NCBI RefSeq assembly: GCF_048403405.1
Contig: NZ_CP183129.1
DNA from: Escherichia coli
Lineage (GTDB): Bacteria > Pseudomonadota > Gammaproteobacteria > Enterobacterales > Enterobacteriaceae
Direction: 5' to 3' (one strand)
Length of the DNA stretch: 64,000 nucleotides
Part shown: piece by piece, positions 1-64,000 of the stretch
Layout of the letters: each line of letters opens with the position of its first letter
How positions within the stretch are numbered: position 1 is the stretch's first letter
The notes under the pieces: generated by a model
Databases searched by the model: none
Told to the model about the DNA's origin: nothing
Seen by the model: only the letters and a program-made list of their open reading frames with translations
Made by a program: the position numbers and the translations under genes

Positions 1-223
1 TGTTGCCATCGGCGGCGGTAAAGAAGGTCTGGTACACATCTCTCAGATCGCTGACAAACGCGTTGAGAAAGTGACCGATTACCTGCAGATGGGTCAGGAA
101 GTACCGGTGAAAGTTCTGGAAGTTGATCGCCAGGGCCGTATCCGTCTGAGCATTAAAGAAGCGACTGAGCAGTCTCAACCTGCTGCAGCACCGGAAGCTC
201 CGGCTGCTGAACAGGGCGAGTAA
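1..223 (+). CDS. pnp: polynucleotide phosphorylase, 3' end only (partial)
   Basis: Frame ending at TAA 221-223 translates to ...[51 protein letters not shown]..., recognised as the PNPase C-terminal S1 region; nlpI follows as in E. coli. Confidence 0.85.
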
Positions 224-331
224 GGTTGCCATTTGCCCTCCGCTGCGGCGGGGGGCTTTTAACCGGGCAGGACGCCTTGTTAGCAACCGGGAACAGGACG
301 TTCATTCAACCGTGGTCTTCGGGAGTGGGAA

Positions 332-1216
332 ATGAAGCCTTTTTTGCGCTGGTGTTTCGTTGCGACAGCACTTACGCTTGCAGGATGCAGTAATACTTCC
401 TGGCGTAAAAGTGAAGTCCTCGCGGTACCATTGCAACCGACTTTACAGCAGGAAGTGATTCTGGCACGTATGGAACAAATCCTTGCCAGTCGGGCTTTAA
501 CCGATGACGAACGCGCACAGCTTTTATATGAGCGCGGAGTGTTGTATGATAGTCTCGGTCTGAGGGCATTAGCGCGTAACGATTTTTCGCAAGCGCTGGC
601 AATCCGACCGGATATGCCTGAAGTATTCAATTACTTAGGCATATATTTAACGCAGGCAGGCAATTTTGATGCTGCCTATGAAGCGTTTGATTCTGTACTT
701 GAGCTTGATCCAACTTACAACTACGCGCACTTGAATCGCGGGATCGCATTATATTACGGCGGTCGTGACAAGTTAGCGCAAGATGATCTGCTGGCGTTTT
801 ATCAAGACGATCCCAATGATCCTTTCCGTAGTCTGTGGCTTTATCTCGCCGAGCAGAAGCTCGATGAGAAGCAGGCTAAAGAAGTGTTGAAACAGCACTT
901 CGAAAAATCGGATAAGGAACAGTGGGGATGGAACATTGTCGAGTTCTACCTGGGCAACATTAGCGAACAAACGTTAATGGAAAGGCTCAAGGCGGACGCA
1001 ACGGATAACACCTCGCTCGCTGAGCATCTCAGTGAAACCAACTTCTATTTAGGTAAGTACTACCTAAGTCTGGGGGATTTGGACAGCGCCACGGCACTGT
1101 TCAAACTGGCGGTTGCCAACAACGTTCATAACTTTGTTGAGCACCGATACGCATTGTTGGAATTATCGCTCCTGGGCCAGGACCAAGATGACCTGGCAGA
1201 ATCGGACCAGCAATAG
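332..1216 (+). CDS. nlpI: TPR-repeat outer-membrane lipoprotein NlpI
   Basis: ORF track 294 aa; lipobox LTLAGC near N-terminus; sequence recognised as NlpI; synteny pnp-nlpI-deaD. Confidence 0.95.
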
Positions 1217-1322
1217 CTGACGTACACATCAGCCCGTAATCTTTTTTGATTGCCATCACCTTAACGGGTGAGGGCGTTGTTGTTCGTTAATACACCTACT
1301 TTGAGCCGGTTCACACTTTTCA

Positions 1323-1403
1323 ATGAAAATTGCTGATCAATTTCATGATGAGTTATGTAGACTGGCCGCCATTAATTTTGAGGCACACGTACTACATGGC
1401 TGA
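1323..1403 (+). CDS. yrbN: small protein YrbN (26 aa), overlapping the deaD start
   Basis: Hand translation ATG..TGA gives [26 protein letters not shown]; matches my recollection of the K-12 small protein yrbN upstream of deaD; below the ORF-track size cutoff. Confidence 0.5.
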
Positions 1404-3285
1404 ATTCGAAACCACTTTTGCAGATCTGGGCCTGAAGGCTCCTATCCTTGAAGCCCTTAACGATCTGGGTTACGAAAAACCATCTCCAATTCAGGCAGAG
1501 TGTATTCCACATCTGCTGAATGGCCGCGACGTCCTGGGTATGGCCCAGACGGGGAGCGGAAAAACTGCAGCATTCTCTTTACCTCTGCTGCAGAATCTTG
1601 ATCCTGAGCTGAAAGCACCACAGATTCTGGTGCTGGCACCGACCCGCGAACTGGCGGTACAGGTTGCTGAAGCAATGACGGATTTCTCTAAACACATGCG
1701 CGGCGTAAACGTGGTTGCCCTGTACGGCGGCCAACGTTATGACGTGCAATTACGCGCCCTGCGTCAGGGGCCGCAGATCGTTGTCGGTACTCCGGGCCGT
1801 CTGCTGGACCACCTGAAACGTGGCACTCTGGACCTCTCTAAACTGAGCGGTCTGGTTCTGGATGAAGCTGACGAAATGCTGCGCATGGGCTTCATCGAAG
1901 ACGTTGAAACTATTATGGCGCAGATCCCGGAAGGTCATCAGACCGCTCTGTTCTCTGCAACCATGCCGGAAGCGATTCGTCGCATTACCCGCCGCTTTAT
2001 GAAAGAGCCGCAGGAAGTGCGCATTCAGTCCAGCGTGACTACCCGTCCTGACATCAGCCAGAGCTACTGGACTGTCTGGGGTATGCGTAAAAACGAAGCA
2101 CTGGTACGTTTCCTGGAAGCGGAAGATTTTGATGCGGCGATTATCTTCGTTCGTACCAAAAACGCGACTCTGGAAGTGGCAGAAGCCCTTGAGCGTAACG
2201 GCTACAACAGTGCCGCGCTGAACGGTGACATGAACCAGGCGCTGCGTGAGCAGACACTGGAACGACTGAAAGATGGTCGTCTGGACATCCTGATTGCGAC
2301 CGACGTTGCGGCCCGTGGCCTGGACGTTGAGCGTATCAGCCTGGTAGTTAACTACGATATCCCGATGGATTCTGAGTCTTACGTTCACCGTATCGGTCGT
2401 ACTGGTCGTGCGGGCCGTGCTGGCCGTGCGCTGCTGTTCGTTGAGAACCGTGAGCGTCGTCTGCTGCGTAACATTGAACGCACCATGAAGCTGACCATTC
2501 CGGAAGTTGAACTGCCGAACGCAGAACTGCTGGGCAAACGTCGTCTGGAAAAATTCGCCGCTAAAGTACAGCAGCAGCTGGAAAGCAGCGATCTGGATCA
2601 ATACCGTGCACTGCTGAGCAAAATTCAGCCGACTGCAGAAGGTGAAGAGCTGGATCTCGAAACTCTGGCCGCCGCACTGCTGAAAATGGCACAGGGTGAA
2701 CGTACTCTGATTGTTCCGCCAGATGCGCCGATGCGTCCGAAACGTGAATTCCGTGACCGTGATGACCGTGGTCCGCGCGATCGTAACGACCGTGGCCCGC
2801 GTGGTTACCGTGAAGATCGTCCGCGTCGTGAACGTCGTGATGTTGGCGATATGCAGCTGTACCGCATTGAAGTGGGCCGCGATGATGGTGTTGAAGTTCG
2901 TCATATCGTTGGCGCGATTGCTAACGAAGGTGACATCAGCAGCCGTTACATTGGTAACATCAAGCTGTTTGCTTCTCACTCCACCATCGAACTGCCGAAA
3001 GGTATGCCGGGTGAAGTGCTGCAACACTTTACGCGTACTCGCATTCTCAACAAGCCGATGAACATGCAGTTACTGGGCGATGCACAGCCGCATACTGGCG
3101 GTGAGCGTCGTGGCGGTGGTCGTGGTTTCGGTGGCGAACGTCGTGAAGGCGGTCGTAACTTCAGCGGTGAACGCCGTGAAGGTGGTCGTGGTGATGGTCG
3201 TCGTTTTAGCGGCGAACGTCGTGAAGGCCGCGCACCGCGTCGTGATGACTCTACCGGTCGTCGTCGTTTCGGTGGTGATGCGTAA
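1396..3285 (+). CDS. deaD: cold-shock DEAD-box ATP-dependent RNA helicase DeaD/CsdA
   Basis: ORF track 1330..3285; start moved to ATG 1396 ([13 protein letters not shown]...) for a 629-aa product; DEAD-box motifs ([22 protein letters not shown]); RG/RD-rich C-terminal tail. Confidence 0.95.
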
Positions 3286-3310
3286 TCATCGCTAAACAGC
3301 GAACACAATC

Positions 3311-3390
3311 TGTAAAATAATATATACAGCCCCGATTTTTACCATCGGGGCTTTTTTTCTGTCTTTTGTACTCGTGTACTGGTACAGTGC
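3311..3390 (+). promoter_or_regulatory. mtr control region: TyrR-box-like TGTAAA-N6-TATACA (about 3311-3328) and TrpR-operator-like GTACTCGTGTACTGGTACAG (about 3368-3390)
   Basis: Motifs read directly from the sequence; mtr is known to be controlled by TyrR and TrpR; the assignment of these exact sites is inference. Confidence 0.4.
3329..3358 (+). terminator. rho-independent terminator downstream of deaD
   Basis: GC-rich hairpin CCCCGAT...ATCGGGG followed by a T-run. Confidence 0.6.
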
Positions 3391-3438
3391 AATACATAAC
3401 AACGCAGTCGCACTATTTTTCACTGGAGAGAAGCCCTC

Positions 3439-4683
3439 ATGGCAACACTAACCACCACCCAAACGTCACCGTCGCTGCTTGGCGGCGTGGTGATTATCGG
3501 CGGCACCATTATTGGCGCAGGGATGTTTTCTCTGCCTGTGGTCATGTCCGGGGCGTGGTTCTTCTGGTCAATGGCGGCGCTGATCTTTACCTGGTTCTGT
3601 ATGCTGCATTCCGGCTTGATGATTCTGGAAGCTAACCTGAATTACCGAATCGGTTCTAGCTTTGACACCATCACCAAAGATTTGCTGGGCAAAGGCTGGA
3701 ATGTAGTCAATGGCATTTCCATTGCCTTTGTGCTCTATATCCTGACTTACGCCTATATTTCTGCCAGCGGTTCGATTCTGCATCACACCTTCGCGGAGAT
3801 GTCGCTGAACGTCCCTGCACGGGCAGCGGGTTTTGGTTTTGCACTACTGGTGGCGTTTGTGGTGTGGTTGAGCACCAAAGCGGTCAGCCGGATGACGGCG
3901 ATTGTGCTGGGGGCGAAAGTTATTACCTTCTTCCTCACTTTCGGTAGCCTGCTGGGACATGTGCAGCCTGCGACATTGTTCAACGTCGCCGAAAGCAATG
4001 CGTCTTATGCACCGTATCTGTTGATGACCCTGCCGTTCTGTCTGGCGTCGTTTGGTTATCACGGTAACGTGCCAAGCCTGATGAAGTATTACGGCAAAGA
4101 TCCGAAAACCATCGTGAAATGCCTGGTGTACGGTACGCTGATGGCACTGGCGCTGTATACCATCTGGTTGCTGGCGACGATGGGCAACATCCCTCGTCCT
4201 GAGTTTATTGGCATTGCCGAGAAGGGTGGTAACATTGATGTGCTGGTACAGGCATTAAGCGGCGTGCTGAACAGCCGTAGCCTGGATCTTCTGCTGGTCG
4301 TGTTCTCAAACTTTGCGGTAGCGAGTTCGTTCCTTGGCGTAACGCTGGGTTTGTTTGACTATCTGGCAGATCTGTTTGGTTTCGACGACTCGGCTATGGG
4401 CCGTTTGAAAACAGCGTTGCTGACCTTTGCCCCGCCTGTTGTGGGTGGCCTGCTGTTTCCTAACGGATTCCTGTACGCCATTGGTTATGCTGGCTTAGCG
4501 GCTACCATCTGGACGGCAATTGTTCCGGCGCTGTTGGCCCGCGCATCGCGTAAACGCTTTGGTAGCCCGAAATTCCGCGTCTGGGGCGGCAAGCCGATGA
4601 TTGCGCTGATTCTGGTGTTTGGCGTTGGCAACGCACTGGTGCATATTTTATCGAGCTTTAATTTGCTGCCGGTGTATCAGTAA
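3439..4683 (+). CDS. mtr: tryptophan-specific permease Mtr
   Basis: ORF track 414 aa; polytopic membrane protein recognised as Mtr; synteny after deaD. Confidence 0.93.
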
Positions 4684-4723
4684 TCAGCGGTGCCTTATCC
4701 GCCATTTCTGCTGCCTACACAAT

Positions 4724-4752
4724 GCCTGATGCGCTTCGCTTATCAGGCCTAT
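4724..4752. repeat. REP (repetitive extragenic palindromic) element
   Basis: GCCTGATGCG...CTTATCAGGCCTA matches the REP consensus pattern. Confidence 0.5.
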
Positions 4753-4799
4753 ATAGGACAGCGTTGCCAGCCCGATAAGGCTTCCCGCGTTAAGACACA

Positions 4800-5807
4800 C
4801 TATCCCAACAACTCTTCCTTAACATCCATCGCCAGTTCAAACGAATGCAGGCGCGCCTGGTGATCGAAAATCTGCCCGTTAACCATAATCTCATCGGCGT
4901 CGGTTTCGCGCAGGATCGACTGCAAGCCGTGACGCACTTTCGCTTTATCACCCACCAGCGACATACTCAGCGCCTGCTGCACGCCATACTGCTCGGACGG
5001 TGACCAGAACTGATCCATATTTTGAATCGGCGGCGGCAGTTGCCCGGTTTCGCCACGGCGCAGCTTCACAAAGGCTTGCTGCATTGAGGTAAACAGAAAT
5101 TCAGCGTCGCGGTTGCTGTCGGCGGCGATAATATTGATGCACACCATCGCATACGGTTTTTCCAGCCGTGCCGACGGTTTGAAGTTGCTGCGATAAAGAT
5201 GCAGCGCCTGGAACAACATATCCGGCGCGAAGTGTGAGGCAAACGCAAACGGCAGACCAAGCTGCGCCGCCAATTGCGCGCTGTAAAGGCTGGAGCCTAA
5301 CAACCACACGGGGATTTTCTCGCCATAGCCTGGTACCGGGCGCACATGCGGATTGGGATCGCGGGCGTCAAACCAGTCCACCAGCTCCGCGACATCGCGG
5401 GGAAAATTATCAATATCGCCGCTCATATGACGACGTAGAGCCATCATGGTTCGCTGGTCACTACCCGGAGCACGACCCAGCCCCAAATCGATTCGCCCCG
5501 GATAGAGCGTATTAAGCGTGCCGAACTGTTCGGCGATCACCAATGGTGAGTGATTAGGCAACATCACGCCGCCAGACCCCAGATGCAGCGTAGTGGTATT
5601 CGCCGCCAGATAGCCAATCAAAACTGATGTTGCAGCACTGGCAATGCCGGTCATATTGTGGTGTTCCGCCAGCCAGTAGCGATGATAGCCGCGCTTTTCA
5701 GCCAGACGGGCGAGGTCGAGAGAGTGGGAGAACGCTTCTCGCGCTGAAGAACCTTCGGGAATGGGGGCCAGATCGAGTAGCGAAAACGCAATGGTTTTAT
5801 CAGTCAT
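4800..5807 (-). CDS. yhbW: luciferase-like monooxygenase family protein YhbW
   Basis: ORF track 335 aa; recognised as YhbW; conserved position. Confidence 0.9.
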
Positions 5808-5887
5808 AACAGCTCACTTTGTTACCGATTAATCTTTAATACTGCATTAAAGAGTAGTTAAAGTTGTTAACAAAGTGAGCTATTTAC

Positions 5888-6766
5888 TTACGCTTGCAGC
5901 TCCAGCCCGGCCAGCCGACGCCAGTAGCCGTTACAATCGCTGTTTGCCGTCAACGGCAGTGGCGCAGCGCCATTTTCATTGGCGCGGAAGGCGTCGAGTA
6001 TCGCGAAAGTGTCAGTACCCTGCGGTGACAGGCGGACCACATCAACCAGCCCCTGCATGGATGCCAGCTCGTTACCGAGGTTGTAAACGTAGCCGCTCAT
6101 GGTCTGAATGCCGTTGAGTACAAACACTTGTTGGTTTTCCTGCGACAGCACGTTGCGCCCGTTCGGATACTTAATGCAGCAGGTTTCGCACTCATCTTTC
6201 GGGCGGTCTTCCGAACGCGCGGTAAAGCAGCGGGCGGAGTAGGCCAGCGGCAGATGACCGTAGCTCAGGACTTCCACTTCAAACTGGTTGCGAATGCCCA
6301 GCTCATCGCACTGATTAAGCAGATTCACCAGCCAGTCGCGGGAAAGCTCCACCGGCATACACCAGCGCATCATGCCCTGTTTGAGCAATATTTTCAGTGT
6401 CACCGCGTTGTAGCAGTTCAGCGCGTGCCCGGCGACGAACGGCAGTTTGCGTTCAGCGCACATATTCACCACGCCGAGATCGCTGGCTTCAATCAGAAAC
6501 TCACCGTTCTCAACATAGCGTTTCAGTTCGCCCAGTTCAGAGGATGCCTGCACCAGCGCCAGCGTGGAGAGCACAATCTGCTTACCACTTCCGGCGAGTG
6601 ATTTTGCCATCTCCAGCCAGTCGCCAACTTTGGTTGCCCGGCGCTTGCTGCATACCGCTTCACCAAGATAAATCACGTCGGCGCTGCTGGCGGCGGCCTG
6701 CTGATAAAATTCTTCCAGCGTCTCTTTTGGCCAGTACCACAGCACTGGCCCTAAGGAATATTTCAT
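5888..6766 (-). CDS. ubiV: peptidase U32-family protein UbiV (YhbV), O2-independent ubiquinone biosynthesis
   Basis: ORF track 5888..6784; start moved to the ATG giving MKYSLGPVLWYW... (292 aa); Cys cluster for Fe-S binding; adjacent to ubiU. Confidence 0.88.
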   Translation of the reverse strand: MKYSLGPVLWYWPKETLEEFYQQAAASSADVIYLGEAVCSKRRATKVGDWLEMAKSLAGSGKQIVLSTLALVQASSELGELKRYVENGEFLIEASDLGVVNMCAERKLPFVAGHALNCYNAVTLKILLKQGMMRWCMPVELSRDWLVNLLNQCDELGIRNQFEVEVLSYGHLPLAYSARCFTARSEDRPKDECETCCIKYPNGRNVLSQENQQVFVLNGIQTMSGYVYNLGNELASMQGLVDVVRLSPQGTDTFAILDAFRANENGAAPLPLTANSDCNGYWRRLAGLELQA

Positions 6767-6774
6767 TGCTTTTC

Positions 6775-7770
6775 TCACTGCCATTTACGGTGATACGCGC
6801 CAAGGGTGGTCTGCGTGCCTTCGGACATCGACCCGAGCGTCTCCATCCACGCGCTTTGCGGTACGAAGTTTTGCGGATCGGCCTTACAACGGTCGATAGC
6901 CTGACGCCAGACTTTCGCCACCTGGCTGACATACGCCGGGCTACGCTGGCGGCCTTCAATTTTCACCGAAGCAATATTCGCCGCCATTAACTCCGGCAGC
7001 AGTTCCAGGGTATTGAGACTGGTGGGTTCTTCCAGCGCGTGATAGCGCTCGCCGTCCACCAGATAACGCCCTTTACACAGCGTCGGATAACCTGCGTTTT
7101 CGCCATCCTGATAACGGTCGATCAGCACTTCGTTCAGGCGGGATTCCAGCCCCTGCGGCGTTTGTTGCCAGCGCACGAAACGGGCCGGAGAACACGCACC
7201 CACAGTGTTGGGCGACTCACCCGTCAGATACGACGACAGATAGCAACGCCCTTCCGACATAATGCACAGGCTGCCGAAAGCAAACACTTCCAGCGGGACA
7301 GGTGTGACCCGAGCCAGTTGTTTCACCTGATGAATCGACAACACGCGCGGCAGCACCACGCGTGCAACGTCAAAATGGCGATGATAAAAGTTAATCGCCT
7401 CTTCATTGGTCGCCGAAGCCTGCACCGATACGTGACGTTCAATATGCGGGTAACGCTCGGCGGCGTACTCCAGCATGGCGAGGTCGGCGAGGATCAGCGC
7501 GTCGGCACCCAGCTGCGCCGCCATATCCACGGCGCGCTGCCAGCGGGCGTAACCGTCCGGATGCGCAAAAGTGTTAATCGCGATGTGAAGTTTGCGGCGA
7601 TGTTGATGGACAAAACTCACCGCTTCCTGCAATTTTTTCTCGGTAAAGTTAAGGCCGGCGAAGTGACGGGCATTGGTATCATCTTTTAGCCCGATATAAA
7701 CAGCATCTGCGCCGTTTTCGATGGCCGCCTTAAGCGCCGGGAGATTTCCGGCAGGGCAGAGCAGCTCCAT
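6775..7770 (-). CDS. ubiU: peptidase U32-family protein UbiU (YhbU)
   Basis: ORF track 6775..7797 begins at a TTG; ATG giving MELLCPAGN... yields 331 aa; recognised as UbiU. Confidence 0.88.
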   Translation of the reverse strand: MELLCPAGNLPALKAAIENGADAVYIGLKDDTNARHFAGLNFTEKKLQEAVSFVHQHRRKLHIAINTFAHPDGYARWQRAVDMAAQLGADALILADLAMLEYAAERYPHIERHVSVQASATNEEAINFYHRHFDVARVVLPRVLSIHQVKQLARVTPVPLEVFAFGSLCIMSEGRCYLSSYLTGESPNTVGACSPARFVRWQQTPQGLESRLNEVLIDRYQDGENAGYPTLCKGRYLVDGERYHALEEPTSLNTLELLPELMAANIASVKIEGRQRSPAYVSQVAKVWRQAIDRCKADPQNFVPQSAWMETLGSMSEGTQTTLGAYHRKWQ

Positions 7771-7978
7771 AATTTTTCCTGAAGGTTGCGCTATCAAAGC
7801 GCAAAAATGTTAACGAACTGGGATTTTAGTTAACCTTGCTGCGACAATTTTTGATTTAAGGCAGTTAAAGTTGTATTGGTGGTAGCAGCAATTTCATATG
7901 GAATTGTTGATTTATACCGCTATGTTATTTTTCTGATATGGCAAAATAGGATGATTGTTGAAACAGGGAGTAAAACTC

Positions 7979-8503
7979 GTGTTGGATAAACTGCGTTCCC
8001 GTATTGTGCATTTGGGGCCATCTCTGTTGAGTGTACCGGTAAAACTGACGCCATTTGCGCTAAAACGCCAGGTTCTTGAGCAGGTCTTAAGCTGGCAATT
8101 CCGTCAGGCGCTGGATGATGGCGAGCTGGAGTTTCTTGAAGGCCGCTGGTTAAGTATTCATGTGCGTGATATTGACCTGCAATGGTTTACCTCGGTGGTG
8201 AATGGCAAACTGGTCGTTAGCCAGAACGCGCAAGCTGATGTGAGTTTTAGTGCCGACGCCAGCGATCTGCTGATGATTGCGGCGCGTAAACAAGATCCGG
8301 ATACGCTCTTCTTCCAGCGTCGGCTGGCGATTGAAGGCGATACGGAGCTGGGGCTGTATGTGAAAAACCTGATGGACGCCATTGAACTGGAGCAAATGCC
8401 GAAAGCCTTACGCATGATGCTGCTGCAACTGGCGGATTTTGTTGAGGCGGGTATGAAAACCGCGCCTGAAACCAAACAGACATCGGTAGGTGAACCATGC
8501 TAA
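7979..8503 (+). CDS. ubiT: SCP2-domain protein UbiT (YhbT)
   Basis: ORF track 7955..8503; GTG at 7979 preceded by GGAG gives a 174-aa product; divergent from ubiU. Confidence 0.85.
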   Translation: MLDKLRSRIVHLGPSLLSVPVKLTPFALKRQVLEQVLSWQFRQALDDGELEFLEGRWLSIHVRDIDLQWFTSVVNGKLVVSQNAQADVSFSADASDLLMIAARKQDPDTLFFQRRLAIEGDTELGLYVKNLMDAIELEQMPKALRMMLLQLADFVEAGMKTAPETKQTSVGEPC

Positions 8504-9000
8504 TTCGAGTAGAAATTCCCATTGATGCGCCGGGTATTGATGCCCTGCTGCGTCGTTCATTCGAAAGTGATGCGGAAGCGAAGCTGGTTCACGATCTGCG
8601 TGAAGATGGCTTTCTGACGTTGGGGCTGGTGGCGACAGATGACGAAGGTCAGGTCATTGGCTATGTGGCATTTAGTCCGGTTGATGTGCAGGGCGAAGAC
8701 CTGCAATGGGTCGGCATGGCACCGCTGGCGGTAGATGAAAAATACCGTGGACAGGGGCTGGCACGCCAACTGGTCTATGAAGGACTCGATTCGCTCAATG
8801 AGTTCGGCTATGCCGCAGTGGTGACGCTGGGCGATCCGGCGCTGTACAGTCGTTTCGGCTTTGAGCTGGCGGCGCATCACGATCTGCGTTGCCGCTGGCC
8901 GGGCACTGAAAGCGCCTTCCAGGTACATCGTTTAGCGGATGACGCGCTGAACGGCGTAACCGGTCTGGTTGAGTATCACGAGCACTTCAATCGCTTTTAA
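8497..9000 (+). CDS. yhbS: GNAT-family N-acetyltransferase YhbS
   Basis: ORF track 167 aa; start overlaps the ubiT stop by 7 nt; recognised as YhbS. Confidence 0.9.
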
Positions 9001-9289
9001 TCTTTGGGGTTTGCAGGCTGCTCAACAGTTCTGCAAACCCTGCACCTTCCGCTACCAGACGTTCTTTTTGCCGTTTGGTCAGTTGCTTAACGCGATATTC
9101 TGCCCGTAACGCCAGCGAACGATCGCCCACTGGCGCGGAAAACGCCAGCGTTAGTTCTCCTTTCCCGCGCAGTGCTTTCGCCCCTTTGCCGCTCTGGTGC
9201 TCCTTATAGCGGCGTTCGACATCCGTGGTGATCCCGGTATAAAGCTTATTATCGGCGGTACGGATCAAGTAAAGAAACCAGGGTGTCAT
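8987..9289 (-). CDS. yhbQ: GIY-YIG domain protein YhbQ (UPF0213)
   Basis: ORF track 100 aa; GIY-YIG signature [15 protein letters not shown]...; 3' end overlaps yhbS convergently. Confidence 0.9.
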
Positions 9290-9339
9290 CGTCTGCGTCG
9301 CATGTTAAGGTCAGGCCCACAGTATAAAAGAGAACAGCA

Positions 9340-9762
9340 ATGGAAACACTCACCGCCATCAGCCGTTGGCTGGCAAAACAACATGTTGTCACCTGGTGTG
9401 TGCAGCAGGAAGGGGAACTCTGGTGCGCTAATGCCTTTTATCTTTTTGATGCGCAGAAAGTCGCCTTCTACATTTTGACGGAAGAAAAAACGCGCCACGC
9501 GCAGATGAGTGGGCCGCAGGCGGCAGTTGCCGGAACTGTAAACGGTCAGCCGAAAACGGTAGCGTTAATTCGCGGCGTGCAATTTAAAGGCGAGATCCGC
9601 AGACTGGAAGGTGAGGAAAGCGACCTCGCACGCCAGGCGTACAATCGTCGCTTTCCGGTTGCCCGAATGCTGTCGGCCCCGGTGTGGGAAATCCGGCTCG
9701 ATGAAATCAAATTCACCGACAACACGCTGGGCTTTGGTAAAAAAATGATCTGGCTACGTAAC

Positions 9763-9783
<21 letters not shown>
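9340..9783 (+). CDS. yhbP: UPF0306 protein YhbP
   Basis: ORF track 147 aa; recognised as YhbP. Confidence 0.88.
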
Positions 9784-10319
<536 letters not shown>

Positions 10320-10398
10320 TCACGATCGGGGATAATTACCTCGTAGACTATTAAGCCTGGTGCATGAGCCGGGGAGCGCAAGGCAGACAATTCTGTAA

Positions 10399-11044
<646 letters not shown>

Positions 11045-11116
11045 TTATTCCCAAGAAATGATAGTGAGCGTAATATTCACGCGCTCAATTATCATAACTT
11101 ATTCCTGGGGAATGCT

Positions 11117-12157
11117 ATGACTGGTCAGTCTTCATCTCAGGCGGCAACGCCCATTCAGTGGTGGAAACCCGCGCTTTTCTTTCTCGTTGTCATTGCTGGT
11201 CTCTGGTATGTGAAATGGCAACCATACTACGGCAAAGCGTTTACTGCTGCCGAAACCCACAGTATCGGTAAATCTATCCTTGCGCAGGCGGATGCTAATC
11301 CGTGGCAGGCGGCGTTGGATTACGCGATGATCTATTTCCTCGCGGTATGGAAAGCGGCGGTGCTGGGGGTGATCCTCGGTTCGTTGATTCAGGTGCTGAT
11401 CCCGCGTGACTGGTTGCTGCGTACGCTTGGGCAATCGCGCTTTCGCGGCACGCTGCTGGGAACGCTGTTTTCGCTGCCGGGTATGATGTGTACCTGCTGT
11501 GCGGCTCCGGTCGCGGCGGGAATGCGTCGCCAACAGGTATCGATGGGCGGGGCGCTGGCATTCTGGATGGGGAATCCGTTGTTAAACCCGGCGACGCTGG
11601 TGTTTATGGGGTTTGTCCTCGGCTGGGGCTTTGCCGCGATTCGTCTGGTGGCGGGGCTGGTGATGGCGTTGCTGATTGCGACGCTGGTGCAAAAATGGGT
11701 ACGTGAAACACCGCTAACGCAGGCACCGGTCGAAATTGACATACCGGAAGCGCAGGGCGGATTTTTTAGCCGCTGGGGCAGGGCGCTATGGACGCTTTTC
11801 TGGAGTACGATCCCGGTTTACATCCTTGCAGTACTGGTGTTGGGTGCCGCTCGCGTGTGGTTATTCCCCCATGCTGATGGTGCTGTCGATAACAGCCTGA
11901 TGTGGGTGGTGGCGATGGCGGTGGCAGGATGCTTGTTTGTCATTCCCACGGCAGCAGAAATTCCGATTGTACAAACGATGATGCTGGCAGGCATGGGAAC
12001 CGCTCCGGCGCTGGCATTGTTGATGACGCTCCCGGCGGTGAGTTTACCGTCACTGATTATGCTGCGCAAAGCGTTCCCGGCGAAAGCCTTATGGCTGACA
12101 GGGGCGATGGTGGCAGTGTCTGGTGTGATTGTCGGCGGGTTGGCGCTGTTGGCCTAA
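11117..12157 (+). CDS. yraQ: inner-membrane permease-family protein YraQ
   Basis: ORF track 346 aa; polytopic membrane protein recognised as YraQ. Confidence 0.88.
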   Translation: MTGQSSSQAATPIQWWKPALFFLVVIAGLWYVKWQPYYGKAFTAAETHSIGKSILAQADANPWQAALDYAMIYFLAVWKAAVLGVILGSLIQVLIPRDWLLRTLGQSRFRGTLLGTLFSLPGMMCTCCAAPVAAGMRRQQVSMGGALAFWMGNPLLNPATLVFMGFVLGWGFAAIRLVAGLVMALLIATLVQKWVRETPLTQAPVEIDIPEAQGGFFSRWGRALWTLFWSTIPVYILAVLVLGAARVWLFPHADGAVDNSLMWVVAMAVAGCLFVIPTAAEIPIVQTMMLAGMGTAPALALLMTLPAVSLPSLIMLRKAFPAKALWLTGAMVAVSGVIVGGLALLA

Positions 12158-12192
12158 GATGTTGGATGCTCCTGAATACAGCACTGGACGGT

Positions 12193-12216
12193 CCCCTCTC
12201 CCCTTTGGGGAGAGGG
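12193..12216. terminator. stem-loop CCCCTCTCCCC/GGGGAGAGGG between the convergent genes yraQ and dolP
   Basis: Perfect GC-rich inverted repeat seen in the sequence; no clear T-run, so terminator function is inferred. Confidence 0.35.
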
Positions 12217-12278
12217 TTAGGGTGAGGGGAACAGGTCGGCTAAGATGTGAATATTTACTTCAACGACCGATCAATGGC

Positions 12279-12854
12279 TTATTTAATAAACGTAAACGCC
12301 GTAGTTACCCGCTTCACGCCGCTCACCCGGCTGGCAATATCTGCCGCCGCTTTCGCTTCACGTTCAGTCACCAGCCCCATCAGGAACACTTCACCGTTTT
12401 CGGTGGTCACTTTCACGTTGGACGATTTCACCAGGTCGCTGGTTAAGAGCTGCGAACGTACTTTGGTGGTGATCCATGTATCGTTAGACGCTTCGCCCAG
12501 ACCAATCGGCTGGCCCTGACGAATCTCGTTATACACTTCGTTGGCACCGTCTACGCCCATAGCAATCTGTTTGGCGCGAGCCGAAAGTTCAGCGTTTGGT
12601 GACTGCCCAACCAGCAGCACTTTGCCCTGATACGCCGTGACATTAATACGGGTTTCTTTCTTAATCTGTTCGTCTTTCGACAATGCGCTGTTTACGCGCA
12701 CTTCCAGGGTACCATCGTCCACCTGGGTGCCGACACTGCGTGGGTCAGTTGCGGCTTTGGTACCTACAGCAGCGGTACCCACTACGGCAGCGGCAACACA
12801 ACCTTGCAACAGCAGCGCGGAAAGAAGGACTGCGATTGGCGATAATGCCTTCAT
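12279..12854 (-). CDS. dolP: outer-membrane BON-domain lipoprotein DolP (YraP)
   Basis: ORF track 191 aa; lipobox LLQGC; recognised as YraP/DolP. Confidence 0.92.
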   Translation of the reverse strand: MKALSPIAVLLSALLLQGCVAAAVVGTAAVGTKAATDPRSVGTQVDDGTLEVRVNSALSKDEQIKKETRINVTAYQGKVLLVGQSPNAELSARAKQIAMGVDGANEVYNEIRQGQPIGLGEASNDTWITTKVRSQLLTSDLVKSSNVKVTTENGEVFLMGLVTEREAKAAADIASRVSGVKRVTTAFTFIK

Positions 12855-12863
12855 GTATTCTCC

Positions 12864-13454
12864 TTAAACATCCTGGTGAGGGAAAAGCGTGTTATCGATC
12901 AGATCGCACAGGCAATTTACCGTCAGCATATGCATCTCCTGAATGCGAGCACTACGATGCGAAGGAATGCGGATCTCCACATCCTGTGGCCCTAACAAAC
13001 CTGCAAGTTCACCGCCGTCATAGCCGGTTAATGCCACAATGGTCATATCACGCGTAACGGCAGCTTCTACCGCTTTTACAATATCGCGGCTGTTGCCACG
13101 GGTGGAAATGGCTAACAATACATCTCCCGCATGACCCAGCGCCCGCACCTGTTTTGCATACACTTCATCATGTAAGCGATCGTTGGCAATCGCCGTTAAG
13201 ACAACATTATCAGTATTTAGTGCAATGGCAGGTAAGCTGGGCCGCTCCGTTTCGAAACGGTTGATCATGCTGGCAGCAAAATGCTGTGCATTGGCAGCGG
13301 AAGTTCCATTACCACAACAGAGGATTTTGTTGCCATTGAGCAGAGACTGAACCAGCGTCATGGCTGCACGGGAGATGGCATCCGGAAGCGCCTCTGCCGC
13401 CGCAATTTGAGTTTGAATGCTTTCAGTGAAGCAAGCTTTAATTCTTTCTTGCAC
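12864..13454 (-). CDS. diaA: DnaA initiator-associating protein DiaA (SIS domain)
   Basis: ORF track 196 aa; recognised as DiaA. Confidence 0.92.
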
Positions 13455-13473
13455 GCTAATCCTTAAACCTTAA

Positions 13474-13869
13474 TTATGAGTGGTCATTAAAGGCATCCTT
13501 AATCCACTCAACCTCATTCCCGGTGAAGGCTACCACATCGAACCGGCAATCCACAGTATCAAAACTCCCATTATGACGCGCGAGCCACAAGCGGGCAGTC
13601 TGTAATAATTTGTGTTGTTTGCTGCGGGTCACACTGGCTGCCGCGCCGCCATAAAGCGCAGAGCGGCGGTAACGCACCTCGACAAAAACGGTGATCCGGC
13701 CTTCACGCATTATCAGATCGATCTCGCCGCCACGCTCGTTCACGTTAGCGGCGATAAACCGCAGTCCTTTGCCTTCCAGCCAGCGACGCGCTTGTGCTTC
13801 CCACGCATCGCCGGTCTGTTTGGTGGTTAACTGGCGGGGACTACCTGACCTTGTTGGTACTGTAGCCAT
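13474..13869 (-). CDS. yraN: UPF0102 protein YraN
   Basis: ORF track 131 aa; recognised as YraN. Confidence 0.88.
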
Positions 13870-15854
13870 GATAACTTCCTGTTAATCACGCAATCCGGGT
13901 TAGCCGTCAGACTTCCGGTATTACCGTTGATTTCAAAACCCTGAACCTGGCGCATTTGTGAGAAATGATTTGCCAACGACCAGGCATCGACGCCCATCGC
14001 ATACATGCGAGCCAGCGAATAATCGTTGTTCACCGCGCTGAGCGCCTGCTGCATTAACGGCAGATTACCGCCTGCCAGCATCGGGATTTCGCTGTACTGC
14101 AAGCCTTCCATCTCCAGACGGAAATCCGGGCCTGCGGTGCCTTGTGCGCTGCGGGAACTGGCGTACAGCGTTGCACCGCTCTGGCTACCGTTACGCATGG
14201 CGATCATCGGTTTGATAAAAGCGATTTCACCCGGCGTTGCCACAATGTAGACCGCATCGACACGACCGCCATTATTGGTGAACTGGTCATCGGTTGGCGT
14301 GGTTTGCAGCGTTGGATTGTTGGTCGTCATGCCGGAGTCGGTTGTCGCTCTGGGAGTAATCGGGCTACCCGTTAAAGCAATACCAGAACCGCCGTTAACA
14401 CCCGCGCGTAATTCGCTGGTGGAACCAAATTTTTGTTGCAGAACGGTGCCGCCACCCAGTTTCTGCCACTCTTGCGCAAACGCATTGGCTACGCGATCGC
14501 CCAATGAACTACGTGGGATCAGCACCAGCGGCGCTTGTTTACCCTGGTCACGAATATGACGCGCTGCATCGCGCGCTTCGTCTTCTGGTGAAAGCGCGAA
14601 GTAACAAATATTGACGCGGTTTTCGATATTCTCCGGCTGGTTCAGTGCCAGCACGTTCAGCGGGGTGTTGCTCTTCAGCAACTCTTCAACGTTATTTTTC
14701 AGCAACGGGCCGACCACAATACTCGCGCCATCCTGTTGAACCTGGTTGAGGATCTGGCTAAGTGGTTGTGATGATGTATCGTAGATTTTCAGCTCTGCGG
14801 ATGGATTCGCAGGTGCGCTTACCGCTGCGGTGGTTGCCGCCGGGGCGCTTACAGGCACCGGCTGGGCCGCAGGTTGTTCACCGGTCAGATCGCTAACCGA
14901 GGCTTGTGCCGGGCTGGCAACGCCATCCACGGTTTGCGGCTGAGGTTGTTCTGCTACGTCTGCGGCAGCTACCTGAGCCGCCACTGGCTGAGTGCCGATA
15001 TTTTTCGCCGCTTCAAAGCCTTGCTGAATAGTGCGACCAAATACCGCTGCCTGGCCATTCAGTGGCAACAGCAGGGCGATTTTGTTGGTCGATGCGGGTT
15101 TAAACGCTTTTACGTTAACCAACTGCGTTGGCAGCATTTTCGCGCCCGGGTTGTTCGGATAACGTTTCTGCCAGTCGGCGATCCCGGCTTTCATCATGTC
15201 GGGATCGTTACGGTTATCAAACCAGATGCGCTGCAGATCCAGCCAGCCTTGCAGAATATTTTCGTCGGCATTGATCACCAGCGTATTCGCCTGTTCCTGA
15301 GTCATGGAGGAGAGCGCCTGCCAGGTGGCGTCAATATTCTGCTGCTTTTCTTTCGCGCCGAGCAGCGGTTCCTGAGCAATTAACGCGCGCAGTAAATCAA
15401 TGGAAGGACGCCCCTGGCTGGCATCGATTTTTGCCTGCCAGTAACGCGCTTGCTGGTTTTGTTCTAAATCTGCAGGTGTGATTTTCGCCAGCAAGTTTTG
15501 CGCGCCAGCAAAATCTTTCTGCGCCAGTTTAATCTCTGCCGCCAGCAGTGTTTTCTCGCGACGCTGAGAATCGTTCAGTTCTTGCGGTAGTTGGTTAAAC
15601 AACTCCACCGCCTGTCCGGTTTTACCTTCTTTCACCAGTGCACGAATGGCGAGTAATTGCCAGTTGATCCTGGTATCATCAGAACTTTGCTGCATCTGTT
15701 GCAGGTAAAAGGCAGAATCAGCCTGCGCCGTGCCCTGCATATAGGCAGTGGACTGATCGGGAGTATGGGTGCCACAACCGGCGAAAATCAGGGCTGCCAG
15801 AACAACAGGCAGACAACGCGCGGCTTTCAAACGAGAAAATGTTGAGGGTACCAT
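13827..15854 (-). CDS. lpoA: outer-membrane lipoprotein LpoA (activator of PBP1A)
   Basis: ORF track 13827..15884; internal ATG gives [27 protein letters not shown]... with lipobox; 3' end overlaps the yraN start. Confidence 0.92.
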
Positions 15855-15918
15855 AATGTATCCAGTGATATTTTTTTTACGCAATGCTCAATATTAAATC
15901 GGCAATACGGACGACACA

Positions 15919-16782
15919 ATGAAACAACACCAATCGGCGGATAATTCTCAGGGCCAGCTTTACATTGTACCGACGCCAATCGGCAATCTGGCGGATATCA
16001 CCCAGCGTGCGTTGGAGGTATTACAGGCCGTTGATCTGATTGCCGCCGAGGATACGCGTCACACCGGTTTATTGCTGCAACATTTTGGGATTAATGCTCG
16101 GTTGTTTGCGCTGCACGACCATAACGAACAACAAAAAGCCGAAACGCTGCTGGCGAAGCTGCAAGAGGGGCAAAACATTGCGCTGGTTTCCGATGCCGGA
16201 ACGCCGCTAATTAACGATCCTGGCTACCATCTGGTGCGTACCTGCCGTGAAGCGGGGATTCGCGTGGTGCCGCTACCCGGGCCGTGTGCTGCTATCACTG
16301 CGTTAAGCGCCGCGGGTTTACCATCCGATCGTTTTTGTTATGAAGGCTTTTTACCTGCCAAATCAAAAGGCCGCCGTGATGCGCTAAAAGCCATTGAAGC
16401 GGAGCCGCGCACGCTGATTTTTTATGAATCTACCCACCGTCTGTTAGATAGCCTGGAAGATATCGTTGCGGTATTAGGCGAATCCCGCTACGTCGTTCTG
16501 GCGCGTGAGCTGACCAAAACCTGGGAAACCATTCACGGCGCGCCCGTTGGCGAGCTGCTGGCGTGGGTCAAAGAAGATGAAAACCGTCGCAAAGGCGAAA
16601 TGGTGCTGATTGTCGAAGGCCATAAAGCGCAGGAAGATGACCTGCCTGCTGATGCCCTGCGCACGCTGGCGCTGCTACAGGCAGAACTGCCGCTGAAAAA
16701 AGCGGCGGCGCTGGCAGCAGAAATTCACGGCGTGAAGAAAAATGCGCTGTATAAGTATGCACTGGAGCAGCAGGGAGAGTGA
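15919..16782 (+). CDS. rsmI: 16S rRNA (C1402) 2'-O-methyltransferase RsmI
   Basis: ORF track 287 aa; recognised as RsmI (YraL); divergent from lpoA. Confidence 0.92.
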
Positions 16783-16831
16783 TTACAGGCGTCGCAGCAG
16801 GAATAGCGTTGCAACGCCTGTAGCAGGCGAG

Positions 16832-17599
16832 TTAACGACGACACATCTCATCAATCATGCATGTGAAATAGTTATGCAGCCATAAAAATGAAGCCGGGAT
16901 AGCGGTAGAGACTTTAGCCGTGAGAAAACGTTCTGTCGCATCCTGCTTTCCTTCGCCAGTCACCAGTAACAAAACTTCGCGGGCATTGAGAATATCCTTC
17001 AGGCCTAAGGTGATCCCACGAGTCACGGGACGGCCCGCGGTTTTTAACATCTCATGTTGCTGTGTTCTGGCATCAAGTTGACTGATATGGCAGGCCGGTT
17101 GCAGGCTTTCTCCCGGTTCGTTCAGCCCAAGATGACCGTTTTTCCCCAACCCGAGAACGCATAAATCCAGACCGCCTTTGCGCGCAATCAGGTGCGTTAC
17201 CCGTTCGCACTCTGTCTCATTTATCTCTTCGGAGCGAAAGCTGATGAGCTGGTCTTCACGCAGCCCCAGCGGCTGCACGATATGCTGTTGCAGGAAAGTT
17301 TCGCAGGTACCAGGCATAGTTAATGGCAGATCCACCCATTCGTCGAGCTTCACGAAGGTGAGCTGGCTGACATCAACCTGCTGCTGGTGGATTTTTTCTA
17401 CCAGATAATGATACGTCAGTAATGGCGTGGCTCCGGTCGCCAGGCAAATCACTGCATCCGGTTTGCTACGGATCATGGCCAATAAATATTCGCTGGCACG
17501 TTCACTTAACGCCATATAGTTTTCAACTTGCTGAAGGGTTTGCACAGGATGAAATTCCTTAAGTAAAGAGGCACCACCAGACGCAGTGCCTCGTTCCAT
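16832..17599 (-). CDS. agaI: putative galactosamine-6-phosphate deaminase/isomerase AgaI
   Basis: ORF track 255 aa; NagB-family sequence recognised as AgaI; last gene of the aga operon. Confidence 0.88.
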   Translation of the reverse strand: MERGTASGGASLLKEFHPVQTLQQVENYMALSERASEYLLAMIRSKPDAVICLATGATPLLTYHYLVEKIHQQQVDVSQLTFVKLDEWVDLPLTMPGTCETFLQQHIVQPLGLREDQLISFRSEEINETECERVTHLIARKGGLDLCVLGLGKNGHLGLNEPGESLQPACHISQLDARTQQHEMLKTAGRPVTRGITLGLKDILNAREVLLLVTGEGKQDATERFLTAKVSTAIPASFLWLHNYFTCMIDEMCRR

Positions 17600-18391
17600 T
17601 TACAAAATGCCGAATGCGGAACAAACAATAGAGAGCACAAAAGTCACGCCGATTAACAGCACCGGATGCGCTTTTTTCACCCGCAGGAAGTAATACATCA
17701 GCAGGGTGTAGGCCATCGGTAAAATATTCGGGAAGACTTTATCGAAGAAATCCTGCTGCAGCGCGACGCTGTGGGTACTGTCGATGGCAAACGATGTCAC
17801 CACGTTAATATGCACATACGAAGCGATCAGCCCGCCGATTACCGTGATCCCGAGGATGGTTGCCGAGCGAGCAATCATCTGCGAGTTCTCTCGCACTTTA
17901 TCGATCGCCTTCACGCCGACTGAATAACCGACGTGGGTCCAGCCGACGCGCAGGAAAAAGATAAGCAGGTAAACGGCGAAAAATAGAATCGGCCCCAGCA
18001 AGTTTCCCTGGCTGGCAAATGATGAGCAAATTCCCGCCATAATCGGCAATAAGGTAAACCAGAAAATCGCATCGCCAATCCCGGCGATTGGGCCAAACAG
18101 TGCTACTTTGAGGCCTTTAATGGTGTCGCGGTTTTCTCCTTTTTCTTCCATCGAAATTAATAACCCCATCAGGAATCCGACCAGATTCGGGTGGGTATTA
18201 ATAAATTCGAGGTTATCTTTCATCGCCGCGCTTAGGCCCGGTTTGTCGTCCTTATAAATCTTTTTCAGGATCGGCAACATCGCCCAGGTAAAACCGCCCG
18301 CCTGCATCCTTTCGTAATTAAAGCTCGCTTGCAGCAGTGACGAACGAAAGCCCAGACGGGTGATATCTTTTTTACTGATTTCAGATCCCAT
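17600..18391 (-). CDS. agaD: PTS galactosamine-specific IID component AgaD
   Basis: ORF track 17600..18538 begins at a TTG; internal ATG gives MGSEISKKDITRLGF... (263 aa). Confidence 0.88.
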   Translation of the reverse strand: MGSEISKKDITRLGFRSSLLQASFNYERMQAGGFTWAMLPILKKIYKDDKPGLSAAMKDNLEFINTHPNLVGFLMGLLISMEEKGENRDTIKGLKVALFGPIAGIGDAIFWFTLLPIMAGICSSFASQGNLLGPILFFAVYLLIFFLRVGWTHVGYSVGVKAIDKVRENSQMIARSATILGITVIGGLIASYVHINVVTSFAIDSTHSVALQQDFFDKVFPNILPMAYTLLMYYFLRVKKAHPVLLIGVTFVLSIVCSAFGIL

Positions 18392-19184
18392 TGCTGTAGT
18401 CCTCTTCTTCATTTCTACTGGCAACGGGCTGCGGTTGCGCTTGCTGCCGGGATTTCGCATTGAAAAACTCATACACCGCAAAGCCTGCGCCCAGTACGGC
18501 AACCGGCAACAGGTTGCTGACCTGGATGTAGCAAACAAACAGGAAACCGGCGATCAGGTAAGGGATATATTGCGCTTTGAACATCACGCGCAGCAGCAAG
18601 CCAAAACCAACGGCAGGCAGAATACCGCCAGCCACTTCAAAGCCGTGGGTCAGCCAGGCAGGCATCGCTTTCACCAGCGCCTGCATCGCCCCCTGTGCCA
18701 GGTAAGTACAGAGGAAAGCAATCACCGCATACGCTGAAGCGACGATGAGCATCGTTGTCCAGTTAAGTCGGGAAAACGCTGCCGTATCCGCCTCTTTTGC
18801 GCATTTATCGGCTTTGGTCATAAATAATGAGAAAGCGGAATAGAAGAACAGAATGACGTACTGCATTAACAAACTAAACGGCAGGCCAAGACCAATTGCC
18901 GTTTTGGCATCAACGCCCGTAGACCATGCAATGACAGTGGTCATCAGACCCGCCATAATCGGGTTGGGCGGCTGAACACCACCTGCAGGGGTTAATCCGG
19001 CGAAAGCCAACTCTGTCAGACCACCGGTAATTAAGCCAGTCTGAATATCACCGAGAATAGCGCCAGTTAGGGTACAAACGATTATCGGGCGGAATAAAAA
19101 TAAGGCTTCCAGCCAAAAATCAATCCCCAGAACGAAAACTAACGCCGCCAGGGATAATCCCTGAAGTAGGGTTATTTCATGCAT
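18381..19184 (-). CDS. agaC: PTS galactosamine-specific IIC component AgaC
   Basis: ORF track 267 aa; recognised as AgaC. Confidence 0.9.
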   Translation of the reverse strand: MHEITLLQGLSLAALVFVLGIDFWLEALFLFRPIIVCTLTGAILGDIQTGLITGGLTELAFAGLTPAGGVQPPNPIMAGLMTTVIAWSTGVDAKTAIGLGLPFSLLMQYVILFFYSAFSLFMTKADKCAKEADTAAFSRLNWTTMLIVASAYAVIAFLCTYLAQGAMQALVKAMPAWLTHGFEVAGGILPAVGFGLLLRVMFKAQYIPYLIAGFLFVCYIQVSNLLPVAVLGAGFAVYEFFNAKSRQQAQPQPVASRNEEEDYSNGI

Positions 19185-19222
19185 TTTTATTACCTCAAAC
19201 CAATATTAAGGCGATTTTAGAT

Positions 19223-19699
19223 TTAGTCAGGGATTTGTTCTTTTTGATCGCCAGGGACGTCCTGAATGAAAACATTCACGCCACGTTGTTTAATAAAACG
19301 TAAGTCCGTGAGATCCTGGTCATCGACATAAACTTTACTGCTGATTTGCTTTTTCCCTTCCGAGAAATGCATATTGCCGACGTTGACATCTTTCAGGTCA
19401 ATGCCACCTTCTACCAATTTACGTACCGTTTGTGGCGTGCGGCAAATCAGGAAGATCTTTTGATGCGGTGCAGCTTTGCCGATGACATTAATGGTTTTTT
19501 CGATAGTAAAGAAACGAATGCCAAAGCCGTAGGTTTCCGCGGTAATACCCATTAATTTCTGTTGAATATCATCGTTAGCGACAACATCATCCACGACTAC
19601 CAGCAGATTTGCACCGATGGTAGATGTCCAGGTCACGCCAACCTGACCGTGAACCAGACGGTTATCAATACGGGTTAAGAGAATATTTGGACTGCTCAT
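19223..19699 (-). CDS. agaB: PTS galactosamine-specific IIB component AgaB
   Basis: ORF track 158 aa; recognised as AgaB. Confidence 0.9.
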   Translation of the reverse strand: MSSPNILLTRIDNRLVHGQVGVTWTSTIGANLLVVVDDVVANDDIQQKLMGITAETYGFGIRFFTIEKTINVIGKAAPHQKIFLICRTPQTVRKLVEGGIDLKDVNVGNMHFSEGKKQISSKVYVDDQDLTDLRFIKQRGVNVFIQDVPGDQKEQIPD

Positions 19700-19865
19700 T
19701 GTGTAATCCTCACCATAAAGTTGAATAATATAATTTTTTTAAATATATTATTGTTGCGATATTGTACTGATGTATTTATTAAGGTTTAGTCATCTCCTTT
19801 TCCATTAAGGCACTCCCCGATATTAATCGGGAAGTACATTGGGATAAATCATAAAAAACTAATGA

Positions 19866-20738
<873 letters not shown>

Positions 20739-21893
20739 TTATGCCTGCCACGGATGAATGATTACGCCTTGCACCACGCGGTTAACGGTGCCGCTGGCTG
20801 ATGGGGTATCCGGCGTATTGCCCATGTGCAGCGATTGCATCAGTGCAAACGTCTGGGCGTACATCAGGAAGCAAAATGCCTGCTCAACGTCGATAAAGTG
20901 ACGGGACGGCGGCAGGATGATATGTGGACCGGCGGTAATAACGTCGTTGCTTTCCGCGGCGATGGCGATTACGCGCATTGCCTGGTTATCGCGGCGGAGT
21001 TCTGCCAGCAGATCAAGATCATACTGACGGGTGTAAGGGTGGCTGGAGACAAAAAACACCACCAGCGTTTCGTCATCGACCAGCGATTTTGGTCCATGAC
21101 GGAATCCGGTCGGGGAATCATAAAAGGCCGCCAGTTTACCCGCCGTCAGTTCCAGCACTTTCAGCGCCGACTCGCGTGCTGCGCCCTGTAAGCCACCGCT
21201 GCCGAGATAAACGATCCGTTTCCACGGTGCGTAACCAAACACACCCTCGCTGAAATCGCCCAGTGAGGTCAGGATCGCCTGGCAACGATCCGCCACGTCG
21301 CGGAAGCTCTGGCTATTGATCGTCTCAGGTGCGAAAACCGCGAGGCAGCTGGCCATCATGGTGGTAATGCTGCTGGTCATCGCAAAGCCGCGATCGTGCG
21401 TTTCTGCGGGCATCAGCAGGGCAAACGCGTTGTCGCTGTTGATCGCGTTTTGGTAAAGAGCGCCCGCTTCGTTGCAGGTGATCGGCAGGTGATAGCATTC
21501 TGGTACAAATTGATTTGCCAGTTCCACGGCGGCGACGCTTTCCGGGCTGTTGCCGGATCGACCGAAGGAGATCAACAGTAGCGGATGAGCTGGATTCAGG
21601 TAGTCCATCGGATTAGTGACCAGATCGGTGGTCGGTACGGCGCTGAAGTTTTTACCGGTATGGCTGGCGAGCCACGGCGCGATGATGTCACCGATAAATG
21701 CCGAGGTTCCGGCTCCGGTCAGGATTACCCGCAGATTCTCTTTGAGCAGTAACGGTTCAAGGAAGTTATTGAGCGCGGAACGTAGCGCGTCGATGTTGGT
21801 GAGTGAACGGATCCATGCGCGAGGCTGATGGCGGATCTCTTCTTCAGTCCATGTACCGGTTGCGGCAGCAGCAGGGGTGTAATTTTCTGGCAT
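20739..21893 (-). CDS. agaS: SIS-domain galactosamine-6-phosphate deaminase AgaS
   Basis: ORF track 384 aa; recognised as AgaS. Confidence 0.92.
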   Translation of the reverse strand: MPENYTPAAAATGTWTEEEIRHQPRAWIRSLTNIDALRSALNNFLEPLLLKENLRVILTGAGTSAFIGDIIAPWLASHTGKNFSAVPTTDLVTNPMDYLNPAHPLLLISFGRSGNSPESVAAVELANQFVPECYHLPITCNEAGALYQNAINSDNAFALLMPAETHDRGFAMTSSITTMMASCLAVFAPETINSQSFRDVADRCQAILTSLGDFSEGVFGYAPWKRIVYLGSGGLQGAARESALKVLELTAGKLAAFYDSPTGFRHGPKSLVDDETLVVFFVSSHPYTRQYDLDLLAELRRDNQAMRVIAIAAESNDVITAGPHIILPPSRHFIDVEQAFCFLMYAQTFALMQSLHMGNTPDTPSASGTVNRVVQGVIIHPWQA

Positions 21894-21899
21894 AACTCA

Positions 21900-22240
21900 A
21901 TCCTTAGTCTGATGAACTTGACGTCGGGCGTTGTCGCTTTCGCTTACCTTTCGTTTCATTTCACTTGGTGATGTCTTTCGTTGATTAAAATCTATAGAAA
22001 AGAAACTGAAAGTTCAATGGAGAAAAAAGAAATAAAACGAAATTTGTGATCATTGAAAGAAAAGACAAGGGAAGATTAAAGGATTGCGTAATGACGTCGC
22101 TATGTTCACCGATTGCCGGATGCGGCGTACCGTAGGTCGGATCAGACGCGTTAGCGTCGCATCCGACACCGCTGCACAGATCAAAAAGAAAGAAAAAGAA
22201 AGGCCTTACGGGGGAAGTGAAGGCCCAATAATGGAGCAAA
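21900..22240. promoter_or_regulatory. agaS promoter region with repeated CTTTCGTTT-type AgaR boxes, plus a REP-like element (about 22110-22172) distal to agaA
   Basis: Multiple copies of CTTTCG/CGAAAG half-sites read directly; assignment to AgaR is from the known operator consensus. Confidence 0.45.
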
Positions 22241-22243
22241 CCA

Positions 22244-23377
22244 TCAAATCGAAGCTAATTGACCCTGAATCCAGATTTGTTGCACATGCAGCCCGCTATC
22301 CAGCGCAACGACGCTGGCGCGTTTGCCCGGTTTAAGCGATCCCAGAACACCATCAACACCCAGCATTCGCGCCGGATGCAGCGACGCCATATGGATGGCT
22401 TCCGCAGGCGTTACGCCCGTTAACTCGACCATGTTGCGCACTGCTGCATCGACAGATAGCGTACTGCCCGCCAGCCCACCGGACGCGGTACGGACAACGC
22501 CACCGTGCATCTGCACTTCTTCGCCACATAACGTATAGCGACCATCCGGCATCCCAGCTGCCTGCATCGCGTCGGTGATCAGTACGATTCTCTCTTTCGC
22601 ACAGCAACAACACAGCGACATCGCCGCCGGATGCACATGATGACCATCGGCTATCAGTTCCAGCCAGGCGCGCTTGTCCGTTAATCCCGCGCCAACCATT
22701 CCCGGTTCGCGGTGATGTAAACCTGTCATCCCGTTATAGCAATGCACCAGGCCGTCGGCACCAGCATCAAATGCGGCGCGGGTTTGTTGCCAGGTCGCCG
22801 CGCTATGCCCCAGCATCACCCTTACGTTTTGCTGTTTAAGATGGCGGATGGCCTGCAATGCCCCTTCTTTTTCCGGTGCCAGCGCTACCACGCGCAAGGT
22901 GTGCTGAGAAACGGCAATCAATTGATCCAGCTCGGCAATTTCCAGCTCGCGAAACAGCTCCGGCGGATGCGCGCCTTTATTCTGCGGCGTGAAGTATGGT
23001 CCTTCGAGATAACTCCCCAGCACTTGCGCACCAGGTCCGTCGCGTTGGCAACGTTGAGCAATACGTTTCAGCGCCGCATGAATGGTATTAAGCGGCGCGG
23101 TTACGGTGGTCGGTAACCAACTGCCGACACCTTCGCGTGCTTTGTGCATTGCCAGCTTGTCGAGCACATCCGGCGCGTCATCCATTACATCAACGCCCGC
23201 ACCACCGTGTACATGGGTGTCGATGTAAGCGGGGCAGAGCAGTTCCGCATCGCGTTCAGTCACGCCCACTGGAATCGGTTCGATTGCTGCGATTACACCG
23301 TCAGCAATACGCAACTGATGGTCATCGAGCCATCCCTCTTCAGTCAGCAGCCTTCTGGCGCGCAAAACGGGTGTCAT
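22244..23377 (-). CDS. agaA: N-acetylgalactosamine-6-phosphate deacetylase AgaA, full length
   Basis: ORF track 22244..23398 (384 aa); ATG giving MTPVLRARRLL... yields 377 aa and overlaps the agaF stop as ATGA; NagA-like amidohydrolase; K-12 carries only a truncated agaA. Confidence 0.88.
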   Translation of the reverse strand: MTPVLRARRLLTEEGWLDDHQLRIADGVIAAIEPIPVGVTERDAELLCPAYIDTHVHGGAGVDVMDDAPDVLDKLAMHKAREGVGSWLPTTVTAPLNTIHAALKRIAQRCQRDGPGAQVLGSYLEGPYFTPQNKGAHPPELFRELEIAELDQLIAVSQHTLRVVALAPEKEGALQAIRHLKQQNVRVMLGHSAATWQQTRAAFDAGADGLVHCYNGMTGLHHREPGMVGAGLTDKRAWLELIADGHHVHPAAMSLCCCCAKERIVLITDAMQAAGMPDGRYTLCGEEVQMHGGVVRTASGGLAGSTLSVDAAVRNMVELTGVTPAEAIHMASLHPARMLGVDGVLGSLKPGKRASVVALDSGLHVQQIWIQGQLASI

Positions 23378-23808
23378 ATTCCTTCCTCGACCGGACATTC
23401 TTCATGGCAGCGGCCTAACTCGTCCACCAAACTGGTCAGCCCACGGTGTCCACACTCCAGCGCCTGCACACGGAACTCTTCACCGCTTAACCCTTCGCGC
23501 TCCAGCACCATCTCCAGTAGCAGTTGCAAATTGGTGCCGGTGATCACTTCACAGCCCGGTTTTTGCATCGCCAGCGTTGAAGCTACGCGAAACGGCGTGC
23601 CGCCCAGCAAATCTGTCAGAAAAACAATGCCGTCTTCACAATCCAGTTGGGCGAAGGCCTCTTCAAGCTGCGATGTAAGCAGCGCGGTGCTTGAGGTTTC
23701 CGGAAAATCGATGGCGATAAACTGCGATTGCTCGCCGAGGATTTGCTTCATTGCTTTTTCCATGCCGCTGGCAAATCCGCCATGCCCTGTCAAAATAATA
23801 CTTAACAT
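23374..23808 (-). CDS. agaF: PTS N-acetylgalactosamine-specific IIA component AgaF
   Basis: ORF track 144 aa; mannose-family IIA recognised as AgaF; absent from K-12. Confidence 0.88.
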   Translation of the reverse strand: MLSIILTGHGGFASGMEKAMKQILGEQSQFIAIDFPETSSTALLTSQLEEAFAQLDCEDGIVFLTDLLGGTPFRVASTLAMQKPGCEVITGTNLQLLLEMVLEREGLSGEEFRVQALECGHRGLTSLVDELGRCHEECPVEEGI

Positions 23809-23825
23809 CTAATACCTCATTGTAT

Positions 23826-24710
23826 TTAAAGGAAATGACAGAATTTACCGACGATACCGAGAACCACGGTAACTGCAATCAGGCGCAGCGGACTCCAGCC
23901 GCGGCGTACCAGCCAGAACATGGTCAGGGTGTAGACCAGCGGTAAGAAGGCAGGCATCAGTTTGTCGATAACATCAGCCTGTAACTTAACCACTGCATCG
24001 CCAGCGGTGATTTCCAGCGTGGTGCTTAAACGAACATAGGTTGCTACCAGCGCGCCGATTACCGTCATCCCAACGATTGACGCAGCATGGCCGACTTTTT
24101 TGGTATTCGCTTTAATGAGTGGAATCGCCGCCACGCCCATGCGGTAAGCATAATGCGCCAGACCAAAACGCAGCCCCAGGTGTACCACGTTAAACAGCAC
24201 AATAAAGACGACTGCGCCAAGAATGGAGCCTTGCAATGCCAGACTGGCTCCAATCCCGCCACAAATCGGCAGTAGCGTTAGCCAGAACATTGCATCGCCA
24301 ATCCCGCCAAGCGGCGCACCGACGGCAATTTTGGTGCTCTGAATACTGTTAACGTCCTGCTTAGAACGCTCCATCGCAAGGATAATGCCGATAACAAACG
24401 TCACCAGAAACGGATGGGTATTGAAGAAACCCATATGCCCTTTCATGGCGCGCGCCAGGTCGCGTTTATTAGTGTGGATCTTTTTCAGAGCAGGCAGCAG
24501 ACCGTACAACCAGCCAGAAGCCTGCATACGTTCGTAGTTAAAAGACGCTTGTAACAGCATGGAACGCCAGGCGACGCGGTTGATATCTTTTTTTGTCAGC
24601 TCCGCGCCAATACTCTGATCTTCATACACGTTTTCATTGACGCCTGTCAGCAGTGTTTCTTCGTTTTCACTGACGTTCGGCAGGGTGGTTTGATTAGATG
24701 CCATCTTCAA
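23826..24710 (-). CDS. agaE: PTS N-acetylgalactosamine-specific IID component AgaE
   Basis: ORF track 294 aa; paralogue of AgaD; absent from K-12. Confidence 0.88.
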   Translation of the reverse strand: MKMASNQTTLPNVSENEETLLTGVNENVYEDQSIGAELTKKDINRVAWRSMLLQASFNYERMQASGWLYGLLPALKKIHTNKRDLARAMKGHMGFFNTHPFLVTFVIGIILAMERSKQDVNSIQSTKIAVGAPLGGIGDAMFWLTLLPICGGIGASLALQGSILGAVVFIVLFNVVHLGLRFGLAHYAYRMGVAAIPLIKANTKKVGHAASIVGMTVIGALVATYVRLSTTLEITAGDAVVKLQADVIDKLMPAFLPLVYTLTMFWLVRRGWSPLRLIAVTVVLGIVGKFCHFL

Positions 24711-25473
24711 ATTCCTCTTTCTGTGCCGCAGGTTGAGTCGGTTCAGGAGATTTACGCAGCAGGTCGATCAGCGCCATCGCCAGCGCGGCGGCAGCAATAG
24801 CCAGCACCGGTAACTTGAGCCAGGCTGCGGCAACAAAGCCCAGGATGAAGTAGGGGATGTAGACGTTTTTCATCATGATTTTCAGCAGCACGGCAAAACC
24901 GATTGCTGGCATGATGCCGCCCGCGACGCCGAGGCCGTCGATTAATCGTTGCGGCAGGACATCAATGATGGTTTTGGCATGTTCTGCGCCGAAGTAGATA
25001 GGCAGGAAAGCGCAGAGAAAATAGAAAGTGCCGAGTGCCAGCAGTGCCAGATAGTTCACGCGTTCAATGCCGCGAGTATCGGCGTTCTCTGCCATCCGGT
25101 CACAGCGGGACATTACGCCAGACATCACCGAGAACAGGAAGGTAATCCCCATCTGTACTGCGACAGCGAAAGGTACGGCGACACCGACCGCGACATCGGG
25201 TTTCACGCCGGTAGTAATGGCAAACGCCGTGCCGACGATAGTACCGATAATCACGTTAGGCGGCTGTGCACCCGCCAGCGGGGCCAGCCCCATCCACACC
25301 AGTTCCAGCGTACCGCCGGTTAAAATACCGGTATGCAGATCGCCAAGTACCAGCCCGACCAACGGGCCGAGGACCACCGGGCGGTGCATATGGGTTAGGC
25401 CGTTAAACATATCCAGGCCAGCGATAAAGGCGATAATGCCCAACGCGAATGCCTGCAACAGACTGATTTCCAT
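24694..25473 (-). CDS. agaW: PTS N-acetylgalactosamine-specific IIC component AgaW, full length
   Basis: ORF track 259 aa; paralogue of AgaC; truncated in K-12. Confidence 0.88.
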   Translation of the reverse strand: MEISLLQAFALGIIAFIAGLDMFNGLTHMHRPVVLGPLVGLVLGDLHTGILTGGTLELVWMGLAPLAGAQPPNVIIGTIVGTAFAITTGVKPDVAVGVAVPFAVAVQMGITFLFSVMSGVMSRCDRMAENADTRGIERVNYLALLALGTFYFLCAFLPIYFGAEHAKTIIDVLPQRLIDGLGVAGGIMPAIGFAVLLKIMMKNVYIPYFILGFVAAAWLKLPVLAIAAAALAMALIDLLRKSPEPTQPAAQKEEFEDGI

Positions 25474-25483
25474 GATGAATCCC

Positions 25484-25957
25484 TCAAAGTAATTTAAAGA
25501 GGTCCACAGCAGGCTCTGTCGGGACGCCCTGAACGAAGCATTCCACCCCAGCGGCTTTCAGGTCGTTAAATGCTGCGATATCGCCCGCATCTACAGAAAC
25601 CGTTTTGGCGATTTGTTGCTTGCCATTGGCGTAGTGCATATTGCCAACGTTAATGCGATTCACCGGAACGCCACCTTTCACCAGCGTCAGGAAATCGGCA
25701 GGTGTTTTACAAACCAGCAGGATTTTCTGTCGATCGGCGGCGCGATGAATGTTGTCGATGACTTTTTGCAGCGTCCAGAAACGTACGGCGATCCCTTCTG
25801 CCAGTACCATTTCCATCAGGTTTTGTTGTACCGGATCTTCGGCAACCTCATCGTTGGCTACCAGCACCAGATTTGCCCCCGCAAATCCGACCCACTGAAC
25901 GCCGACCTGACCGTGAATCAAGCGTTCATCAATCCGGCTTAAAACAATATTTGGCAT
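25484..25957 (-). CDS. agaV: PTS N-acetylgalactosamine-specific IIB component AgaV
   Basis: ORF track 25484..25993; internal ATG gives MPNIVLSRIDE... (157 aa). Confidence 0.88.
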   Translation of the reverse strand: MPNIVLSRIDERLIHGQVGVQWVGFAGANLVLVANDEVAEDPVQQNLMEMVLAEGIAVRFWTLQKVIDNIHRAADRQKILLVCKTPADFLTLVKGGVPVNRINVGNMHYANGKQQIAKTVSVDAGDIAAFNDLKAAGVECFVQGVPTEPAVDLFKLL

Positions 25958-25979
25958 AGCGTGTTCCTCTTTGTTTTGC

Positions 25980-27260
25980 TTATTGGCCTTCACAGGCTGT
26001 GTGGTACTGCGCCAGGATGTCCTGAATATGGTTGATAATGAGTTCCCGTGGCGTTGGCTGCAGCTCGCCGGAGCGAACTTTCACGTATTGCAGCGGCAAA
26101 TACTGGCTGATGAGCGGTAGCGGAATTGGTGAATCCGCCAGATTACGAACCAGATGAGCGAAAGCGTCATCAATCTGGCTGTCCGGCCAGTAATAGCGCA
26201 CGCGATCCGAGTAGCTATAACCACGTGCCAGACGACGCGCGTTGCCGTCACCGTGGTAGTGGCTTTGCCAGTATTCCGGGCGGTCGAGCATCACGTTTTC
26301 CAGTACCTGACGCAGACCGGAACAGGCTTTCGCTGGCACCAGTTCTTCTTCAATCGCCGCCAGAGAGAACAGAGCTTCACGCAGGGCGAAGGTCAGCGCC
26401 GGGCCAACTTTCAGAATGGCAAAGTGGTCAATCACCAGCTGGCGCAGCGATTGCGGCGTTTGATAATCGGTAGAGTGCGCTTCGAAAATCAGCGTTTCGT
26501 AGTTTTCGACCATCTGGCTTAAGGCGGTCGCTTTAGCTGGCTGATAATCAATAACGTTGGTGTGATCGAATTCGACGCCGGGTTGTACCACCAGAGCAAT
26601 GATGCGTGGCCAGATGGCACTCAGACCTTGCTTTTCAAAGGCGTGACGATGGGCTTCCAGCGTGGCGCGGGCGGCATCTGGCGTGGTGACCGCCAGCTCG
26701 CTTAAGGTTTCATGCGCGCCGCCAGGTACCGGCACTTCGGTACCAATGACATACTCCAAATCGGCTTCGCCAAAGTGTTCACGACAGGTTTCTTCCGCCA
26801 CTTTCGCCAGACGTGCGGCGCGTTCAGCCACGATGTCATCAGTTAAGGGAATTGGATCGTCCTGACAGGACATGCTGCAATCAAGGTGAATTTTTTTGAA
26901 TCCTGCCGCCACGTAGCTTTTAATCAAATCATCGGCATTGGCCATTGCCTGAGCGGCTGGCAGGTTTTGCCAGCGGTTTGGCCCCAGATGGTCGCCTCCC
27001 AAAATCAACGCATCCTGTGGGAAATTCAACGAGTCGGCGAGCTGACAAACAAAGCCGCGAAAATCGGCGGGCGTCATTCCGGTATAACCGCCGAACTGGT
27101 CCACCTGATTGGAGGTTGCTTCAATCAGTAACGGCGTTTGGTTTGCACTGGCGTAGCGGATTGCAGCTTCCAGCACCAGCGGATGTGCGGAACAAACGGC
27201 ATAAATCCCATTTGTTTTACCCTCTTTGTGCTGTCTCACCATTTCTGTCAGATGTTTCAC
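25980..27260 (-). CDS. kbaZ: tagatose-bisphosphate aldolase non-catalytic subunit KbaZ
   Basis: ORF track 426 aa; recognised as KbaZ (AgaZ). Confidence 0.92.
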
Positions 27261-27508
27261 TTTCCTCTCCAGTTCAGATTACTGCGATATTAATCTTTCG
27301 TTTTGTTTCAGTTGATACTGCGCCATGGTGAGATAAAAATAAAACGAAAGATAATGGTTTTCTGATCTGATTCACAAAAGAAACATAATGAAAGCCACTG
27401 AAACGAGAGTAGCTTGCGCCAATGGGTAAGGTGGGCTTGCATTTGCTTAATAGAAAGGCGTTAATAGGCAAAACGAAATGAAACGAAAGTTTTACGAAAG
27501 GACTTACT
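27261..27508. promoter_or_regulatory. divergent kbaZ/agaR promoter region with several CTTTCGTTT-type AgaR boxes
   Basis: Motifs ctttcgttttgtttc, aaacgaaagataa, aaacgaaatgaaacgaaagttttacgaaagg read directly from the sequence. Confidence 0.5.
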
Positions 27509-28318
27509 ATGAGTAATACCGACGCTTCAGGTGAGAAGCGAATGACAGGCACCAGCGAGCGACGAGAACAGATCATTCAGCGTCTGCGACAGCAAGGGAG
27601 TGTGCAGGTTAACGATCTGTCGGCATTGTATGGCGTATCTACTGTGACGATCCGCAACGATCTGGCGTTTCTGGAAAAGCAGGGGATCGCTGTGCGTGCC
27701 TATGGCGGCGCGTTGATCTGCGATAGCACGACGCCGTCAGTCGAGCCATCAGTGGAAGATAAAAGCGCGCTGAACACCGCAATGAAACGCAGCGTTGCGA
27801 AAGCTGCCGTTGAGTTGATTCAGCCAGGTCATCGGGTAATCCTCGATTCCGGGACCACCACTTTTGAGATTGCTCGTCTGATGCGCAAGCACACTGACGT
27901 AATTGCGATGACCAACGGTATGAACGTGGCTAATGCGTTGCTGGAAGCGGAAGGCGTTGAGCTGCTGATGACCGGCGGGCATTTGCGCCGTCAGTCGCAA
28001 TCTTTTTACGGCGATCAGGCTGAGCAATCGCTGCAAAATTACCACTTCGATATGCTGTTTCTTGGTGTAGATGCGATCGATCTGGAGCGCGGCGTCAGCA
28101 CACATAATGAAGATGAAGCTCGTTTAAACCGCCGGATGTGCGAAGTTGCGGAACGGATCATCGTGGTCACCGATTCCAGTAAGTTCAATCGTTCCAGTTT
28201 ACATAAGATCATTGATACTCAACGTATCGACATGATCATTGTTGATGAAGGCATTCCTGCGGATAGTCTGGAAGGGCTGCGAAAGGCTGGGGTTGAAGTG
28301 ATTCTGGTCGGGGAGTGA
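27509..28318 (+). CDS. agaR: DeoR-family repressor of the aga operons AgaR
   Basis: ORF track 269 aa; N-terminal HTH and DeoR C-terminal domain; recognised as AgaR. Confidence 0.93.
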
Positions 28319-28372
28319 GAAAGGGTGCCCGCTGGTCAACACGAATGCGTTCGGCGGGCATTGTGAACACCA

Positions 28373-28837
28373 TCAATGGGTTTCTTCTGTCTCTCGGGTG
28401 AGGGTTTCCCAGTCGGCAGGAGGATGTCCTCTTTTTAACATTTTGCTGAATACGGTATAGGCATCTGTTTTTTTACCGTAGGTGCGCAGAGTGTTTTCAT
28501 CGTTCATCCATCCCAGAATGATGACTTTCTCTTTTTCACTATAACGAAAGAAGAGACGATAACGACCAGCACCAAATTTTACCCGTGACCAGTCTTTATT
28601 TTTCCCAGAGCCTAACGACTTGCCATGACGGAATGCCGGTGATGATGGATTGACCGTGATATGCTCCTCAATCACTTTATGGACTACCGCCAATAACTTT
28701 GTGGCGGCTTTTCTCTGATAATTTTCAGGATCTTTTCCCTTTAATGTCTCGACTTCGGCAACTAAAGCGTCGTAGGTTTCCTGAAAACAGGGATGAGCAT
28801 ATAGCGCCCAACCATTAACCCTTTGTGGAAAATCCAT
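28373..28837 (-). CDS. yhaV: type II toxin YhaV (ribosome-dependent mRNA endoribonuclease)
   Basis: ORF track 154 aa; recognised as YhaV; its start overlaps the prlF stop. Confidence 0.92.
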   Translation of the reverse strand: MDFPQRVNGWALYAHPCFQETYDALVAEVETLKGKDPENYQRKAATKLLAVVHKVIEEHITVNPSSPAFRHGKSLGSGKNKDWSRVKFGAGRYRLFFRYSEKEKVIILGWMNDENTLRTYGKKTDAYTVFSKMLKRGHPPADWETLTRETEETH

Positions 28838-29172
28838 TATTCGTCGTCGCCAATCTCATCATCAATGTTGACGTCCATGCCAGCGACAAGTTTCTTTCCT
28901 TGTTGAATGTTGAATGGACGAGTTTTTTGCGGGGTGTTCTGGATATCTGCATCCAGAAAACGCAAAAATGCATTCATAGTATGATCCTCCTGTTCATCTC
29001 CCAGTCGGCACATAAATACTTGCCCACCAGGCAGAATTTCGTAATGAATGCTGTCCTGGCCTGGCTTCAGTTTTAAGGCCTCACGCACTGGCGCGGGGAT
29101 AGTTGTTTGTCCGCGTATCGTGACCTTTGATTCAGTGGTCAGTACAGCGTGAGAGCGAGCATTAGCGGGCAT
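28837..29172 (-). CDS. prlF: antitoxin PrlF (SohA), AbrB/SpoVT-type
   Basis: ORF track 111 aa; acidic C-terminus; recognised as PrlF; paired with yhaV. Confidence 0.92.
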   Translation of the reverse strand: MPANARSHAVLTTESKVTIRGQTTIPAPVREALKLKPGQDSIHYEILPGGQVFMCRLGDEQEDHTMNAFLRFLDADIQNTPQKTRPFNIQQGKKLVAGMDVNIDDEIGDDE

Positions 29173-29228
29173 GATTCACTGTCCTTTTACAGCCTGTTTT
29201 CTGCTCAAATTATAAGCTTGAACTAAGG

Positions 29229-29244
29229 TAATGCAAATGCATTA
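29229..29244. promoter_or_regulatory. palindrome TAATGCA-aa-TGCATTA upstream of prlF, candidate PrlF-YhaV operator
   Basis: Perfect 7-bp inverted repeat with 2-bp spacer about 60 bp upstream of the prlF start; operator role inferred from autoregulation of TA modules. Confidence 0.4.
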
Positions 29245-29269
29245 TTAATGTACGTGGGGGCTTTAAACA

Positions 29270-29297
29270 ATAAAAACATGGCACTAAGGCCATGTTT
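29270..29297 (-). terminator. rho-independent terminator of garD
   Basis: Hairpin AAAACATGGC...GCCATGTTTT followed on the minus strand by a U-run. Confidence 0.55.
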
Positions 29298-29320
29298 TGC
29301 GAGGGACGTTCCAAAAGAAA

Positions 29321-30892
29321 TCAGGTCACCGGTGCCGGGTTAAACACCGCCAGCTGGTTATGCAGTCCCCATTGATCTGAGAAGGTTTTCTTCTTCCCGC
29401 TGGCGACGTCGAGAATAAAGTGGAACAACTTCCAGCCCACCTCTTCAATAGTTTCTTCGCCGGTAGCGATGGTGCCCGCATTAATATCCATTAAATCAAA
29501 CCAGCGGTTCGCCAGCTCGGTGCGGGTCGCCATTTTAATGACGGGTACCGCCATCAGGCCGTACGGCGTACCGCGACCGGTCGTAAACACTTGCACGGTA
29601 ATCCCTGAAGCCACCTGTTGTGTGCCACAGACAAAATCACTGGCTGGCGTCGCGGCGTAAATTAATCCGCGTTTAGTCGGGCGTTGACCGGGCGACAGCA
29701 CTTCAACAATTGCACTTTTACCCGATTTAGCAATGGAGCCGAGCGCTTTCTCCACCACGTTTGCCAGACCGCCTTTCTTGTTGCCCGGCGAAGGGTTGGC
29801 GCTGCGGTCGGTTTTTCCCATATTGAGATAGTTATCGTACCACTCCATCTCCTCCAGCAGCCGTTTGCCGACCTCTTCGTTCACTGCGCGTGGTGTCAGC
29901 AGATGGATCGCGTCACGCACTTCCGTGACTTCTGAAAACATCACCGTTGCGCCGCAGCGCACCAGTAGATCAGACGCATACCCAACCGCCGGGTTTGCCG
30001 TTACGCCAGAAAACGCATCGCTACCGCCGCACTGCATGCCGACAACCAGTTCTGAAGCCGGACAGGTTTCTCGCTGCCGTTGATTCAGTTTGTGCAAATG
30101 GCGTTCGGCGACCTGCAAAATATCCTCGACCATGGACTGAAAACCGACATGCTTTTCATCCTGCAAACTGACAATGCTGGCGCTTTCTACTGGAATAGCT
30201 TGCACATCATCCGTTCCAGTCAGCAGGCGTTCAGGCTGCAACTTTTCACAACCCAGACCAATCACCATTACTTCGCCGCCAAAGTTAGGGTTCAGCGAAA
30301 TATTGTGAATGGTACGAATAGGCACAACTGCCGCCGGTGCGTTAATCGCCACGCCACAACCGTACAAATGATTCAGCCCCACCACGCCATCGACGTTCGG
30401 GTATTTCGGTAGCAGATCGCGTTCAATGATTTTTACTACATAGTCCACCACGCCTGCCACACAGTGGACGCTGGTGGTGATGCCGAGCAGGTTTTTAGTG
30501 CCCACGCTGCCATCGGCATTGCGATAGCCCTCAAAGGTGTATCCTTCCAGTGGCGGTAAGGGTGCCGGGACTTTGGTTGCCAGTGGCAGCGTGTGTAACG
30601 GTGGCGCTTCCGGTAGCACAACCATTGATTCGTCGATCCAGCTTCCGCGTGGGATTGCGCGCACGGCGTAACCAATCACTTCGCCATAACGAATAATTTC
30701 ACCATTAGCCGGAATGTCCAGCAATGCGACTTTATGCCCCTGGGGAATATGTTCAATTAATTCCAGCCCATCCGGAAAACGCGTTCCTGCTTTCAGGCCA
30801 TTATCATTAACAATAATTGCCACATTATCTGTGTCGTGAACTTTTATATAAAACGCAGTTGGCGTTTCTTGTCTGATTTCGATGTTGGCCAT
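29321..30892 (-). CDS. garD: galactarate dehydratase GarD
   Basis: ORF track 523 aa; recognised as GarD. Confidence 0.95.
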
Positions 30893-31266
30893 TGTGCAAT
30901 ATTCTCCAGCCAGGGGTTATTAAAATGAGGACCTGGTCTCATTTAAAAATAAATGACTTCATTGGGTGAAATAAGAATGTCAGGAGTTTAAAGGCAGAAA
31001 TGTGATCAATGTCAATCATTTCAGGGATTGCAGTGCCGCGCAGTAAGGTAAAGCGCAAATCTGTGCTTTAGCGCGCAACCTTATGTGCATATGCTCAAAA
31101 TAATATTTAAATAGTATTAATTAAATTAGCATTTGCACAATGATTATTATTCTCGCGCTGCTTATACTAATTCCCGAGTTCATTGCCGTAACGGCATAAA
31201 TAAAACTCATAAATAACACCTTCCCCATAATAATAAAAATCAGCATAAGTACCCGAGGTAAATAAA

Positions 31267-32601
31267 ATGATTCTGGACACCGTTGACGTAAAAAAGAAAG
31301 GCGTGCATACCCGCTATTTAATATTACTGATTATTTTTATTGTTACCGCCGTTAACTACGCCGATCGTGCAACGCTGTCTATTGCTGGTACCGAAGTGGC
31401 AAAAGAGTTGCAGTTAAGTGCGGTTTCGATGGGTTACATCTTCTCGGCTTTTGGCTGGGCCTACTTGCTGATGCAAATCCCCGGCGGCTGGTTGCTTGAT
31501 AAGTTTGGCTCGAAAAAAGTTTACACCTATAGCCTCTTTTTCTGGTCGCTGTTCACCTTCCTGCAAGGCTTTGTTGATATGTTCCCGCTGGCCTGGGCAG
31601 GGATCTCCATGTTCTTTATGCGCTTTATGCTGGGGTTCTCGGAAGCGCCATCATTCCCGGCGAACGCCCGTATTGTCGCCGCCTGGTTCCCGACGAAAGA
31701 ACGTGGTACTGCCTCCGCCATCTTTAACTCGGCGCAATATTTCTCGCTGGCGCTCTTTTCGCCGCTGCTTGGCTGGCTGACTTTCGCCTGGGGCTGGGAG
31801 CACGTCTTTACCGTTATGGGGGTAATTGGTTTTGTGCTGACGGCGCTGTGGATCAAGTTGATTCATAACCCGACAGATCACCCACGTATGTCTGCGGAAG
31901 AGCTGAAGTTTATCTCAGAAAATGGCGCGGTGGTCGATATGGACCACAAAAAGCCGGGCAGTGTGGCAGCAAGCGGTCCCAAACTGCATTACATCAAGCA
32001 ATTGCTCTCTAACCGCATGATGCTGGGCGTATTTTTCGGACAATATTTTATCAACACCATCACCTGGTTCTTCCTCACCTGGTTCCCAATTTATCTGGTG
32101 CAGGAAAAAGGCATGTCGATTCTGAAAGTGGGTCTGGTCGCCTCGATTCCGGCACTGTGTGGCTTTGCGGGCGGCGTGCTGGGAGGTGTCTTCTCGGATT
32201 ATCTGATCAAACGCGGTTTGTCCCTGACCCTGGCACGTAAGCTACCGATTGTGCTGGGAATGTTGCTGGCTTCCACCATCATCTTATGTAACTACACCAA
32301 CAACACCACGCTGGTGGTCATGCTGATGGCGCTGGCTTTCTTTGGCAAAGGATTTGGTGCGCTGGGCTGGCCGGTAATTTCTGACACCGCGCCGAAAGAG
32401 ATTGTTGGCCTCTGCGGCGGCGTCTTTAACGTCTTTGGCAATGTTGCCTCCATTGTCACTCCACTGGTGATTGGCTATCTGGTAAGTGAACTGCACTCCT
32501 TCAATGCAGCACTGGTTTTCGTGGGATGTTCAGCGCTGATGGCGATGGTCTGCTACCTCTTTGTAGTTGGCGACATTAAACGTATGGAATTGCAGAAATA
32601 A
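31267..32601 (+). CDS. garP: galactarate/glucarate MFS transporter GarP
   Basis: ORF track 444 aa; recognised as GarP. Confidence 0.93.
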   Translation: MILDTVDVKKKGVHTRYLILLIIFIVTAVNYADRATLSIAGTEVAKELQLSAVSMGYIFSAFGWAYLLMQIPGGWLLDKFGSKKVYTYSLFFWSLFTFLQGFVDMFPLAWAGISMFFMRFMLGFSEAPSFPANARIVAAWFPTKERGTASAIFNSAQYFSLALFSPLLGWLTFAWGWEHVFTVMGVIGFVLTALWIKLIHNPTDHPRMSAEELKFISENGAVVDMDHKKPGSVAASGPKLHYIKQLLSNRMMLGVFFGQYFINTITWFFLTWFPIYLVQEKGMSILKVGLVASIPALCGFAGGVLGGVFSDYLIKRGLSLTLARKLPIVLGMLLASTIILCNYTNNTTLVVMLMALAFFGKGFGALGWPVISDTAPKEIVGLCGGVFNVFGNVASIVTPLVIGYLVSELHSFNAALVFVGCSALMAMVCYLFVVGDIKRMELQK

Positions 32602-32616
32602 GCAAAGGTATAAGCG

Positions 32617-33387
32617 ATGAATAACGATGTTTTCCCGAATAAATTCAAAGCCGCACTGGCTGCGAAACAGGTACAAATTGGTTGCTGGTCAGCACTCTCT
32701 AACCCGATTAGCACTGAAGTTCTTGGTTTGGCTGGGTTTGACTGGCTGGTGCTGGATGGCGAACATGCGCCAAACGATATCTCCACGTTTATTCCGCAGT
32801 TAATGGCCCTGAAAGGCAGCGCCAGCGCGCCAGTAGTGCGAGTGCCGACCAACGAGCCGGTAATTATTAAGCGTCTTCTGGATATCGGTTTCTATAACTT
32901 CCTGATTCCTTTTGTAGAAACAAAAGAGGAAGCAGAGCAGGCGGTGGCATCAACCCGTTACCCACCGGAAGGCATTCGCGGCGTCTCCGTTTCTCACCGC
33001 GCCAATATGTTTGGCACCGTGGCGGATTATTTCGCTCAGTCGAACAAGAACATCACCATTCTGGTCCAGATAGAAAGTCAGCAGGGCGTAGATAACGTCG
33101 ATGCCATTGCCGCTACCGAAGGTGTAGACGGTATCTTCGTCGGCCCCAGCGATCTGGCTGCGGCATTAGGCCATCTCGGCAATGCCTCGCACCCGGATGT
33201 ACAAAAAGCAATTCAGCATATTTTTAACCGTGCCAGTGCGCACGGCAAACCCAGCGGTATCCTCGCACCGGTCGAAGCCGATGCGCGTCGTTATCTGGAA
33301 TGGGGTGCGACGTTTGTGGCTGTCGGCAGCGATCTCGGCGTCTTCCGCTCTGCCACTCAGAAACTGGCTGATACCTTTAAAAAATAA
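32617..33387 (+). CDS. garL: 5-keto-4-deoxy-D-glucarate aldolase GarL
   Basis: ORF track 256 aa; recognised as GarL. Confidence 0.95.
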
Positions 33388-33407
33388 CCACCACCGCAAC
33401 AAGAGAG

Positions 33408-34307
33408 ATGATTGATATGACTATGAAAGTTGGTTTTATTGGCCTGGGGATTATGGGTAAACCAATGAGTAAAAACCTTCTGAAAGCAGGTTACTCGCTG
33501 GTGGTTGCTGACCGTAACCCAGAAGCTATTGCTGACGTGATTGCTGCAGGTGCAGAAACAGCCTCTACGGCTAAAGCGATCGCTGAACAGTGCGGCGTCA
33601 TCATAACCATGCTACCAAACTCCCCTCATGTGAAAGAGGTGGCGCTGGGTGAGAATGGCATTATTGAAGGCGCGAAGCCTGGTACGGTATTGATCGATAT
33701 GAGTTCTATCGCACCGCTGGCAAGCCGTGAAATCAGCGAAGCGCTGAAAGCGAAAGGCATTGATATGCTGGATGCTCCGGTGAGCGGCGGTGAACCGAAA
33801 GCTATCGACGGTACGCTGTCAGTGATGGTGGGCGGCGACAAGGCTATTTTCGACAAATACTATGATTTGATGAAAGCAATGGCGGGTTCCGTGGTGCATA
33901 CCGGGGAAATTGGTGCAGGTAACGTTACCAAACTGGCGAATCAGGTCATTGTGGCGCTGAATATTGCCGCGATGTCAGAAGCGTTAACGCTGGCAACCAA
34001 AGCGGGCGTTAACCCGGATTTGGTGTATCAGGCAATTCGCGGTGGACTGGCGGGCAGTACCGTGCTGGATGCCAAAGCGCCGATGGTGATGGACCGCAAC
34101 TTCAAGCCGGGCTTCCGTATTGATCTGCATATTAAGGATCTGGCAAATGCGCTGGATACTTCCCACGGCGTCGGCGCGCAACTGCCGCTCACAGCTGCGG
34201 TTATGGAGATGATGCAGGCACTGCGAGCAGATGGTTTAGGAACGGCAGATCATAGCGCCCTGGCGTGCTACTACGAAAAACTGGCGAAAGTCGAAGTTAC
34301 TCGTTAA
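33408..34307 (+). CDS. garR: tartronate semialdehyde reductase GarR
   Basis: ORF track 299 aa; NAD-binding GFIGLGIMG motif; the true start may be one of the internal ATGs 9-15 nt downstream. Confidence 0.93.
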   Translation: MIDMTMKVGFIGLGIMGKPMSKNLLKAGYSLVVADRNPEAIADVIAAGAETASTAKAIAEQCGVIITMLPNSPHVKEVALGENGIIEGAKPGTVLIDMSSIAPLASREISEALKAKGIDMLDAPVSGGEPKAIDGTLSVMVGGDKAIFDKYYDLMKAMAGSVVHTGEIGAGNVTKLANQVIVALNIAAMSEALTLATKAGVNPDLVYQAIRGGLAGSTVLDAKAPMVMDRNFKPGFRIDLHIKDLANALDTSHGVGAQLPLTAAVMEMMQALRADGLGTADHSALACYYEKLAKVEVTR

Positions 34308-34403
34308 TGACGTCGTGCCCGGATGGCGTATTGCAATCCGGGCCTGGAATCCAGGCCGAATAAGAGAAACGCCCTCCGGCGTCATGTGGTAACAGGCATA
34401 GGT

Positions 34404-47777: not shown

Positions 47778-49109
47778 ATGGAAATTGCATCGAATAAAGG
47801 CGTCATTGCAGACGCTTCGACCCCGGCGGGTCGTGCTGGAATGAGTGAGAGCGAGTGGCGAGAAGCGATCAAATTCGACAGTACTGACACCGGCTGGGTG
47901 ATTATGAGTATCGGGATGGCGATTGGCGCGGGGATTGTTTTTCTCCCGGTGCAGGTCGGTTTGATGGGATTGTGGGTATTTTTGCTCTCATCGGTGATTG
48001 GTTACCCGGCAATGTATCTGTTTCAGCGATTGTTTATTAATACGCTGGCAGAATCACCAGAATGTAAAGATTACCCGAGTGTCATTAGCGGTTATTTAGG
48101 TAAAAACTGGGGCATCCTGTTAGGTGCGCTCTATTTCGTAATGCTGGTGATTTGGATGTTCGTCTATTCCACCGCCATCACCAACGATAGTGCTTCCTAC
48201 CTGCATACCTTCGGCGTGACGGAAGGGTTGCTGTCAGACAGTCCCTTTTATGGTCTGGTACTGATTTGCATTCTGGTGGCGATCTCCTCACGCGGCGAGA
48301 AATTGTTATTCAAAATTTCGACGGGGATGGTGCTGACCAAGCTGCTGGTGGTCGCGGCGCTGGGCGTGTCGATGGTGGGAATGTGGCATCTGTATAACGT
48401 CGGTTCGCTACCGCCGCTGGGGCTGCTGGTGAAAAACGCCATTATTACGCTGCCGTTTACCCTGACGTCGATTCTGTTTATCCAGACGTTAAGCCCGATG
48501 GTGATCTCTTATCGCTCGCGGGAAAAATCGATTGAAGTAGCGCGGCATAAAGCATTGCGGGCAATGAATATCGCGTTTGGCATTTTGTTTGTCACCGTCT
48601 TTTTCTACGCCGTGTCGTTCACGCTGGCGATGGGACATGACGAAGCGGTAAAAGCCTATGAGCAGAATATTTCCGCGCTGGCGATTGCCGCACAGTTTAT
48701 TAGCGGTGACGGCGCAGCGTGGGTGAAAGTGGTCAGCGTCATTCTCAATATCTTTGCTGTCATGACTGCATTCTTTGGCGTCTATTTAGGCTTTCGCGAA
48801 GCAACGCAAGGGATCGTAATGAACATCCTGCGTCGCAAGATGCCTGCCGAGAAGATTAACGAAAATCTTGTTCAGCGCGGCATCATGATTTTCGCCATTT
48901 TGCTGGCCTGGAGCGCTATCGTACTGAACGCACCGGTGTTGAGCTTCACCTCTATCTGTAGCCCGATTTTCGGCATGGTAGGGTGCCTGATCCCGGCGTG
49001 GCTGGTTTACAAAGTACCGGCATTGCACAAATACAAAGGGATGTCTCTGTACCTGATTATCGTCACTGGTTTGTTGCTTTGTGTTTCTCCGTTCCTGGCA
49101 TTTTCTTGA
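47778..49109 (+). CDS. cyuP: HAAAP-family cysteine / serine transporter CyuP (YhaO, also called DlsT)
   Basis: ORF track 443 aa; recognised as YhaO. Confidence 0.9.
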   Translation: MEIASNKGVIADASTPAGRAGMSESEWREAIKFDSTDTGWVIMSIGMAIGAGIVFLPVQVGLMGLWVFLLSSVIGYPAMYLFQRLFINTLAESPECKDYPSVISGYLGKNWGILLGALYFVMLVIWMFVYSTAITNDSASYLHTFGVTEGLLSDSPFYGLVLICILVAISSRGEKLLFKISTGMVLTKLLVVAALGVSMVGMWHLYNVGSLPPLGLLVKNAIITLPFTLTSILFIQTLSPMVISYRSREKSIEVARHKALRAMNIAFGILFVTVFFYAVSFTLAMGHDEAVKAYEQNISALAIAAQFISGDGAAWVKVVSVILNIFAVMTAFFGVYLGFREATQGIVMNILRRKMPAEKINENLVQRGIMIFAILLAWSAIVLNAPVLSFTSICSPIFGMVGCLIPAWLVYKVPALHKYKGMSLYLIIVTGLLLCVSPFLAFS

Positions 49110-49136
49110 TTTACCTGAAATTTTAAGGTTTTTAAT

Positions 49137-50447
49137 ATGTTTGATTCGACTTTAAATCCGTTATGGCAGCGTTACATCCTCGCCGTTCAGGAGGAAGTAA
49201 AACCGGCGCTGGGATGTACTGAACCGATTTCACTGGCGCTGGCGGCGGCGGTTGCTGCGGCAGAACTGGAAGGTCCGGTTGAACGTGTAGAAGCCTGGGT
49301 TTCGCCAAATCTGATGAAGAACGGTCTGGGCGTCACCGTTCCCGGCACGGGAATGGTGGGGCTGCCAATTGCGGCGGCGCTGGGAGCGTTAGGTGGAAAT
49401 GCTAACGCCGGGCTGGAAGTGCTGAAAGACGCAACTGCGCAGGCAATTTCCGATGCCAAAGCACTGCTGGCGGCGGGGAAAGTCTCAGTTAAGATCCAGG
49501 AACCTTGCGATGAAATCCTCTTCTCACGCGCCAAAGTCTGGAACGGTGAGAAGTGGGCGTGTGTCACCATCGTCGGCGGGCATACCAACATTGTGCATAT
49601 TGAGACGCACAATGGTGTGGTGTTTACCCAGCAGGCGTGTGTGACAGAGGGCGAGCAAGAGTCGCCGCTGACGGTGCTTTCCAGAACGACGCTGGCTGAG
49701 ATCCTGAAGTTCGTCAATGAAGTCCCGTTTGCGGCGATCCGCTTTATTCTCGATTCTGCGAAGTTAAATTGTGCGTTATCGCAGGAAGGTTTGAGCGGTA
49801 ACTGGGGGCTGCATATTGGTGCGACGCTGGAAAAACAGTGCGCGCGCGGTTTGCTGGCGAAAGATCTCTCTTCATCCATTGTGATTCGTACCAGCGCGGC
49901 ATCCGATGCGCGTATGGGCGGCGCTACGCTTCCGGCAATGAGTAACTCCGGCTCGGGTAACCAGGGGATCACCGCAACAATGCCTGTGGTGGTGGTAGCA
50001 GAACACTTCGGAGCGGATGATGAACGGCTGGCGCGTGCGCTGATGCTTTCGCATTTGAGCGCGATTTACATCCATAACCAGTTACCGCGTTTGTCTGCGC
50101 TTTGTGCCGCAACGACCGCAGCAATGGGGGCCGCCGCCGGGATGGCATGGCTGGTGGATGGGCGTTATGAAACCATTTCGATGGCGATCAGCAGTATGAT
50201 CGGCGATGTCAGCGGCATGATTTGCGATGGTGCGTCGAACAGCTGCGCGATGAAGGTTTCGACCAGTGCTTCGGCTGCGTGGAAAGCGGTGTTAATGGCG
50301 CTGGATGATACCGCAGTGACCGGCAATGAAGGGATTGTGGCGCATGATGTTGAGCAGTCGATTGCCAACCTGTGTGCGTTAGCAAGCCATTCGATGCAGC
50401 AAACGGATCGGCAGATTATCGAGATTATGGCGAGCAAGGCCAGATAA
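49137..50447 (+). CDS. cyuA: L-cysteine desulfidase CyuA (YhaM)
   Basis: ORF track 436 aa; recognised as YhaM. Confidence 0.9.
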
Positions 50448-50467
50448 TCGCCAGGTTTTGGGTATCG

Positions 50468-50575
<108 letters not shown>

Positions 50576-50579
50576 GTCT

Positions 50580-50744
50580 TTACGCGGTAGCTTCATCCTC
50601 GGCTAAACGCGTTTCAGCATCCGCGACGATGGCTTCCAGCTCGCTCAACATCTCTTCATAGCCAAAATTATTGGCGGTGCGAGCAGGTTCTTTCGCCACC
50701 ACGGGCTTCACTGGCTGACGCTTTTTGGCCGATTTTTTACTCAT
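50580..50744 (-). CDS. yhaL: small protein YhaL (54 aa)
   Basis: Hand translation of the minus strand gives MSKKSAKKRQPVKPVVAKEPARTANNFGYEEMLSELEAIVADAETRLAEDEATA; below the track size cutoff; one or two extra in-frame ATGs lie just upstream. Confidence 0.6.
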   Translation of the reverse strand: MSKKSAKKRQPVKPVVAKEPARTANNFGYEEMLSELEAIVADAETRLAEDEATA

Positions 50745-50766
50745 CATCATCTCCCTGTTAAAACAA

Positions 50767-51468
50767 CTAGACAGGCAAATCTATCAGCAAAGCGCGCAGT
50801 GGGGAATCGGCAACCAGCGTAATGTTAGCCTCGTCACGAATAAACGCCCCATCACCGCAGGTCAGCGCCGCTTTCTCTTCATGATGCGTAAGTGCATGAA
50901 ATTTCCCGTGAATCGATTGCAAATACGCGCGTGGCCCATGCAACTGGAAATTCGCACTTTCGCCTTTGTCGAGCACAATATGATGCAGCCACACTTGCTG
51001 GCGCAATTGCAGGCTTCCCATCGCACCCTCTGGCGAGGCGATTAATTGCTGCTTGTCCATATTAAGCGCCAGCTTTTGAATCAGTGGATTCTCTCGCTGC
51101 GGGCAGGCATCCAGCCAAAGCTGCATTCGCGTTAACGGTTTGTCTTTGCTGAGATTGTGTTCGCTATAGCTGACACCCGGCTGGGTAGAGAGCAGCAACA
51201 CCTCACCAGCGCTGGCCTGAACATGATTGCCTTCGCTGTCGCGATACTCTGCTTCTCCATCCAGAATCACATTTAAAATATCGACTTTGGGATAGGTTCG
51301 CGGCTGAAAGGCGGCACCTGGGGCCAGCACTTCCTGGTTAAGCACGCGCAGGGAGGCATAGCCTAACAATTTCGGGTCGAAGTAGTGTCCAAAGGAAAAA
51401 GTATACCGGGCCTGCAACCATCCGTAGTCTGCTTGTCCACACTGCCTGACAGTTCGGGTAGTAATCAT
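50767..51468 (-). CDS. yhaK: pirin-like bicupin protein YhaK
   Basis: ORF track 233 aa; recognised as YhaK. Confidence 0.9.
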   Translation of the reverse strand: MITTRTVRQCGQADYGWLQARYTFSFGHYFDPKLLGYASLRVLNQEVLAPGAAFQPRTYPKVDILNVILDGEAEYRDSEGNHVQASAGEVLLLSTQPGVSYSEHNLSKDKPLTRMQLWLDACPQRENPLIQKLALNMDKQQLIASPEGAMGSLQLRQQVWLHHIVLDKGESANFQLHGPRAYLQSIHGKFHALTHHEEKAALTCGDGAFIRDEANITLVADSPLRALLIDLPV

Positions 51469-51572
51469 AATTCTTGACCTCTCTTTACTTCCTTTTATGG
51501 TAAGGGGCTGGACGCTACATTGTTAGCCAGATATTCTGCCCGGTATGTTCAAATTTCCTGAATGAGAACGAA

Positions 51573-52469
51573 ATGGCCAAAGAAAGGGCATTAACGCTGG
51601 AAGCACTACGGGTTATGGATGCGATCGATCGCCGGGGCAGTTTTGCGGCGGCGGCGGATGAGCTGGGACGCGTGCCTTCCGCACTTAGCTACACCATGCA
51701 AAAACTGGAAGAAGAGCTGGATGTGGTGCTGTTTGACCGCTCGGGCCATCGCACCAAATTCACCAATGTCGGGAGGATGTTGCTGGAGCGAGGACGCGTT
51801 TTGCTGGAAGCCGCAGATAAACTGACTACCGATGCGGAAGCCCTCGCGCGCGGTTGGGAAACGCATCTCACCATTGTGACCGAGGCGCTGGTACCGACAC
51901 CTGCCTTTTTCCCGTTAATCGACAAACTGGCGGCAAAAGCCAATACCCAACTGGCAATCATCACCGAAGTGCTGGCGGGGGCATGGGAACGGCTGGAGCA
52001 GGGGCGGGCGGATATTGTTATCGCGCCGGATATGCATTTTCGTTCCTCGTCGGAGATCAACTCGCGCAAGCTCTATACGTTAATGAACGTCTACGTTGCC
52101 GCGCCTGATCACCCGATTCATCAGGAGCCGGAACCGTTATCTGAAGTGACGCGTGTGAAATATCGTGGAATTGCGGTGGCGGATACCGCTCGTGAGCGCC
52201 CGGTGTTGACCGTACAGCTGCTGGACAAACAGCCGCGCTTAACGGTGAGCACGATTGAAGATAAACGTCAGGCATTACTGGCGGGGCTTGGCGTGGCGAC
52301 GATGCCGTATCCGATGGTCGAAAAAGATATCGCGGAAGGGCGGTTGCGTGTCGTCAGCCCGGAATCGACCAGCGAGATCGATATTATTATGGCCTGGCGT
52401 CGTGACAGTATGGGGGAAGCGAAATCCTGGTGTCTGCGGGAAATTCCCAAACTTTTTAGCGGAAAATAA
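51573..52469 (+). CDS. yhaJ: LysR-family transcriptional regulator YhaJ
   Basis: ORF track 298 aa; N-terminal HTH; divergent from yhaK. Confidence 0.9.
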   Translation: MAKERALTLEALRVMDAIDRRGSFAAAADELGRVPSALSYTMQKLEEELDVVLFDRSGHRTKFTNVGRMLLERGRVLLEAADKLTTDAEALARGWETHLTIVTEALVPTPAFFPLIDKLAAKANTQLAIITEVLAGAWERLEQGRADIVIAPDMHFRSSSEINSRKLYTLMNVYVAAPDHPIHQEPEPLSEVTRVKYRGIAVADTARERPVLTVQLLDKQPRLTVSTIEDKRQALLAGLGVATMPYPMVEKDIAEGRLRVVSPESTSEIDIIMAWRRDSMGEAKSWCLREIPKLFSGK

Positions 52470-52546
52470 TGTTTGTTATTTTTAATAACAAGGGGCGAAA
52501 TATCGCCCCAATTCTAAGATTAATTTGAACCAAACTTCGGATCGTT

Positions 52547-52876
52547 TCAGTAACGATTGCTGCCAGAATTGCCCTCTAAACAGGCAAATACAAACAGAAC
52601 TAACCAGCCAATGATCGGTACCAGATAGAGAAGCGCCCACGCACCTGAACGGTCAGTATCATGCAGACGACGAACGCACAGAGCAATGACCGGAATGATT
52701 GTTGCTGCCAGGTAAATGAGAGAAAGGAACGGAAACTCTAAACCTAAAATCAATTGAATGACATTGATAATAGCGCCGACGATGGCGTTAATCAGAGTAA
52801 ACATCCAGTACTCTTTACGACGTGCGCGACCAGAGAAACCAACATAATTTTTTAATACGGATAAATACCACTGCAT
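52547..52876 (-). CDS. yhaI: DUF805 inner-membrane protein YhaI
   Basis: ORF track 109 aa; paralogue of YhaH (shared RRLHDTDRS motif). Confidence 0.85.
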   Translation of the reverse strand: MQWYLSVLKNYVGFSGRARRKEYWMFTLINAIVGAIINVIQLILGLEFPFLSLIYLAATIIPVIALCVRRLHDTDRSGAWALLYLVPIIGWLVLFVFACLEGNSGSNRY

Positions 52877-53117
52877 AAAAACATCCCTTTAATTAAAAGT
52901 GACGAAAGTTTATTCCGGGTATTGTGTAAATGCTATTCGTATCTTTCTTTTTCGGATGTTATAAAGGTTTTGATATTTAAGATAAATACATGGTTATTTT
53001 TTATATGTAATTTATATAACGACATTGAAATATTTTAAATAAACATTAGTAAATTATTCATTCATCAACATAATGATAAAAGCCGGATGAGTCAGACATC
53101 CGGCGAGTAGATTTGTT

Positions 53118-53483
53118 TTAAGGTTCCAGTTTTGGATCAGGTCCAAAGCGGTTTTCGCCTGGCGTACCCGCCTGGCAGTTAAAGACGATGATAATAAGCC
53201 AGCCGATAAACGGGATTAAGAACAGCAGTGCCCACCACGCCGAGCGGTCGGTGTCGTGCAGGCGGCGGAACTGAACTGCCCACCATGGTAAAAACACCAG
53301 AATACCGTAGATTGTCGTCAGGATGCCTTCGCCACCGGCACGTTGCCAGCCTAACATTTTATCCAGCAGCCCCAGCACGAACGTAAAGATGATGTTGACC
53401 AGAATAAACATCCAGTACTCTTTGCGCCGCGCACGACCCCGGAAACCGACATAATTTTTTAGTACTTTCAGATACCAGTCCAT
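53118..53483 (-). CDS. yhaH: DUF805 inner-membrane protein YhaH
   Basis: ORF track 53118..53504; internal ATG gives MDWYLKVLKNYVGF... (121 aa). Confidence 0.85.
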   Translation of the reverse strand: MDWYLKVLKNYVGFRGRARRKEYWMFILVNIIFTFVLGLLDKMLGWQRAGGEGILTTIYGILVFLPWWAVQFRRLHDTDRSAWWALLFLIPFIGWLIIIVFNCQAGTPGENRFGPDPKLEP

Positions 53484-53609
53484 TTTTGCCTCAATTTTGC
53501 TCAATCACTTGTTTTTAAAGCAGCAAATTAAGAATAGACGTGAATGAAATGGCAGTAAATATTATCGCGATGAATTAATAAGGCACTGTGAAGGATAAGG
53601 GCAAGCGCA

Positions 53610-53715
53610 AAATTGCCAGATGCGCTACGCTTATCTGGCCTACGCGGTCATTGTAACATATTGAATATAAACGTTTTGTGGGTTTGATAAGGCGTTCACG
53701 CCGCATCCGACATGA
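53610..53715. repeat. REP elements (two copies)
   Basis: GCCAGATGCGCTACGCTTATCTGGCCTACG and GATAAGGCGTTCACGCCGCATCCGACA read directly. Confidence 0.5.
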
Positions 53716-53765
53716 ACAACATGCACTTAGCTAATTATCAGAGGCACCTCGTAAGGTGCCTTTTT

Positions 53766-54752
53766 TTAACCGAAGCGAACATCTCGTCCATGCGGTTCAT
53801 CGAGATCCTGCCACGGACCAATTGAAATAATCCCCGTAGGGTTGATGGTCTTATGGCTGCGGAAGTAGTGATTACGGATGTGATCGAAATTGACAGTTTC
53901 GGCAATCCCCGGCATCTGGTAGATATCGCGCAGGAAACCATACAGATTCAGGTAATCGCTGATGCGGTGCTTATCACACTTGAAGTGGGTGACATACACC
54001 GGATCAAAACGCACCAGCGTGGTCCACAGGCGAATATCGGCTTCGGTTAGCTGGTTGCCGGTCAGGTAACGATGCTGACCTAAAATCTGTTCCAGTCGCG
54101 CCAGCGATTCAAACACTTTCGCCACCGCCTCGTCGTAGGCTTGCTGGCTGGTGGCAAAACCAGCTTTATACACGCCGTTGTTAACGGTGTCATAAATCCA
54201 GCCGTTAAGTTCGTCAATTTTCGTTTGCAGGGCTGGTGGGTAGTAATCACCCGCTTTCGCGCCCAGCGCATCAAACGCGGTATTGAACATGCGGATGATT
54301 TCCGCTGATTCGTTGCTGACGATGGTGTGGTTCTTTTTGTCCCAGAGTACGGGAACAGTCACTCGTCCGCTGTAGTCTGGATCGGCGTGGAGATAAAGCT
54401 GATACAAAAATTCATGTTGATAGAGTGTATCGCCGGTTGCACCCGGAAAACTGTCATCAAAGGTCCAGCCGTTTTCCAGCATCAGCGGGTTCACTACGGA
54501 AACGGAAATAAACGGTTCCAGTCCTTTGAGTTTACGCATGATCAGCGTGCGGTGCGCCCACGGGCAGGCGAGTGAAACATAGAGATGATAACGATCTTTC
54601 TCTGCGATAAAACCGCCTGTGCCAGTGGGGCCTGGCGCGCCATCGGCAGTGAGCCAGTTACGAAATGCGGAAGCTGAACGTTGAAATTTACCGCCGGTAG
54701 ATTTGGTATCGTACCAGATGTCATGCCAGACGCCGTCAATCAGTTGACCCAT
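53766..54752 (-). CDS. yqjG: glutathionyl-hydroquinone reductase YqjG (Xi-class GST)
   Basis: ORF track 53766..54773; internal ATG gives MGQLIDGVWHD... (328 aa); CPWAHR active-site motif. Confidence 0.92.
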   Translation of the reverse strand: MGQLIDGVWHDIWYDTKSTGGKFQRSASAFRNWLTADGAPGPTGTGGFIAEKDRYHLYVSLACPWAHRTLIMRKLKGLEPFISVSVVNPLMLENGWTFDDSFPGATGDTLYQHEFLYQLYLHADPDYSGRVTVPVLWDKKNHTIVSNESAEIIRMFNTAFDALGAKAGDYYPPALQTKIDELNGWIYDTVNNGVYKAGFATSQQAYDEAVAKVFESLARLEQILGQHRYLTGNQLTEADIRLWTTLVRFDPVYVTHFKCDKHRISDYLNLYGFLRDIYQMPGIAETVNFDHIRNHYFRSHKTINPTGIISIGPWQDLDEPHGRDVRFG

Positions 54753-54770
54753 ATTTCTCTCCTCCAATAG

Positions 54771-54800
54771 CAAAAACGAGGAGTTTCCTCCTCGTTTTTT
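54771..54800 (-). terminator. rho-independent terminator of yqjF
   Basis: Hairpin ACGAGGAG-tttc-CTCCTCGT flanked by A- and T-runs. Confidence 0.55.
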
Positions 54801-54821
54801 ATCGTTAAGTATAGCGCGTGC

Positions 54822-55214
54822 TTACCACTTTTTATTCAGCAGGCGGTCGATGCTATACGCGCCCGGACCGGTAATTGCCAGCAGCAGGAATCCGCCAGAA
54901 ATTGTCAGGTTTTTCATGAACATCAGCGAGTTGACGCCTTCAGCAAAGTTGCTGTGAAATAAAAATGCCGTCAGCAGCGTAAAGCCCGCAGTAAACAGGG
55001 CTGTGGTGCGAGTCAGGAAACCGAACAGGATTGCCAGACCACCACCAAACTCAAGCAGAATCACCAGCGGCAGCATAAAGCCTGGGACACCCATCGCTTC
55101 CATATATTGTTGGGTACCCGCGTAGCCAGTAATTTTTCCCCAGCCTGCGGTAATAAACAGAATCGGCATTAAAATGCGCGCTACCAGTACACCAACATCT
55201 TCTAATTTTTTCAT
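54822..55214 (-). CDS. yqjF: DoxX-family inner-membrane protein YqjF
   Basis: ORF track 54822..55304; internal ATG gives MKKLEDVGVLVARIL... (130 aa). Confidence 0.88.
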   Translation of the reverse strand: MKKLEDVGVLVARILMPILFITAGWGKITGYAGTQQYMEAMGVPGFMLPLVILLEFGGGLAILFGFLTRTTALFTAGFTLLTAFLFHSNFAEGVNSLMFMKNLTISGGFLLLAITGPGAYSIDRLLNKKW

Positions 55215-55400
55215 CATACTCTCCACTGCGCCACTCAGGCTGCTGATTGTTTTTTTGTGCAAGGGCGCGGTATTAGCGTCGTTGCTGTCGATGGAGAGAA
55301 TCATAAACGTGGTGAATGATGATTGTTAGCAAGGAAAACTGTCAAAAATCTTCAAAAAATTTGAGGGATAAGGCCGGAATGGCTCCGGCCAGAGAGGTTA

Positions 55401-55700
55401 TTAACCGCGAAGCTGTTGCTGCTTGAGGGTCGTTTTAACCAGACGCCAGGCGCTCCATATGCCAAAACCGCGTCTGGCCCAGCGGACCAGCATATTGGGA
55501 TGGCGAATCGTCCAGATCGCCATCACGCTACTGCCAACCAGCGCCCAGGAGCGCAGACTTAGCAGCATATTCCAGCGACGATCGTAAGCGCCTGTTGCCT
55601 CCAGCCATTCACGACGACTGGCAGAAAGAGCCAGCCGTTGTTGCTGGATCTGGCTAAGCAGTTGCGCCTTACGTCGTTCACGTTCGACTTTACTGCTCAC
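55401..55700 (-). CDS. yqjK: small membrane-associated protein YqjK
   Basis: ORF track 55401..55802; probable GTG start giving (M)SSKVERERRKAQLL... (99 aa); start overlaps the yqjE 3' end. Confidence 0.7.
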   Translation of the reverse strand: MSSKVERERRKAQLLSQIQQQRLALSASRREWLEATGAYDRRWNMLLSLRSWALVGSSVMAIWTIRHPNMLVRWARRGFGIWSAWRLVKTTLKQQQLRG

Positions 55701-56094
55701 GGGACTCCTCCTCGAGCAGCTGCCGATCGTTTGCCAGCTCATGGCGTGTATGGCGCAGCAAGGTGGATTTACGCGATTTACGTAACGTCCAGATACCGCC
55801 AATCAGTGCCAGTAGCAGCAACACCACGGTGGTGGCAATCATCGCATTCAGGCGATATTGCGGATCAACCGCCCAAATAATCAGCACCATCAGGCTCATA
55901 AGACCAAATGCAGCGAAAAGCATCGTCAGGCCCAGCATCAGTAAAAGTTGAAAGAGATTCGCTTTTTCCTCTTCCAGCTCCACCACCGCCAGCCGCAGAC
56001 GTGTTTCCACCATTTCAACCATGATGGAAACAATTCGCTGCCCGATGCCCAGAACGCTTTTACCGGGCCCTTGCGCGTGATGAGTGTCCGCCAT
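55690..56094 (-). CDS. yqjE: DUF1469 inner-membrane protein YqjE
   Basis: ORF track 55690..56163; internal ATG gives MADTHHAQGPGKSV... (134 aa). Confidence 0.85.
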   Translation of the reverse strand: MADTHHAQGPGKSVLGIGQRIVSIMVEMVETRLRLAVVELEEEKANLFQLLLMLGLTMLFAAFGLMSLMVLIIWAVDPQYRLNAMIATTVVLLLLALIGGIWTLRKSRKSTLLRHTRHELANDRQLLEEESREQ

Positions 56095-56096
56095 AA

Positions 56097-56402
56097 TTAA
56101 CGACGCGACAGCAGAACGCCGAGCACTACACCGATTGCAGCGCCAATGCCCACGCCAGTCCACGGATTTTCACGCACATACTCATCGGCACGCGCCGCCG
56201 CGACACGGGTTTGTTTGGCGATGGCATCACCGGTTTCACCCAGGCGATAACGGCTCTGTTTCAGTGCCTGCTCCGCTTTGCTACGAATCTTACTCAACTC
56301 TTCTTTCGACTTCTCGCCAGATGAGCTAAGCACCTCTTCCAGCGTATCGGAAAGGGATTTCAACTCAGCACGCAGATGTTCCGTAGTGTGTTCTTTCGAC
56401 AT
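56097..56402 (-). CDS. yqjD: ElaB-family ribosome- and membrane-associated protein YqjD
   Basis: ORF track 101 aa; C-terminal transmembrane anchor; recognised as YqjD. Confidence 0.9.
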   Translation of the reverse strand: MSKEHTTEHLRAELKSLSDTLEEVLSSSGEKSKEELSKIRSKAEQALKQSRYRLGETGDAIAKQTRVAAARADEYVRENPWTGVGIGAAIGVVLGVLLSRR

Positions 56403-56439
56403 AGTTTTCTCCAGGTGAGTAAGTAGTGACTATTGTGAG

Positions 56440-56808
56440 TTAGTAGTCGCGCGCTTCCAGCTTTTTCAGCTCTTCCTGCGCTTCTGCCAGTTTCCGTTCG
56501 CGTTTGGCAATCTTATCGGCATCGCCTTTTTGCTTCGCCTCGGCTAAATCTTGCTGGCGTTCCGCCACCTCATCTTTCTGCTTTGCGATTTTCTTCTGAT
56601 GATCGGCACGCAGCTGGCTATCTGAACAGTTGGCCCGGACTTCACTCAGGGCTTTATTCAGACCGTCAATACGATTCTGGTTTTGGTGTTTTTCGGCATA
56701 GCTGATCTCCTTAAGGATATTTTGCTCCTTTTCCTGACACAGGGTAGTGGCATAACTACCGGCACTAAGAGCAAAAAGAGAAACAGCTAAAGCGATGCGG
56801 TATTTCAT
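56440..56808 (-). CDS. yqjC: DUF1090 periplasmic protein YqjC
   Basis: ORF track 56440..56823; ATG giving MKYRIALAVSLFALSAGSYA... (signal peptide; 122 aa). Confidence 0.85.
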   Translation of the reverse strand: MKYRIALAVSLFALSAGSYATTLCQEKEQNILKEISYAEKHQNQNRIDGLNKALSEVRANCSDSQLRADHQKKIAKQKDEVAERQQDLAEAKQKGDADKIAKRERKLAEAQEELKKLEARDY

Positions 56809-56954
56809 TCTTGAACCTTCCATTGTGATTCGGACCTATTACAAAGGAACGATTGTCCAGACAACGAAGCGGTAGTGTTAACCACCGCCTCATTAATCAT
56901 AGACAGTTACGGTGAAATCACCAAAGTCAGTGATATGTTTCGGATAACAGGAAG

Positions 56955-57338
56955 TTATCCGAAGCGATGAGAGTTATCCCGCAACCGGGTCAGCCACTGC
57001 ATAGCCTGACTATTATTGTCCTGCTGTGCAATGATGTAGCCATGGGGCAATGTTCTGTCGAGGACCGCTTTTGCGGCGGCACTCTGGTCGCTGGAATCAA
57101 AGGTAATTAACAGAGTGTCATTTTTGGGGGTGATACTTTTGAAAGGAATGCCGTGAGCGTCAAGGTGATGCCAGATTGAAAAACCGTCTGGCATCGTTGT
57201 CCCTTGATGAACGGCACGAATCGCCAGCGTAGACTCTTGCTGGCGAACCGCGGACCAGGCCAGCAACAGTGTGCCGACCAGAAGTAAAACAGCGCCGGAC
57301 CAGGCTAGCTGGCGAAGCGACATGCGAGGTATTTGCAT
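56955..57338 (-). CDS. mzrA: modulator of EnvZ/OmpR MzrA (YqjB)
   Basis: ORF track 127 aa; N-terminal membrane anchor; recognised as MzrA. Confidence 0.9.
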
Positions 57339-57341
57339 CCC

Positions 57342-58004
57342 TTACCCCCGATTTCCATATTTCTTTTTCCATAACACGACCAGAGAACCTGCCAGGCCAA
57401 ACACCAGCAGCACCACCGGGAGCAGCATCAGGCATGACATCAGCTGGTCCTCGTACTTTAAAAATACCGGCGTTTTGCCGAGCATGTAACCCAGAGTTGT
57501 CAGGATCAATACCCACAGCAGACCGCTCATCCAGTTGAAGAACTGAAAGCGCGCGTTATTCAGCCCTGATAATCCGGCAATCGTCGGCAGCAGTGTTCTG
57601 ACAAATGCAATAAAGCGACCAATTAACAGCGCCGATAAACCGTGTTTATGAAAAAGATGGTGTGCGCGTTGATGATAATGCGCGGGTAAATGAGATAGCC
57701 AGTTTTGTACTGTGCGGGTATTGCCCAGCCATCGCCCCTGAATATAGCTGACCCAGCAACCGAGGCTGGCGGCAACGGTCAGCAGCAGAATCGTTTGCGG
57801 ATAGCCCATCGCGCCTTTCGCAATCAATACGCCGACCAACACCAGTAAACTGTCGCCCGGTAAAAAGGCCGCCGGAAGCAAGCCGTTTTCAAGGAACAAA
57901 ATTACAAACAAGACAAAATACAACATGCCAATCATCGACGGATTGGCCAGGGTTTCAAAATCCTGCGCCCACAGGGCTTGCAGCAATTGGGTCAAAAGTT
58001 CCAT
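57342..58004 (-). CDS. yqjA: DedA-family inner-membrane protein YqjA
   Basis: ORF track 220 aa; recognised as YqjA. Confidence 0.92.
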
Positions 58005-58348
58005 TCATTATTCCTGGTGAATCGGTTAACGCCACGCTGGTTTTAAAAGATGCACTACCGCAATGTTATTGCTGTTTTGGTATGTTTTGCGGGTTTGATA
58101 CATCAACACAGCCTGAACTATTCCCTGTTAAATCGTGAGATAAGAAAGCATTCAAAAGCATAAATTCAAATTGAATCTAATTGTAACAAAGGTCAACGTT
58201 GTTCGTTATCAAAATTACATGTCCGTAGAGTCTGATTTTGCTGATTGCAGGGGAGGGTGGCGAGAGGATTTACACAGGCTGACACTTTATACTTTTCGCT
58301 TACCGACGAAGCAAACAGGCGCATTGCAGCGCCTGTCGGATGGAAATT

Positions 58349-64000: not shown

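Follow-up and report, generated by a model that had tools for sequence, protein, structure and literature searches.

The short open reading frame (ORF) at positions 1323–1403 of the window, i.e., the 64,000-nucleotide stretch of Escherichia coli DNA that was analysed, is almost certainly the annotated small gene yrbN, placed at the 3' end of the 838-nt leader of deaD (csdA). As judged from comparison of sequences, yrbN seems to be conserved more as an RNA element would be than as a peptide would, and its stop codon tracks the deaD ribosome-binding site. The ORF is real and conserved, but the gene and the interpretation given to it in a preliminary description of this DNA, which had pointed to a small ORF overlapping the deaD start in an arrangement typical of translational coupling or upstream-ORF control, are already known from the literature.

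The identity of the ORF was evident from its translation and from existing annotation. The ORF list gave an ATG at 1323, a TGA at 1401–1403 and a product of 26 amino acids, on the + strand like nlpI, deaD and the leader elements described below; coordinates and peptide were exactly those of the preliminary description, and the gene, which had been called yrbN-like, could be named as yrbN itself from RefSeq annotation and an NCBIfam match. Thus, in the one E. coli record examined in detail, RefSeq 'protein YrbN' (WP_010723222.1) mapped exactly to window positions 1323–1403 and the deaD CDS of the same record mapped exactly onto 1396 onward, and 'protein YrbN' was annotated at matching coordinates in all ten E. 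coli records among the matches listed. A 351-nt query around the ORF matched 5425 of 5426 complete E. coli genomes (5424 at 99% identity or higher), and the features under this match were nlpI, yrbN and deaD. The peptide scored 76.3 bits (E = 9.4e-22) against the NCBIfam equivalog model NF033440 (small_YrbN), which has a curated cut-off of 33 bits, and the match was full length on both sides (residues 1–26 with model positions 1–26); a Pfam search with the same peptide matched no domain. Sequence, position between nlpI and deaD, length and the 8-nt overlap with deaD were all identical to those of yrbN from E. coli K-12 (UniProt C1P618), and with no difference noted between them the ORF is that gene. 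Discovery of yrbN is credited to Hemm et al. 2008 (as cited in bioRxiv 10.1101/2021.03.08.434349), and the citing 2021 preprint both describes the 8-nt yrbN/deaD overlap and proposes, as an idea, a leader-peptide role for yrbN. Synthesis of YrbN as a small protein is taken here from annotation and from the cited literature (Hemm et al. 2008, as cited in the same preprint).

The window contained, in order, the 3' end of pnp, nlpI (332–1216), a spacer of 179 nt, deaD (1396–3285) and mtr (from 3439). The spacer, earlier put at about 180 bp, was measured between the nlpI stop at 1214–1216 and the deaD ATG at 1396–1398. Since 67 ORFs of at least 20 amino acids were listed in the first 4 kb, the size of a 26-codon ORF is unremarkable alone, and it is conservation that goes beyond chance. 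The ORF occupies the last 73 bases of the deaD leader and runs 8 nt into deaD (ATGGCTGA, 1396–1403). Its TGA had been described as overlapping the deaD ATG out of frame; the out-of-frame overlap of the two ORFs was borne out, whereas the TGA itself lies over deaD codons 2 and 3 and not on the ATG. The deaD Shine-Dalgarno (SD) sequence GAGG (1380–1383), which is inside yrbN codons 20–21 and belongs to a GAGGCA invariant in all loci, forms a duplex of -5.6 kcal/mol with the anti-SD and is separated from the AUG by a long distance, 12 nt in E. coli and 9 nt in Serratia-type leaders. Long spacing of this kind suits a start that is helped by coupling. No SD sequence was found for yrbN, the sole anti-SD complementarity being a bulged match far upstream; the start of the ORF is A/U-rich, with AAA as second codon.

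The start of deaD (the cold-shock RNA helicase gene, also csdA) at 1396 is the RefSeq start and the real one. The maximal ORF in this frame begins at a TTG at 1330, and the stretch from 1330 to 1395 was therefore considered as an N-terminal extension of DeaD. This candidate was rejected because the deaD frame is closed within 2–7 codons upstream of the ATG in 16 species, a finding that excludes a conserved N-terminal extension and confirms the start at 1396, and 1-nt indels found within the same stretch across species also speak against it.

Transcription of deaD is reported to start 838 nt upstream of the ATG, from a promoter with the -10 sequence TATGAT (Ojha and Jain, PMC7430678). In the window, this start corresponds to position 558 and the -10 to 545–550, both inside nlpI, and the only promoter-like site found by a consensus scan of positions 400–1600 was the one at 523–550 (TTTATA-16-TATGAT), so that promoter and start together span 523–558. 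A promoter or intrinsic terminator within the nlpI–deaD spacer was rejected, as the scan found neither. Counted from the start at 558, yrbN takes up leader positions 766–846, i.e., it is a short ORF inside the 5' leader of a regulated gene. Leader-based regulation of deaD, which had been put forward as plausible, is in accord with published autoregulation by DeaD through its 5' UTR by way of Rho and RNase E, but the leader measures 838 nt and not the roughly 180 nt previously supposed. Autoregulation through this 838-nt UTR, by Rho-dependent termination and RNase E, was 25-fold and dropped to 1.4-fold on deletion of -820 to -101 in a study that makes no mention of yrbN (PMC7430678). The deletion keeps the whole yrbN module intact, and the module is therefore not sufficient for DeaD autoregulation. 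GFP constructs with or without the yrbN segment gave no signal either way (bioRxiv 10.1101/2021.03.08.434349), and therefore do not bear on coupling.

A search of Rfam, run with a permissive E-value, gave no family for the leader and only two sub-threshold matches, to SpF11 sRNA and anti-hemB (25 and 19 bits, with gathering scores of 54 and 49.5), at 3277–3358. These fell on a hairpin after deaD that resembles an intrinsic terminator (GCCCCGAT...ATCGGGGC and then a T run), and are most likely chance fits to the terminator shape. A GC-rich inverted repeat at 224–262 (CCCTCCGCTGCGGCGGGGGG and then CTTTT), right after the pnp stop in the pnp–nlpI spacer, looks from its sequence like a terminator or a processing hairpin.

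Third codon positions of nlpI were unusually conserved from about position 512. Thus, among 62 Enterobacterales species, the third base was at least 95% invariant in 20–53% of codons per 30-codon segment of 512–1213 (at least 33% in seven of eight segments), compared with 13% of codons for 422–511 and 6% for deaD codons 4–100. This suggests that about 660 nt of the nlpI coding sequence (332–1216), i.e., the part downstream of 558, may double as constrained 5'-leader RNA of deaD. Directly after the nlpI stop lies a cold-box-like motif, TGACGTACACA (1218–1228), which agrees in 10 of 11 positions with TGACGTACAGA of the cspA 5' UTR, the 'cold box', and which occurs once in the window against 0.04 matches expected; CTGACGTAC was invariant in 78 species. 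With regard to cold shock, the legend to Figure 2 of PMC6001520 refers to a small protein 'yrbN_PAIR_0' that accumulates after cold shock, and the text of that paper assigns the panel to YnfR (next to cspI), the peptide of which is without similarity to YrbN; the legend seems to have retained a provisional name.

Conservation of yrbN was assessed in 80 loci from different Enterobacterales species, obtained from a genome-collection scan with DeaD residues 1–235 and belonging to the Enterobacteriaceae, Erwiniaceae, Pectobacteriaceae, Yersiniaceae, Hafniaceae and Morganellaceae. Enough upstream sequence was present in 79 of these. Conservation of the ORF and of its overlap with the deaD start across enterobacteria had been suggested as a check in the preliminary description, and the comparison supported both, the ORF being present in 79 of 79 species and ending over the deaD start in 70. 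Of these 70 species, 50 had the end of the ORF 8 nt inside deaD and 20 had it 11 nt inside, while in the other nine the stop preceded the deaD ATG by 11–16 nt and fell at the SD sequence or shortly before it. Thus, an ORF of 18 amino acids was closed by a TAA immediately 5' of the SD sequence in six species of Pantoea, Erwinia and Mixta, and one of 19 amino acids by a TGA overlapping the SD sequence in Serratia marcescens and two Dickeya species, where a spacer longer by 1 nt shifts the frame. Across all 79 species, the position of the stop was always between -16 and +11 relative to the deaD ATG, and the start of the ORF was an invariant ATGAA[AT]A, followed by a fixed stretch of 48 nt to ...CTGGC[CT]GCC. 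The yrbN frame was open from its own ATG to that of deaD in 70 of 79 species, and both other frames contained stops in all 79. Spacer lengths of 6, 9 or 12 keep the frame in 76 of the 79 species. When frame maintenance was judged by the count of indels, about five of eight inferred events were multiples of 3, which was not significant (binomial p of about 0.09).

The type of constraint on yrbN was indicated by the distribution of invariant columns (i.e., those at least 95% invariant) over codon positions. Values for positions 1, 2 and 3 were 54, 46 and 50% over all yrbN codons and 64, 64 and 64% over codons 7–17, compared with 61, 81 and 6% for deaD codons 4–100, and 62% of columns overall were invariant in the 32 nt of non-coding sequence upstream of the yrbN ATG. 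Pairwise Nei-Gojobori estimates were made in the annotated frame and in the two off-frames. For yrbN codons 2–16, pS was 0.22 and pN/pS was 0.64 in the annotated frame and 0.84 and 1.23 in the off-frames; for codons 7–16, the corresponding values were 0.17, 0.39, 0.71 and 1.02, and for 100 codons of deaD they were 0.58, 0.097, 1.9 and 5.5. Synonymous divergence of yrbN was, accordingly, about one third of that of deaD. Residues of YrbN that appeared conserved underwent radical replacements (C to R or S, E to K, A or V, D to V, N or T), and the C-terminal third of YrbN, which amounts to the deaD SD-to-ATG sequence translated in a different frame, is dropped in the nine species with peptides of 18–19 amino acids. 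Lack of conservation at the amino-acid level had been named beforehand as an outcome that would speak against the ORF. Its presence in 79 of 79 species stands on the favourable side, and constraint at the amino-acid level is weak: there is a weak signal in the correct frame on top of strong constraint at the nucleotide level, which includes synonymous sites and adjacent non-coding sequence.

Within the ORF, codons 10–16 form an invariant core (GAGTTATGTAGACTGGCCGCC, 1350–1370) that is unique in the window, is conserved at third positions too and is complementary both to an upstream box and to the deaD initiation region. The box (GAGCCGGTTCAC, 1303–1314) is invariant and non-coding. Codon 13 (1359–1361), in the middle of the core, is the rare arginine codon AGA in every species except for one Photorhabdus species with AGG; ribosomes might pause at it, or it may belong to the conserved pairing strand and nothing more.

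Outside the species described above, Pasteurella multocida has kept pnp–nlpI–deaD synteny, and yrbN, upstream box and core were all missing from its deaD leader. The same three elements were missing from two further DeaD loci (71–74% identical to the E. coli N-terminal query), the Pfam content of which fits nlpI directly upstream, as in Pasteurella, with pnp also visible in one. In two Plesiomonas-like deaD leaders (L083, 1227–1322, and L088, 557–652), the yrbN ORF was not intact, with an in-frame TAA in place of TTA in one and CTG in place of ATG in the other; upstream box, inner hairpin and core were still recognisable, and the helix between box and core was longer (9 bp). As far as these sequences indicate, the yrbN module appears to be confined to the Enterobacterales, with a degenerate form in Plesiomonas.

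Folding of the E. coli leader predicted an imperfect hairpin (helix T) between yrbN codons 10–16 (GUUAUGUAG...GCC, 1352–1367) and the deaD initiation region. The predicted 3' arm, CTACATGGC (1392–1400), consists of the deaD ATG and its flanks and pairs with GTTATGTAG (1352–1360), and GGC of the SD region (1382–1384) pairs with GCC at 1365–1367, so that the targets of the core are the SD GGC and CUACAUGGC at 1392–1400. Over 62 distinct leaders, the predicted mean probability that the deaD AUG is paired was 0.95 and that it is paired with the yrbN core was 0.75. Pairs 2–9 of the lower stem were standard in 55–62 of 62 sequences in anchored coordinates, with one-sided U.G/U-A alternation at the second codon of deaD. 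In a masking control performed with six representatives, the native upstream sequence was replaced by dinucleotide shuffles. Fractions of shuffles in which masking equalled or exceeded that of the native leader were 0.015, 0.005, 0.000, 0.065 and 0.005 for five of these and 0.32 for the Pantoea representative, in which the ORF stops before the SD sequence; the initiation region was more masked than in shuffles at a fraction of 0.015 or less in four of the six. Masking of a ribosome footprint on yrbN codons 9–16 raised the predicted accessibility of the AUG from 0.04 to 0.34–0.46. Helix T was not kept in Plesiomonas and was not favoured in Pantoea.

A different partner for the core was picked by the RNAalifold consensus. 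In this structure (helix U), GCCGGUU of the upstream box (1305–1311) pairs with GACUGGC of the core (1360–1366) and all seven pairs were standard in 46 of 46 distinct sequences of an alignment that includes the two Plesiomonas leaders, although helices T and U were both derived from the same sequences used to assess pairing. Four of these pairs showed one-sided changes that preserve pairing; sequences this close to invariant leave hardly any room for two-sided covariation, and next to none was seen. An A/U-rich inner hairpin, predicted in minimum free energy structures at 1324–1345 (TGAAA at 1324–1328 with TTTCA at 1341–1345) and including the yrbN start codon, was 70–100% paired at columns 24–28 with 41–45 of the alignment with Plesiomonas. 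The modelled helix U domain was 84.5% paired, compared with 29–48% when 3' partners were slid, and, with Plesiomonas included, four pairs of the modelled domain changed on both sides compared with 1.3 in shuffles, a value that none of 500 shuffles reached. In Plesiomonas, helix U grows to 9 bp by changes on both strands. For E. coli, predicted energies were -28.2 kcal/mol for the conformation with helix T and -25.3 kcal/mol for that with helix U, both of which share the core. Folding energy of the leader was unremarkable (z = -0.56 and -1.38, not significant), and the gap between the two conformations stayed at about 3 kcal/mol throughout 10 to 37 C, which lends no support to a simple thermosensor.

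The explanation that we favour, at about an even chance, is that yrbN is a translated leader ORF within an RNA module under constraint, by which deaD translation would be coupled or gated; we put a main role of yrbN in cis at a little under an even chance. According to this model, the core (1350–1370) would pair either with the upstream box (1305–1311) or with the deaD ribosome-binding region. Ribosomes starting at the A/U-rich yrbN AUG, which has no SD sequence, would open the paired core on their way and reach their stop over the deaD start (AUGGCUGA). Termination there would unmask the deaD SD sequence and AUG and hand the ribosome over, i.e., would combine unmasking with termination-reinitiation coupling, and translation of yrbN would also shield the final stretch of the leader from Rho and RNase E. 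The ORF, its overlap with deaD, the annotation, the pattern of conservation and the potential for pairing are established here; formation of the helices in vivo, an effect of yrbN translation on deaD output and the direction of this effect are inferred. A more specific form of the model is possible but rather doubtful. In this form, the yrbN core would be the middle strand of a three-strand RNA switch (box 1305–1311, core 1352–1367 and initiation region 1380–1400), nucleotide-frozen in the Enterobacterales, and yrbN would not primarily be a protein gene but the translated arm through which deaD translation is set by the passage of ribosomes and possibly also by DeaD helicase activity or by temperature, with about 660 nt of nlpI doubling as leader RNA.

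In favour of yrbN as a leader ORF acting in cis, we counted conservation at the nucleotide level, presence of the ORF in 79 of 79 species as the only open frame, location of the stop near the deaD ATG, predicted masking of the deaD AUG by the core, preservation of helix U, the long distance from SD sequence to AUG in deaD and the central part that the deaD leader plays in regulation by Rho and RNase E (PMC7430678). Counted against it were unremarkable folding energies, scarce covariation, derivation of the helices from the very sequences examined, loss of helix T in Plesiomonas and its weaker standing in Pantoea, weak support for frame maintenance from the indel pattern and insufficiency of the yrbN module for autoregulation as judged from the published deletion (PMC7430678).

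The same observations bear on three other explanations. YrbN might be a trans-acting small protein with a function of its own, for example in association with DeaD or the cold-shock machinery, and the overlap would then only ensure co-expression. The existence of a curated protein family (NF033440), a ten-residue motif recognisable across 44 distinct peptide variants, the invariant start codon and a pN/pS ratio that is lowest in the annotated frame (0.39–0.64 compared with 0.71–1.23 in the off-frames) agree with a protein, but this ratio exceeds that of deaD by a factor of 4–6, and nucleotide invariance, which extends to synonymous sites and the non-coding flank, confounds the low pN. Radical changes at conserved residues in some lineages, a C-terminal end of 7–8 residues that is dictated by the deaD ribosome-binding site and absent in nine species, the failure to match a Pfam domain, and Plesiomonas leaders that keep the RNA motifs but not the canonical ORF further reduce the appeal of this explanation, which we consider unlikely. 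Selection might, on the other hand, be on the RNA alone: helix U and the inner hairpin are kept in Plesiomonas leaders in which the ORF has no ATG or has an in-frame TAA. In that event, selection would act on an RNA element within the deaD leader, either a structure or a site bound by a protein, by Rho or by a ribonuclease, and the ORF would be incidental and its translation a by-product, as could also be argued from conservation without three-base periodicity, from an upstream non-coding box that is as invariant as the ORF and from the missing SD sequence of yrbN. Against an incidental ORF speak an ORF and ATG kept in 79 of 79 species, variable stretches that contain no stops, spacers of 6, 9 or 12 that keep the frame in 76 of 79, and three frameshifted lineages in which the ORF still ends exactly on the SD sequence. 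The annotated frame also has a pN/pS below 1, lower than that of either off-frame, and both the discoverers of YrbN (Hemm et al. 2008, as cited in bioRxiv 10.1101/2021.03.08.434349) and curators have accepted it as a small protein. An incidental ORF is, in our estimation, improbable to about the same degree as a trans-acting protein.

It is still less probable that yrbN is a repressive upstream ORF that lowers deaD translation, either because its ribosomes occlude the deaD SD sequence and AUG or because its translation stabilises the masked conformation. A stop that is always on or beside the deaD initiation region would suit such an ORF as well, but short overlaps with a stop a few nucleotides past the downstream AUG are classically linked to positive coupling, and predicted masking of the initiation region by the core implies that translation would open the site rather than close it. 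For repression, it can be said that the leader as a whole is repressive and that the authors of the preprint hold that yrbN 'may also repress' csdA (bioRxiv 10.1101/2021.03.08.434349).

Taken as a leader ORF that couples or gates deaD translation, yrbN shares features with several known arrangements. As in translationally coupled overlapping pairs, yrbN and deaD are on the same strand and overlap out of frame by 8–11 nt, the SD sequence of the downstream gene is inside the upstream ORF and sequence of this ORF is predicted to mask the initiation region of the gene that follows. Unlike typical pairs of this sort, the upstream partner has just 26 codons, no SD sequence and no demonstrated protein function, and in nine species it stops before the deaD AUG. 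Regulatory leader ORFs in long Rho-sensitive leaders are exemplified by mgtL, corL and tnaC. Resemblance to these was seen in the short ORF, in Rho-dependent premature termination (PMC7430678) and in alternative pairings predicted around the ORF, but yrbN is located at the very end of the leader, where it overlaps the regulated gene, and the mapped determinants of deaD autoregulation are mostly upstream of it. When features of sensing or stalling were sought among the 44 YrbN peptide variants, neither a run of codons for one amino acid nor a known arrest motif was found. The leader may also be likened to cold-shock 5' UTRs of the cspA type, in that deaD is cold-induced, the spacer carries a putative cold-box-like motif and alternative conformations are predicted. 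It differs from them in that this motif is about 100 nt upstream of yrbN, outside the yrbN feature, and in that the predicted energy gap between the two deaD-leader conformations is temperature-independent (about 3 kcal/mol from 10 to 37 C).

The present result finds an annotated gene again, and its value is mainly to confirm the recognition of yrbN in the preliminary description. What is added here is the pairing model and the comparative pattern, in which it is the nucleotides rather than the peptide that are constrained and in which the stop varies in position. Lists of E. coli small proteins without a known function routinely include YrbN. Should deaD translation be coupled or switched in the way proposed, the published autoregulation of a major cold-shock helicase through Rho and RNase E would gain a further, translational layer, and there would be reason for caution in reading conserved small ORFs as evidence of functional small proteins.

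Follow-up and report, generated by a model that had tools for sequence, protein, structure and literature searches.

Long "shadow" open reading frames (ORFs) in the codon-aligned antisense frame of codon-biased genes are a known annotation artifact. ORFs embedded antisense in annotated genes have also been proposed as genes in EHEC, including ano (PMC5960689), laoB (PMC5810103), and a set of three genes (PMC9927249), with these cases resting on RNA-seq or Ribo-seq signals together with phenotypes. The DEAD-box RNA helicase DeaD (CsdA) has roles in ATP-dependent RNA unwinding, growth in the cold, and assembly of the 50S ribosomal subunit, and secondary RNA-binding sites have been proposed for it (PMC1616957). 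Full-length E. coli DeaD is reported to phase-separate, in a study that did not dissect its C-terminal tracts (PMC12758526), and the disordered C-terminal regions of P. aeruginosa RhlE1 and RhlE2 reportedly modulate how these helicases bind RNA and phase-separate (PMC11260450).

Here we analyzed a 64,000-nt stretch of E. coli DNA (the window; all coordinates are counted from its first letter) and found the region at 2700-3285 to be the 3′ third of deaD (csdA). Our main reading, to which we assign a probability of about 0.93, is that this deaD is an ordinary gene with a repeat tail that rarely varies in length, and that the long ORF on its opposite strand is a by-product of codon bias. The antisense ORF is alike in mechanism to the shadow ORFs described above and is the longest example in this window (an open run of 439 codons). 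It resembles the EHEC cases in being embedded antisense in an annotated gene; however, it is known from sequence alone, is polymorphic for stop codons, and evolves unconstrained in its own frame. DeaD shares with RhlE1, RhlE2, and the DeaD condensates a basic, low-complexity, fast-evolving C-terminal extension on a conserved helicase core, but differs from the RhlE extensions in that two low-complexity tracts flank a folded RNA-binding domain.

Identity and domain organization of deaD

The gene had been named deaD in an earlier note on this DNA, and all five Pfam domains, synteny, and annotation agreed with that name (Table 1). An 801-nt query across the region matched at 90% identity or more in 5,425 of 5,426 complete E. 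coli genomes, where it is annotated as deaD, and was 100% identical in strain 4621. The seven RefSeq records inspected had the locus order nlpI-yrbN-deaD-mtr. The RecA-like core of the DeaD/CsdA subfamily was represented by the DEAD and Helicase_C domains; DeaD_dimer, the DbpA-type domain, and DeaD_C were found in that order, each above its curated cut-off, and both the domain order and the orthologous nlpI-deaD-mtr locus were those of the subfamily. Two PDB structures cover parts of DeaD itself, 5GI4 reaching to about aa 445 and 5B88 spanning aa 481-564, with the 5B88 entry "ATP-dependent RNA helicase DeaD" matched at E = 3.6e-50. Based on the Pfam architecture, the E. coli matches, and the synteny, the gene is therefore deaD/csdA and the window is part of an E. 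coli chromosome.

Table 1. Features of the deaD locus in the 64,000-nt window
Feature	Position (nt)	Residues (aa)	Strand	Remarks
deaD (csdA) CDS	1396..3285		+	629 aa plus stop; ATP-dependent DEAD-box RNA helicase; ATG at 1396; protein ends in RRRFGGDA
DEAD domain, PF00270		30-196		Pfam E = 3.3e-52
Helicase_C, PF00271		232-340		Pfam E = 2.5e-32
DeaD_dimer, PF25399		374-443		Pfam E = 8e-18
Low-complexity linker LC1	2737..2841	448-482	+	R/D/P-rich; between the 5GI4 and 5B88 structures
Tandem 24-nt pair	2752..2799		+	RDRDDRGP / RDRNDRGP; 79% identical (repeat search)
TAC codon (Tyr471)	2806..2808	471	+	nearly all E. coli have GAC (Asp); rare allele in the window
DbpA-type RNA-binding domain, PF03880	2860..3069	489-558	+	Pfam E = 1.3e-20; folded, not low-complexity
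TTA codon (Leu559)	3070..3072	559	+	minus-strand TAA; upstream limit of the open antisense frame
DeaD_C, PF12343, "C-terminal disordered region"	3097..3282	568-629	+	Pfam E = 9.2e-12; profile positions 1-62 of 62
Imperfect 33-nt (11-codon) periodic repeats	3098..3228		+	F(G/S)GERREGGR(G/N); TRF and repeat search
deaD intrinsic terminator	3328..3360		+	9-bp stem with 6 GC pairs, then T-run; terminator scan
Antisense ORF, 425 aa	1750..3027		-	GTG start at 3027; codon-aligned with deaD; spurious
Antisense ORF, 110 aa	2976..3308		-	across the RG tail; 21% P, 20% R, 17% S; no Pfam family; spurious
Alternative-frame ORF, 71 aa	3080..3295		+	across the tail; V/A-rich; spurious

When compared with DeaD/CsdA of K-12 (WP_001295553.1), the window was found to carry the same gene of 629 aa with the same flanking genes and domain order, and the tail DNA of the two was 98.6% identical. 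The differences were at residue 471, which is Asp in K-12 and Tyr in the window, and at codon 379, which is CTA in K-12 and CTG in the window. The exact 61-mer around the Tyr471 codon occurred in 4 of 5,415 genomes. The RNA-binding and dimerization domains were full-length matches to their Pfam families (PF12343, PF03880, and PF25399) with no notable difference, and the description of the DeaD_C family already covers the tail of the window. The locus thus matches known DeaD/CsdA and Pfam DeaD_C and represents ordinary, already-known biology; nothing here changes existing knowledge of DeaD, and the value of the analysis is mostly practical.

The region at 2700-3285 had been described as a low-complexity tail of DeaD. 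The repeats on which this description was based are there; however, the region is not a single tail but a linker, a folded DbpA domain, and a tail. Both low-complexity segments are absent from 5GI4 and 5B88, and the DeaD_C tail is in no solved structure. This absence and the Pfam name of the family point indirectly to intrinsic disorder of the tail. The residues R, G, E, and D make up 77% of the linker (net charge +5) and 81% of the R/G/E-rich tail (net charge +8), which has 20 G and 19 R in 62 aa and four GERR units. RG-type motifs were clustered in the tail (1 RGG, 3 GGR, 3 RG, and 6 GR) and were interleaved with E/D, so that the tail is a GERR-type variant with no classic tri-RGG box. By analogy with work on DeaD and related helicases, the linker and tail may act as non-specific RNA-binding or condensate-promoting extensions.

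Repeat tracts and length variation

Every repetitive peptide that had been quoted for the 3′ end of deaD was present, and the repeats were detected by TRF, by repeat search, and in comparison with shuffled sequences. TRF identified 2.9 copies of a 33-nt period at 3098-3192 (72% matches, score 106), and the repeat search identified three 44-nt copies at 3107-3228 that were 75-86% identical. The alternative that these apparent repeats are a chance product of R/G/E/D composition and CGT/GGT/GAA codons, with no true repeat structure, draws on the extreme composition of the tail and on the finding that codon-shuffled tails were nearly as autocorrelated (maximum of about 0.51 compared with 0.565 observed). 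The periodicity was nevertheless above that of the codon shuffles both in the tail (P = 0.018) and in the linker (lag-24 autocorrelation z = 3.9, P = 0.0014), and the TRF score, the recurrence of the GERREGGR peptide unit in register, and the gain or loss of whole units in natural indels likewise argue against chance, which we regard as extremely unlikely. The repeat periodicity is modest but real.

A census of the 5,425 E. coli genomes was performed with three 216-nt queries, representing the linker, the tail, and the helicase core as a control; matches were sorted by BLAST identity bands, in which indels of 3-9 nt are inseparable from SNPs. None of the 5,425 genomes fell below 95% identity or 80% coverage for the helicase-core control. 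The linker was below 95% identity in 11 genomes (0.2%), while the tail was at 90-95% identity in 162 genomes and below 80% coverage in 2 more (about 3.0%). A +12-nt tail allele, which encodes a 633-aa protein with an extra EGGR, accounted for 161 genomes (including strains 042 and PCN033), and its insertion is a near-duplicate of the adjoining 12 nt. In FXCREC035, an in-frame deletion of 132 nt between two GCGTCGTG copies was found to shorten the protein to 585 aa; the junctions of this allele and of the +12-nt allele both lie within the 3098..3228 repeats. The weakest linker match, strain F1053, had lost exactly one 24-nt unit and thus encodes a 621-aa DeaD. All indels aligned here were in frame and at repeat units. 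The alleles therefore include +4 aa in about 3% of E. coli genomes and -44 and -8 aa in E. coli complete genomes, to which the protein databases add +30 aa in one E. coli protein and +21 to +26 aa in Salmonella proteins.

Protein comparisons gave a similar distribution. Among the 120 best DeaD clusters (E. coli, Shigella, Salmonella, and E. marmotae), about 19 indel events were counted in the 108 low-complexity residues and 4 in aa 1-440, with no indels in the DbpA RNA-binding domain. Several of the indels in the protein database were whole-unit duplications of 21-30 aa, and some of the singleton variants stem from metagenome or Logan contigs, where errors of assembly may be the cause. In 134 family representatives at greater distance, what follows the RNA-binding domain was 0 to 296 aa long (median 46) and had no conserved sequence. 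Overall, the two repeat tracts are where length changes of deaD occur, and the comparison of DeaD C-terminal length across strains that the earlier note had suggested located the variation in the tail and the linker. The same note had called the region a possible hot-spot for length variation; the placement of the indels in the repeat tracts and their absence from the core bear this out, but "hot-spot" is an overstatement, as about 97% of the 5,425 E. coli genomes, like the typical Salmonella protein, have exactly 629 aa and most variants share one +12-nt allele. At this frequency of the 629-aa form, the variants are rare and mostly inherited.

The junction sequences suggest that the indels arose by slipped-strand mispairing or unequal recombination: the imperfect in-frame 24-nt and 33-nt units may occasionally misalign during replication or recombination, sequence would then be gained or lost in frame with junctions at repeats or microhomology, and purifying selection would keep the 629-aa form predominant. 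A different view is that diversifying selection acts on the tracts as a contingency (phase- or length-variable) locus, with tail length tuned rapidly between strains. The confinement of in-frame indels to the repeat tracts, the tolerance and transmission of the +4-aa allele in 161 genomes, and the wide differences in tail length between genera are consistent with this view. However, the tracts contain only 2-4 units, which are imperfect (72-86% identity) and in this differ from contingency repeats; the tails of the predominant 629-aa proteins are near-identical; the sharing of a single allele by most variant genomes is consistent with one inherited event; and no on/off variants with a shifted frame were observed among the complete genomes. 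The deaD tracts thus have neither the many near-perfect units nor the frequent length change and frame switching of contingency loci, and we consider it very unlikely that they are one. It is also unlikely, though less so, that the natural in-frame tail and linker alleles are non-neutral, altering RNA-binding or condensate behavior and growth under cold or stress, and that the tracts would serve as a slow evolutionary tuning knob. The natural in-frame variants provide a ready allelic series for studies of the influence of DeaD's disordered regions on RNA binding or condensates.

The open frame antisense to deaD

The 425-aa antisense ORF was recovered exactly as the earlier note had listed it. 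Only 328 of its 1,278 nt were found to lie within 2700-3285; three quarters of the ORF is over the helicase core, about 100 nt over the linker, and none over the RG tail. A codon-aligned antisense frame can be closed only by sense TTA, CTA, or TCA codons. Since the antisense codons are in register with deaD, closure can occur only where deaD itself uses one of these three, and its 629 codons include 3 TTA, 0 CTA, and 0 TCA. This usage is strongly biased, with CTG encoding 57 of the 67 Leu residues and CGT or CGC encoding 77 of the 78 Arg residues. Stops in the antisense frame were detected only at 1579-1581, 1750-1752, and 3070-3072.

Codon usage was evaluated with the other 65 long ORFs of the window as the reference. 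When DeaD was recoded with window-average usage, 14 antisense stops were expected and the longest run was 143 ± 45 codons, with a probability of 1.5e-4 for a run of 439. When instead the three TTA codons of deaD were shuffled among its Leu positions, the mean longest run was 318 codons, and the observed run was to be expected (P = 0.10). The rate of TTA/CTA/TCA fell with codon bias across the 66 ORFs (Spearman rho = -0.69), and other genes of the window had open antisense runs of 230-372 codons. Thus, the codon bias of deaD is a sufficient explanation of the antisense open run. The repetitive sequence had been proposed as a further source of spurious ORFs in the region. This holds for the 110-aa and 71-aa ORFs across the tail, which are the only ones that the low-complexity tail accounts for, and does not hold for the 425-aa ORF, which is due to codon bias over the helicase core.

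The opposing interpretation is that the 425-aa ORF is a real overlapping gene embedded in deaD, like ano and laoB of EHEC. In its favor are the length of the ORF, its open state in many E. coli strains, the still longer versions in Klebsiella (484 aa) and Cronobacter (468 aa), and its entry as a hypothetical protein in a few database records. Counter to this interpretation, the divergence from a Klebsiella-like locus was almost all at third codon positions of deaD, which are first positions of the antisense codons (10, 6, and 123 substitutions at deaD codon positions 1, 2, and 3 over the ORF). Over the same codons, DeaD was 96.9% identical to that of Klebsiella compared with 72% for the antisense translation, and the corresponding values for Cronobacter were 94.9% and 70.8%. 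The frame is also not kept open within the species. A synonymous change from CTG to CTA at deaD codon 379 creates an antisense stop in K-12 MG1655, such that the run is 439 codons in the window and at most 259 in K-12. No fewer than 1,310 complete genomes, or at least 24% of those of E. coli, carry the exact K-12 61-mer with this CTA, and in Salmonella the antisense stops are elsewhere, at codons 140 and 488. No conservation independent of deaD was therefore seen in these comparisons, and the ORF was found neither to be kept open nor to be under purifying selection in its own frame.

The composition of the ORF was in agreement with these findings. The codon log-likelihood of the ORF under sense versus antisense models was antisense-like at -0.44 bits/codon, compared with more than +0.14 for every one of the other 65 long ORFs, and its amino acid composition was odd (14% Thr, 10% Phe, and 10% Gln, with Lys, Pro, and Met each below 1%). 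The ORF matched no Pfam family in the Pfam search. A crude consensus scan of 1600-3500 detected no minus-strand sigma-70-like site, and inspection of the sequence upstream of the GTG at 3027 revealed no strong Shine-Dalgarno. The terminator scan found 4 candidates compared with 1.6 ± 1.1 in shuffles. Two of the four represent the genuine deaD terminator, detected once per strand, and a terminator-like hairpin on the minus strand within deaD (2576-2556) is no more than chance would produce. Nothing was annotated on the minus strand under deaD in the seven RefSeq records inspected, and the accessible parts of the supplements of an E. coli antisense overlapping-gene survey listed no candidate in deaD. 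Finally, the database calls of the ORF coincided with broken deaD assemblies (see below). An overlapping gene is on this evidence a next to negligible possibility, and low-level translation of the antisense frame is much less likely than the non-neutral length alleles considered above. The earlier judgment that the ORF is spurious is upheld by the codon bias, the third-position divergence, and the K-12 stop: the 425-aa ORF is not a gene and should stay unannotated.

Origin of the antisense-protein entries in databases

A search of 5.8 billion proteins returned only 23 matches to the antisense protein, among which the sole carrier of a Pfam domain was DeaD itself. All nine matches that were traced to their loci were found to lie antisense to deaD. 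Seven of these nine were natural Enterobacteriaceae deaD loci, and five of the seven were checked for assembly breaks: an E. coli scaffold, a Klebsiella-like scaffold, K. variicola CAG:634, Cronobacter dublinensis 582, and a Salmonella Bovismorbificans draft. In all five, (i) an N-run or contig end was present in or at the deaD RG tail; and (ii) deaD was uncalled, with the antisense ORF being the only gene called between mtr and nlpI. The remaining two of the nine were P0019 (locus L007), from an error-rich E. coli-like assembly, and P0010 (locus L011), from an assembly of bisulfite-converted reads with 25% GC. The weak matches P0019-P0022 (38-43% identity), of which P0019 was the one traced, had first been taken as possible distant homologs; they and P0010 are not independent homologs.

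These loci show the route by which the antisense protein entered databases, which the earlier note had not foreseen: the tail repeats break short-read assemblies, and the broken deaD then loses to the intact antisense ORF in gene calling. The link between the repeat tail and the artifact is therefore an indirect one. The practical consequence is that the database entries are wrong-strand calls at a deaD broken by a gap in its own repeat tail. Short-read and metagenome assemblies recurrently break in the deaD tail, and such a break can drop a core gene from annotation and introduce a false protein family instead. As a separate observation, reading the deaD strand of the Klebsiella-like scaffold (L005) past its 100-N tail gap was found to continue in a V/A-rich translation similar to that of the 71-aa alternative-frame ORF.

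Length and start variation in DeaD

Four singleton E. coli DeaD proteins retrieved by the protein database search (P0024-P0027) were found to carry in-frame tandem duplications of 200, 113, 60 and 33 aa, which map to about positions 1930-3190 of the window. The 113-, 60- and 33-aa duplications are located in the DeaD core. That of P0024 (200 aa) extends across the C-terminal part of the protein, and its junction falls within the RG tail. For at least the 60-aa duplication, the flanks share a RALL microhomology. These large duplications could be real rare events or assembly artefacts.

DeaD is 651 or 646 aa long in many database entries, because an upstream in-frame TTG (1330) or ATG (1345), respectively, was taken as the start in place of the RefSeq start, ATG 1396. 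Within the R/D-rich linker, codon 2806-2808 of the window deaD is TAC (Tyr471) in place of the GAC (Asp) of other E. coli; the exact 61-mer with this TAC was detected in only 4 of 5,415 genomes, including strains 4621, MS 69-1 and TUM1226.

Open frames across the tail and elsewhere in the window

In L005, a Klebsiella-like scaffold, the deaD-strand translation that follows a 100-N gap in the tail (L005 1033-1223, minus strand) is V/A-rich and remains open beyond the normal stop of deaD. This reading and the ORFs listed for the window itself suggest that several reading frames run across the tail without a stop. Spurious antisense ORFs like that of deaD are also to be expected at five other long, codon-biased ORFs of the window (see table).

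Features near the deaD start and long ORFs with codon-aligned antisense open runs
Feature	Position	Remark
yrbN	1323-1403	Small gene, 26 aa in RefSeq; overlaps deaD start
Upstream in-frame extension of deaD	1330-1395	Ahead of RefSeq ATG at 1396
Long codon-biased ORF	40771-42102	Antisense run, 242 codons
Long codon-biased ORF	43370-45664	Antisense run, 372 codons
Long codon-biased ORF	59255-60673	Antisense run, 233 codons
Long codon-biased ORF	61036-62448	Antisense run, 295 codons
Long codon-biased ORF	62463-63950	Antisense run, 312 codons

Outliers in the database searches

Each deaD-segment search of the E. coli genomes returned one plasmid-borne match and one genome with two places, and left 1 of the 5,426 complete genomes with no match to the segment. 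Public protein collections also included 'proteins' called on (i) L011 (Logan ERR3578257), an assembly of bisulfite-converted reads with 25% GC in which the deaD locus is still recognisable with G-to-A changes; and (ii) L007 (GCA_002230845.1), an error-rich assembly. Both sets resemble distant homologues at 38-60% identity.

Follow-up and report, generated by a model that had tools for sequence, protein, structure and literature searches.

Fold-back inhibition of translation has reportedly been described for the insertion sequences IS10 and IS50 (Tn10 and Tn5) by Davis, Simons and Kleckner in 1985, by Krebs and Reznikoff in 1986 and by Schulz and Reznikoff in 1991. Transcripts that enter IS10 or IS50 from outside carry both arms of an inverted repeat and bury the ribosome-binding site, while those made from the internal promoter do not contain the upstream arm and can be translated. 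Hairpins masking a ribosome-binding site between two cistrons, which lead to coupled or discoordinate expression, are also known from the MS2 coat-replicase junction and several E. coli operons; they involve a long-range helix between an upstream segment and the Shine-Dalgarno and start region of the downstream cistron. On the DNA side, class II promoters of the MarA/SoxS/Rob/RamA family carry a forward marbox near -41 and no recognisable -35 (PMC10268841; PMC12052159).

Judged from sequence alone, the gap in front of yhbW in E. coli resembles IS10 and IS50 in that an inverted repeat appears to bracket the predicted promoter of the gene, with one arm lying over the Shine-Dalgarno sequence and start codon. 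In contrast to these elements, yhbW is a single-copy chromosomal stress gene and not a transposase gene, transcription from outside would originate in one particular neighbouring operon, ubiUV, and the upstream arm seems to double as an activator site. The gap shares the long-range helix with the intercistronic masking hairpins; it differs from them in also possessing a predicted internal promoter, and coupling to ubiV translation is unlikely to be its conserved role.

The stretch of DNA analysed here (the window, 64,000 nucleotides) contains mtr on the plus strand, followed by yhbW, ubiV and ubiU on the minus strand. The gap between ubiV and yhbW measures 80 bp, the same length as in K-12, and has the mRNA sense (minus strand) 5'-AAUAGCUCACUUUGUUA-(43 nt)-UAACAAAGUGAGCUGUU-AUG. 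The features of the locus are as follows.

5890-5888, minus strand: ubiV stop codon.
5868-5884, minus strand: upstream (5') arm AAUAGCUCACUUUGUUA, starting 3 nt past the ubiV stop codon.
5866-5880, minus strand: marbox-like 15-mer GCTCACTTTGTTAAC in forward orientation, a candidate MarA/SoxS/Rob site (RamA in other genera).
5825-5867, minus strand: AT-rich spacer of 43 nt, partly self-complementary, with a mid-stem at 5861-5858 / 5832-5829.
5833-5853, minus strand: apical hairpin or palindrome CUCUUUAAU-GCA-GUAUUAAAG, with the block TTTAATGCAGTATTAAA kept across genera.
5839-5844, minus strand: putative -10 CAGTAT (CA-N-TA-T across genera), with TATTAA at 5841-5836 as an alternative.
5829-5834, minus strand: predicted yhbW start zone, placed by geometry (some 6-10 nt past the -10, with the marbox centred near -41 to -44).
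5808-5824, minus strand: downstream (3') arm UAACAAAGUGAGCUGUU, adjoining the AUG.
5813-5817, minus strand: Shine-Dalgarno-like GUGAG (within AAGUGAG), 5 nt before the AUG, as read from the sequence.
5807-5805, minus strand: yhbW start codon ATG.
6571-6585, plus strand: MarA site gcacaatctgcttac in ubiV, some 770 bp ahead of the yhbW ATG and oriented opposite to ubiV and yhbW.

A repeat search returned two arms of 17 nt each (5808-5824 and 5868-5884), 94% complementary and 43 nt apart, with a perfect 14-nt core at 5811-5824 / 5868-5881. The sole non-Watson-Crick position of the arms is a U·G pair on the minus (mRNA) strand. The search thus confirmed the 14-bp inverted repeat, the 43-nt spacer and the 80-bp gap described in an earlier note on this sequence, and the likely Shine-Dalgarno sequence lies within the 3' arm as stated there, since AAGUGAG is present and the arm adjoins the AUG. 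In the whole 64-kb window, only four inverted repeats have arms of 14 nt or longer within 150 nt, one of which resembles a REP element by sequence reading. A second inverted repeat of 16 nt, ATCTTTCGTTTTGTTT / AAATAAAACGAAAGAT at 27293-27308 / 27337-27352 with a 28-nt spacer, sits between the divergent open reading frames 25980-27260 (minus) and 27509-28318 (plus).

The minus-strand RNA of the gap folds at -28.8 kcal/mol, compared with -14.9 ± 3.0 kcal/mol for dinucleotide shuffles (z = -4.6), and none of 200 shuffles was equally stable. Together with the scarcity of comparable repeats in the window, this z-score places the inverted repeat far beyond chance. The spacer contributes the 4-bp mid-stem and a 9-bp apical stem, so that nearly the entire gap forms one hairpin. 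The folding proposed as a check in the earlier note therefore yields a stable helix over the Shine-Dalgarno and start region.

REP/BIME and ERIC elements and intrinsic terminators likewise form stable hairpins directly after a stop codon. The yhbW element, in contrast, is single-copy and AT-rich, lacks a U-tract and belongs to no Rfam family; ERIC and REP elements occur beside it, not within it. It is present in 5,423 of 5,426 E. coli genomes, nearly invariant, at a median of one place per genome, and in a metagenome scan with the 13-mer of the upstream arm the other matches were unrelated chance sequences without a second arm. An origin as a dispersed repeat of the REP/BIME, ERIC or MITE type was rejected on this basis. 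A search of Rfam 15 gave no match at the gathering score, with sub-threshold microRNA-type hairpins only, even at permissive E-values. A terminator scan of 5500-6300 found no intrinsic terminator between ubiV and yhbW, and the hairpin itself was rejected as one, having an AT-rich stem that continues into AUGACUGAU without a U-tract.

To follow the element across Enterobacterales, we compared 22 taxa, then 39 further unique metagenome variants and three more loci. Both arms are present in 17 Enterobacteriaceae lineages, with loops of 43-117 nt; the earlier note had proposed conservation of the arms as a check. Three blocks are conserved, namely the upstream arm (A/G)GCTC(A/G)CTTTGTTAAC, the apex TTTAATGCAGTATTAAA, and the downstream arm with the start codon, TAACAAAGTGAGC-N3-4-ATG. 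The upstream arm follows the consensus (A/G)GCTC(A/G)CTTTGTTA in 14 of the 17 arm-bearing lineages, while GUGAG is invariant in 16 of the 17 taxa; the exception, GCGAG in Mangrovibacter, is compensated in the upstream arm. K. pneumoniae, Enterobacter, Cronobacter, Franconibacter, Atlantibacter and Entomohabitans have an insert of about 70-80 nt that separates the apex from the downstream arm, and they keep both arms despite loops of up to 117 nt. Among the collected variants, one metagenomic short-form group is marked by ...CCGTCGACAAAGTGAGCT.

The upstream arm is absent from Providencia, Erwinia, Brenneria, Acerihabitans and Serratia. Since Providencia, Brenneria and Erwinia nevertheless carry AACAAAGTGAG or a near copy directly before the ATG, the downstream arm is the older ribosome-binding region and the upstream arm its newer partner. 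By sequence reading, a GC-rich hairpin follows ubiV in Erwinia, Brenneria and Acerihabitans, and a T-run follows this hairpin in Erwinia and Brenneria.

The inserted segment of 70-80 nt is itself a conserved leader, CAGCUUUYCUGGC-(variable hairpin)-GCCAGGCUGGAAGAAGACCUUCAAUCUGAUGAC..GCUG, situated between the -10-like block and the downstream arm. It is present in L097 (K. pneumoniae type), L004, L009, L086, L087, L089, L090 and many metagenome loci, and absent from E. coli, Salmonella and Citrobacter. The leader ends in a mini-ORF, ATG-ACN-NNG-CTG-stop, whose Thr codon varies synonymously (ACC/ACT/ACA/ACG) and whose stop codon is formed by the three bases that open the downstream arm; these vary among TAA, TAG and TGA, each of them a stop. 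The leaders of these other genera gave no Rfam match. The leader could be an uncharacterised leader peptide or a structured element of the yhbW 5' UTR.

Is the pairing between the arms itself under selection? In the 17-taxon alignment, 85.8% of cells pair, and sliding the partners lowers this to 35-50%. The alignment has a covariation score of 0.094 (shuffles, 0.074), and 5 of 500 shuffles reach 0.094, a shuffle-control frequency (3-5 of 500) within the range that related sequences give without any structure. At column pair 7/157, four taxa have A-U and four have G-C; at 12/152, 12 have A-U, four have G·U and one, Mangrovibacter, has G-C (GCUCGC/GCGAGC). The 13-bp core holds nine G·U cells and no A·C cells, an asymmetry that fits pairing in the sense RNA rather than a symmetric DNA site, with the caveat that the positions able to give A·C lie mostly in the Shine-Dalgarno core and would be fixed anyway. 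Covariation of the arms, whose absence the earlier note would have taken as a refutation, is seen in some compensatory changes and is otherwise limited, since both arms hardly vary.

The inner part of the hairpin provides a further view of this question. In 14 of 16 short-form variants, the native spacer gives a better fold than its shuffled versions. The inner stems are lineage-specific: E. coli has UUAA/UUAA, C. werkmanii has GUUAAUCA/UGAUUAAC and L162 has ACGGUAAUC/GAUUGCCGU. RNAalifold recovered only the outer stem on the short-form gaps, because the inner pairing shifts register between lineages; therefore, per-sequence folds with spacer shuffles were used. At the Cronobacter apex, a compensatory TTCAT/ATGAA is found. 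Combined, these comparisons provide moderate evidence for selected pairing.

The two arms may, however, be constrained independently, the upstream one as an activator site or -35 surrogate and the downstream one as a ribosome-binding site, their complementarity being left over from an old inverted duplication without any selected role in RNA. This would suit the persistence of the downstream arm beside the ATG in the three genera without an upstream arm, the constant marbox score and spacing of the upstream arm described below, the small number of pairs that change on both sides, and the location of the would-be A·C positions in an already fixed Shine-Dalgarno core. It does not account for the compensatory changes at columns 7/157 and 12/152, nor for the lineage-specific complementarity of the spacer, which serves neither marbox nor ribosome-binding site. 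Moreover, one metagenomic short-form group lost two inner pairs and has ACGGU/ACCGU further in, and RNA with both arms is predicted to fold whatever its origin. We consider independent constraint unlikely.

The earlier note was not aware of a described regulator for yhbW, which proved wrong: the gene is part of the MarA/SoxS/Rob/RamA regulon (PMC4310594, PMC6561319, PMC3139621). Among the proteins of vanillin-grown E. coli, YhbW shows the strongest induction (77-fold), and it is named as a SoxS regulon member (PMC6561319); in Salmonella, a ramA mutant has 3-fold less yhbW (PMC3139621). For K. pneumoniae, EMSA shows that purified RamA binds a yhbW promoter fragment, and RamA activates in vitro transcription from it 6.9-fold (PMC4310594). 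The primers of these K. pneumoniae experiments (S4 Table, PMC4310594) match L097-type metagenomic loci exactly and define a template of 261 bp, with one end only 41 bp ahead of the upstream arm and the other at +83 of yhbW. These template boundaries place the RamA-dependent promoter and binding site essentially within the region homologous to the gap.

To locate the site, a marbox matrix was built from 87 MarA/SoxS/Rob/RamA ChIP-seq sites (PMC10268841), which themselves score 4.4-18.6 bits. The upstream-arm 15-mer GCTCACTTTGTTAAC, whose region is part of the K. pneumoniae template that responds to RamA, scores 7.0 bits and ranks 144 of 127,972 window positions, a moderate match; in our own alignment, it agrees with 11 of the 14 specified positions of AYnGCACnnWnnRYYAAAYn. 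Its score stays between 5.9 and 7.0 bits in 14 taxa. In 14 of 17 taxa, exactly 21 nt separate the 15-mer from CANTAT, even though the intervening sequence varies freely. A simple consensus promoter scan called nothing in the region, CAGTAT included. The top marbox-like sites of the window, at 13.1-14.5 bits, are 56762-56776 (plus), 28485-28471 (minus), 3303-3317 (plus) and 5171-5157 (minus); among them, 5171-5157 lies inside yhbW and one lies between deaD and mtr.

The forward orientation of the 15-mer and the 21-nt gap match class II geometry, a match that depends on the predicted start site. As in the class II promoters of micF, lpxC P2 and lpxL P1, a forward marbox-like site would replace the -35, with its centre about 41-44 bp upstream of the predicted start, and yhbW is induced by the same regulators. 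Unlike in these promoters, the yhbW marbox is weak (GCTC for GCAC, AAC for AAA), the -10 is poor (CAGTAT), and the candidate site doubles as an arm of a long inverted repeat. Based on the marbox/-10 geometry, the stress-induced yhbW transcript probably starts between the arms, inside the loop, and does not contain the upstream arm. A transcript starting downstream of the 5' arm, which the earlier note had named as an argument against its hairpin reading, is thus probable for the stress-induced transcript, as judged from the template boundary and the class II distance. The supplements of PMC12052159, PMC10268841, PMC3415461, PMC4782308 and PMC2760140, in the parts available to us, yielded no start sites or coordinates for yhbW, and yhbW is not listed in the Salmonella ChIP-seq data.

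MarA ChIP-seq in ETEC H10407 identified a strong in vitro site, gcacaatctgcttac, inside ubiV and none in the gap. With the same ChIP-seq matrix, this sequence scores 5.9 bits. A consensus promoter and terminator scan around this intragenic site found nothing; a weak class I-like arrangement follows it (TATGTT at 6517-6512, marbox centred near -73). E. albertii, Salmonella, Klebsiella and 13 other taxa do not keep this marbox, and gcacaatctgcttac, being specific to E. coli, was rejected as a conserved control site of yhbW. If a transcript into yhbW were driven from gcacaatctgcttac, it would contain the hairpin.

The repeat could also be a protein-binding palindrome, either two inverted marboxes or an operator for a dimeric regulator, above all the apical TTTAAT-N5-ATTAAA, which shares sequence with the putative -10. 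In the K. pneumoniae template, the matrix scores each arm as a marbox, the reversed downstream arm reaching 10.0 bits; across taxa, however, this reversed arm scores anywhere from -12.9 to +8.7 bits, and it lies downstream of the predicted start site. This lack of conservation disfavours the two-marbox reading. MarA-family proteins bind asymmetric sites as monomers, which also counts against a palindrome. The apex TTTAAT-GCAGT-ATTAAA (5833-5853) is more conserved than a hairpin tip or a promoter spacer would need, and the compensatory change at the Cronobacter apex would suit an operator, too. On the other hand, the presence of G·U and absence of A·C mismatches favour RNA pairing, and the spacing of the arms varies from 43 to 117 nt. 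We regard the palindrome as distinctly improbable.

The predicted accessibility of the yhbW ribosome-binding site depends strongly on whether the RNA includes the upstream arm. Opening the region from -13 to +3 of yhbW is predicted to cost 14-18 kcal/mol in RNA that includes the upstream arm and about 3.5 kcal/mol in RNA starting at 5840-5830. Across taxa, the difference in silico averages 10.7 kcal/mol and is at least 8 kcal/mol in 14 of 17. The sequestration of the ribosome-binding site suggested in the earlier note is therefore retained insofar as opening is predicted to be costly, but a switch inside the own 5' UTR of yhbW is unlikely, because the stress-induced transcript probably begins downstream of the upstream arm. 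In our model, the hairpin would form only in RNA arriving from upstream, for which ubiUV read-through is the candidate, and is unlikely to form otherwise.

The position of the hairpin directly after ubiV allows two other readings at the RNA level. First, it may be a processing or stability element, i.e., an RNase III site or a barrier to 3'-exonucleases that defines the 3' end of ubiUV or separates it from yhbW. A 17-bp helix with mid and apical stems starting 3 nt past the ubiV stop codon would suit such a role, as would the lack of an intrinsic terminator and the REP (Salmonella) or ERIC (about 26% of E. coli) elements at the same junction. However, the downstream arm is tied to the Shine-Dalgarno sequence and AUG of yhbW in every lineage, even with the 70-80-nt inserts, which an element for the ubiV 3' end would not need. 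A processing role therefore seems quite unlikely to us. Both this and the palindrome had been offered in the earlier note as alternatives, and both are less favoured here than masking on read-through RNA.

Second, translation of yhbW may be coupled to that of ubiV, whereby the ribosome terminating at the ubiV stop codon melts the helix and yhbW is translated only together with ubiV. In most lineages, the upstream arm indeed starts no more than 10 nt after the stop codon. Nevertheless, the arm lies more than 100 nt away in Salmonella (REP), E. albertii, about 26% of E. coli (ERIC) and the ccdAB lineages, all of which keep the repeat. As judged from the size of the ribosome footprint, a ribosome that terminates at ubiV would unwind no more than the outer 4-6 pairs, without reaching the partner of the Shine-Dalgarno sequence. 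With a stop-to-arm distance ranging from 3 nt to over 100 nt, coupling as a conserved role appears very improbable.

Several rearrangements were observed at this junction. Alignments break exactly at window position 5881, the outer edge of the upstream arm (5881/5882), in 1,412 of 5,424 complete E. coli genomes (about 26%); in L001 (2377-2500) and in strain M19 (L002), the break is an ERIC element of about 125 bp between TAAATA and GCTCAC, L001 being the one break-bearing genome in which, besides M19, this cause was inspected in detail. In the ERIC-plus allele, the flank of the arm becomes CACAGCTCAC, which gives a perfect 16-bp repeat. E. albertii carries ERIC and a further insert at the same junction. 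In M19 (L002 3056-4511, at about window position 5817), an IS110-family insertion lies inside the downstream arm, TAACAAAG/AGAATGAG... (the slash marking the insertion point), and is accompanied in this one strain by loss of the first ~150 bp of yhbW, which the annotation gives as lacking its N-terminus. The Tenebrionibacter-like loci L093 and L217 contain a ccdA or ccdAB toxin-antitoxin cassette between ubiV and yhbW, with the repeat still recognisable at 9-11 bp; in L093, the distance from the arm to the -10 is shorter by 11 bp.

Taken together, the element is a real, conserved regulatory hairpin, of which we found no earlier description in the literature consulted. Most likely, it unites a class II marbox promoter with a fold-back by which read-through transcripts have their ribosome-binding site masked. 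The corresponding model is that ubiUV read-through RNA masks the yhbW ribosome site, while a stress promoter nested in the hairpin gives an open mRNA; we put it forward tentatively, its chance of being correct falling a little short of even. As the most likely account, it draws on sequence, comparative and in silico evidence as well as one published in vitro experiment (RamA, K. pneumoniae), and three of its steps are inferred: where exactly transcription starts, that read-through RNA exists, and how the hairpin affects translation.

At the DNA level, MarA, SoxS or Rob (or RamA) would bind GCTCACTTTGTTAAC to activate a class II-type promoter, whose putative -10 CAGTAT lies at the apex of the palindrome. 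The stress mRNA would start at about 5834-5829, carry only the downstream arm and present an open ribosome site. At the RNA level, any transcript entering from upstream would carry both arms, and a helix of 13-17 bp would bury the Shine-Dalgarno sequence and start region of yhbW in the read-through RNA. Since no terminator intervenes, ubiUV read-through is the main candidate for such an upstream RNA. The 15-nt sequence may thereby be dual, serving as a MarA/SoxS/Rob/RamA site in DNA and as the anti-Shine-Dalgarno strand in RNA, with the choice of promoter setting the translatability of yhbW; this dual role is possible, though we would sooner expect it to fail than to hold.

The operon ubiUV is activated by FNR under anaerobiosis (PMC10470549), whereas YhbW belongs to the FMNH2- and O2-dependent luciferase-like monooxygenases, which use O2 (PMC6561319). 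With the helix burying the Shine-Dalgarno and start region, the O2-dependent luciferase-like monooxygenase YhbW would not be made from the anaerobic transcript.

The gene yhbW is among the strongest mar/sox/rob responders and a multicopy suppressor of rpoE essentiality. If the model holds, an O2-dependent enzyme would not be produced from the transcript of an anaerobic operon, even without a terminator between the genes, and one short sequence would be both a transcription-factor site and the strand opposing the ribosome site. As a caution, an anaerobic RNA-seq signal over yhbW need not mean that the protein is made. If true, the arrangement would represent a translational insulator operated by promoter choice for a chromosomal gene, conserved across the Enterobacteriaceae.

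Follow-up and report, generated by a model that had tools for sequence, protein, structure and literature searches.

Two FNR sites with degenerate second halves in the control region of the ubiT-hqbA/ubiUV divergon of Escherichia coli

The present analysis identifies, with near certainty, a locus within a stretch of 64,000 nucleotides of E. coli DNA (hereafter the window, a 64-kb sequence) as the ubiT-hqbA/ubiUV divergon, in which two independent FNR-activated modules of class II type lie in the 208-bp spacer between the divergent genes (Table 1). Neither the locus nor its function nor the element that controls it anaerobically is new: all three were characterised between 2019 and 2023, and for this reason no follow-up as a discovery is needed. 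The occupancy by FNR, the dependence on FNR and the outcome of the individual site mutations are taken from the work of others, and the identity of the sites in the window, their scores against a position weight matrix (PWM), their conservation and their spacing are established here.

According to the preferred model, at low O2 (anaerobic or microaerobic conditions) the [4Fe-4S] form of FNR binds the site F1, the centre of which is some 41–43 bp upstream of the leftward ubiUV start, and turns on the otherwise silent ubiUV operon. FNR also binds the second site, F2, and raises the expression of ubiT-hqbA; the centre of F2 precedes the start of the rightward promoter ubiTp2 by about 40 bp. The weak distal promoter ubiTp1 (start at about 7888) provides a basal, FNR-independent expression of ubiT in air.

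Table 1. Genes and control elements of the ubiT-hqbA/ubiUV locus (positions in the window)
Feature	Position	Strand	Description
ubiV (yhbV)	5888–6766	-	292 aa; [4Fe-4S] protein of the U32 family; forms the O2-independent hydroxylase together with UbiU
ubiU (yhbU)	6775–7770	-	331 aa; U32-family [4Fe-4S] protein; gene 1 of the ubiUV operon
ubiU/ubiT divergent control region	7771–7978		208 bp
ubiUVp putative -10 hexamer	7823–7828	-	TAAAAT; start ~7814–7816
FNR site F1	7851–7864		TTGATTTAAGGCAG; activates leftward ubiUVp
ubiTp1 region (distal, FNR-independent)	7874–7892	+	start ~7887–7888; holds palindrome remnant ATTGGTGGTAGCAGCAAT
FNR site F2	7907–7920		TTGATTTATACCGC; activates rightward proximal promoter ubiTp2
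ubiTp2 putative -10 hexamer	7942–7947	+	CAAAAT; start ~7953–7954
ubiT (yhbT)	7979–8503	+	174 aa; SCP2-domain accessory factor; GTG start preceded by GGGAG
yhbS (renamed hqbA)	8497–9000	+	GNAT acetyltransferase, Hfq-binding regulator; gene 2 of the ubiT operon

The gene coordinates given by the open reading frame listing, by the sequence and by RefSeq, in its annotation of a genome with 100% identity, all agree. In the case of ubiV, an open reading frame of 298 aa reaching up to 6784 has an upstream in-frame ATG; the 292-aa form is backed by RefSeq and by the NCBIfam profile. UbiU matches the NCBIfam equivalog quinone_UbiU over its full length (residues 1–331; 560.5 bits vs a cut-off of 440), UbiV the equivalog quinone_UbiV (363 bits vs 275), and UbiT the profile SCP2_dom_UbiT (153 bits vs 46.9), while Pfam finds Peptidase_U32 in both UbiU and UbiV and SCP2 at residues 43–133 of UbiT. 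NCBIfam, Pfam and RefSeq thus concur with the earlier note on this DNA, which had named ubiU and ubiV as U32-family genes and ubiT as an SCP2 gene. The cysteines that have an established role as cluster ligands (PMC6747719) are all present in the window proteins, that is, C169, C176, C193 and C232 (4/4) of UbiU and C39, C180, C193 and C197 (4/4) of UbiV.

The gap between ubiU and ubiV is 8 nt. The layout is divergent as described earlier, the control region of roughly 200 bp being exactly 208 bp long, and the 7-nt overlap of ubiT with yhbS lies at 8497–8503 (ATGCTAA). The co-transcription of these two genes, suggested in the same note, is borne out by RT-PCR in Arias-Cartin et al. 2023 (PMC10470549) and by their co-induction (PMC10710024); in addition to its FNR co-induction, yhbS shows extra aerobic expression, possibly from a start site within ubiT (PMC10710024). 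The GTG start of ubiT and its Shine-Dalgarno sequence are kept in the alignment. Of 5426 complete E. coli genomes, 5424 carry the ubiT/ubiUV region, and in 5398 of these 5424 the spacer is at least 99% identical. The divergent arrangement of ubiT and ubiU seen in the window recurs in 80/80 other species, with spacers of 205–241 bp. The window comes from outside the K-12 lineage: along ubiV-yhbS (3113 bp) it shows 54 differences relative to K-12, and it has 100% identity to five clinical isolates. Relative to K-12 MG1655, one base of the spacer (7771–7978) differs, namely position 7799 (G vs A), which is outside F1 and F2.

The consensus scan of 7771–7978 gives no FNR match with two or fewer mismatches and exactly two matches with three mismatches, which are F1 and F2. 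Each has a perfect TTGAT half and agrees with TTGAT-N4-ATCAA at 7/10 positions. In the window, a match with three mismatches is encountered about every 200 bp, and the probability of two such matches, each with a perfect half-site, is about 0.02–0.05, which is marginal as far as sequence statistics go. With a PWM built here from 63 ChIP-backed sites, against which the consensus scores 21.3 bits, F1 ranks 18th in the window with 8.4 bits and F2 240th with no more than 1.2 bits, a level expected by chance about 0.7 times per spacer. It should be mentioned that this PWM favours strong sites, since its input sites were themselves PWM-selected. Neither the consensus scan nor the 63-site PWM separates F2 from the background. 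Both sites are also under the prediction threshold of the published FNR PWM; the best site under the spacer peak of Myers et al. has an ln(p) of -8.72, below the threshold of -10.75. F1 and F2 do not stand out in such scans because each site joins a perfect TTGAT to a poor half, in which just the key C is retained. The earlier note had found only partial FNR matches, and the consensus scan and the PWM check likewise reveal no strong site in the spacer. Its view that the control element could not be settled from the sequence holds as far as sequence goes; experimentally, the matter is closed, as the partial matches are the F1 and F2 of PMC10470549.

Both sites are letter-for-letter equal to the F1 and F2 published there. 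In the same source, a 5-nt mutation of the TTGAT of F1 abolishes both the FNR activation of a ubiUVp fusion and the production of UbiV, and mutation or deletion of F2 abolishes the anaerobic induction of UbiT, the basal level of which stays; the distal ubiT promoter remains constitutive when F2 is mutated, and the effects of F1 and F2 are mutually independent. The published site mutations altered the TTGAT halves only, in F1 as in F2, and in the available part of the paper no direct in vitro FNR binding or footprint at F2 was found. From the distances reported there, F1 is 36 nt upstream of the ubiUV start site, F2 is 33 nt upstream of the ubiTp2 start, and the ubiTp1 start is 19 nt upstream of F2. 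We infer the -10 hexamers of ubiUVp and ubiTp2 from the first two of these distances. With the start sites of that work, the F1 centre falls at about -42.5 (range 41–43 bp upstream) and the F2 centre at about -40.5. Counted to the first base of the putative -10 hexamer, the F1 centre is some 29.5 nt away, which would correspond to a class II geometry.

Occupancy of the spacer by FNR in vivo is documented by a ChIP peak (Myers et al.) on which the four peak callers all agree and which a previous ChIP-chip study had also found. The centre of this peak converts to about 7855 in the window; it is a single peak and sits on F1. The operon yhbUV is listed among those having both an upstream FNR ChIP-seq peak and FNR-dependent expression. 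The aerobic/anaerobic expression ratios are 0.07 for yhbU, 0.115 for yhbV, 0.49 for yhbT and 0.47 for yhbS, and the induction of Flag-UbiT is about 35-fold, FNR-dependent and ArcA-independent (PMC10710024), an independent confirmation of the role of FNR. The comparison of anaerobic with aerobic transcripts proposed in the earlier note is therefore answered by published data, which show anaerobic induction. As grounds against its reading, that note had named a lack of such induction or a strong FNR match that it had missed; neither applies, because the induction is documented and no strong match was missed.

We have also considered an alternative in which the anaerobic induction proceeds via ArcA or another redox regulator, the FNR-like half-sites being chance matches. 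The modest agreement of both sites with the consensus, the frequency of three-mismatch matches and the background-level PWM score of F2 are in line with such a scenario, as is the superficial likeness of TGTTAAC (7808) and AGTTAAC (7828) to ArcA half-repeats. However, these are the sole TGTTA-like motifs of the spacer, in which no TGTTA direct repeat at 11-bp spacing is found; their distance is 20 bp instead of 11 or 22, and they coincide with the -10/start block of ubiUVp. Moreover, deletion of arcA leaves the UbiT induction unchanged (PMC10710024), yhbT, yhbU and yhbV are absent from the supplements to the ArcA regulon study (PMC3798270), the spacer carries the FNR peak, and the FNR response is lost upon mutation of TTGAT in F1 or F2 (PMC10470549). 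To the ArcA alternative we assign a negligible probability; published results with fnr and arcA deletions have refuted it already, and the scan for ArcA sites suggested earlier is moot, because of the unchanged UbiT induction and the absence of these genes from the ArcA supplements.

Activation by FNR at F1 and F2 is also what the phylogenetic footprint points to. The conservation set consists of 81 spacers, from the window and from 80 species of Enterobacteriaceae, the one family that the genome scan returned. F1, F2 and the -10 block of ubiUVp are the top three conserved 14-mers of the spacer, with a majority-base frequency of 0.97 vs 0.81 elsewhere, the ubiUVp block being the most conserved of all. 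In F1, 13/14 positions are conserved in at least 80/81 sequences, and in F2 the TTGAT and the CC(G)C are invariant or almost so. The distances from F1 to its -10 (28 nt) and from F2 to its -10 (35 nt) are the same in 81/81 sequences, unlike the F1–F2 distance, which varies between 56 and 67 nt. The locus can thus serve as a calibration case, in which working FNR sites look like noise to a consensus or PWM scan, as the score of F2 illustrates, yet are clear from the footprint and the fixed -10 spacing. The non-consensus halves of F1 (GGCAG) and F2 (RCCGC) are as invariant as the consensus halves across the 80 species, which suggests a selection beyond that on a generic weak half-site, for example for a tuned low affinity (an O2 threshold) or for a second ligand.

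A further feature of the alignment, on which no publication was found, is a PdhR-box-like palindrome. In other genera it covers the distal ubiT promoter, and in Escherichia it is degraded. It is a 15-bp element, ATTGRY-N3-RYCAAT, at a fixed offset from F1 in 60/81 spacers. A third FNR site was rejected for this element, the half-sites being 3 bp apart and not 4, and so was an RNA hairpin: the halves vary independently and a compensatory pattern is absent, which makes a protein-binding palindrome more likely.

With FNR as the main switch, it is conceivable, albeit improbable in our estimate, that other proteins also read the spacer and set the basal or stress-responsive level of ubiT. For E. 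coli the candidates are YbcM and YciT; for other Enterobacteriaceae, a GntR repressor of PdhR type acting over ubiTp1 comes into question. In ChIP-exo data, YbcM gives a very strong peak (signal/noise 470), which is assigned to ubiT and said to be located between ubiT-yhbS and ubiUV, and YciT gives a weak one (signal/noise 4.1) at about 7885–7914. However, the YbcM coordinates, if given in an older genome numbering, convert (by our own conversion) to about 8026–8040, within the ubiT coding sequence; the YciT list may be non-specific, because it shares many known FNR targets; and an expression effect on ubiT is reported for neither protein. As to PdhR, the palindrome of 13 Citrobacter and Salmonella species agrees with the PdhR box at 12/14 positions with an intact GGTnnnACC core, for which the chance per spacer is about 0.002, and the invariance of the non-consensus halves of F1 and F2 would also fit additional ligands. 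On the other hand, the core is mismatched in most species (GAT or GGC replacing GGT), and genomic SELEX of PdhR in E. coli K-12 does not list a ubiT site. In the window, the box AATTGGTnnnACCAATT with its GGTnnnACC core is not present: the sequence at the conserved position, tATTGGTggtAgCAgca, agrees at 9/14 positions with a broken core, and the best match anywhere in the spacer reaches 10/14. The right half of the Escherichia palindrome is degenerate, with an 11-bp deletion.

The distal ubiT promoter of ancestral enterobacteria may have been under a PdhR-type repressor (pyruvate-sensing, GntR-family), the operator of which would be intact in Citrobacter and Salmonella; destruction of this operator by the Escherichia substitutions and the 11-bp deletion would account for the constitutive ubiTp1 of E. 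coli. That the spacer carries information beyond the two published FNR half-sites, in the form of a lost PdhR-type operator and of selected non-consensus halves, appears to us slightly less probable still than the involvement of additional proteins. FNR acting at F1 and F2 remains the preferred description of the anaerobic control.

Other scans covered the spacer and its surroundings. A sigma-70 consensus scan of the spacer and of 5700–9100 recovers 0/3 mapped promoters; the single match (7797 to 7769, minus strand) overlaps the ubiU start codon, is at chance level and was discarded. A terminator scan of the same regions gives matches at chance level only, and so does Rfam on 5600–9100 and on a Klebsiella locus with an insertion in the yhbW leader, where all matches are under the gathering scores. 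Just upstream of yhbW, the FNR-like sequence TTGTTACCGATTAA (5819–5832, two mismatches) scores 6.3 bits and has no listed FNR ChIP peak, and it was not retained as a site. A conserved hairpin precedes yhbW at the ubiV-yhbW boundary, and no publication on it was found. If true, the PdhR-type operator and the yhbW hairpin would contribute modestly to the picture of how the carbon and redox state is linked to quinone synthesis.

Regarding known systems, the Citrobacter/Salmonella sequence tATTGGTgacACCAATa can be set beside the PdhR box (A)ATTGGTnnnACCAAT(T) of pdhR, cyoA, ndh and grcA (PMC7660256), from which it departs at two of 14 positions outside the core. The element covers the region equivalent to ubiTp1, a typical position for a repressor operator. 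The Escherichia version in the window is unlike the PdhR box in its degenerate right half, in the 11 missing bp and in having no counterpart among the E. coli genomic SELEX sites. F1 and F2 resemble the canonical class II FNR promoters (narG, nirB, dmsA, yfiD) in the TTGAT half, in its 4-bp distance from a second half that has the key C, in the centre about 40–43 bp upstream of the start (near -41.5), in the poor -35 and in the FNR dependence. They differ from these in their second halves, GGCAG and ACCGC, which are far from consensus, and in their PWM scores of 8.4 and 1.2 bits, compared to 12–17 for predicted sites in the published PatSer scoring. Finally, the ubiT-yhbS/ubiUV divergon of E. 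coli K-12 (Pelosi et al. 2019, PMC6747719; Arias-Cartin et al. 2023) is the same locus with the same gene order. The window proteins differ from those of K-12 by 1–2 residues and the spacer by the base at 7799, F1 and F2 being identical, such that there is no difference of substance between the two.

The cluster was located from the ORF table, from the sequence and from the annotation in RefSeq of an E. coli chromosome with 100% identity. UbiU, UbiV and UbiT far exceed the NCBIfam equivalog cut-offs in the profile search, and all eight cysteines that Pelosi et al. 2019 (PMC6747719) defined as Fe-S ligands are present in UbiU and UbiV of the window; the three proteins have every property by which membership of their families could be tested. 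The mechanical ORF of ubiV is 298 aa long, starting from an in-frame ATG upstream at 6784, and the NCBIfam profile alignment favours the annotated 292-aa form. The description of the cluster in the earlier note holds in every detail, including the 7-nt overlap of ubiT and yhbS (ATGCTAA, 8497-8503). The co-transcription that it suggested is reported by RT-PCR in Arias-Cartin et al. 2023 (PMC10470549). An independent study (PNAS 2023, PMC10710024) puts yhbS, which it renames hqbA and describes as an Hfq-binding acetyltransferase, second in the ubiT operon and finds extra aerobic expression that may stem from a start site inside ubiT.

Features of the ubiTUV locus in the window
Feature	Position	Strand	Remarks
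yhbW	4800-5807	-	
ubiV	5888-6766	-	annotated 292-aa form
ubiU	6775-7770	-	
divergent spacer	7771-7978		208 bp
ubiUVp -10, inferred	7823-7828	-	ATTTTA on +, TAAAAT on minus strand; inside block 7821-7835
ubiTp2 -10, inferred	7942-7947	+	CAAAAT
ubiT	7979-8503	+	GTG start, GGGAG before it
yhbS	8497-9000	+	

A consensus scan of the spacer for TTGAT-N4-ATCAA, allowing up to 3 mismatches, returned exactly two matches, TTGATTTAAGGCAG at 7851-7864 and TTGATTTATACCGC at 7907-7920, both with a perfect left half. They are identical, letter for letter, to the sites that Arias-Cartin et al. 2023 (PMC10470549) describe as F1 and F2. In that study FNR activates the ubiUV promoter ubiUVp and, for ubiT, the proximal promoter ubiTp2. 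As described there, a 5-nt change in TTGAT of F1 abolishes the activation of ubiUVp and the production of UbiV, while mutation or deletion of F2 removes the anaerobic induction of UbiT, the distal promoter ubiTp1 still providing a basal level. Neither site depends on the other, the mutagenic primers confined the changes to the TTGAT halves, and the start sites are reported 36 nt from F1 and 33 nt from F2 (same study). An extended direct repeat of 13 nt is also common to F1 and F2, AATTTTTGATTTA at 7846-7858 and AATTGTTGATTTA at 7902-7914, 56 nt apart. The consensus halves of the two sites therefore face the same side (+ strand) despite the divergent promoters, being promoter-proximal in the case of ubiUV and promoter-distal in that of ubiT.

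With a correction of 1,977 bp, which we take to be the offset between the MG1655 genome versions, the centre of the FNR ChIP peak falls at ~7855 in the window, on F1. This peak, at yhbT/yhbU, was found by all four peak callers and an earlier ChIP-chip study, with a PatSer ln(p) of -8.72 for the best site beneath it (Myers et al. 2013), and yhbUV is among the listed operons having both an upstream FNR ChIP-seq peak and FNR-dependent expression. The comparison of aerobic and anaerobic transcripts proposed in the earlier note reveals anaerobic induction, the published aerobic/anaerobic ratios being 0.07 for yhbU, 0.115 for yhbV, 0.49 for yhbT and 0.47 for yhbS (Myers et al. 2013). The induction of UbiT is ~35-fold, FNR-dependent and ArcA-independent (PMC10710024), and our test for ArcA control of the promoters was negative.

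From sequence alone the sites are much less evident. In a scan of the whole window with a symmetric PWM built from 63 ChIP-supported FNR sites (Myers Table S6), in which the consensus scores 21.3 bits, F1 obtains 8.4 bits (rank 18 in 64 kb; empirical p 2.8e-4, near the published PatSer value) and F2 only 1.2 bits (rank 240), a score expected ~0.7 times per spacer. Simple counting gives P ~0.02-0.05 for two spacer matches each with a perfect half-site. The PWM scan proposed earlier would therefore not have settled the control element, and it was fair to report only partial FNR matches and to leave that element open.

The orthologous locus was fetched from 80 Enterobacteriaceae species, and in all of them ubiU and ubiT are divergent, separated by 205-241 bp. 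In the 81-sequence alignment, the three most conserved spacer stretches are F1, F2 and the block 7821-7835, with a majority-base frequency of ~0.97 versus 0.81 elsewhere in the spacer. The distance from F1 to the -10 element that we infer for ubiUVp is 28 nt, and that from F2 to CAAAAT, our own assignment for ubiTp2, is 35 nt, each in 81/81 sequences; by contrast, F1 and F2 are anywhere from 56 to 67 nt apart, and the leaders differ in length. The site centres lie ~42 bp (F1) and ~40 bp (F2) upstream of the reported start sites, which is class II geometry. The non-consensus halves keep the key C of ATCAA and little else, and vary no more than the TTGAT halves do (GGCAG in F1 and CCGC in F2, each 80/81). 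Comparison across species settles the control element where scans of the single sequence fail.

Within E. coli, the 3-kb region is found in 5424 of 5426 complete genomes, with a spacer at least 99% identical in 5398 of these 5424, and a single base, 7799, distinguishes the window spacer from that of K-12 MG1655. In strain EEC_W5 (NZ_CM130020.1) the spacer matches as two separate pieces, the one listed covering the first 126 nt only, which suggests that F1 and F2 are separated by an insertion or rearrangement in this strain.

Gao et al. 2021 assigned to ubiT the ChIP-exo signals of two uncharacterised regulators, strong for YbcM and weak for YciT. By our conversion of the MG1655 coordinates, the YciT peak lies at 7885-7914 and so overlaps both ubiTp1 and F2, the latter in its left half. 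A good many of the YciT peaks fall on FNR sites that are already known (dmsA, ybiY, yfgF, yjjI, yjiT). The YbcM peak, the strongest genome-wide (signal/noise 470), converts to ~8026-8040, within the ubiT coding sequence.

On the other side of the cluster, yhbW immediately follows ubiV in the same orientation and is oppositely regulated, with an aerobic/anaerobic ratio of 6.8 (Myers Table S12) and 5.7-fold higher expression when arcA is mutated (Park 2013 supplement). The gene is also a member of the MarA/SoxS/Rob/RamA regulon, RamA activating it directly in Klebsiella (PMC4310594), and the yhbW promoter must therefore be within the 80 bp that separate it from ubiV, or close by. Within this spacer (5808-5884, - strand) there is a 17-nt inverted repeat, AACAGCTCACTTTGTTA / TAACAAAGTGAGCTATT, with a nested 9-bp hairpin and a fold energy of -28.8 kcal/mol (z = -4.55). 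The end of its 3' arm is 4 nt from the ATG of yhbW, and in transcripts that read through from ubiUV the modelled hairpin could therefore bury the yhbW ribosome-binding site. Across 75 species the 11-bp cores of the arms do not vary, although the loop differs in length by at least 64 nt. The repeat has neither an Rfam match nor covariation, and may instead represent paired protein sites. Escherichia albertii and E. whittamii carry a GC-rich, hairpin-filled insertion of ~270 nt after the ubiV stop, ahead of the conserved 5' arm, and Klebsiella, Raoultella, Kosakonia and Phytobacter a conserved ~64-nt one, TGCAGCTTTTCTGGCC...GCGCCAGGCTGGAAGAAGACCTTCAATCTGATGAC, in the loop upstream of yhbW; neither matches any Rfam family.

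We have also considered a 15-bp palindrome, ATTGRY-N3-RYCAAT, present in 60/81 ubiU-ubiT spacers at a fixed offset from F1, between F1 and F2 and over the ubiTp1 position. An RNA hairpin is unlikely, because its halves vary independently. The version found in 13 Citrobacter and Salmonella species, tATTGGTgacACCAATa, matches the PdhR box AATTGGTnnnACCAATT (PMC7660256) at 12/14 positions with the GGTnnnACC core intact (chance ~0.002 per spacer). Escherichia, including the window (7874-7892), has a degenerate right half and lacks 11 bp; a PdhR box was looked for in the window and not found, no site in this region is listed for PdhR by genomic SELEX in K-12, and we found no link between PdhR and ubiT in the literature. 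The PdhR-like palindrome is a lead about other genera rather than a feature of the window.

The locus and its FNR control are already known, and the present analysis adds only the comparative footprint and side leads. The promoters share the geometry of the class II FNR-activated group, and the literature supplies occupancy and genetics, although their sites resemble the FNR consensus only weakly. What the window carries is the ubiTUV locus of K-12, here in a different E. coli lineage and with the published FNR sites intact.

Follow-up and report, generated by a model that had tools for sequence, protein, structure and literature searches.

We conclude that the 350-bp spacer between agaA and agaS is very probably the boundary between two aga/gam transcription units, and that it comprises a hairpin, a REP element, the promoter PS and a pair of operators. 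The spacer occupies positions 21894-22243 of the window, by which we mean the whole 64,000-nucleotide stretch of Escherichia coli DNA analyzed here. We are confident that it is regulatory DNA, in which one aga operon would end and the following one would begin under AgaR control. The agaS promoter and its repression by AgaR were already published in 2004, and the feature is not new; because PS is already in the literature, the sequence-only reading of this DNA, which had proposed an internal promoter for agaS-kbaY-agaBCDI, describes a published promoter. That reading overlooked the hairpin and T-tract directly past the agaA stop codon, and the sole part that might be new is a candidate third operator within this T-tract.

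The aga/gam genes lie on the minus strand, with agaS read from 21893 downward, and the spacer is the gap between the first and third of the following genes.

20739-21893, minus strand: agaS, encoding an AgaS-family isomerase (TIGR02815, E = 3e-189)
19866-20726, minus strand: KbaY open reading frame
22244-23398, minus strand: agaA, encoding a NagA/AgaA-type deacetylase
23374-23808, minus strand: AgaF open reading frame
27509-28318: agaR, encoding a DeoR-family repressor with HTH_DeoR and DeoRC domains (profile match), divergent from kbaZ

The spacer was found in 5312 of 5426 complete E. coli genomes. E. coli N3, in which it is identical, carries an annotated agaW-agaE-agaF-nagA followed by agaS-kbaY-agaB-agaC, and K-12 has the same spacer downstream of a truncated agaA pseudogene. 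No annotated feature lies under the spacer match in the 30 listed RefSeq records, nor in K-12. The window strain has intact agaA and agaWEF, whereas K-12 has an agaW'-agaA' deletion: within 22244-24710 of the window, the agaA, agaF and agaE/agaW-type open reading frames are intact, so the 2.3-kb deletion of K-12 is absent here. This strain is probably able to use GalNAc.

Promoter and operators of agaS

The K-12 agaS promoter PS (Ray and Larson 2004, Mol Microbiol 51:813, as summarized in PMC3668189) has the same locus and gene order, and the repressor gene of that system, agaR, is also present in the window. According to the same summary, which cites Ray and Larson (2004), GalNAc induces Pz-lacZ 5-fold and Ps-lacZ 20-fold when the fusions are in single copy, and AgaR binding is known for the K-12 agaS promoter, whose sequence is nearly identical to ours; AgaR is also described as binding repeats in the aga control regions in tandem (PMC5018945, citing Leyn 2012). 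From GATCACA to the agaS ATG, K-12 and the window show about four differences, all of which fall outside the operator cores and the two promoter hexamers. The comparison with K-12 that had been suggested from the sequence alone therefore gives agreement for the operator cores and the -35/-10 elements but not for the REP region, about 50 bp of which differs, with 1.5 REPs here and a two-REP cluster in K-12. The elements of the promoter region are as follows.

21989-22017, minus strand: predicted core promoter PS, with -35 TTGAAC (22017-22012), a 17-nt spacer and -10 TAGATT (21994-21989)
21945-21968, plus strand: predicted proximal AgaR operator, with core TTTCGTTTCATTTC (21949-21962) and no mismatch to the 24-nt consensus given below
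22023-22046, minus strand: predicted distal AgaR operator, with core TTTCGTTTTATTTC (22029-22042) and one mismatch to that consensus
21974-21983, plus strand: the box tctttcgttg, which overlaps the predicted start and is replaced by unrelated sequence in other genera
22045-22051, minus strand: conserved GATCACA motif adjoining the distal operator, function putative
21901-21905, minus strand: Shine-Dalgarno sequence AAGGA of agaS, read from the sequence and invariant in 15 genera

We scanned the 64-kb window for AgaR boxes with what is reportedly the 24-nt AgaR consensus, WRMMTTTCRTTTYRTTTYNYTTKK, allowing up to three mismatches. The scan returned six matches (0.21 expected), three in the agaA-agaS spacer, three in the agaR-kbaZ spacer and none elsewhere in the window. 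The 14-mer TTTCNTTTYNTTTC, common to the best sites, has five matches in the 64 kb against 0.06 expected, again in these two spacers; the bare 9-mer CTTTCRTTT is not significant alone (four matches in the window, 1.8 expected). The earlier proposal of AgaR-type boxes upstream of agaS is upheld by this excess and by box positions that are kept across genera. Three strings had been named as boxes, and two of them, ctttcgtttcatttcac (21948-21964, plus strand) and aaacgaaatt (22036-22045, plus strand), belong to AgaR operator cores. The third, tctttcgttg, is restricted to Escherichia and would at best be an auxiliary site specific to that genus.

PS is the single sigma-70-like candidate on the agaS strand, scoring 8/12 in a relaxed scan and lying between both operators; a strict consensus scan, with a threshold of 9/12, detected no promoter in the spacer. 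Its predicted start is near 21982, although we infer the exact start site, as we do termination at the hairpin and any cooperation between operators. Across 15 genera the TTG of the -35 element and five of the six -10 positions (TAnATT) are invariant, which favors the 17-nt spacing over the alternative TATAGA, and the TTTC runs within the 17-nt spacer are conserved as well. Conserved -35 and -10 elements bracketed by operators, together with the match to the published PS, support an internal promoter at this place.

Relative to the predicted start, the distal operator, which includes aaacgaaatt, lies at about -64 to -41. The proximal operator, whose orientation is opposite to that of agaS, falls within the 5' leader at about +15 to +38. 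The two form a 14-nt inverted repeat (93%) with 66 nt between its arms. Their centers, at roughly -52 and +26, are about 78-80 bp apart, a distance that falls between full turns of the helix and so lends no support to a simple in-phase loop. Most likely, AgaR, the DeoR-family repressor encoded at 27509-28318, occupies both operators and would there block initiation or early elongation at PS, until metabolism of GalNAc or GalN relieves the repression. PS, with its TTGAAC and TAGATT hexamers flanked by the two inverted operators, would then drive agaS-kbaY-agaBCDI. DeoR at deo and GlpR at glp are likewise DeoR-family repressors with several short-repeat operators on both sides of the start. The AgaR case differs from DeoR and GlpR multi-operator control in that the distance between its operators does not make up complete helical turns.

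Conservation was assessed from one genome per species with AgaS, giving 71 loci in Escherichia, Citrobacter, Enterobacter, Klebsiella, Raoultella, Kluyvera, Lelliottia, Yokenella and others, among them Salmonella diarizonae, Mixta, Pluralibacter, Yersinia, Buttiauxella, Kosakonia and Cedecea. We aligned 15 representatives and, separately, 69 distinct sequences (MAFFT). In most of the 71 loci agaA is upstream of agaS, and the spacer between them measures 343-350 bp in Escherichia and 245-305 bp outside it. Of the 71 loci, 68 have the proximal operator core, always inverted and placed -64 to -75 from the ATG; as GAAAYGAAACGAAAG, it is the best-conserved block of the spacer. Most of the loci have the distal core at positions -149 to -152 relative to the ATG, and its orientation is always forward. 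Five blocks are conserved in both alignments, namely ATCACA, TTTCGTTTTATTTC, TTGAAC with the TTTC runs and TAnATT, AAGTGAAAYGAAACGAAAG, and AAGGA, and the positions of the operators and promoter are conserved in at least 15 enterobacterial genera. In the same alignments neither the middle box at 21974-21983 nor CTTTCGCTT at 21937-21945 is conserved. The 23 kb that lie upstream of agaS in the 71 loci contain the 14-mer TTTCNTTTYNTTTC 174 times, and the surrounding 340 kb contain it once, an enrichment of about 2500 times.

The ATCACA of the GATCACA motif is kept in at least 90% of the 69 distinct upstream sequences. The motif may be one half of a CRP site (TGTGA) centered near -70.5, or a flank of the AgaR site; no good second CRP half-site is visible beside it in the sequence. 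In Escherichia sp. MOD1-EC7003 (L010, positions 1835-1860), a 7-bp deletion of ACAAATT falls at the junction of GATCACA and the distal operator (CAATGATCTCGTTTTATTTC). Escherichia albertii NBRC 107761 (L073, positions 1740-2000) lacks agaA upstream of agaS; its -35 region and both operators are degraded, the proximal one having lost 5 bp, which suggests that aga regulation is decaying in this organism. Elsewhere in the window, the agaR-kbaZ spacer (27261-27508) carries consensus-class AgaR boxes at 27292-27315, 27374-27397 and 27469-27492, and a CRP-site-like motif, TGTGA-N6-TCAGA, follows the middle box.

The hairpin after agaA and a candidate third operator

Two adjoining elements lie between the agaA stop codon and the remainder of the spacer.

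22201-22226, minus strand: hairpin 18 nt past the agaA stop codon (nine pairs, -10.2 kcal/mol, z = -2.3)
22182-22201, minus strand: T-rich tail of the hairpin, which includes TTTCTTTTTCTTTC at 22188-22201

Read on the agaA strand, the hairpin (22226-22201) is followed by UUUCUUUUUCUUUCUUUUU, a tail broken by C residues; given its modest stability and this interrupted tail, termination may be partial. A consensus terminator scan with a loop limit of 8 nt detected no terminator in the spacer, and it missed the hairpin because the loop exceeds that limit. The hairpin is at the same place in every genus with agaA upstream, with stems that vary between genera (e.g., GGCCTTCGG/CGCAAGGCC, GGTTTGTGG/CCACAAACC and TGTCTGTCGC/GCGACAGAC), and compensatory double changes occur in all five of the five consensus pairs (e.g., CG:14 versus UA:10). 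The hairpin and T-tract are probably the intrinsic terminator of the kbaZ-agaVWEFA transcript, which they would end upstream of PS. Pairing of the T-tract with the agaS Shine-Dalgarno sequence (UCCUU against AAGGA) was considered and ruled out, since there is no CC in Escherichia.

The T-tract, which corresponds to about 3281670-3281690 in K-12, may have a second role. At 22188-22201 it fits the operator 14-mer exactly, the same 14-mer that is so strongly enriched upstream of agaS, and this candidate site would occupy roughly positions -219 to -206 relative to the predicted PS start. If it is a real AgaR site, the region has three operators rather than two, and AgaR bound there could act jointly with the operators at the promoter, or it could influence whether transcripts of the upstream operon terminate or read through. 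The pattern of conservation argues for such a site: from Yersinia to Citrobacter, CCTTTCTTTTCCTTTC is nearly invariant despite turnover of the adjoining stem and loop, whereas an ordinary U-tract is expected to tolerate C-to-T changes. Canonical, purine-containing versions stand at the same spot in two loci (TTTCATTTCATTTCG in L072 and TTTCGTTTTCTTTC in L078), and in Kosakonia the spot is taken by (CTTTCG)n or (CTTTCA)n arrays. Other evidence points the opposite way. The T-tract departs from the 24-nt consensus at three positions and has pyrimidines in places that are purines in the known sites, and a T-rich terminator tail is required at this position anyway. Nor is its distance from the distal operator constant. 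Most genera have about 102 bp between the two and Enterobacter and Lelliottia about 47 bp, whereas insertion of the REP has brought the figure to 159 bp in Escherichia. On balance, we regard a third operator as quite possible but not as the favored reading, which keeps the T-tract as a terminator tail and the operators at two.

The arrays of the two Kosakonia species (L065 and L077) follow the hairpin at about -250 to -200 from the agaS ATG, where tandem (CTTTCG)x6 or (CTTTCA)x7 replaces the T-tract. It looks as if the AgaR half-site unit had expanded there in the manner of a microsatellite.

The REP element and its alleles

Between the T-tract and the distal operator, the window has the following features.

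22132-22170, minus strand: complete, Z-like REP, GGTGTCGGATGCGACGCTAACGCGTCTGATCCGACCTAC (hairpin of -21.9 kcal/mol, z = -4.0)
22114-22131, plus strand: left half of a Y-type REP in the opposite orientation, TGCCGGATGCGGCGTACC, truncated in this allele
22076-22136, minus strand: allele-specific segment, of the window type in 2842 of 5426 genomes

A REP-like palindrome had been noticed at about 22110-22172, and it proves to be a genuine REP by its folding, its similarity to other copies in the window and its extragenic position; the palindrome spans 22114-22170. None of 200 shuffled sequences folds as well as the complete REP, whose similarity to a REP at 50471-50504 of the same window is 82% (blastn-short). 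TGCCGGATGCGGCGTA, at 22114-22129, is the left half of a Y-type REP at 50557-50572, identical in 16 of 16 bases. Rfam gives sub-threshold matches only, among them a weak one to naRNA4, an RNA derived from REPs, with E = 0.06 and a score under the gathering cutoff. The element shares with E. coli REPs and BIMEs an imperfect palindrome of about 35-39 nt, a tail ending in CCTAC and an intergenic position past a 3' end. It departs from them in its stem, CGGAT/ATCCG here and, reportedly, CTGAT/ATCAG in the Z1 consensus, and in that only the left half of the second REP is present in the window, whereas K-12 has a full inverted pair. Other REPs in the window form a two-REP cluster at about 50469-50574, with more at 53630-53712.

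The central 50 bp or so of the spacer fall into two allele classes in E. coli. The window type, with 1.5 REPs, is found in 2842 genomes and the K-12 type, with a full inverted second REP, in 1387; the remaining genomes mostly have B2-like variants of the K-12 type. A full second REP is thus shared by the K-12, O157 and B2-type alleles. An Escherichia species representative, recorded as E. coli strain E69 (L012, positions 1700-1830), has a longer allele that combines a complete second REP with a window-type tail; the gene upstream in this strain is not agaA. A form like that of E69 could be ancestral, as the two common alleles look like different deletions of it, and their equal length would then probably be a coincidence.

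IS621 targets REPs, and this one is no exception. In E. coli LP5-1 (NZ_CP101866.1; L080, positions 1400-1730), a copy of IS621, a member of the IS110 family, interrupts the first REP at ...ATCCGACCT^ACAG, a site homologous to about 22132-22140 of the window, and the agaA terminator and agaS promoter are intact on either side.

REPs stabilize upstream mRNA, and we considered whether this REP contributes functionally to the regulation of agaS or to the stability of agaA mRNA. As a 3' RNA hairpin it could keep exonucleases off the upstream transcript; alternatively, DNA-binding proteins could occupy it and alter operator geometry. It folds strongly and lies just downstream of the agaA hairpin, with the candidate third operator on one side and the promoter on the other. 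This is unlikely in our view. The REP is missing from every non-Escherichia genus with the same gene order and operators; in the alignment of 15 representatives no REP is found at this position outside Escherichia, its place being taken by an AT-rich stretch in most other genera and by nothing in Enterobacter and Lelliottia. Within E. coli it is polymorphic at roughly equal frequencies while the locus is retained, and it tolerates the IS621 insertion of LP5-1. Moreover, if the hairpin terminates transcription, the REP lies beyond the 3' end of the transcript. We favor the view that it is an Escherichia-only polymorphic insertion, probably without a regulatory role. The sequence-only reading was right that a REP is present, but it had counted the element among the marks of the promoter, and it belongs instead to the region downstream of agaA.

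Reading frames in the spacer and its annotation

Two open reading frames overlap the elements described above.

21985-22239, minus strand: 84-aa frame with a TTG start, spurious, running through the terminator, REP and promoter
22084-22335, plus strand: 83-aa frame with a TTG start, spurious, antisense to the agaA 3' end

It is extremely improbable that the spacer encodes a small protein from either frame. Both are open in the window strain, and the plus-strand frame is also open in K-12 and O157, yet natural alleles break each of them. The minus-strand frame is interrupted by in-frame stops in K-12, 6A, O157 and H105, and SCU-108 has a frameshift in it; in the plus-strand frame, the first 20 or so residues are completely different between alleles, H105 has a stop and SCU-108 a frameshift. 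The conservation of its C-terminal part is due to the agaA coding sequence on the other strand. A search of both frames against NCBIfam and Pfam profiles gave no family match, both begin with TTG, and neither is annotated in the RefSeq records listed or in K-12. What they would translate is terminator, REP and operator DNA, and the DNA under them is missing outside Escherichia. The suspicion that both frames are spurious is accordingly well founded; a conserved, expressed protein encoded here had been named as the observation that would overturn the regulatory reading, and the frames are not kept open even among close relatives.

The main value of this analysis is correct annotation, in that the two open reading frames should not be called as genes. 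The cross-genus footprint further pins down the likely -35 and -10 elements of agaS and separates the "boxes" that selection maintains from those that it does not. The TTTC-repeat tail of the hairpin, which is invariant, provides a candidate additional AgaR site that can be tested at little cost. Tentatively, and with slightly more doubt than we attach to the third operator itself, we propose that the same 14-16 bases may serve across Enterobacterales both as the tail of an RNA terminator and as a third, far-upstream AgaR operator, whose distance from the promoter would have been altered in Escherichia by insertion of the REP and by its two alleles.

What the first reader, a model, noticed from the sequence alone, without database searches (positions are those of the whole stretch)
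27261..27508. Dense array of AgaR-type boxes in the divergent kbaZ/agaR promoter region
At least four CTTTCGTTT / AAACGAAAG-type repeats in both orientations occur within 250 bp, matching the known AgaR operator pattern and implying co-operative repression of both divergent promoters.
Basis: partly seen in the sequence, partly recalled or inferred. Interest (0 to 1): 0.3.

Follow-up and report, generated by a model that had tools for sequence, protein, structure and literature searches.

The report
Known AgaR operator array, kbaZ–agaR
The repeated CTTTCGTTT-type boxes are real and are the already-described binding sites of the AgaR repressor between the divergent kbaZ and agaR genes of E. coli, so the finding is correct but ordinary.

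Summary
The 248-bp kbaZ/agaR intergenic region (27261-27508) of this E. coli window holds three exact CTTTCGTTT 9-mers, against 0.013 expected from shuffles of the region itself, plus degenerate copies.

The working units are about 24 bp long. Four of them match the AgaR consensus as I recall it from Ray & Larson 2004:
- A: 27292-27315 (+)
- B: 27330-27353 (-)
- C: 27374-27397 (-)
- E: 27469-27492 (-)

All four are conserved in sequence and spacing in 77 orthologous regions from about 25 enterobacterial genera. A weight matrix trained only on non-Escherichia orthologues ranks these four sites and three sites in the agaA-agaS intergenic region, upstream of agaS, as the top seven of 64 kb. The next unrelated hit scores 4.7 bits.

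A conserved CRP-like site (27361-27376) lies between B and C.

The boxes are identical to K-12, where AgaR binding to the agaR, kbaZ and agaS promoters is published. Site E has been used as an AgaR operator in a synthetic promoter.

Repression of both promoters is established. Co-operativity is plausible but untested. Verdict: already known, low interest.

The parts
27292..27315 (+). AgaR operator A (AATCTTTCGTTTTGTTTCAGTTGA; core CTTTCGTTTTGTTTC at 27295-27309). It is the only box on the + strand, it converges on box B, and it lies downstream of the inferred kbaZ promoter.
   Evidence: 3 mismatches to the consensus. PWM score 30.2 bits. Mean identity 0.95 in 77 orthologues, and the A->B distance is 41 bp in 68/77.
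27330..27353 (-). AgaR operator B (TATCTTTCGTTTTATTTTTATCTC; core 27336-27350). It overlaps the inferred kbaZ -10 hexamer (TATTTT, 27341->27336).
   Evidence: Exact 9-mer. PWM score 29.8 bits. By my own manual comparison it has 4 mismatches to the 24-mer consensus, so it is absent. Identity 0.97, and the B->C distance is 44 bp in 72/77.
27361..27376 (.). CRP-like site TCTGATCTGATTCACA, centred at 27368.5. That is about 40 bp upstream of the inferred kbaZ start, a class II-like position.
   Evidence: One mismatch to TGTGA-N6-TCACA. The block is conserved, 22 bp from B and 22 bp from C in 74/77 orthologues. The activator role is inferred, and its cAMP-CRP dependence is recalled from the literature, not read here.
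27374..27397 (-). AgaR operator C (TGGCTTTCATTATGTTTCTTTTGT; core 27380-27394). It abuts and overlaps the distal edge of the CRP-like site.
   Evidence: 2 mismatches to the consensus. PWM score 27.8 bits. Identity 0.96.
27398..27431 (.). Spacer that is not conserved in sequence but is nearly constant in length. It contains the one-mismatch box CTCTCGTTT (27401-27409, -), which is probably a chance match, and a weak hairpin.
   Evidence: The poorly conserved run starts at 27395, inside the last three positions of site C. Column identity across 27395-27431 is 0.1-0.4. The C->E distance is 90-93 bp in 70/77. The hairpin was listed.
27437..27465 (+). Inferred agaR promoter: -35 TTGCAT (27437-27442), a 17-bp spacer, and -10 GTTAAT (27460-27465). 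The predicted start is near 27472.
   Evidence: The blocks CTTGCATTT and GTTAATAGG are conserved. The hexamers are weak and were not picked up by the consensus scan. Their assignment is inference.
27453..27457 (-). Box D: a conserved single CTTTC pentamer inside the agaR promoter spacer. It is not a full 24-bp site.
   Evidence: AAGAAAGG or TAGAAAGG occurs in 59/77 orthologues, and the D->E distance is 19 bp in 59/77. No PWM hit is in register with it.
27469..27492 (-). AgaR operator E (AAACTTTCGTTTCATTTCGTTTTG), made of four TTTCR/TTTYR pentamers in tandem. It covers the inferred agaR transcription start.
   Evidence: 0 mismatches to the consensus. Best PWM score, 31.0 bits. It is the 'PkbaZ' AgaR binding sequence of PMC8667592 Table S3, apart from one displaced T. 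CTTTCGTTTC is nearly invariant.
27494..27500 (-). Box F: CTTTCGT, 11 bp from the CTTTC of site E. It overlaps the agaR Shine-Dalgarno sequence (AAGGA, 27498-27502). It is Escherichia-specific and doubtful as an operator.
   Evidence: CGAAAG is present at this position in only 3/77 orthologues, whereas an SD-like AAGG/AGGA/GGAG is present in 76/77.
27509..28318 (+). agaR, the DeoR-family repressor that reads the boxes.
   Evidence: HTH_DeoR E = 1.9e-21 and DeoRC E = 3.3e-55. Annotated as AgaR in identical genomes.
25980..27260 (-). kbaZ, the first gene of the kbaZ-agaVWEFA operon controlled from this region.
   Evidence: ORF, annotation.
21945..21968 (+). AgaR operator upstream of agaS (TACCTTTCGTTTCATTTCACTTGG), 52-75 bp before the agaS ATG at 21893. 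It belongs to the same regulon.
   Evidence: 0 mismatches to the consensus. PWM score 29.7 bits from a matrix that never saw this region.
22023..22046 (-). Second AgaR operator upstream of agaS (CAAATTTCGTTTTATTTCTTTTTT), convergent with the first.
   Evidence: 1 mismatch. PWM score 23.1 bits.

Best explanation
The region is the shared control region of the divergent kbaZ-agaVWEFA operon and the agaR gene of E. coli. It carries four conserved ~24-bp operators for the DeoR-family repressor AgaR. Each operator is a run of TTTCR/TTTYR pentamers.

Without inducer, AgaR occupies the operators as follows:
- B lies over the kbaZ -10 region.
- A lies just downstream of the kbaZ start.
- C lies against the CRP site that this promoter probably needs.
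- E lies over the agaR start.

The operon is therefore off and agaR is autoregulated. Growth on N-acetylgalactosamine or galactosamine relieves repression. The agaS promoter, 5.5 kb away in the window, carries the same kind of sites.

Shown here: the sites exist, exceed chance, match the consensus, and are conserved in sequence and spacing.

Taken from papers: AgaR binds these promoter regions and represses them.

Inferred: the exact promoter hexamers and start sites, the class II-like role of CRP, and any co-operative or looped complex.
For: Identity of the locus. AgaR is a DeoR-family protein.

Enrichment over chance.

Consensus scan: 6 hits, all in the two aga regulatory regions, against 0.21 expected.

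Phylogenetic footprint: in 77 distinct orthologous regions, A, B, C and E are 94-97% conserved, while the 27395-27431 spacer and the kbaZ 5' leader are not.

Cross-validation: the PWM trained on non-Escherichia orthologues recovers the untrained agaS-promoter sites at 29.7, 23.1 and 18.0 bits. The best unrelated hit is 4.7 bits, and the 95th percentile of the null maxima is 16.4.

Transfer from K-12: the boxes are identical to K-12 MG1655. The four differences in the region all fall outside them.

Literature:
[quoted passage not shown] Pz and Ps are induced by N-acetylgalactosamine, and a delta-agaR strain is constitutive (PMC3668189).
- Site E alone confers AgaR-dependent repression in a synthetic promoter (PMC8667592).
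- agaR loss-of-function derepresses the aga genes (PMC9628945; PMC10101011).
Against: Nothing contradicts the assignment. The limits are as follows.
- The primary footprinting paper (Ray & Larson 2004) and Leyn et al. 2012 are not held. The consensus is from my memory, and I could not compare site boundaries with the published footprints.
- The promoter hexamers I propose are weak. The consensus scanner instead listed two other + strand candidates (27312-27340 and 27328-27355).
- Centre-to-centre distances (38, 44 and 95 bp) are not whole numbers of helical turns, so there is no simple phasing argument for a loop.
Confidence: 0.93

Rival explanations
1. The sites are AgaR operators, but they act independently. 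Each blocks its own promoter by simple steric occlusion (B and A for kbaZ, E for agaR), with no co-operative or looped complex joining the two promoters.
For: The centre-to-centre distances are not integral helical turns (38, 44 and 95 bp). Each promoter has a site over its core elements, which would be enough for occlusion (and the inferred hexamers). No paper I could read reports co-operativity.
Against: A single site at +1 repressed less than 10-fold, whereas the native regulon is induced 30- to 500-fold. The contexts differ, so this comparison is indirect. Spacing A->B, B->C and C->E is fixed to within 1-3 bp over about 25 genera, even across a spacer whose sequence is not conserved. DeoR-family repressors are typically oligomeric (general knowledge).
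Confidence: 0.35
2. The boxes are chance products of an AT-rich, T-tract-rich promoter region and have no specific function.
For: The region has G+C of 0.37.
Against: No shuffle out of 2000 of the region itself reached the observed counts. The boxes are the best-conserved parts of the region in 77 orthologues. The same motif recurs only at the other aga promoter.
Confidence: 0.01
3. The boxes are read mainly by a different regulator, for example another DeoR-family paralogue such as GatR, rather than by AgaR.
For: None found here. DeoR-family paralogues exist in E. coli (general knowledge).
Against: The motif is confined to the two aga regulatory regions in 64 kb. It travels with agaR in all 80 loci. 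Deleting agaR alone makes the regulon constitutive. Titrating AgaR represses a promoter carrying site E.
Confidence: 0.02

Closest known systems
AgaR operators of the E. coli K-12 agaR-kbaZ(agaZ) and agaS promoters (Ray & Larson 2004, Mol Microbiol 51:813; regulon reconstruction by Leyn et al. 2012, J Biol Chem 287:28047)
   Same: It is the same locus, and the sequence is identical in every box. The consensus is the same. The three promoters PR, PZ and PS are the same. Site E is the sequence used as the AgaR operator by Guharajan et al. 2021.
   Different: Nothing of substance differs. This strain has four substitutions outside the boxes and carries the full aga/gam cluster rather than the K-12 deletion. 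I could not check my site boundaries against the published footprints.
GlpR and DeoR operator arrays of E. coli (DeoR family; tandem or multiple operators at glp promoters, three looped operators at deo)
   Same: A DeoR-family repressor reads several sites spread over and around the promoters, and cAMP-CRP activates at the same promoter (general knowledge; the CRP-like site here is).
   Different: The half-site sequence differs: here it is TTTCR pentamer runs. For AgaR, oligomeric state and looping are not shown in anything I could read.
NagC at the divergent nagE-nagBACD promoters (amino-sugar regulon with a CRP site between two operators and a DNA loop)
   Same: It is also a divergent amino-sugar control region, with a repressor site at each promoter and a CRP site in between (general knowledge).
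   Different: NagC is a ROK-family protein with a palindromic operator. Its loop is demonstrated, whereas the loop here is only a possibility.

Membership tests
AgaR (DeoR-family) operator sites of the enterobacterial aga/gam regulon | Sequence matches the AgaR consensus WRMMTTTCRTTTYRTTTYNYTTKK | tested here: met
   E has 0 mismatches, C has 2 and A has 3. B has 4 mismatches by my own manual comparison, with a perfect 14-nt core, and matches TTTCGTTTYATTTC with one mismatch. There were 6 hits against 0.21 expected. The consensus itself is recalled from memory, not read.
AgaR (DeoR-family) operator sites of the enterobacterial aga/gam regulon | Located in the promoter regions of agaR, kbaZ (agaZ) or agaS | tested here: met
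   All strong hits fall in 27292-27492 (kbaZ/agaR) or 21945-22046 (upstream of agaS).
AgaR (DeoR-family) operator sites of the enterobacterial aga/gam regulon | The cognate DeoR-family AgaR gene is present at the locus | tested here: met
   HTH_DeoR + DeoRC. The protein is 98-100% identical to annotated AgaR.
AgaR (DeoR-family) operator sites of the enterobacterial aga/gam regulon | Sites are conserved in orthologous regulatory regions of other genomes | tested here: met
   A, B, C and E are 94-97% identical in 77 distinct regions from about 25 genera, with fixed spacing. Boxes at 27401-27409 and 27494-27500 fail this test.
AgaR (DeoR-family) operator sites of the enterobacterial aga/gam regulon | Physical binding by purified AgaR (footprint or gel shift) | not testable with these tools
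   Published for K-12 according to PMC3668189 and PMC5018945. The boxes here are identical to K-12. The primary paper is not held.
AgaR (DeoR-family) operator sites of the enterobacterial aga/gam regulon | AgaR-dependent repression in vivo, relieved by N-acetylgalactosamine or galactosamine | not testable with these tools
   Published: a delta-agaR strain is constitutive, and Pz and Ps are induced by N-acetylgalactosamine. Site E represses a synthetic promoter when AgaR is titrated.
Co-operative or looped multi-operator repressor complex (as for DeoR, NagC, GalR) | Binding at one site depends on the others, or repression depends on helical phase | not tested
   There is only indirect support: conserved spacing across a non-conserved spacer, and weak repression from one site. 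The distances are not integral helical turns.
cAMP-CRP activator site | Match to TGTGA-N6-TCACA at an activating distance from the promoter | tested here: inconclusive
   There is one mismatch and the site is conserved. Such matches are not rare in the window (5 observed, 2.0 expected). The distance of about -40 depends on an inferred transcription start.

The most novel reading that the evidence does not exclude
The four operators, the CRP site and both promoters may form one fixed-geometry nucleoprotein complex. In this reading, oligomeric AgaR bridges the agaR-proximal site E (and pentamer D) to the kbaZ-proximal cluster A-B-C and excludes CRP. That would explain two observations: the ~37-bp spacer 27395-27431 keeps its length to within 1-3 bp across about 25 genera while its sequence is free to change, and one operator alone represses less than 10-fold.
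Probability: 0.3. Interest if true: 0.3.

Novelty: already known. Interest (0 to 1): 0.1.

Why it matters
It matters little beyond annotation. The result confirms that this window carries the standard, intact AgaR control region of the N-acetylgalactosamine/galactosamine regulon. It also shows that the first-stage reader can recognise a real operator array from raw sequence.

There are two small additions. First, a cross-genus footprint shows which boxes are under selection (A, B, C, E and pentamer D) and which are not (27401-27409 and 27494-27500). Second, the architecture, including the length of a non-conserved spacer, is nearly fixed across Enterobacterales. That gives a cheap, testable handle on whether AgaR loops DNA.

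Tried and rejected
Papers not available. Ray & Larson 2004 (PubMed id 14731281) and Leyn et al. 2012 (by DOI and as PMC3431674) are not held. A text search for the consensus string found only an unrelated paper. A search for AgaR + agaZ + promoter + CRP found nothing.

Promoter scan. The consensus scan listed two + strand candidates (TTGATA-17-AAAAAT at 27312-27340 and GTGAGA-16-GATAAT at 27328-27355) and none on the - strand. I did not adopt them as the agaR promoter, because the conserved TTGCAT-17-GTTAAT pair sits directly upstream of site E. I cannot exclude them.

RNA element. An Rfam scan at E <= 1 found nothing in the kbaZ/agaR region.

Helical phasing. The distances of 38, 44 and 95 bp do not fit whole turns, so I dropped phasing as an argument for looping.

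Chance or low complexity. Rejected.

Individual boxes. Box F (27494-27500) as a conserved operator was rejected: it is the agaR ribosome-binding site in most genera. Box 27401-27409 was rejected as not conserved.

Full report
WHAT IS THERE

The window is E. coli chromosome. A 448-bp query around the finding is 100% identical to several complete genomes and matches 5,318 of 5,426 E. coli genomes. It lies between kbaZ and agaR. The annotated neighbourhood is the full aga/gam cluster (kbaZ-agaVWEF-agaA [annotated nagA]-agaS-kbaY-agaBCDI), with prlF-yhaV and garD on the other side of agaR. In window coordinates, kbaZ is 25980-27260 (-) and agaR is 27509-28318 (+). The finding's span, 27261-27508, is therefore exactly the 248-bp divergent intergenic region. 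AgaR has an HTH_DeoR domain (E = 1.9e-21) and a DeoRC domain (E = 3.3e-55).

CHECKING THE OBSERVATION

- Exact CTTTCGTTT occurs at 27295 (+), 27342-27350 (-) and 27481-27489 (-). The only other copy in 64 kb is at 21948, upstream of agaS.
- One-mismatch copies are at 27401-27409 and 27471-27479. A CTTTCGT 7-mer is at 27500->27494.
- In 2000 dinucleotide-preserving shuffles of the 248 bp itself, the 9-mer count averaged 0.013 and never reached 3. The TTTCRT count averaged 0.74 against 7 observed.

WHAT THE UNITS ARE

The published AgaR consensus, as I recall it from Ray & Larson 2004, is WRMMTTTCRTTTYRTTTYNYTTKK. The paper is not held. At up to 3 mismatches the consensus gives six hits in the window against 0.21 expected, and all six are in aga regulatory DNA:
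- 27292-27315 (+) (site A)
- 27374-27397 (-) (site C)
- 27469-27492 (-) (site E), with 0 mismatches
- 21945-21968 (+), with 0 mismatches
- 22023-22046 (-)
- 22182-22205 (-)

A fourth site in the finding's region, B at 27330-27353 (-), has a perfect 14-nt core (TTTCGTTTTATTTT) but four mismatches in the flanks by my own count. It matches TTTCGTTTYATTTC with one mismatch. Each site is a run of TTTCR/TTTYR pentamers. Site E reads C-TTTCG-TTTCA-TTTCG-TTTTG, which is why a copy shifted by 5 bp also scores.

PHYLOGENETIC FOOTPRINT

One scan of the species-representative genomes with AgaR returned 80 loci from Escherichia, Klebsiella, Kluyvera, Raoultella, Citrobacter, Enterobacter, Salmonella (subspecies arizonae and diarizonae), Lelliottia, Kosakonia, Buttiauxella, Trabulsiella, Yokenella, Cedecea, Yersinia, Serratia, Ewingella, Mixta, Pantoea and others. 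All have kbaZ divergent from agaR. The intergenic length is 249-251 bp in 67 of 78. An alignment of the 77 distinct sequences shows the following.

Conserved blocks:
- the kbaZ ribosome-binding site (27261-27270)
- site A, continuing to 27321
- site B
- a CRP-like site, TCTGATCTGATTCACA (27361-27376; one mismatch to TGTGA-N6-TCACA)
- site C
- CTTGCATTT (27436-27444)
- AGAAAGG (pentamer D, 27453-27457)
- GTTAATAGG (27460-27468)
- site E

Not conserved:
- the kbaZ leader (27271-27293)
- 27322-27333
- the 37-bp stretch 27395-27431, which contains the one-mismatch box at 27401-27409

A right-anchored comparison shows that the box at 27494-27500 is Escherichia-specific. CGAAAG occurs there in 3 of 77 sequences. 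What is conserved at that position is the agaR Shine-Dalgarno sequence, found in 76 of 77.

Spacing is nearly fixed: A->B is 41 bp in 68/77, B->CRP is 22 bp in 74/77, CRP->C is 22 bp in 74/77, and C->E is 90-93 bp in 70/77.

CROSS-VALIDATED MOTIF SCAN

I trained a 24-column weight matrix on A, B, C and E from non-Escherichia orthologues only (284 sites; consensus AATCTTTCGTTTTATTTCTTTTGA) and scanned the whole window. The top seven scores were:
- E: 31.0 bits
- A: 30.2 bits
- B: 29.8 bits
- 21945-21968: 29.7 bits
- C: 27.8 bits
- 22023-22046: 23.1 bits
- 22182-22205: 18.0 bits

The best hit outside the aga regulatory DNA scored 4.7 bits. The maximum score in 100 simulated windows averaged 9.7, with a 95th percentile of 16.4. 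The three sites in the agaA-agaS intergenic region were never in the training set. The refutation condition, 'no better than background', is clearly not met.

LINK TO EXPERIMENT

The region differs from K-12 MG1655 at four positions (27323, 27395, 27419, 27427), none inside a box, so K-12 results transfer directly.
- Hu et al. [quoted passage not shown] - Afzal et al. [quoted passage not shown]
- Guharajan et al. 2021 (PMC8667592) cloned 'CTTTCGTTTCATTTTCGTTT', labelled PkbaZ, as the AgaR binding site. This is site E (27470-27489, - strand) with one T displaced. At +1 it gave AgaR-dependent repression that never exceeded about 10-fold. At -61 it showed a mixed 'stabilising but decelerating' effect.
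- Loss-of-function agaR mutations derepress the aga genes in two evolution studies.

HOW IT MOST LIKELY WORKS

Shown here or published: AgaR sites sit at both promoters, and AgaR represses both.

Inferred from conservation and hexamer matches:
- The agaR promoter is TTGCAT (27437-27442), 17 bp, GTTAAT (27460-27465), with a start near 27472. Site E then covers about -3 to +21, and pentamer D sits in the promoter spacer. This gives autoregulation by occlusion.
- The kbaZ promoter probably uses TATTTT (27341->27336) or TTTTAT (27338->27333) as its -10, inside site B, with a start near 27326-27331. The CRP-like site is then centred near -40 (class II-like), site A lies at about +12 to +35, and site C at about -47 to -70, touching CRP. 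AgaR could then block RNA polymerase (B), obstruct it downstream (A) and interfere with CRP (C).
- An alternative has CRP at -61.5 with CAGTAT (27320->27315) as the -10. I cannot exclude this. Under it, A and B still overlap core promoter elements.

The consensus scanner did not report my hexamers and listed two other + strand candidates, so these assignments need the published start sites.

IS IT CO-OPERATIVE?

In favour:
- There are several sites per promoter.
- The spacing is nearly invariant, including across a spacer whose sequence is free to change.
- One site represses less than 10-fold, against a 30- to 500-fold native range. This comparison is indirect.

Against, or neutral:
- Centre-to-centre distances of 38, 44 and 95 bp are not whole helical turns.
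- Length conservation is also seen in the other non-conserved segments (kbaZ ATG->A is 33-36 bp; E->agaR ATG is 39-41 bp). It may therefore reflect a generally low indel rate rather than a specific loop constraint.

OTHER CHECKS AND VERDICT

No Rfam family matches the region at E <= 1. Genomic SELEX lists weak RpoH- and RpoE-holoenzyme peaks in the agaR/kbaZ spacer (PMC5493296). I did not follow this up.

The feature is the already-described AgaR operator array. Novelty: already known. Interest: low.

Noticed in passing
window 21945-22046 (also 22182-22205): A second AgaR operator cluster lies upstream of agaS (ATG at 21893, - strand). It consists of a convergent pair at 21945-21968 (+) and 22023-22046 (-). 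A weaker T-rich hit at 22182-22205 (18.0 bits, just above the null 95th percentile of 16.4) lies 39 bp after the agaA stop codon and may be a chance match.
   Followed up: partly
window ~22070-22180: REP/BIME-like palindromic units (GCCGGATGCGGCGT... / ...GCGTCGCATCCGACACC) lie in the agaA-agaS intergenic region, between the agaS operators and the agaA stop. Rfam gives only sub-threshold naRNA4 (REP-derived) matches at 22135-22205 (24.8 bits against a gathering score of 59.5).
   Followed up: partly
window 23826-25473: The ORFs at the agaW position (259 aa) and the agaE position (294 aa from TTG; names by correspondence to the annotated genome) are full length. This strain therefore carries the complete aga/gam cluster rather than the 2.3-kb K-12 deletion, and is expected to be able to use N-acetylgalactosamine.
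   Followed up: partly
window 27395-27431 and loci L002-L081: The spacer between site C and the agaR promoter is not conserved in sequence, yet the C->E distance stays at 90-93 bp in 70 of 77 orthologues. The whole intergenic region is 249-251 bp in 67 of 78. This may be a length constraint or may just reflect a low indel rate. No neutral control region was available.
   Followed up: partly
window 27453-27457: A single CTTTC pentamer (AGAAAGG on the + strand) is conserved inside the inferred agaR promoter spacer, 19 bp from site E in 59/77 orthologues. It is not part of any full 24-bp site, and its role is unknown.
   Followed up: partly
window 27316-27321: TACTGC, immediately beyond the 24-bp site A, is as conserved as the site itself. 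It may extend the operator, or it may be part of an alternative kbaZ -10 (CAGTAT on the - strand).
   Followed up: no
window 27261-27508 (K-12 spacer near 3,276,944 in the paper's coordinates): Genomic SELEX (PMC5493296) lists weak RpoH and RpoE holoenzyme binding peaks in the agaR/kbaZ spacer (intensities 3.6 and 4.2).
   Followed up: no
loci L009, L034, L047, L049: In these genomes (a Citrobacter amalonaticus, Kluyvera genomosp. 3, Enterobacter mori and a Trabulsiella odontotermitis), the first tblastn segment of kbaZ stops after 19-107 residues. This suggests frameshifts, pseudogenes or assembly errors in kbaZ, while agaR and the operators remain.
   Followed up: no
window 28373-29172: The yhaV-prlF toxin-antitoxin pair lies directly downstream of agaR, convergent with it, as in annotated E. 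coli genomes.
   Followed up: no

What the first reader, a model, noticed from the sequence alone, without database searches (positions are those of the whole stretch)
28373..29250. prlF-yhaV toxin-antitoxin module with a palindromic candidate operator
The antitoxin (111 aa) and toxin (154 aa) genes overlap at the stop/start junction. A perfect palindrome TAATGCA-aa-TGCATTA lies about 60 bp upstream of prlF, consistent with autoregulation by the PrlF-YhaV complex. The module sits between the convergent agaR and garD genes.
Basis: partly seen in the sequence, partly recalled or inferred. Interest (0 to 1): 0.35.

Follow-up and report, generated by a model that had tools for sequence, protein, structure and literature searches.

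The report
E. coli prlF-yhaV toxin-antitoxin operator
This is the well-known E. coli prlF-yhaV toxin-antitoxin gene pair, and the small palindrome in front of it is very probably the DNA site where the antitoxin-toxin complex shuts off its own promoter, so the finding is correct but ordinary.

Summary
The window is E. coli chromosome. prlF (111 aa, 28837-29172, minus strand) and yhaV (154 aa, 28373-28837, minus strand) share one base at TAATG. They lie between agaR (+) and garD (-). The perfect palindrome TAATGCA-aa-TGCATTA sits at 29229-29244, with 56 nt between it and the prlF ATG.

A 7-2-7 palindrome alone is no rarer than chance in 64 kb. Position and conservation make it meaningful:
- It covers the -35 element of a predicted sigma-70 promoter with a perfect TATAAT.
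- It is identical in at least 4979 of 5426 complete E. coli genomes.
- Its core, AATGCA-NN-TGCATT, recurs just upstream of YhaV-linked prlF homologues that share only 29-45% protein identity. These include enterobacterial plasmids, Alphaproteobacteria and a Deinococcota genome.
- About 80 control loci with other AbrB-type antitoxins lack it.

A review states that Schmidt et al. 2007 showed the PrlF-YhaV complex binding a palindromic sequence in the prlF promoter. I could not read that paper, so the exact published site is unverified.

Verdict: supported, already known, low interest.

One side observation may be new. A PrlF subclade with Lys at residue 27 uses a different box core, GTAAGGAA..TTCCTTAC, in the same 18-bp frame.

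The parts
28837..29172 (-). prlF (sohA), the antitoxin and autorepressor, 111 aa. It has an N-terminal AbrB/MazE-type swapped-hairpin DNA-binding domain (residues ~14-50, motif IRGQTTIPAPVR) and an acidic C-terminal tail.
   Evidence: ORF. Pfam PF15937 at E=2.4e-41, with a weak PF04014 MazE match. A family profile hits AbrB-family N-domains 5itj/2l66 at E~2e-4. RefSeq name.
28373..28837 (-). yhaV, a RelE-superfamily ribonuclease toxin, 154 aa. Its ATG shares one base with the prlF stop (TAATG).
   Evidence: ORF. Pfam PF11663 at E=7.8e-54, full length. Junction sequence. RefSeq name.
29229..29244 (.). Perfect palindrome TAATGCA-AA-TGCATTA, the candidate PrlF-YhaV operator ('PrlF box'). The conserved family core is AATGCA-NN-TGCATT (29230-29243). 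The 18-bp frame 29228-29245 reads ATAATGCATTTGCATTAC on the gene strand.
   Evidence: Inverted repeat I2. Sequence checked. Exact copy in >=4979 E. coli genomes. Conserved upstream of distant homologues. Literature statement.
29209..29237 (-). Predicted sigma-70 promoter of prlF-yhaV. The -35 is TTTGCA (29237-29232), or alternatively TTGCAT at 29236-29231, and lies inside the palindrome. A 17-nt spacer precedes a perfect -10 TATAAT (29214-29209). The predicted start is near 29202.
   Evidence: Promoter scan, 10 of 12 matches. Coordinates. The -10 and its 13-nt distance from the box are conserved in Pseudocitrobacter and Enterobacter although the spacer sequence differs. No experimental start site was seen.
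29273..29298 (-). Intrinsic terminator hairpin of garD (10-bp stem, 6-nt loop, T-run). It separates garD transcription from the prlF promoter.
   Evidence: Inverted repeat I1. Terminator scan.
29173..29201 (-). Predicted prlF 5' leader with an AGGA Shine-Dalgarno about 10 nt before the ATG. It contains GTAAAAGGACAGTGA, a loose match to a CpxR-type GTAAA-N5-GTAAA box.
   Evidence: Sequence. CpxR-dependent repression of prlF is reported in PMC9600279. The site assignment is my inference only.
27509..28318 (+). agaR, a DeoR-family repressor. It is the flanking gene that converges on yhaV.
29321..30892 (-). garD, galactarate dehydratase. It is the flanking gene upstream of prlF, on the same strand.

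Best explanation
The locus is the chromosomal type II toxin-antitoxin operon prlF-yhaV of E. coli. The palindrome at 29229-29244 is its operator.

**Proposed mechanism.**
- PrlF dimerises through its N-terminal AbrB/MazE-type swapped-hairpin domain.
- Its C-terminal part holds YhaV, a ribosome-dependent RelE-type mRNA endonuclease, in an inactive PrlF2-YhaV4 complex.
- That complex recognises the box AATGCA-NN-TGCATT and, according to the literature, binds it cooperatively as a dimer of hexamers.
- In E. coli the box contains the -35 hexamer of the promoter, 13 nt upstream of a perfect TATAAT. A bound complex should therefore block RNA polymerase and repress the operon.
- Loss of the labile antitoxin would free both the toxin and the promoter.

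**Status of each step.**
- Shown here: gene identities, gene overlap, the palindrome, its overlap with the predicted promoter, and its conservation linked to prlF-yhaV across phyla.
- Taken from the literature: complex stoichiometry, binding to a palindrome in the promoter, the toxin acting as co-repressor, and YhaV RNase activity.
- Inferred: that the published palindrome is this one, repression by -35 occlusion, and one PrlF dimer per 8-9-bp half-site by analogy with the VapBC2-DNA structure 3ZVK.
For: **Identity.** Pfam assigns PF15937 and PF11663. The DNA is 100% identical to an E. coli chromosome annotated prlF/yhaV, and the locus is present in 5134 of 5426 complete genomes.

**Position.** The palindrome is I2. 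The -35 TTTGCA lies inside it and a perfect TATAAT follows.

**Conservation within E. coli and relatives.**
- A 36-nt megablast query centred on the palindrome hits 4979 genomes. Any 28-nt exact seed in that query must span 29227-29246, so all 4979 carry the exact 16-mer.
- The most divergent promoter alleles, E. albertii and the cryptic Escherichia clades keep it while the flanks vary.

**Deep conservation.**
- The same box lies upstream of prlF-yhaV in a Deinococcota MAG (35% protein identity) and a Rhizobium MAG (29%).
- It also occurs on Pantoea, Citrobacter, Bradyrhizobium and Roseobacteraceae plasmids, and on viral and metagenome contigs.
- The chance of the 12 specified bases falling within 200 nt is about 1e-5 per locus.

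**Specificity.** Among distinct loci, the best 8-2-8 palindrome upstream scores 7-8 of 8 pairs in 25 of 33 YhaV-linked loci. It does so in only 5 of 82 loci with other AbrB-type antitoxins.

**Literature.**
- The complex binds the palindromic DNA of the prlF promoter as (PrlF2-YhaV4)2 (PMC7781912).
- The toxin may act as co-repressor (PMC8138530).
- PrlF controls prlF-yhaV expression (PMC5408214).

**Fold.** A PrlF family profile matches AbrB-family N-domains.
Against: - No binding data could be examined. The primary paper (Schmidt et al. 2007) is not held, so the identity of the published site with 29229-29244 is inferred.
- The promoter and start site are predictions only.
- A 7-2-7 palindrome is not statistically unusual in the window by itself.
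- The stoichiometry on the box cannot be settled from sequence. The two TGCA cores are only 6 bp apart, and in the variant box type the half-sites are not internally symmetric.
- No PrlF or YhaV structure exists in the PDB copy searched.
Confidence: 0.9

Rival explanations
1. The palindrome is only the AT-rich -35 region of the prlF promoter, with symmetry by chance. The real PrlF-YhaV operator would then lie elsewhere in the intergenic region or the leader.
For: Perfect 7-2-7 palindromes occur at chance frequency in the window, and 32 of 100 shuffles gave a match with up to 2 mismatches. The exact published site could not be checked.
Against: The same 14-bp core follows prlF-yhaV into unrelated genomic contexts and phyla where the promoter layout differs. 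In Alphaproteobacteria it lies after a TTGACA -35 rather than on it. No other element upstream is conserved in this way. The only other notable inverted repeat is the garD terminator.
Confidence: 0.04
2. The palindrome is the binding site of another regulator, such as CpxR, AgaR or a nucleoid protein, rather than of PrlF-YhaV.
For: prlF mRNA is reported to fall on Cpx activation, partly dependent on CpxR (PMC9600279). agaR lies next door.
Against: The box co-occurs with prlF-yhaV genes on plasmids and in phyla that lack this neighbourhood. Its core changes together with the PrlF DNA-binding loop. It does not resemble GTAAA-N5-GTAAA. A loose CpxR-like match lies instead in the leader at about 29176-29190.
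Confidence: 0.03
3. The palindrome acts at the RNA level, as a hairpin in a garD 3' end or in a prlF leader.
For: It lies 30 nt downstream of the garD terminator on the same strand.
Against: A 2-nt loop cannot close an RNA hairpin. The predicted prlF start lies downstream of it. A proper terminator already precedes it. No Rfam family matches at E<=1.
Confidence: 0.01

Closest known systems
E. coli K-12 prlF(sohA)-yhaV type II toxin-antitoxin system (Schmidt et al. 2007, J Mol Biol 372:894)
   Same: It is the same genes, the same neighbours (garD and agaR) and the same gene order. The intergenic DNA differs from K-12 MG1655 at 1 of 64 promoter bases, and that base lies outside the box. The literature describes autoregulation through a palindromic sequence in the promoter.
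   Different: Nothing of substance differs. This strain carries a minority allele at a base flanking the box: only 1267 genomes match all 36 bases around the palindrome, and 3711 differ at one flank base.
mazEF / MazE operator ('alternating palindrome')
   Same: The antitoxin has an AbrB/MazE-type swapped-hairpin N-domain (weak PF04014 match, profile match). The antitoxin gene comes first. The TA complex autorepresses at palindromic DNA in the promoter.
   Different: The toxin is RelE-like (YhaV), not MazF. There is a single compact 16-18-bp box rather than overlapping alternating palindromes across two promoters.
Rickettsia felis VapBC2 bound to its operator (PDB 3ZVK, PMC3326315)
   Same: It has a swapped-hairpin antitoxin dimer, a hexameric TA complex in solution, and a palindromic operator with two half-sites, each read by one antitoxin dimer in the major groove. 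It is the best structural model for how PrlF may read its box.
   Different: The toxin is a PIN domain. The operator is 27 bp, with ~10-bp internally palindromic AT-rich half-sites and a linker. The PrlF box is only 18 bp. VapB-type loci found here lack the PrlF box.

Membership tests
PrlF-YhaV type II toxin-antitoxin family | The antitoxin belongs to the PrlF family (Pfam PF15937). | tested here: met
   E=2.4e-41, 140 bits against a cut-off of 32, covering profile positions 1-99 of 99.
PrlF-YhaV type II toxin-antitoxin family | The toxin belongs to the YhaV family (Pfam PF11663, RelE superfamily). | tested here: met
   E=7.8e-54, 182 bits against a cut-off of 35, covering profile positions 1-137 of 138.
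PrlF-YhaV type II toxin-antitoxin family | A two-gene operon with the antitoxin first and the genes abutting or overlapping. | tested here: met
   TAATG one-base overlap at 28837. The same order is seen in all homologous loci examined.
PrlF-YhaV type II toxin-antitoxin family | The antitoxin N-terminus is an AbrB/MazE/SpoVT-type swapped-hairpin DNA-binding domain. | tested here: met
   The family profile matches AbrB-family N-domains 5itj, 5itm and 2l66 (E~2e-4) and SpoVT (E~0.01) over residues 8-49. There is a weak PF04014 match below the cut-off. The fold itself was not modelled.
PrlF-YhaV type II toxin-antitoxin family | The toxin inhibits growth by mRNA cleavage and is neutralised by the antitoxin in a tight complex. 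| not testable with these tools
   Literature only: PMC7781912 and PMC11980606.
Type II TA autoregulatory operator | A palindromic or repeated site overlapping the core promoter of the TA operon. | tested here: met
   Perfect 7-2-7 palindrome that contains the predicted -35 hexamer, 13 nt upstream of TATAAT. The promoter is predicted, not mapped.
Type II TA autoregulatory operator | The site is conserved with the antitoxin family and absent from unrelated antitoxin loci. | tested here: met
   The core AATGCA-NN-TGCATT occurs in 20 of 20 distinct lineages of non-Lys27 PrlF. A related box in the same frame occurs in Lys27 lineages. About 80 VapB-like control loci lack it.
Type II TA autoregulatory operator | The site is physically bound by the antitoxin or TA complex, with repression of transcription. 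| not testable with these tools

The most novel reading that the evidence does not exclude
The PrlF box is an ancient operator that has travelled with prlF-yhaV across phyla. The family may hold a simple, readable protein-DNA specificity switch.

All homologues keep an 18-bp frame, roughly GTAA-N10-TTAC.
- Proteins with a small or non-basic residue at E. coli position 27 (motif R-x-Q-T-T-x-P-A/P/S/E/G) have the core TGCA..TGCA.
- Proteins with Lys27 (motif K-G-Q-T-T-x-P-K) have GGAA..TTCC.
- Three Lys27 loci carry boxes that are neither pure type: two clear hybrids and one irregular.

If real and unreported, this would give a natural pair of orthogonal swapped-hairpin repressor/operator sets and a testable recognition code for the AbrB/MazE fold.
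Probability: 0.4. Interest if true: 0.4.

Novelty: already known. Interest (0 to 1): 0.15.

Why it matters
For the window itself it matters little. It is a correct annotation of a textbook E. coli toxin-antitoxin locus and of its probable operator, which was characterised biochemically in 2007.

The comparative work adds three modest points.
- The box core AATGCA-NN-TGCATT, rather than the full 16-mer, is what the family conserves, over very large evolutionary distances.
- Its placement always overlaps core promoter elements. It sits on the -35 in enterics and between the -35 and -10 in Alphaproteobacteria.
- A subclade has switched box core together with residues in the DNA-binding loop. With no PrlF or PrlF-DNA structure solved, that split gives a cheap experimental handle on how swapped-hairpin antitoxins read DNA.

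Tried and rejected
**Reading the primary literature.** I tried PubMed 17706670 and PMC2699681, then Snyder & Silhavy 1992 (PMC206513) and Baird & Georgopoulos 1990 (PMC208636). None is held.

**Other literature routes.**
- Full-text search for the operator sequence found only unrelated papers.
- The Reg-Seq papers list prlF and yhaV among their targets but give no result in the text.
- Searches for SELEX, ChIP-exo or RegulonDB data on PrlF found nothing usable.

**Searches that returned little.**
- A single-protein scan of genome contigs returned only 12 loci.
A 4-sequence alignment worked.
- PDB sequence searches for PrlF and YhaV found no solved structure.

**Readings rejected.**
- An RNA-level role was rejected: no Rfam match and a 2-nt loop.
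- I looked by eye for a second, degenerate box 17-18 bp from the first in E. coli, as seen in the tandem arrays on Pantoea and Citrobacter plasmids. I found none. No tool was run for this.
- I considered each TGCA core as the dyad of one PrlF dimer. I left this open because the variant-type half-sites are not internally symmetric.
- The internal promoter-like match at 28865-28836 and the terminator-like matches inside the genes are at the level expected from shuffles. I treat them as chance.

Full report
**What is there.** The window is E. coli chromosome. The 1031 bases 28300-29330 are 100% identical to strain TUM14771, and 5134 of 5426 complete E. coli genomes carry at least 80% of this stretch. 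The annotated features under the match are agaR, yhaV, prlF and garD.

The ORF list gives prlF at 28837..29172 (-) with 111 aa, and yhaV at 28373..28837 (-) with 154 aa. agaR lies at 27509..28318 (+) and garD at 29321..30892 (-). Pfam confirms all four:
- prlF matches PF15937 PrlF_antitoxin at E=2.4e-41.
- yhaV matches PF11663 Toxin_YhaV at E=7.8e-54.
- agaR matches DeoR HTH plus DeoRC.
- garD matches the galactarate dehydratase domains.

The junction reads GAATAATGGAT on the gene strand, so the prlF stop TAA and the yhaV ATG share one base at 28837. The palindrome TAATGCA-AA-TGCATTA occupies 29229-29244, with 7-nt arms that are 100% complementary. 56 nt separate it from the prlF ATG.

**Is the palindrome more than chance?** Taken alone, it is not. 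The window holds 2 perfect 7-2-7 palindromes against about 3.9 expected. The specific pattern with up to 2 mismatches appeared in 32 of 100 shuffles. Its significance has to come from position and conservation.

**Position.** The 148-nt garD-prlF spacer contains two organised elements.
- The first is a textbook intrinsic terminator for garD at 29273-29298 (10-bp stem, 6-nt loop, T-run).
- The second is the palindrome.

The only strong sigma-70 prediction on the prlF strand has its -35 (TTTGCA, 29237-29232) inside the palindrome. A 17-nt spacer and a perfect TATAAT (29214-29209) follow, giving 10 of 12 matches. With a start near 29202, the box would span roughly -42 to -27. The distance from the box to the TATAAT is 13 nt in E. 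coli, in Pseudocitrobacter and in Enterobacter sp. BIGb0383, although the spacer sequences differ. No RNA family matches the region, and a 2-nt loop excludes an RNA hairpin.

**Conservation within Escherichia.** I queried a 36-nt stretch centred on the palindrome with megablast. Any 28-nt exact seed in that query must span 29227-29246, so every hit carries the exact 16-mer. It hits 4979 of 5426 genomes. About 5160 genomes carry the promoter region at all.

The most divergent promoter alleles I fetched still have the intact box. These were strains M21816, CI5 and the B-lineage strain AS19, which has a 1-nt deletion and several substitutions between the box and the -10. E. albertii and the cryptic-clade Escherichia also keep it while the bases on both sides vary. 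The roughly 150-190 genomes not captured by the seed test were sampled rather than enumerated.

**Conservation beyond Escherichia.** This is the decisive evidence. The same box lies just upstream of YhaV-linked prlF homologues that share only 29-45% protein identity.

| Source | Box or boxes |
|---|---|
| Deinococcota MAG | GTAATGCAAATGCATTAC |
| Rhizobium MAG | ATAATGCATTTGCATTAC |
| Pantoea megaplasmids | two tandem boxes 17 bp apart |
| Citrobacter plasmid | three boxes 18 bp apart |
| Bradyrhizobium and Roseobacteraceae plasmids | one box directly after a TTGACA -35 |
| Viral and metagenome contigs | further type A boxes |

The invariant core is AATGCA-NN-TGCATT, and the central dinucleotide is free. 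The chance of these 12 bases falling within 200 nt is about 1e-5 per locus.

As a control, I scored the best 8-2-8 palindrome in the 200 nt upstream of each distinct locus. It reaches 7-8 of 8 pairs in 25 of 33 YhaV-linked loci, and it is usually the box itself. It reaches that score in only 5 of 82 loci that encode other AbrB-type antitoxins paired with PIN toxins. The box is therefore specific to the PrlF-YhaV family, not to the fold or to promoters in general.

**Literature.** A 2020 review states that PrlF-YhaV forms a PrlF2-YhaV4 heterohexamer. [quoted passage not shown] 2007 (PMC7781912).
- Another review lists prlF-yhaV among systems where the toxin may act as co-repressor (PMC8138530).
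- A third states that PrlF controls the operon as a DNA-binding protein (PMC5408214).
- YhaV is described as a ribosome-dependent mRNA endonuclease.

The primary paper is not held. Identity between the published site and 29229-29244 is therefore an inference. It is a strong one, because this is the only such palindrome in the promoter.

**Mechanism.**
- Shown here: the gene pair, the overlap, the box, its overlap with the predicted -35, and its family-specific conservation.
- From the literature: the complex binds a palindrome in this promoter and represses it.
- Inferred: repression works by excluding RNA polymerase from the -35. In Alphaproteobacteria the exclusion would be from the spacer and -10, where the box follows TTGACA.

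The PrlF N-domain aligns with AbrB-family swapped-hairpin domains. In the one DNA-bound structure of this fold in a TA system, VapBC2 (3ZVK), each antitoxin dimer reads one half-site in the major groove and two dimers occupy one palindrome (PMC3326315). By analogy, two PrlF dimers, one per hexamer, would read the two 8-9-bp halves of the box, which fits the reported dimer of hexamers. This last step is analogy only. No PrlF or YhaV structure is in the PDB copy searched.

**Side result: two box types.** All homologues share an 18-bp frame, approximately GTAA-N10-TTAC.
- In 20 of 20 distinct lineages where PrlF has a non-lysine at E. coli position 27 (motif R-x-Q-T-T-x-P-A/P/T/S/E/G/R), the core is TGCA..TGCA or a close variant.
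- In lineages with K-G-Q-T-T-x-P-K, 9 have GTAAGGAA..TTCCTTAC-like boxes.
- Two of the Lys27 lineages have hybrid boxes (L031 GTAAGGAATTTGCATTAC and L140 GTAATGCGATTTCCTTAC) and one is irregular (L150). None has the pure TGCA type.

The prediction was made on plasmid and viral loci and then held in the metagenome set. The Lys27 group may be a single clade, however. The pattern therefore shows a family split, not proven residue-level determinants. I could not establish whether this has been reported.

**Comparison and novelty.** The locus is the known E. coli prlF-yhaV system, so it is a member rather than merely a relative. All sequence-testable family features are met, and the biochemical ones rest on the literature. 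The finding as given is correct and already known. Interest is low, and the box-type split is the only part that might be new.

Noticed in passing
L017-L019 (plasmids), L032, L038, L040, L088 (viral contigs), L128-L130, L135, L137, L139 (metagenome contigs); compare window 29228-29245: A PrlF subclade with Lys at E. coli position 27 (motif KGQTTxPK) has a different palindrome in the same 18-bp frame, GTAAGGAA..TTCCTTAC, in place of GTAATGCA..TGCATTAC. L031 and L140 carry hybrid boxes with one half of each type, and L150 is irregular. This suggests co-variation of operator core and DNA-binding loop.
   Followed up: partly
window 28354-28361 and 29165-29172; L024 (E. coli EC42405, NZ_CP043414.1): An 8-bp direct repeat (ATGCCCGC on the gene strand) sits at the prlF start codon and again about 10 nt after the yhaV stop. 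Strain EC42405 lacks both genes exactly between these repeats but keeps the promoter, the palindrome and the leader. This looks like a natural deletion of the cassette between the repeats.
   Followed up: partly
L023 (E. coli AS19-RrmA-, NZ_CP027430.1): In this B-lineage laboratory strain yhaV is annotated as a pseudogene with an internal stop. The spacer between the box and the -10 has a 1-nt deletion plus substitutions, yet the palindrome is intact.
   Followed up: no
L022 (E. coli EC23HZZ201, NZ_CP168035.1): An IS1A element abuts the garD terminator. In place of prlF-yhaV-agaR, this strain has yraI and yraJ next to the IS1A element, which points to an IS1-associated deletion or rearrangement.
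   Followed up: no
L013 (Citrobacter freundii plasmid p56415CZ_VIM) 534-590; L014 (Pantoea plasmid) 702-735; L029; L115, L117, L118: Some homologues carry two or three tandem PrlF boxes at 17-22-bp spacing, whereas E. coli has one. In the Citrobacter plasmid the three boxes lie about 190 nt upstream of the annotated prlF start, which may be mis-annotated or preceded by a long leader.
   Followed up: no
L020 (Paracoccus sp. TOH plasmid p3): A gene annotated as a PrlF-family antitoxin (80 aa, KGQTTLPKSVR) is paired with a VapC/PIN toxin rather than YhaV. It has a different upstream repeat pattern (AATGCG-N11-CGCATT). Many similar short AbrB-type antitoxin/PIN pairs appeared in the viral and metagenome scans without any PrlF box.
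   Followed up: partly
window 29176-29190 (- strand GTAAAAGGACAGTGA): There is a loose match to the CpxR direct-repeat consensus (GTAAA-N5-GTAAA, consensus recalled from memory) in the prlF leader. A published screen reports CpxR-dependent down-regulation of prlF (PMC9600279), but I did not see which site that paper predicted.
   Followed up: no
window 28319-28372: Only 54 nt separate the convergent stops of agaR and yhaV, and the scan reported no terminator-like hairpin in that gap. Transcripts from the two genes may therefore overlap at their 3' ends.
   Followed up: no

Follow-up and report, generated by a model that had tools for sequence, protein, structure and literature searches.

In the 64-kb window, that is, the whole stretch of Escherichia coli DNA that was analyzed, garD (29321-30892, minus strand) and garP (31267-32601, plus strand) are transcribed away from each other across a 374-bp spacer (30893-31266). 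The gene order past garP is garL, garR, garK, and rnpB, and the other flank carries prlF-yhaV and the aga genes. The RefSeq annotation of garD and garP was concordant (the strain was identical across the 801 bases compared), and the 801-base query across the spacer, between annotated garD and garP, was matched in 5424 of 5426 complete E. coli genomes. The GC content of the spacer was 35.6%, compared with 51.0% for the 64-kb window, which bears out the description of this 374-bp region as AT-rich in an earlier note on the sequence. The Shine-Dalgarno sequence of garD is GGAG (30904-30907, minus strand), 11 nt upstream of the ATG (30892-30890), and the corresponding CTCC was invariant in 22 genera. 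That of garP is GAGG (31255-31258, plus strand), which lies in a CCGAGG block conserved across genera. Two Dcm sites (CCWGG) were present at 30909-30913 and 30932-30936.

CdaR, also named SdaR or YaeG, activates garD, garPLRK, and gudPXD and regulates its own gene, according to two papers that cite Monterrubio 2000 (PMC11077982, PMC4551912), and the response of this regulon to galactarate, glucarate, and glycerate is given there as established. The genes and the spacer studied here are the same as those of the E. coli CdaR regulon (Monterrubio et al. 2000, J Bacteriol 182:2672, as cited in PMC11077982), whereas the site positions given below are our own inference. The garD/garP spacer is an already known, classical CdaR-controlled divergent region, and the likely operator positions can now be stated precisely. 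With garD, garPLRK, and gudPXD, E. coli and Salmonella can use oxidised sugars that arise in the inflamed or antibiotic-treated gut.

The earlier note had also drawn attention to a near-palindrome beside the garD start, and this was found to consist of AAATGAG (30923-30929), the loop GACCTGGT (30930-30937), and CTCATTT (30938-30944). Its true span, 30923-30944, lies one base to the left of the approximate 30924-30945 first reported, and its measured distance from the garD ATG, 31 nt, agrees with the reported 30 bp or so. When the arms were extended to TTAAAATGAG and CTCATTTAAA, 9 of 10 positions were complementary. To compare the palindrome with chance, the spacer was shuffled 2000 times with its dinucleotide composition preserved. 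Of the shuffled sequences, 27% contained a perfect 7-bp inverted repeat with 3-12 nt between the arms, 9.5% contained at least two such repeats, as the real spacer does, and 14% contained 10-nt arms with at most one mismatch. The palindrome is real, but alone it is not beyond chance. Its pattern was unique in the 64-kb window, the sole other match having two mismatches.

Conserved blocks and fixed spacing in the garD/garP spacer

The garD loci of 80 Enterobacterales species and one Pasteurellaceae species were collected, the divergent spacers were extracted, and the spacers of 22 genera were aligned. The alignment showed sharply conserved blocks separated by unconserved stretches of fixed length. 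From the garD side, these blocks are AAGAATGTCAGG (30973-30984), which was conserved in 22 genera, AATGTGATC-N3-ATCACT (30999-31016), CTGTGCATCAGCGCCCA (31061-31077), TGTGCATATGCTCAAAATAAT (31084-31104), TTGAGCA-N5-ACAATG (31125-31142), and TTATACTG (31162-31169), of which 7-8 of the 8 positions were matched at a fixed distance in about 45 species. If the first base of the TGTGCATATGCTCA block is taken as the reference point, the remaining blocks are placed at -110, -85, -22, +41, and +78 in about 45 species, and no insertion or deletion was found across the 195 bp of this core in these species. The exception was the Enterobacter hormaechei group (L021, L027, and L035, with garD-garL spacers), in which exactly 22 bp are deleted, so that the garD -10 element and the CRP unit described below are 22 bp, or about two helical turns, nearer to block b and dyad a. 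The fixed spacing, together with this 22-bp variant, suggests that helical phase matters.

Block b (TGTGCTTTAGCGCGCA, 31062-31077; TGTGCATCAGCGCCCA in other genera) is located 22 bp from dyad a. In most genera 15-16 of its 16 positions were matched. It scored only -3.9 bits against the dyad matrix described below. Block b may represent half of a CdaR site, or else another CRP-like site, a weak one.

The garP gene was missing in several lineages (Salmonella arizonae L040; L008, L021, L054-L058), in which garD faces garL directly. Two of these garP-less loci, L040 and L021, keep box c (dyad c) and the TATACT promoter, with a leader of roughly 125-230 nt. In Klebsiella indica, only a C-terminal GarP remnant is left.

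A candidate CdaR dyad at the gar, gud, and cdaR promoters

A 14-bp dyad with the consensus TGTGCA-N2-TGCACA was recognized among the conserved blocks. In order to avoid circularity, a 16-bp matrix was built only from the non-Escherichia copies of the TGTGCATATGCTCA block and was used to score the window. The best match in the 64-kb window was candidate CdaR dyad a (TGTGCATATGCTCA, 31084-31097), with 24-27 bits, and the second best was candidate CdaR dyad c (TTAGCATTTGCACA, 31126-31139), with 18-19 bits (18.7). In the 16-bp frame these matches start at 31083 and 31125; the next best match in the window had 12 bits or less with the symmetrised matrix, and 18 bits was reached about once per million positions of background sequence. 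Dyad a was matched at 14 of 14 positions in many genera, and 12 of its 14 positions are self-complementary.

The same motif was found upstream of cdaR. The 14-mer GCATTTGCACAATG adjoining garP has an exact copy upstream of cdaR in K-12, and the match there had 19-20 bits, whereas about 1.5e-4 such matches were expected in that 154-bp region. The motif is carried upstream of cdaR in six genera. In Klebsiella, Salmonella arizonae, Dickeya, Pectobacterium, and Pantoea the matches had 12-21 bits, and the boxes of these five genera read xTGTGCAnnTGCACAATG, followed after about 23 nt by TATGCT or TATTCT, with a CRP-like TGTGA-N6-CCACA preceding each of them. At both garP and K-12 cdaR, TTGCAC is followed after 24 nt by a -10-like hexamer, and the gudP promoter reads TTGCAC-N24-TATACT.

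A comparison with the gudP promoter, which the earlier note had proposed as a check, showed that the garD/garP dyad motif recurs there in weaker form and at the promoter position that it also has upstream of cdaR. The garK gene, proposed for the same purpose, has no promoter region of its own in this layout, being the last gene of garPLRK. The gudP promoters of E. coli, Cedecea, Mangrovibacter, and one further enterobacterial contig have two weaker boxes 42 bp apart, which were weak in E. coli (0.2-4.3 bits) and reached up to 10 bits in Cedecea. The gene-proximal box is followed after 22 nt by TATACT, the same layout as at garP. In Yersinia, in which garP and garD form one operon, TTGGGCCGATGCACAA is followed after 22 nt by TATAAT, and at garD of Gallibacterium TTAGGCATTTGCACAA is followed after 22-23 nt by TATAAT. 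The 16-bp scoring frame always ended 22-23 nt before a -10 hexamer.

Among the sequence scanned, the dyad was found only at gar, gud, and cdaR promoters, and it was present upstream of all operons known to be CdaR-dependent (gar, gud, and cdaR), the gudP copies being weak. The CdaR protein is 82-92% identical across Enterobacterales, and in species that encode it, about 45 in the case of gar, the dyad was conserved in position and sequence. We infer that the TGTGCA-N2-TGCACA dyad is a candidate operator of CdaR, because cdaR is autoregulated, gar and gud are CdaR-dependent, and all of them carry the motif. The symmetry of the dyad would suit a helix-turn-helix dimer, and its position would be compatible with activation. 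No CdaR footprint, gel shift, ChIP, ChIP-exo, or SELEX experiment and no CdaR-DNA structure was found in the literature and structures searched.

A reading in which the TGTGCA blocks are CRP sites and CdaR binds elsewhere was weighed against this assignment. The half-site of the CdaR box starts with TGTG, like that of CRP, and TGTGCTTTAGCGCGCA (block b) is among the CRP sites predicted for a ChIP-seq peak of CRP (PMC4287617). However, the dyad was restricted to the gar, gud, and cdaR promoters in the scanned sequence, and we give very little credence to the CRP reading. An SdaR motif had already been predicted by comparative genomics, and two papers (PMC3223726, PMC2996990) state that it is also conserved in front of the known E. 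coli targets. It was obtained by the same approach as that used here and is probably the same element as the candidate CdaR dyad.

In the same work, a candidate SdaR site was predicted upstream of grtP-garK in Shewanella (Rodionov et al. 2010, 2011; RegPrecise; PMC2996990, PMC3223726). In Shewanella mesophila, sdaR was not adjacent to grtP and no motif match was found. In Aeromonas, in which the gene order is sdaR-grtP-garK, the spacer that separates sdaR from the genes for the glycerate permease and kinase starts with the sequence TTGTTGTAATGAACAA (L221 5117-5135). This sequence scored only 2.5 bits with the matrix, which is an enterobacterial one, and may be a diverged CdaR/SdaR dyad.

The sequence TTGCACAATG (30890-30899, minus strand) overlaps the garD start codon and reproduces exactly the half of the CdaR box nearer the promoter, together with an ATG. 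A functional CdaR half-box at this position was rejected, since the sequence was found only in Escherichia and was variable among E. coli strains (STEC313); the resemblance is probably a coincidence.

Predicted garP and garD promoters

The predicted -10 element of garP is TATACT (31163-31168, plus strand), which would place the start at 31175-31177 and give a leader of about 92 nt. Relative to this start, dyad c is centered at -42.5, a class II position, with a gap of 23 nt to the -10 element, and dyad a is centered at -84.5 for garP and at -123.5 for garD, always 42 bp from dyad c. The box, the gap, and the -10 hexamer of gudP and cdaR are arranged as at garP. The garP start (31175-31177; by our conversion, about 3,274,997-3,274,999 in K-12) and the garD start (30967; about 3,275,207 in K-12) are both predicted from -10 geometry alone, and a sigma-70 promoter scan of the spacer showed no canonical -35/-10 pair.

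Two further elements were seen near the predicted garP promoter. A Fur-box-like sequence, AATGATTATTATT (31139-31151), is located between dyad c and the garP -10 element and was found only in Escherichia. A small palindrome, GCCGTAACGGC (31185-31195), would fall within the garP leader, at about +11 to +21; two of its positions are polymorphic among E. coli strains, and K-12 has GTCGTTACGGC. The garPLRK Fur cluster was reported to be weak, and the site shifted by Fur in vitro was intragenic in garP (PMC2189734). Fur control at the spacer was rejected, since the published site falls inside the coding region of garP and the cluster assigned to the operon itself is a weak one. The FNR ChIP-seq peak at garP has been classed as 'masked by Fur' (PMC3688515).

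On the garD side, the minus-strand sequence of the conserved block is CCTGACATTCTT, which contains a predicted extended -10 element, TG-a-CATTCT (30982-30974, minus strand). The A at -11 and the T at -7 were invariant in the 22-genus alignment, and the distance of this element to the other blocks was fixed in about 45 species. The predicted start is an A at 30967 (minus strand), 7 nt downstream of the hexamer, which would give a leader of 75 nt. The CRP/FNR-type site TGTGATCAATGTCAAT (31001-31016) is centered 41.5 bp upstream of this start, and the gap of 21 nt between the site and the -10 element is class II spacing. In other genera, 12-15 of the 15 specified positions of AATGTGATC-N3-ATCACT were matched at a fixed distance, and the match to TGTGA-N6-TCACA was 8 of 10 positions in E. 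coli and up to 10 of 10 elsewhere. The right half of the site in Escherichia is TCAAT, not TCACT, and an FNR-like reading would be GTGAT-N4-GTCAA in E. coli and GTGAT-N4-ATCAA in E. albertii. Position 3,273,150 in the older K-12 coordinates presumably corresponds, by the coordinate offset that we assume, to about 31047 of the window, some 38 bp from the CRP/FNR-type site. This position is the summit of an FNR ChIP-seq peak assigned to garP (PMC3688515).

A CRP ChIP-seq peak in enterotoxigenic E. coli (ETEC) was reported with exactly TGTGATCAATGTCAAT and TGTGCTTTAGCGCGCA as its predicted sites (PMC4287617). The center of that peak is about 41 bp upstream of the garP ATG, some 160-220 bp off the predicted sites (about 210 bp in the case of TGTGATCAATGTCAAT), which places CRP within the spacer as a whole rather than at one particular site. 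CRP-like sites were also found upstream of the CdaR boxes at K-12 gudP (CGTGAAGTGGATTCCA; L002 8272-8329) and K-12 cdaR (TGTGAACTTCACCACA; L003 3358-3412), and thus in all four promoter regions the CdaR dyad is accompanied by a site of the CRP type. An independent study had already described a CRP site upstream of cdaR (PMC12871828).

A garD promoter driven directly by dyad a or block b was considered and rejected, since no conserved -10 element was found at the required distance. A separate CdaR box at the class II position serves garD in Cedecea and Gallibacterium, and in more distant Enterobacterales a weaker box, judged by box position alone, is located about 90-145 nt from the garD ATG. 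Because these other lineages have boxes of their own at garD, the arrangement in the Escherichia-Citrobacter-Klebsiella-Enterobacter group looks derived. It would be unusual for CdaR to be placed at a promoter only at -100 or further away, as is proposed below for garD, and this counts against the proposal.

The earlier note had suggested, without assigning sites with confidence, that this is likely the CdaR-binding region, which can be read as making the palindrome itself the CdaR site of garD. The suggestion held for the spacer, which contains two strong candidate dyads, but not for the palindrome. The proximity of the palindrome to garD and its dyad symmetry favor such a role. However, it scored -29 bits against the CdaR-box matrix, which means that it has no similarity to the motif common to the cdaR, garP, and gudP promoters, and no counterpart of it was found at the cdaR or gudP promoter. 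It had no counterpart outside Escherichia in the 22-genus spacer alignment, in which the other blocks were retained, and it was missing in every non-Escherichia genus with CdaR at 82-92% identity. The palindrome is located about 140-215 bp from the candidate dyads and corresponds to +24 to +45 of the predicted garD leader, downstream of the conserved garD -10 block. The palindrome as a CdaR operator was rejected because it does not share the motif; the score of -29 bits against the dyad matrix and its absence from genera that keep the other blocks place it outside CdaR recognition, as judged from these sequence comparisons, and we regard a CdaR site at the palindrome as extremely improbable.

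Proposed arrangement of the shared control region

The sequences of the blocks, their conservation, their fixed spacing, and the motif common to the gar, cdaR, and gud promoters are direct observations of this analysis. It is quite probable, in our opinion, that the spacer is a shared control region with two back-to-back, activator-dependent promoters, in which CdaR would bind at the dyads and the palindrome would take no part. At garP, CdaR at dyad c (-42.5) would overlap the -35 region and activate in the class II manner; a second copy of the dyad is located exactly 42 bp further upstream (31084-31097). At garD, CRP or FNR at -41.5 would take the place next to RNA polymerase. Since this position would be filled by the CRP/FNR-type site, CdaR would act on garD from the same upstream dyads (about -123.5) and block b (about -101.5), in a class III-like manner. 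This route from CdaR to the garD promoter is one that we infer, as are both starts and the assignment of the dyads to CdaR.

A bolder version is that the core between the two -10 elements, that of garD and that of garP (about 208 bp), holds one rigid complex of CdaR and CRP/FNR that coactivates both promoters, and that the Escherichia-only leader hairpin, with its fixed arms and changing loop, has been selected as an element of the garD mRNA as well. In such a complex CdaR would be bound to phased dyads, at distances of 22 and 42 bp, and CRP or FNR would occupy -41.5 of garD. If true, a single complex would explain why no insertion or deletion was found in about 45 species and why the sole length variant is one of 22 bp, or two turns. 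We put this combined proposal forward tentatively, as possible rather than probable.

Class II and class III CRP-dependent promoters are known, as are divergent regulons under CRP and a specific activator, such as malE-malK with MalT, melAB with MelR, and araBAD with AraC. The gar region as proposed resembles these CRP-coactivated sugar regulons in three respects: an activator site centered near -41.5/-42.5 and overlapping the -35 region, a further activator upstream that faces roughly the same side of the helix, and fixed spacing. It differs from them in that the global regulator, not the specific one, would be next to RNA polymerase at garD, and in that the gar arrangement is deduced from sequence. 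CdaR shares the PucR-type C-terminal helix-turn-helix (HTH_30) with the PucR family, which includes B. subtilis PucR and C. glutamicum GabR (PMC7652997). CdaR differs from that family in having a Diacid_rec sensor domain. To our knowledge, the operator sequences of the PucR family are unrelated to that of CdaR.

CdaR and its promoters are widely used as a glucarate biosensor (PMC4551912, PMC7544201), and in the literature examined the CdaR operator is without experimental definition. A precise candidate operator (TGTGCA-N2-TGCACA at -42.5 and -84.5), together with the proposed division of roles between CdaR and CRP/FNR, would aid biosensor design and regulon annotation. The palindrome would be of little importance, at most a small lineage-specific leader hairpin.

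The palindrome in the predicted garD leader of Escherichia

All 14 positions of the palindrome arms were unchanged in six E. coli strains, E. whittamii, and E. albertii, whereas the loop was GACCTGGT in E. coli, AATTCAAT in E. whittamii, and TATCGTGG in E. albertii, and an E. albertii-like metagenome contig had the loop TGTCGTGA. Between E. coli and E. whittamii, 6 of the 8 loop positions were changed at a background divergence of 5.7% (P about 1e-6). Between E. coli and E. albertii, none of the 14 arm positions was changed at a background divergence of 23-24% (P about 0.02), and 5 of the 8 loop positions were changed. Invariant arms with a species-specific loop are, in these comparisons, the only non-trivial property of the palindrome. 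They would fit either weak selection for a hairpin or a dimer site, or clustered mutational replacement in a quasi-palindrome.

Quasi-palindromes are known in E. coli as hot spots of template-switch mutation. The palindrome resembles these hot spots in being a short hairpin-forming repeat with an interior that changes by clustered multi-base events, and differs from them in that no donor template was identified. The 6 of 8 clustered loop changes at 5.7% background point to replacement in a single event rather than to point mutation. The E. coli and E. whittamii loops both resemble a perfect palindrome with 11-bp arms minus one base. These data, and the frequency of comparable repeats in the shuffled spacers, favor a neutral, functionless quasi-palindrome in which the loop turns over by multi-base events, for example by template switching in the hairpin. 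However, this alone leaves the unchanged arms in E. albertii, with flanks that are 23% different, unexplained, and a donor sequence for the switch was not identified. We find neutral turnover plausible, falling a little short of probable.

The conserved arms were also considered as a functional RNA hairpin in the garD 5' leader, selected in Escherichia for an effect on mRNA stability, pausing, or translation. The constancy of the arms in three Escherichia species despite replacement of the loop is consistent with such selection, and RNA of all four loop variants was predicted to form a hairpin of 7-8 bp with -5 to -8 kcal/mol (z -1.7 to -5.1). The E. coli and E. whittamii loops each extend the self-complementarity, by different bases. 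However, the fold of the whole garD leader was no better than that of shuffles (z = +0.8), and the orthologous garD leaders of 42 species had a mean z of -0.32, with none below -2. The longest inverted-repeat arm in orthologous garD leaders was 5.39 nt on average, compared with 4.68 nt expected, a slight excess. A second inverted repeat, TCATTTA-AAAA-TAAATGA (30939-30956), overlaps the right arm of the palindrome, so that the two hairpins would be mutually exclusive. There was no homologous element outside Escherichia, an Rfam covariance-model search gave no match to the palindrome at the family threshold (best E-value 0.11), and the garD start that would place the palindrome in the leader is a predicted one. 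RyhB-dependent changes of garD failed verification (PMC4666370), and control of the garD leader by this sRNA was rejected for that reason. A functional hairpin is unlikely in our judgment.

Conserved arms with a free spacer are also the pattern expected of a dimer site, and the palindrome might be the operator of another dimeric DNA-binding protein that reads only the 7-bp arms, 8 bp apart, and forms a roadblock at +24 to +45. However, the pattern had no second exact copy in the 64-kb window, no regulator with such a motif was found in the literature searched, the palindrome is statistically unremarkable, and none of the other genera in which the remaining control region is retained has it. 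Such an operator is highly unlikely. Taken together, a real function of the palindrome is improbable, if not strongly so; it is best seen as a weak leader hairpin or quasi-palindrome that is limited to Escherichia and plays a minor role at most.

A terminator scan of the spacer showed no terminator-like site. In the E. coli leader RNA, CCAGG of the loop is able to pair with a CCUGG that closely precedes the Shine-Dalgarno sequence. This pairing is part of the predicted minimum-energy fold and is not shared by E. whittamii or E. albertii. A seven-codon mini-ORF, MKSFIFK (30939-30962, minus strand), starts 5 nt after the predicted garD start and has its stop codon inside the palindrome arm; the mini-ORF lacks both a Shine-Dalgarno sequence and conservation. 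In six Enterobacter and Lelliottia loci (L012, L031, L032, L033, L039, and L044), an AT-rich repeat of a different sequence, TTTATTT-N11/12-AAATAAA, is located at about +15 of the predicted garD leaders, roughly at the position of the Escherichia palindrome.
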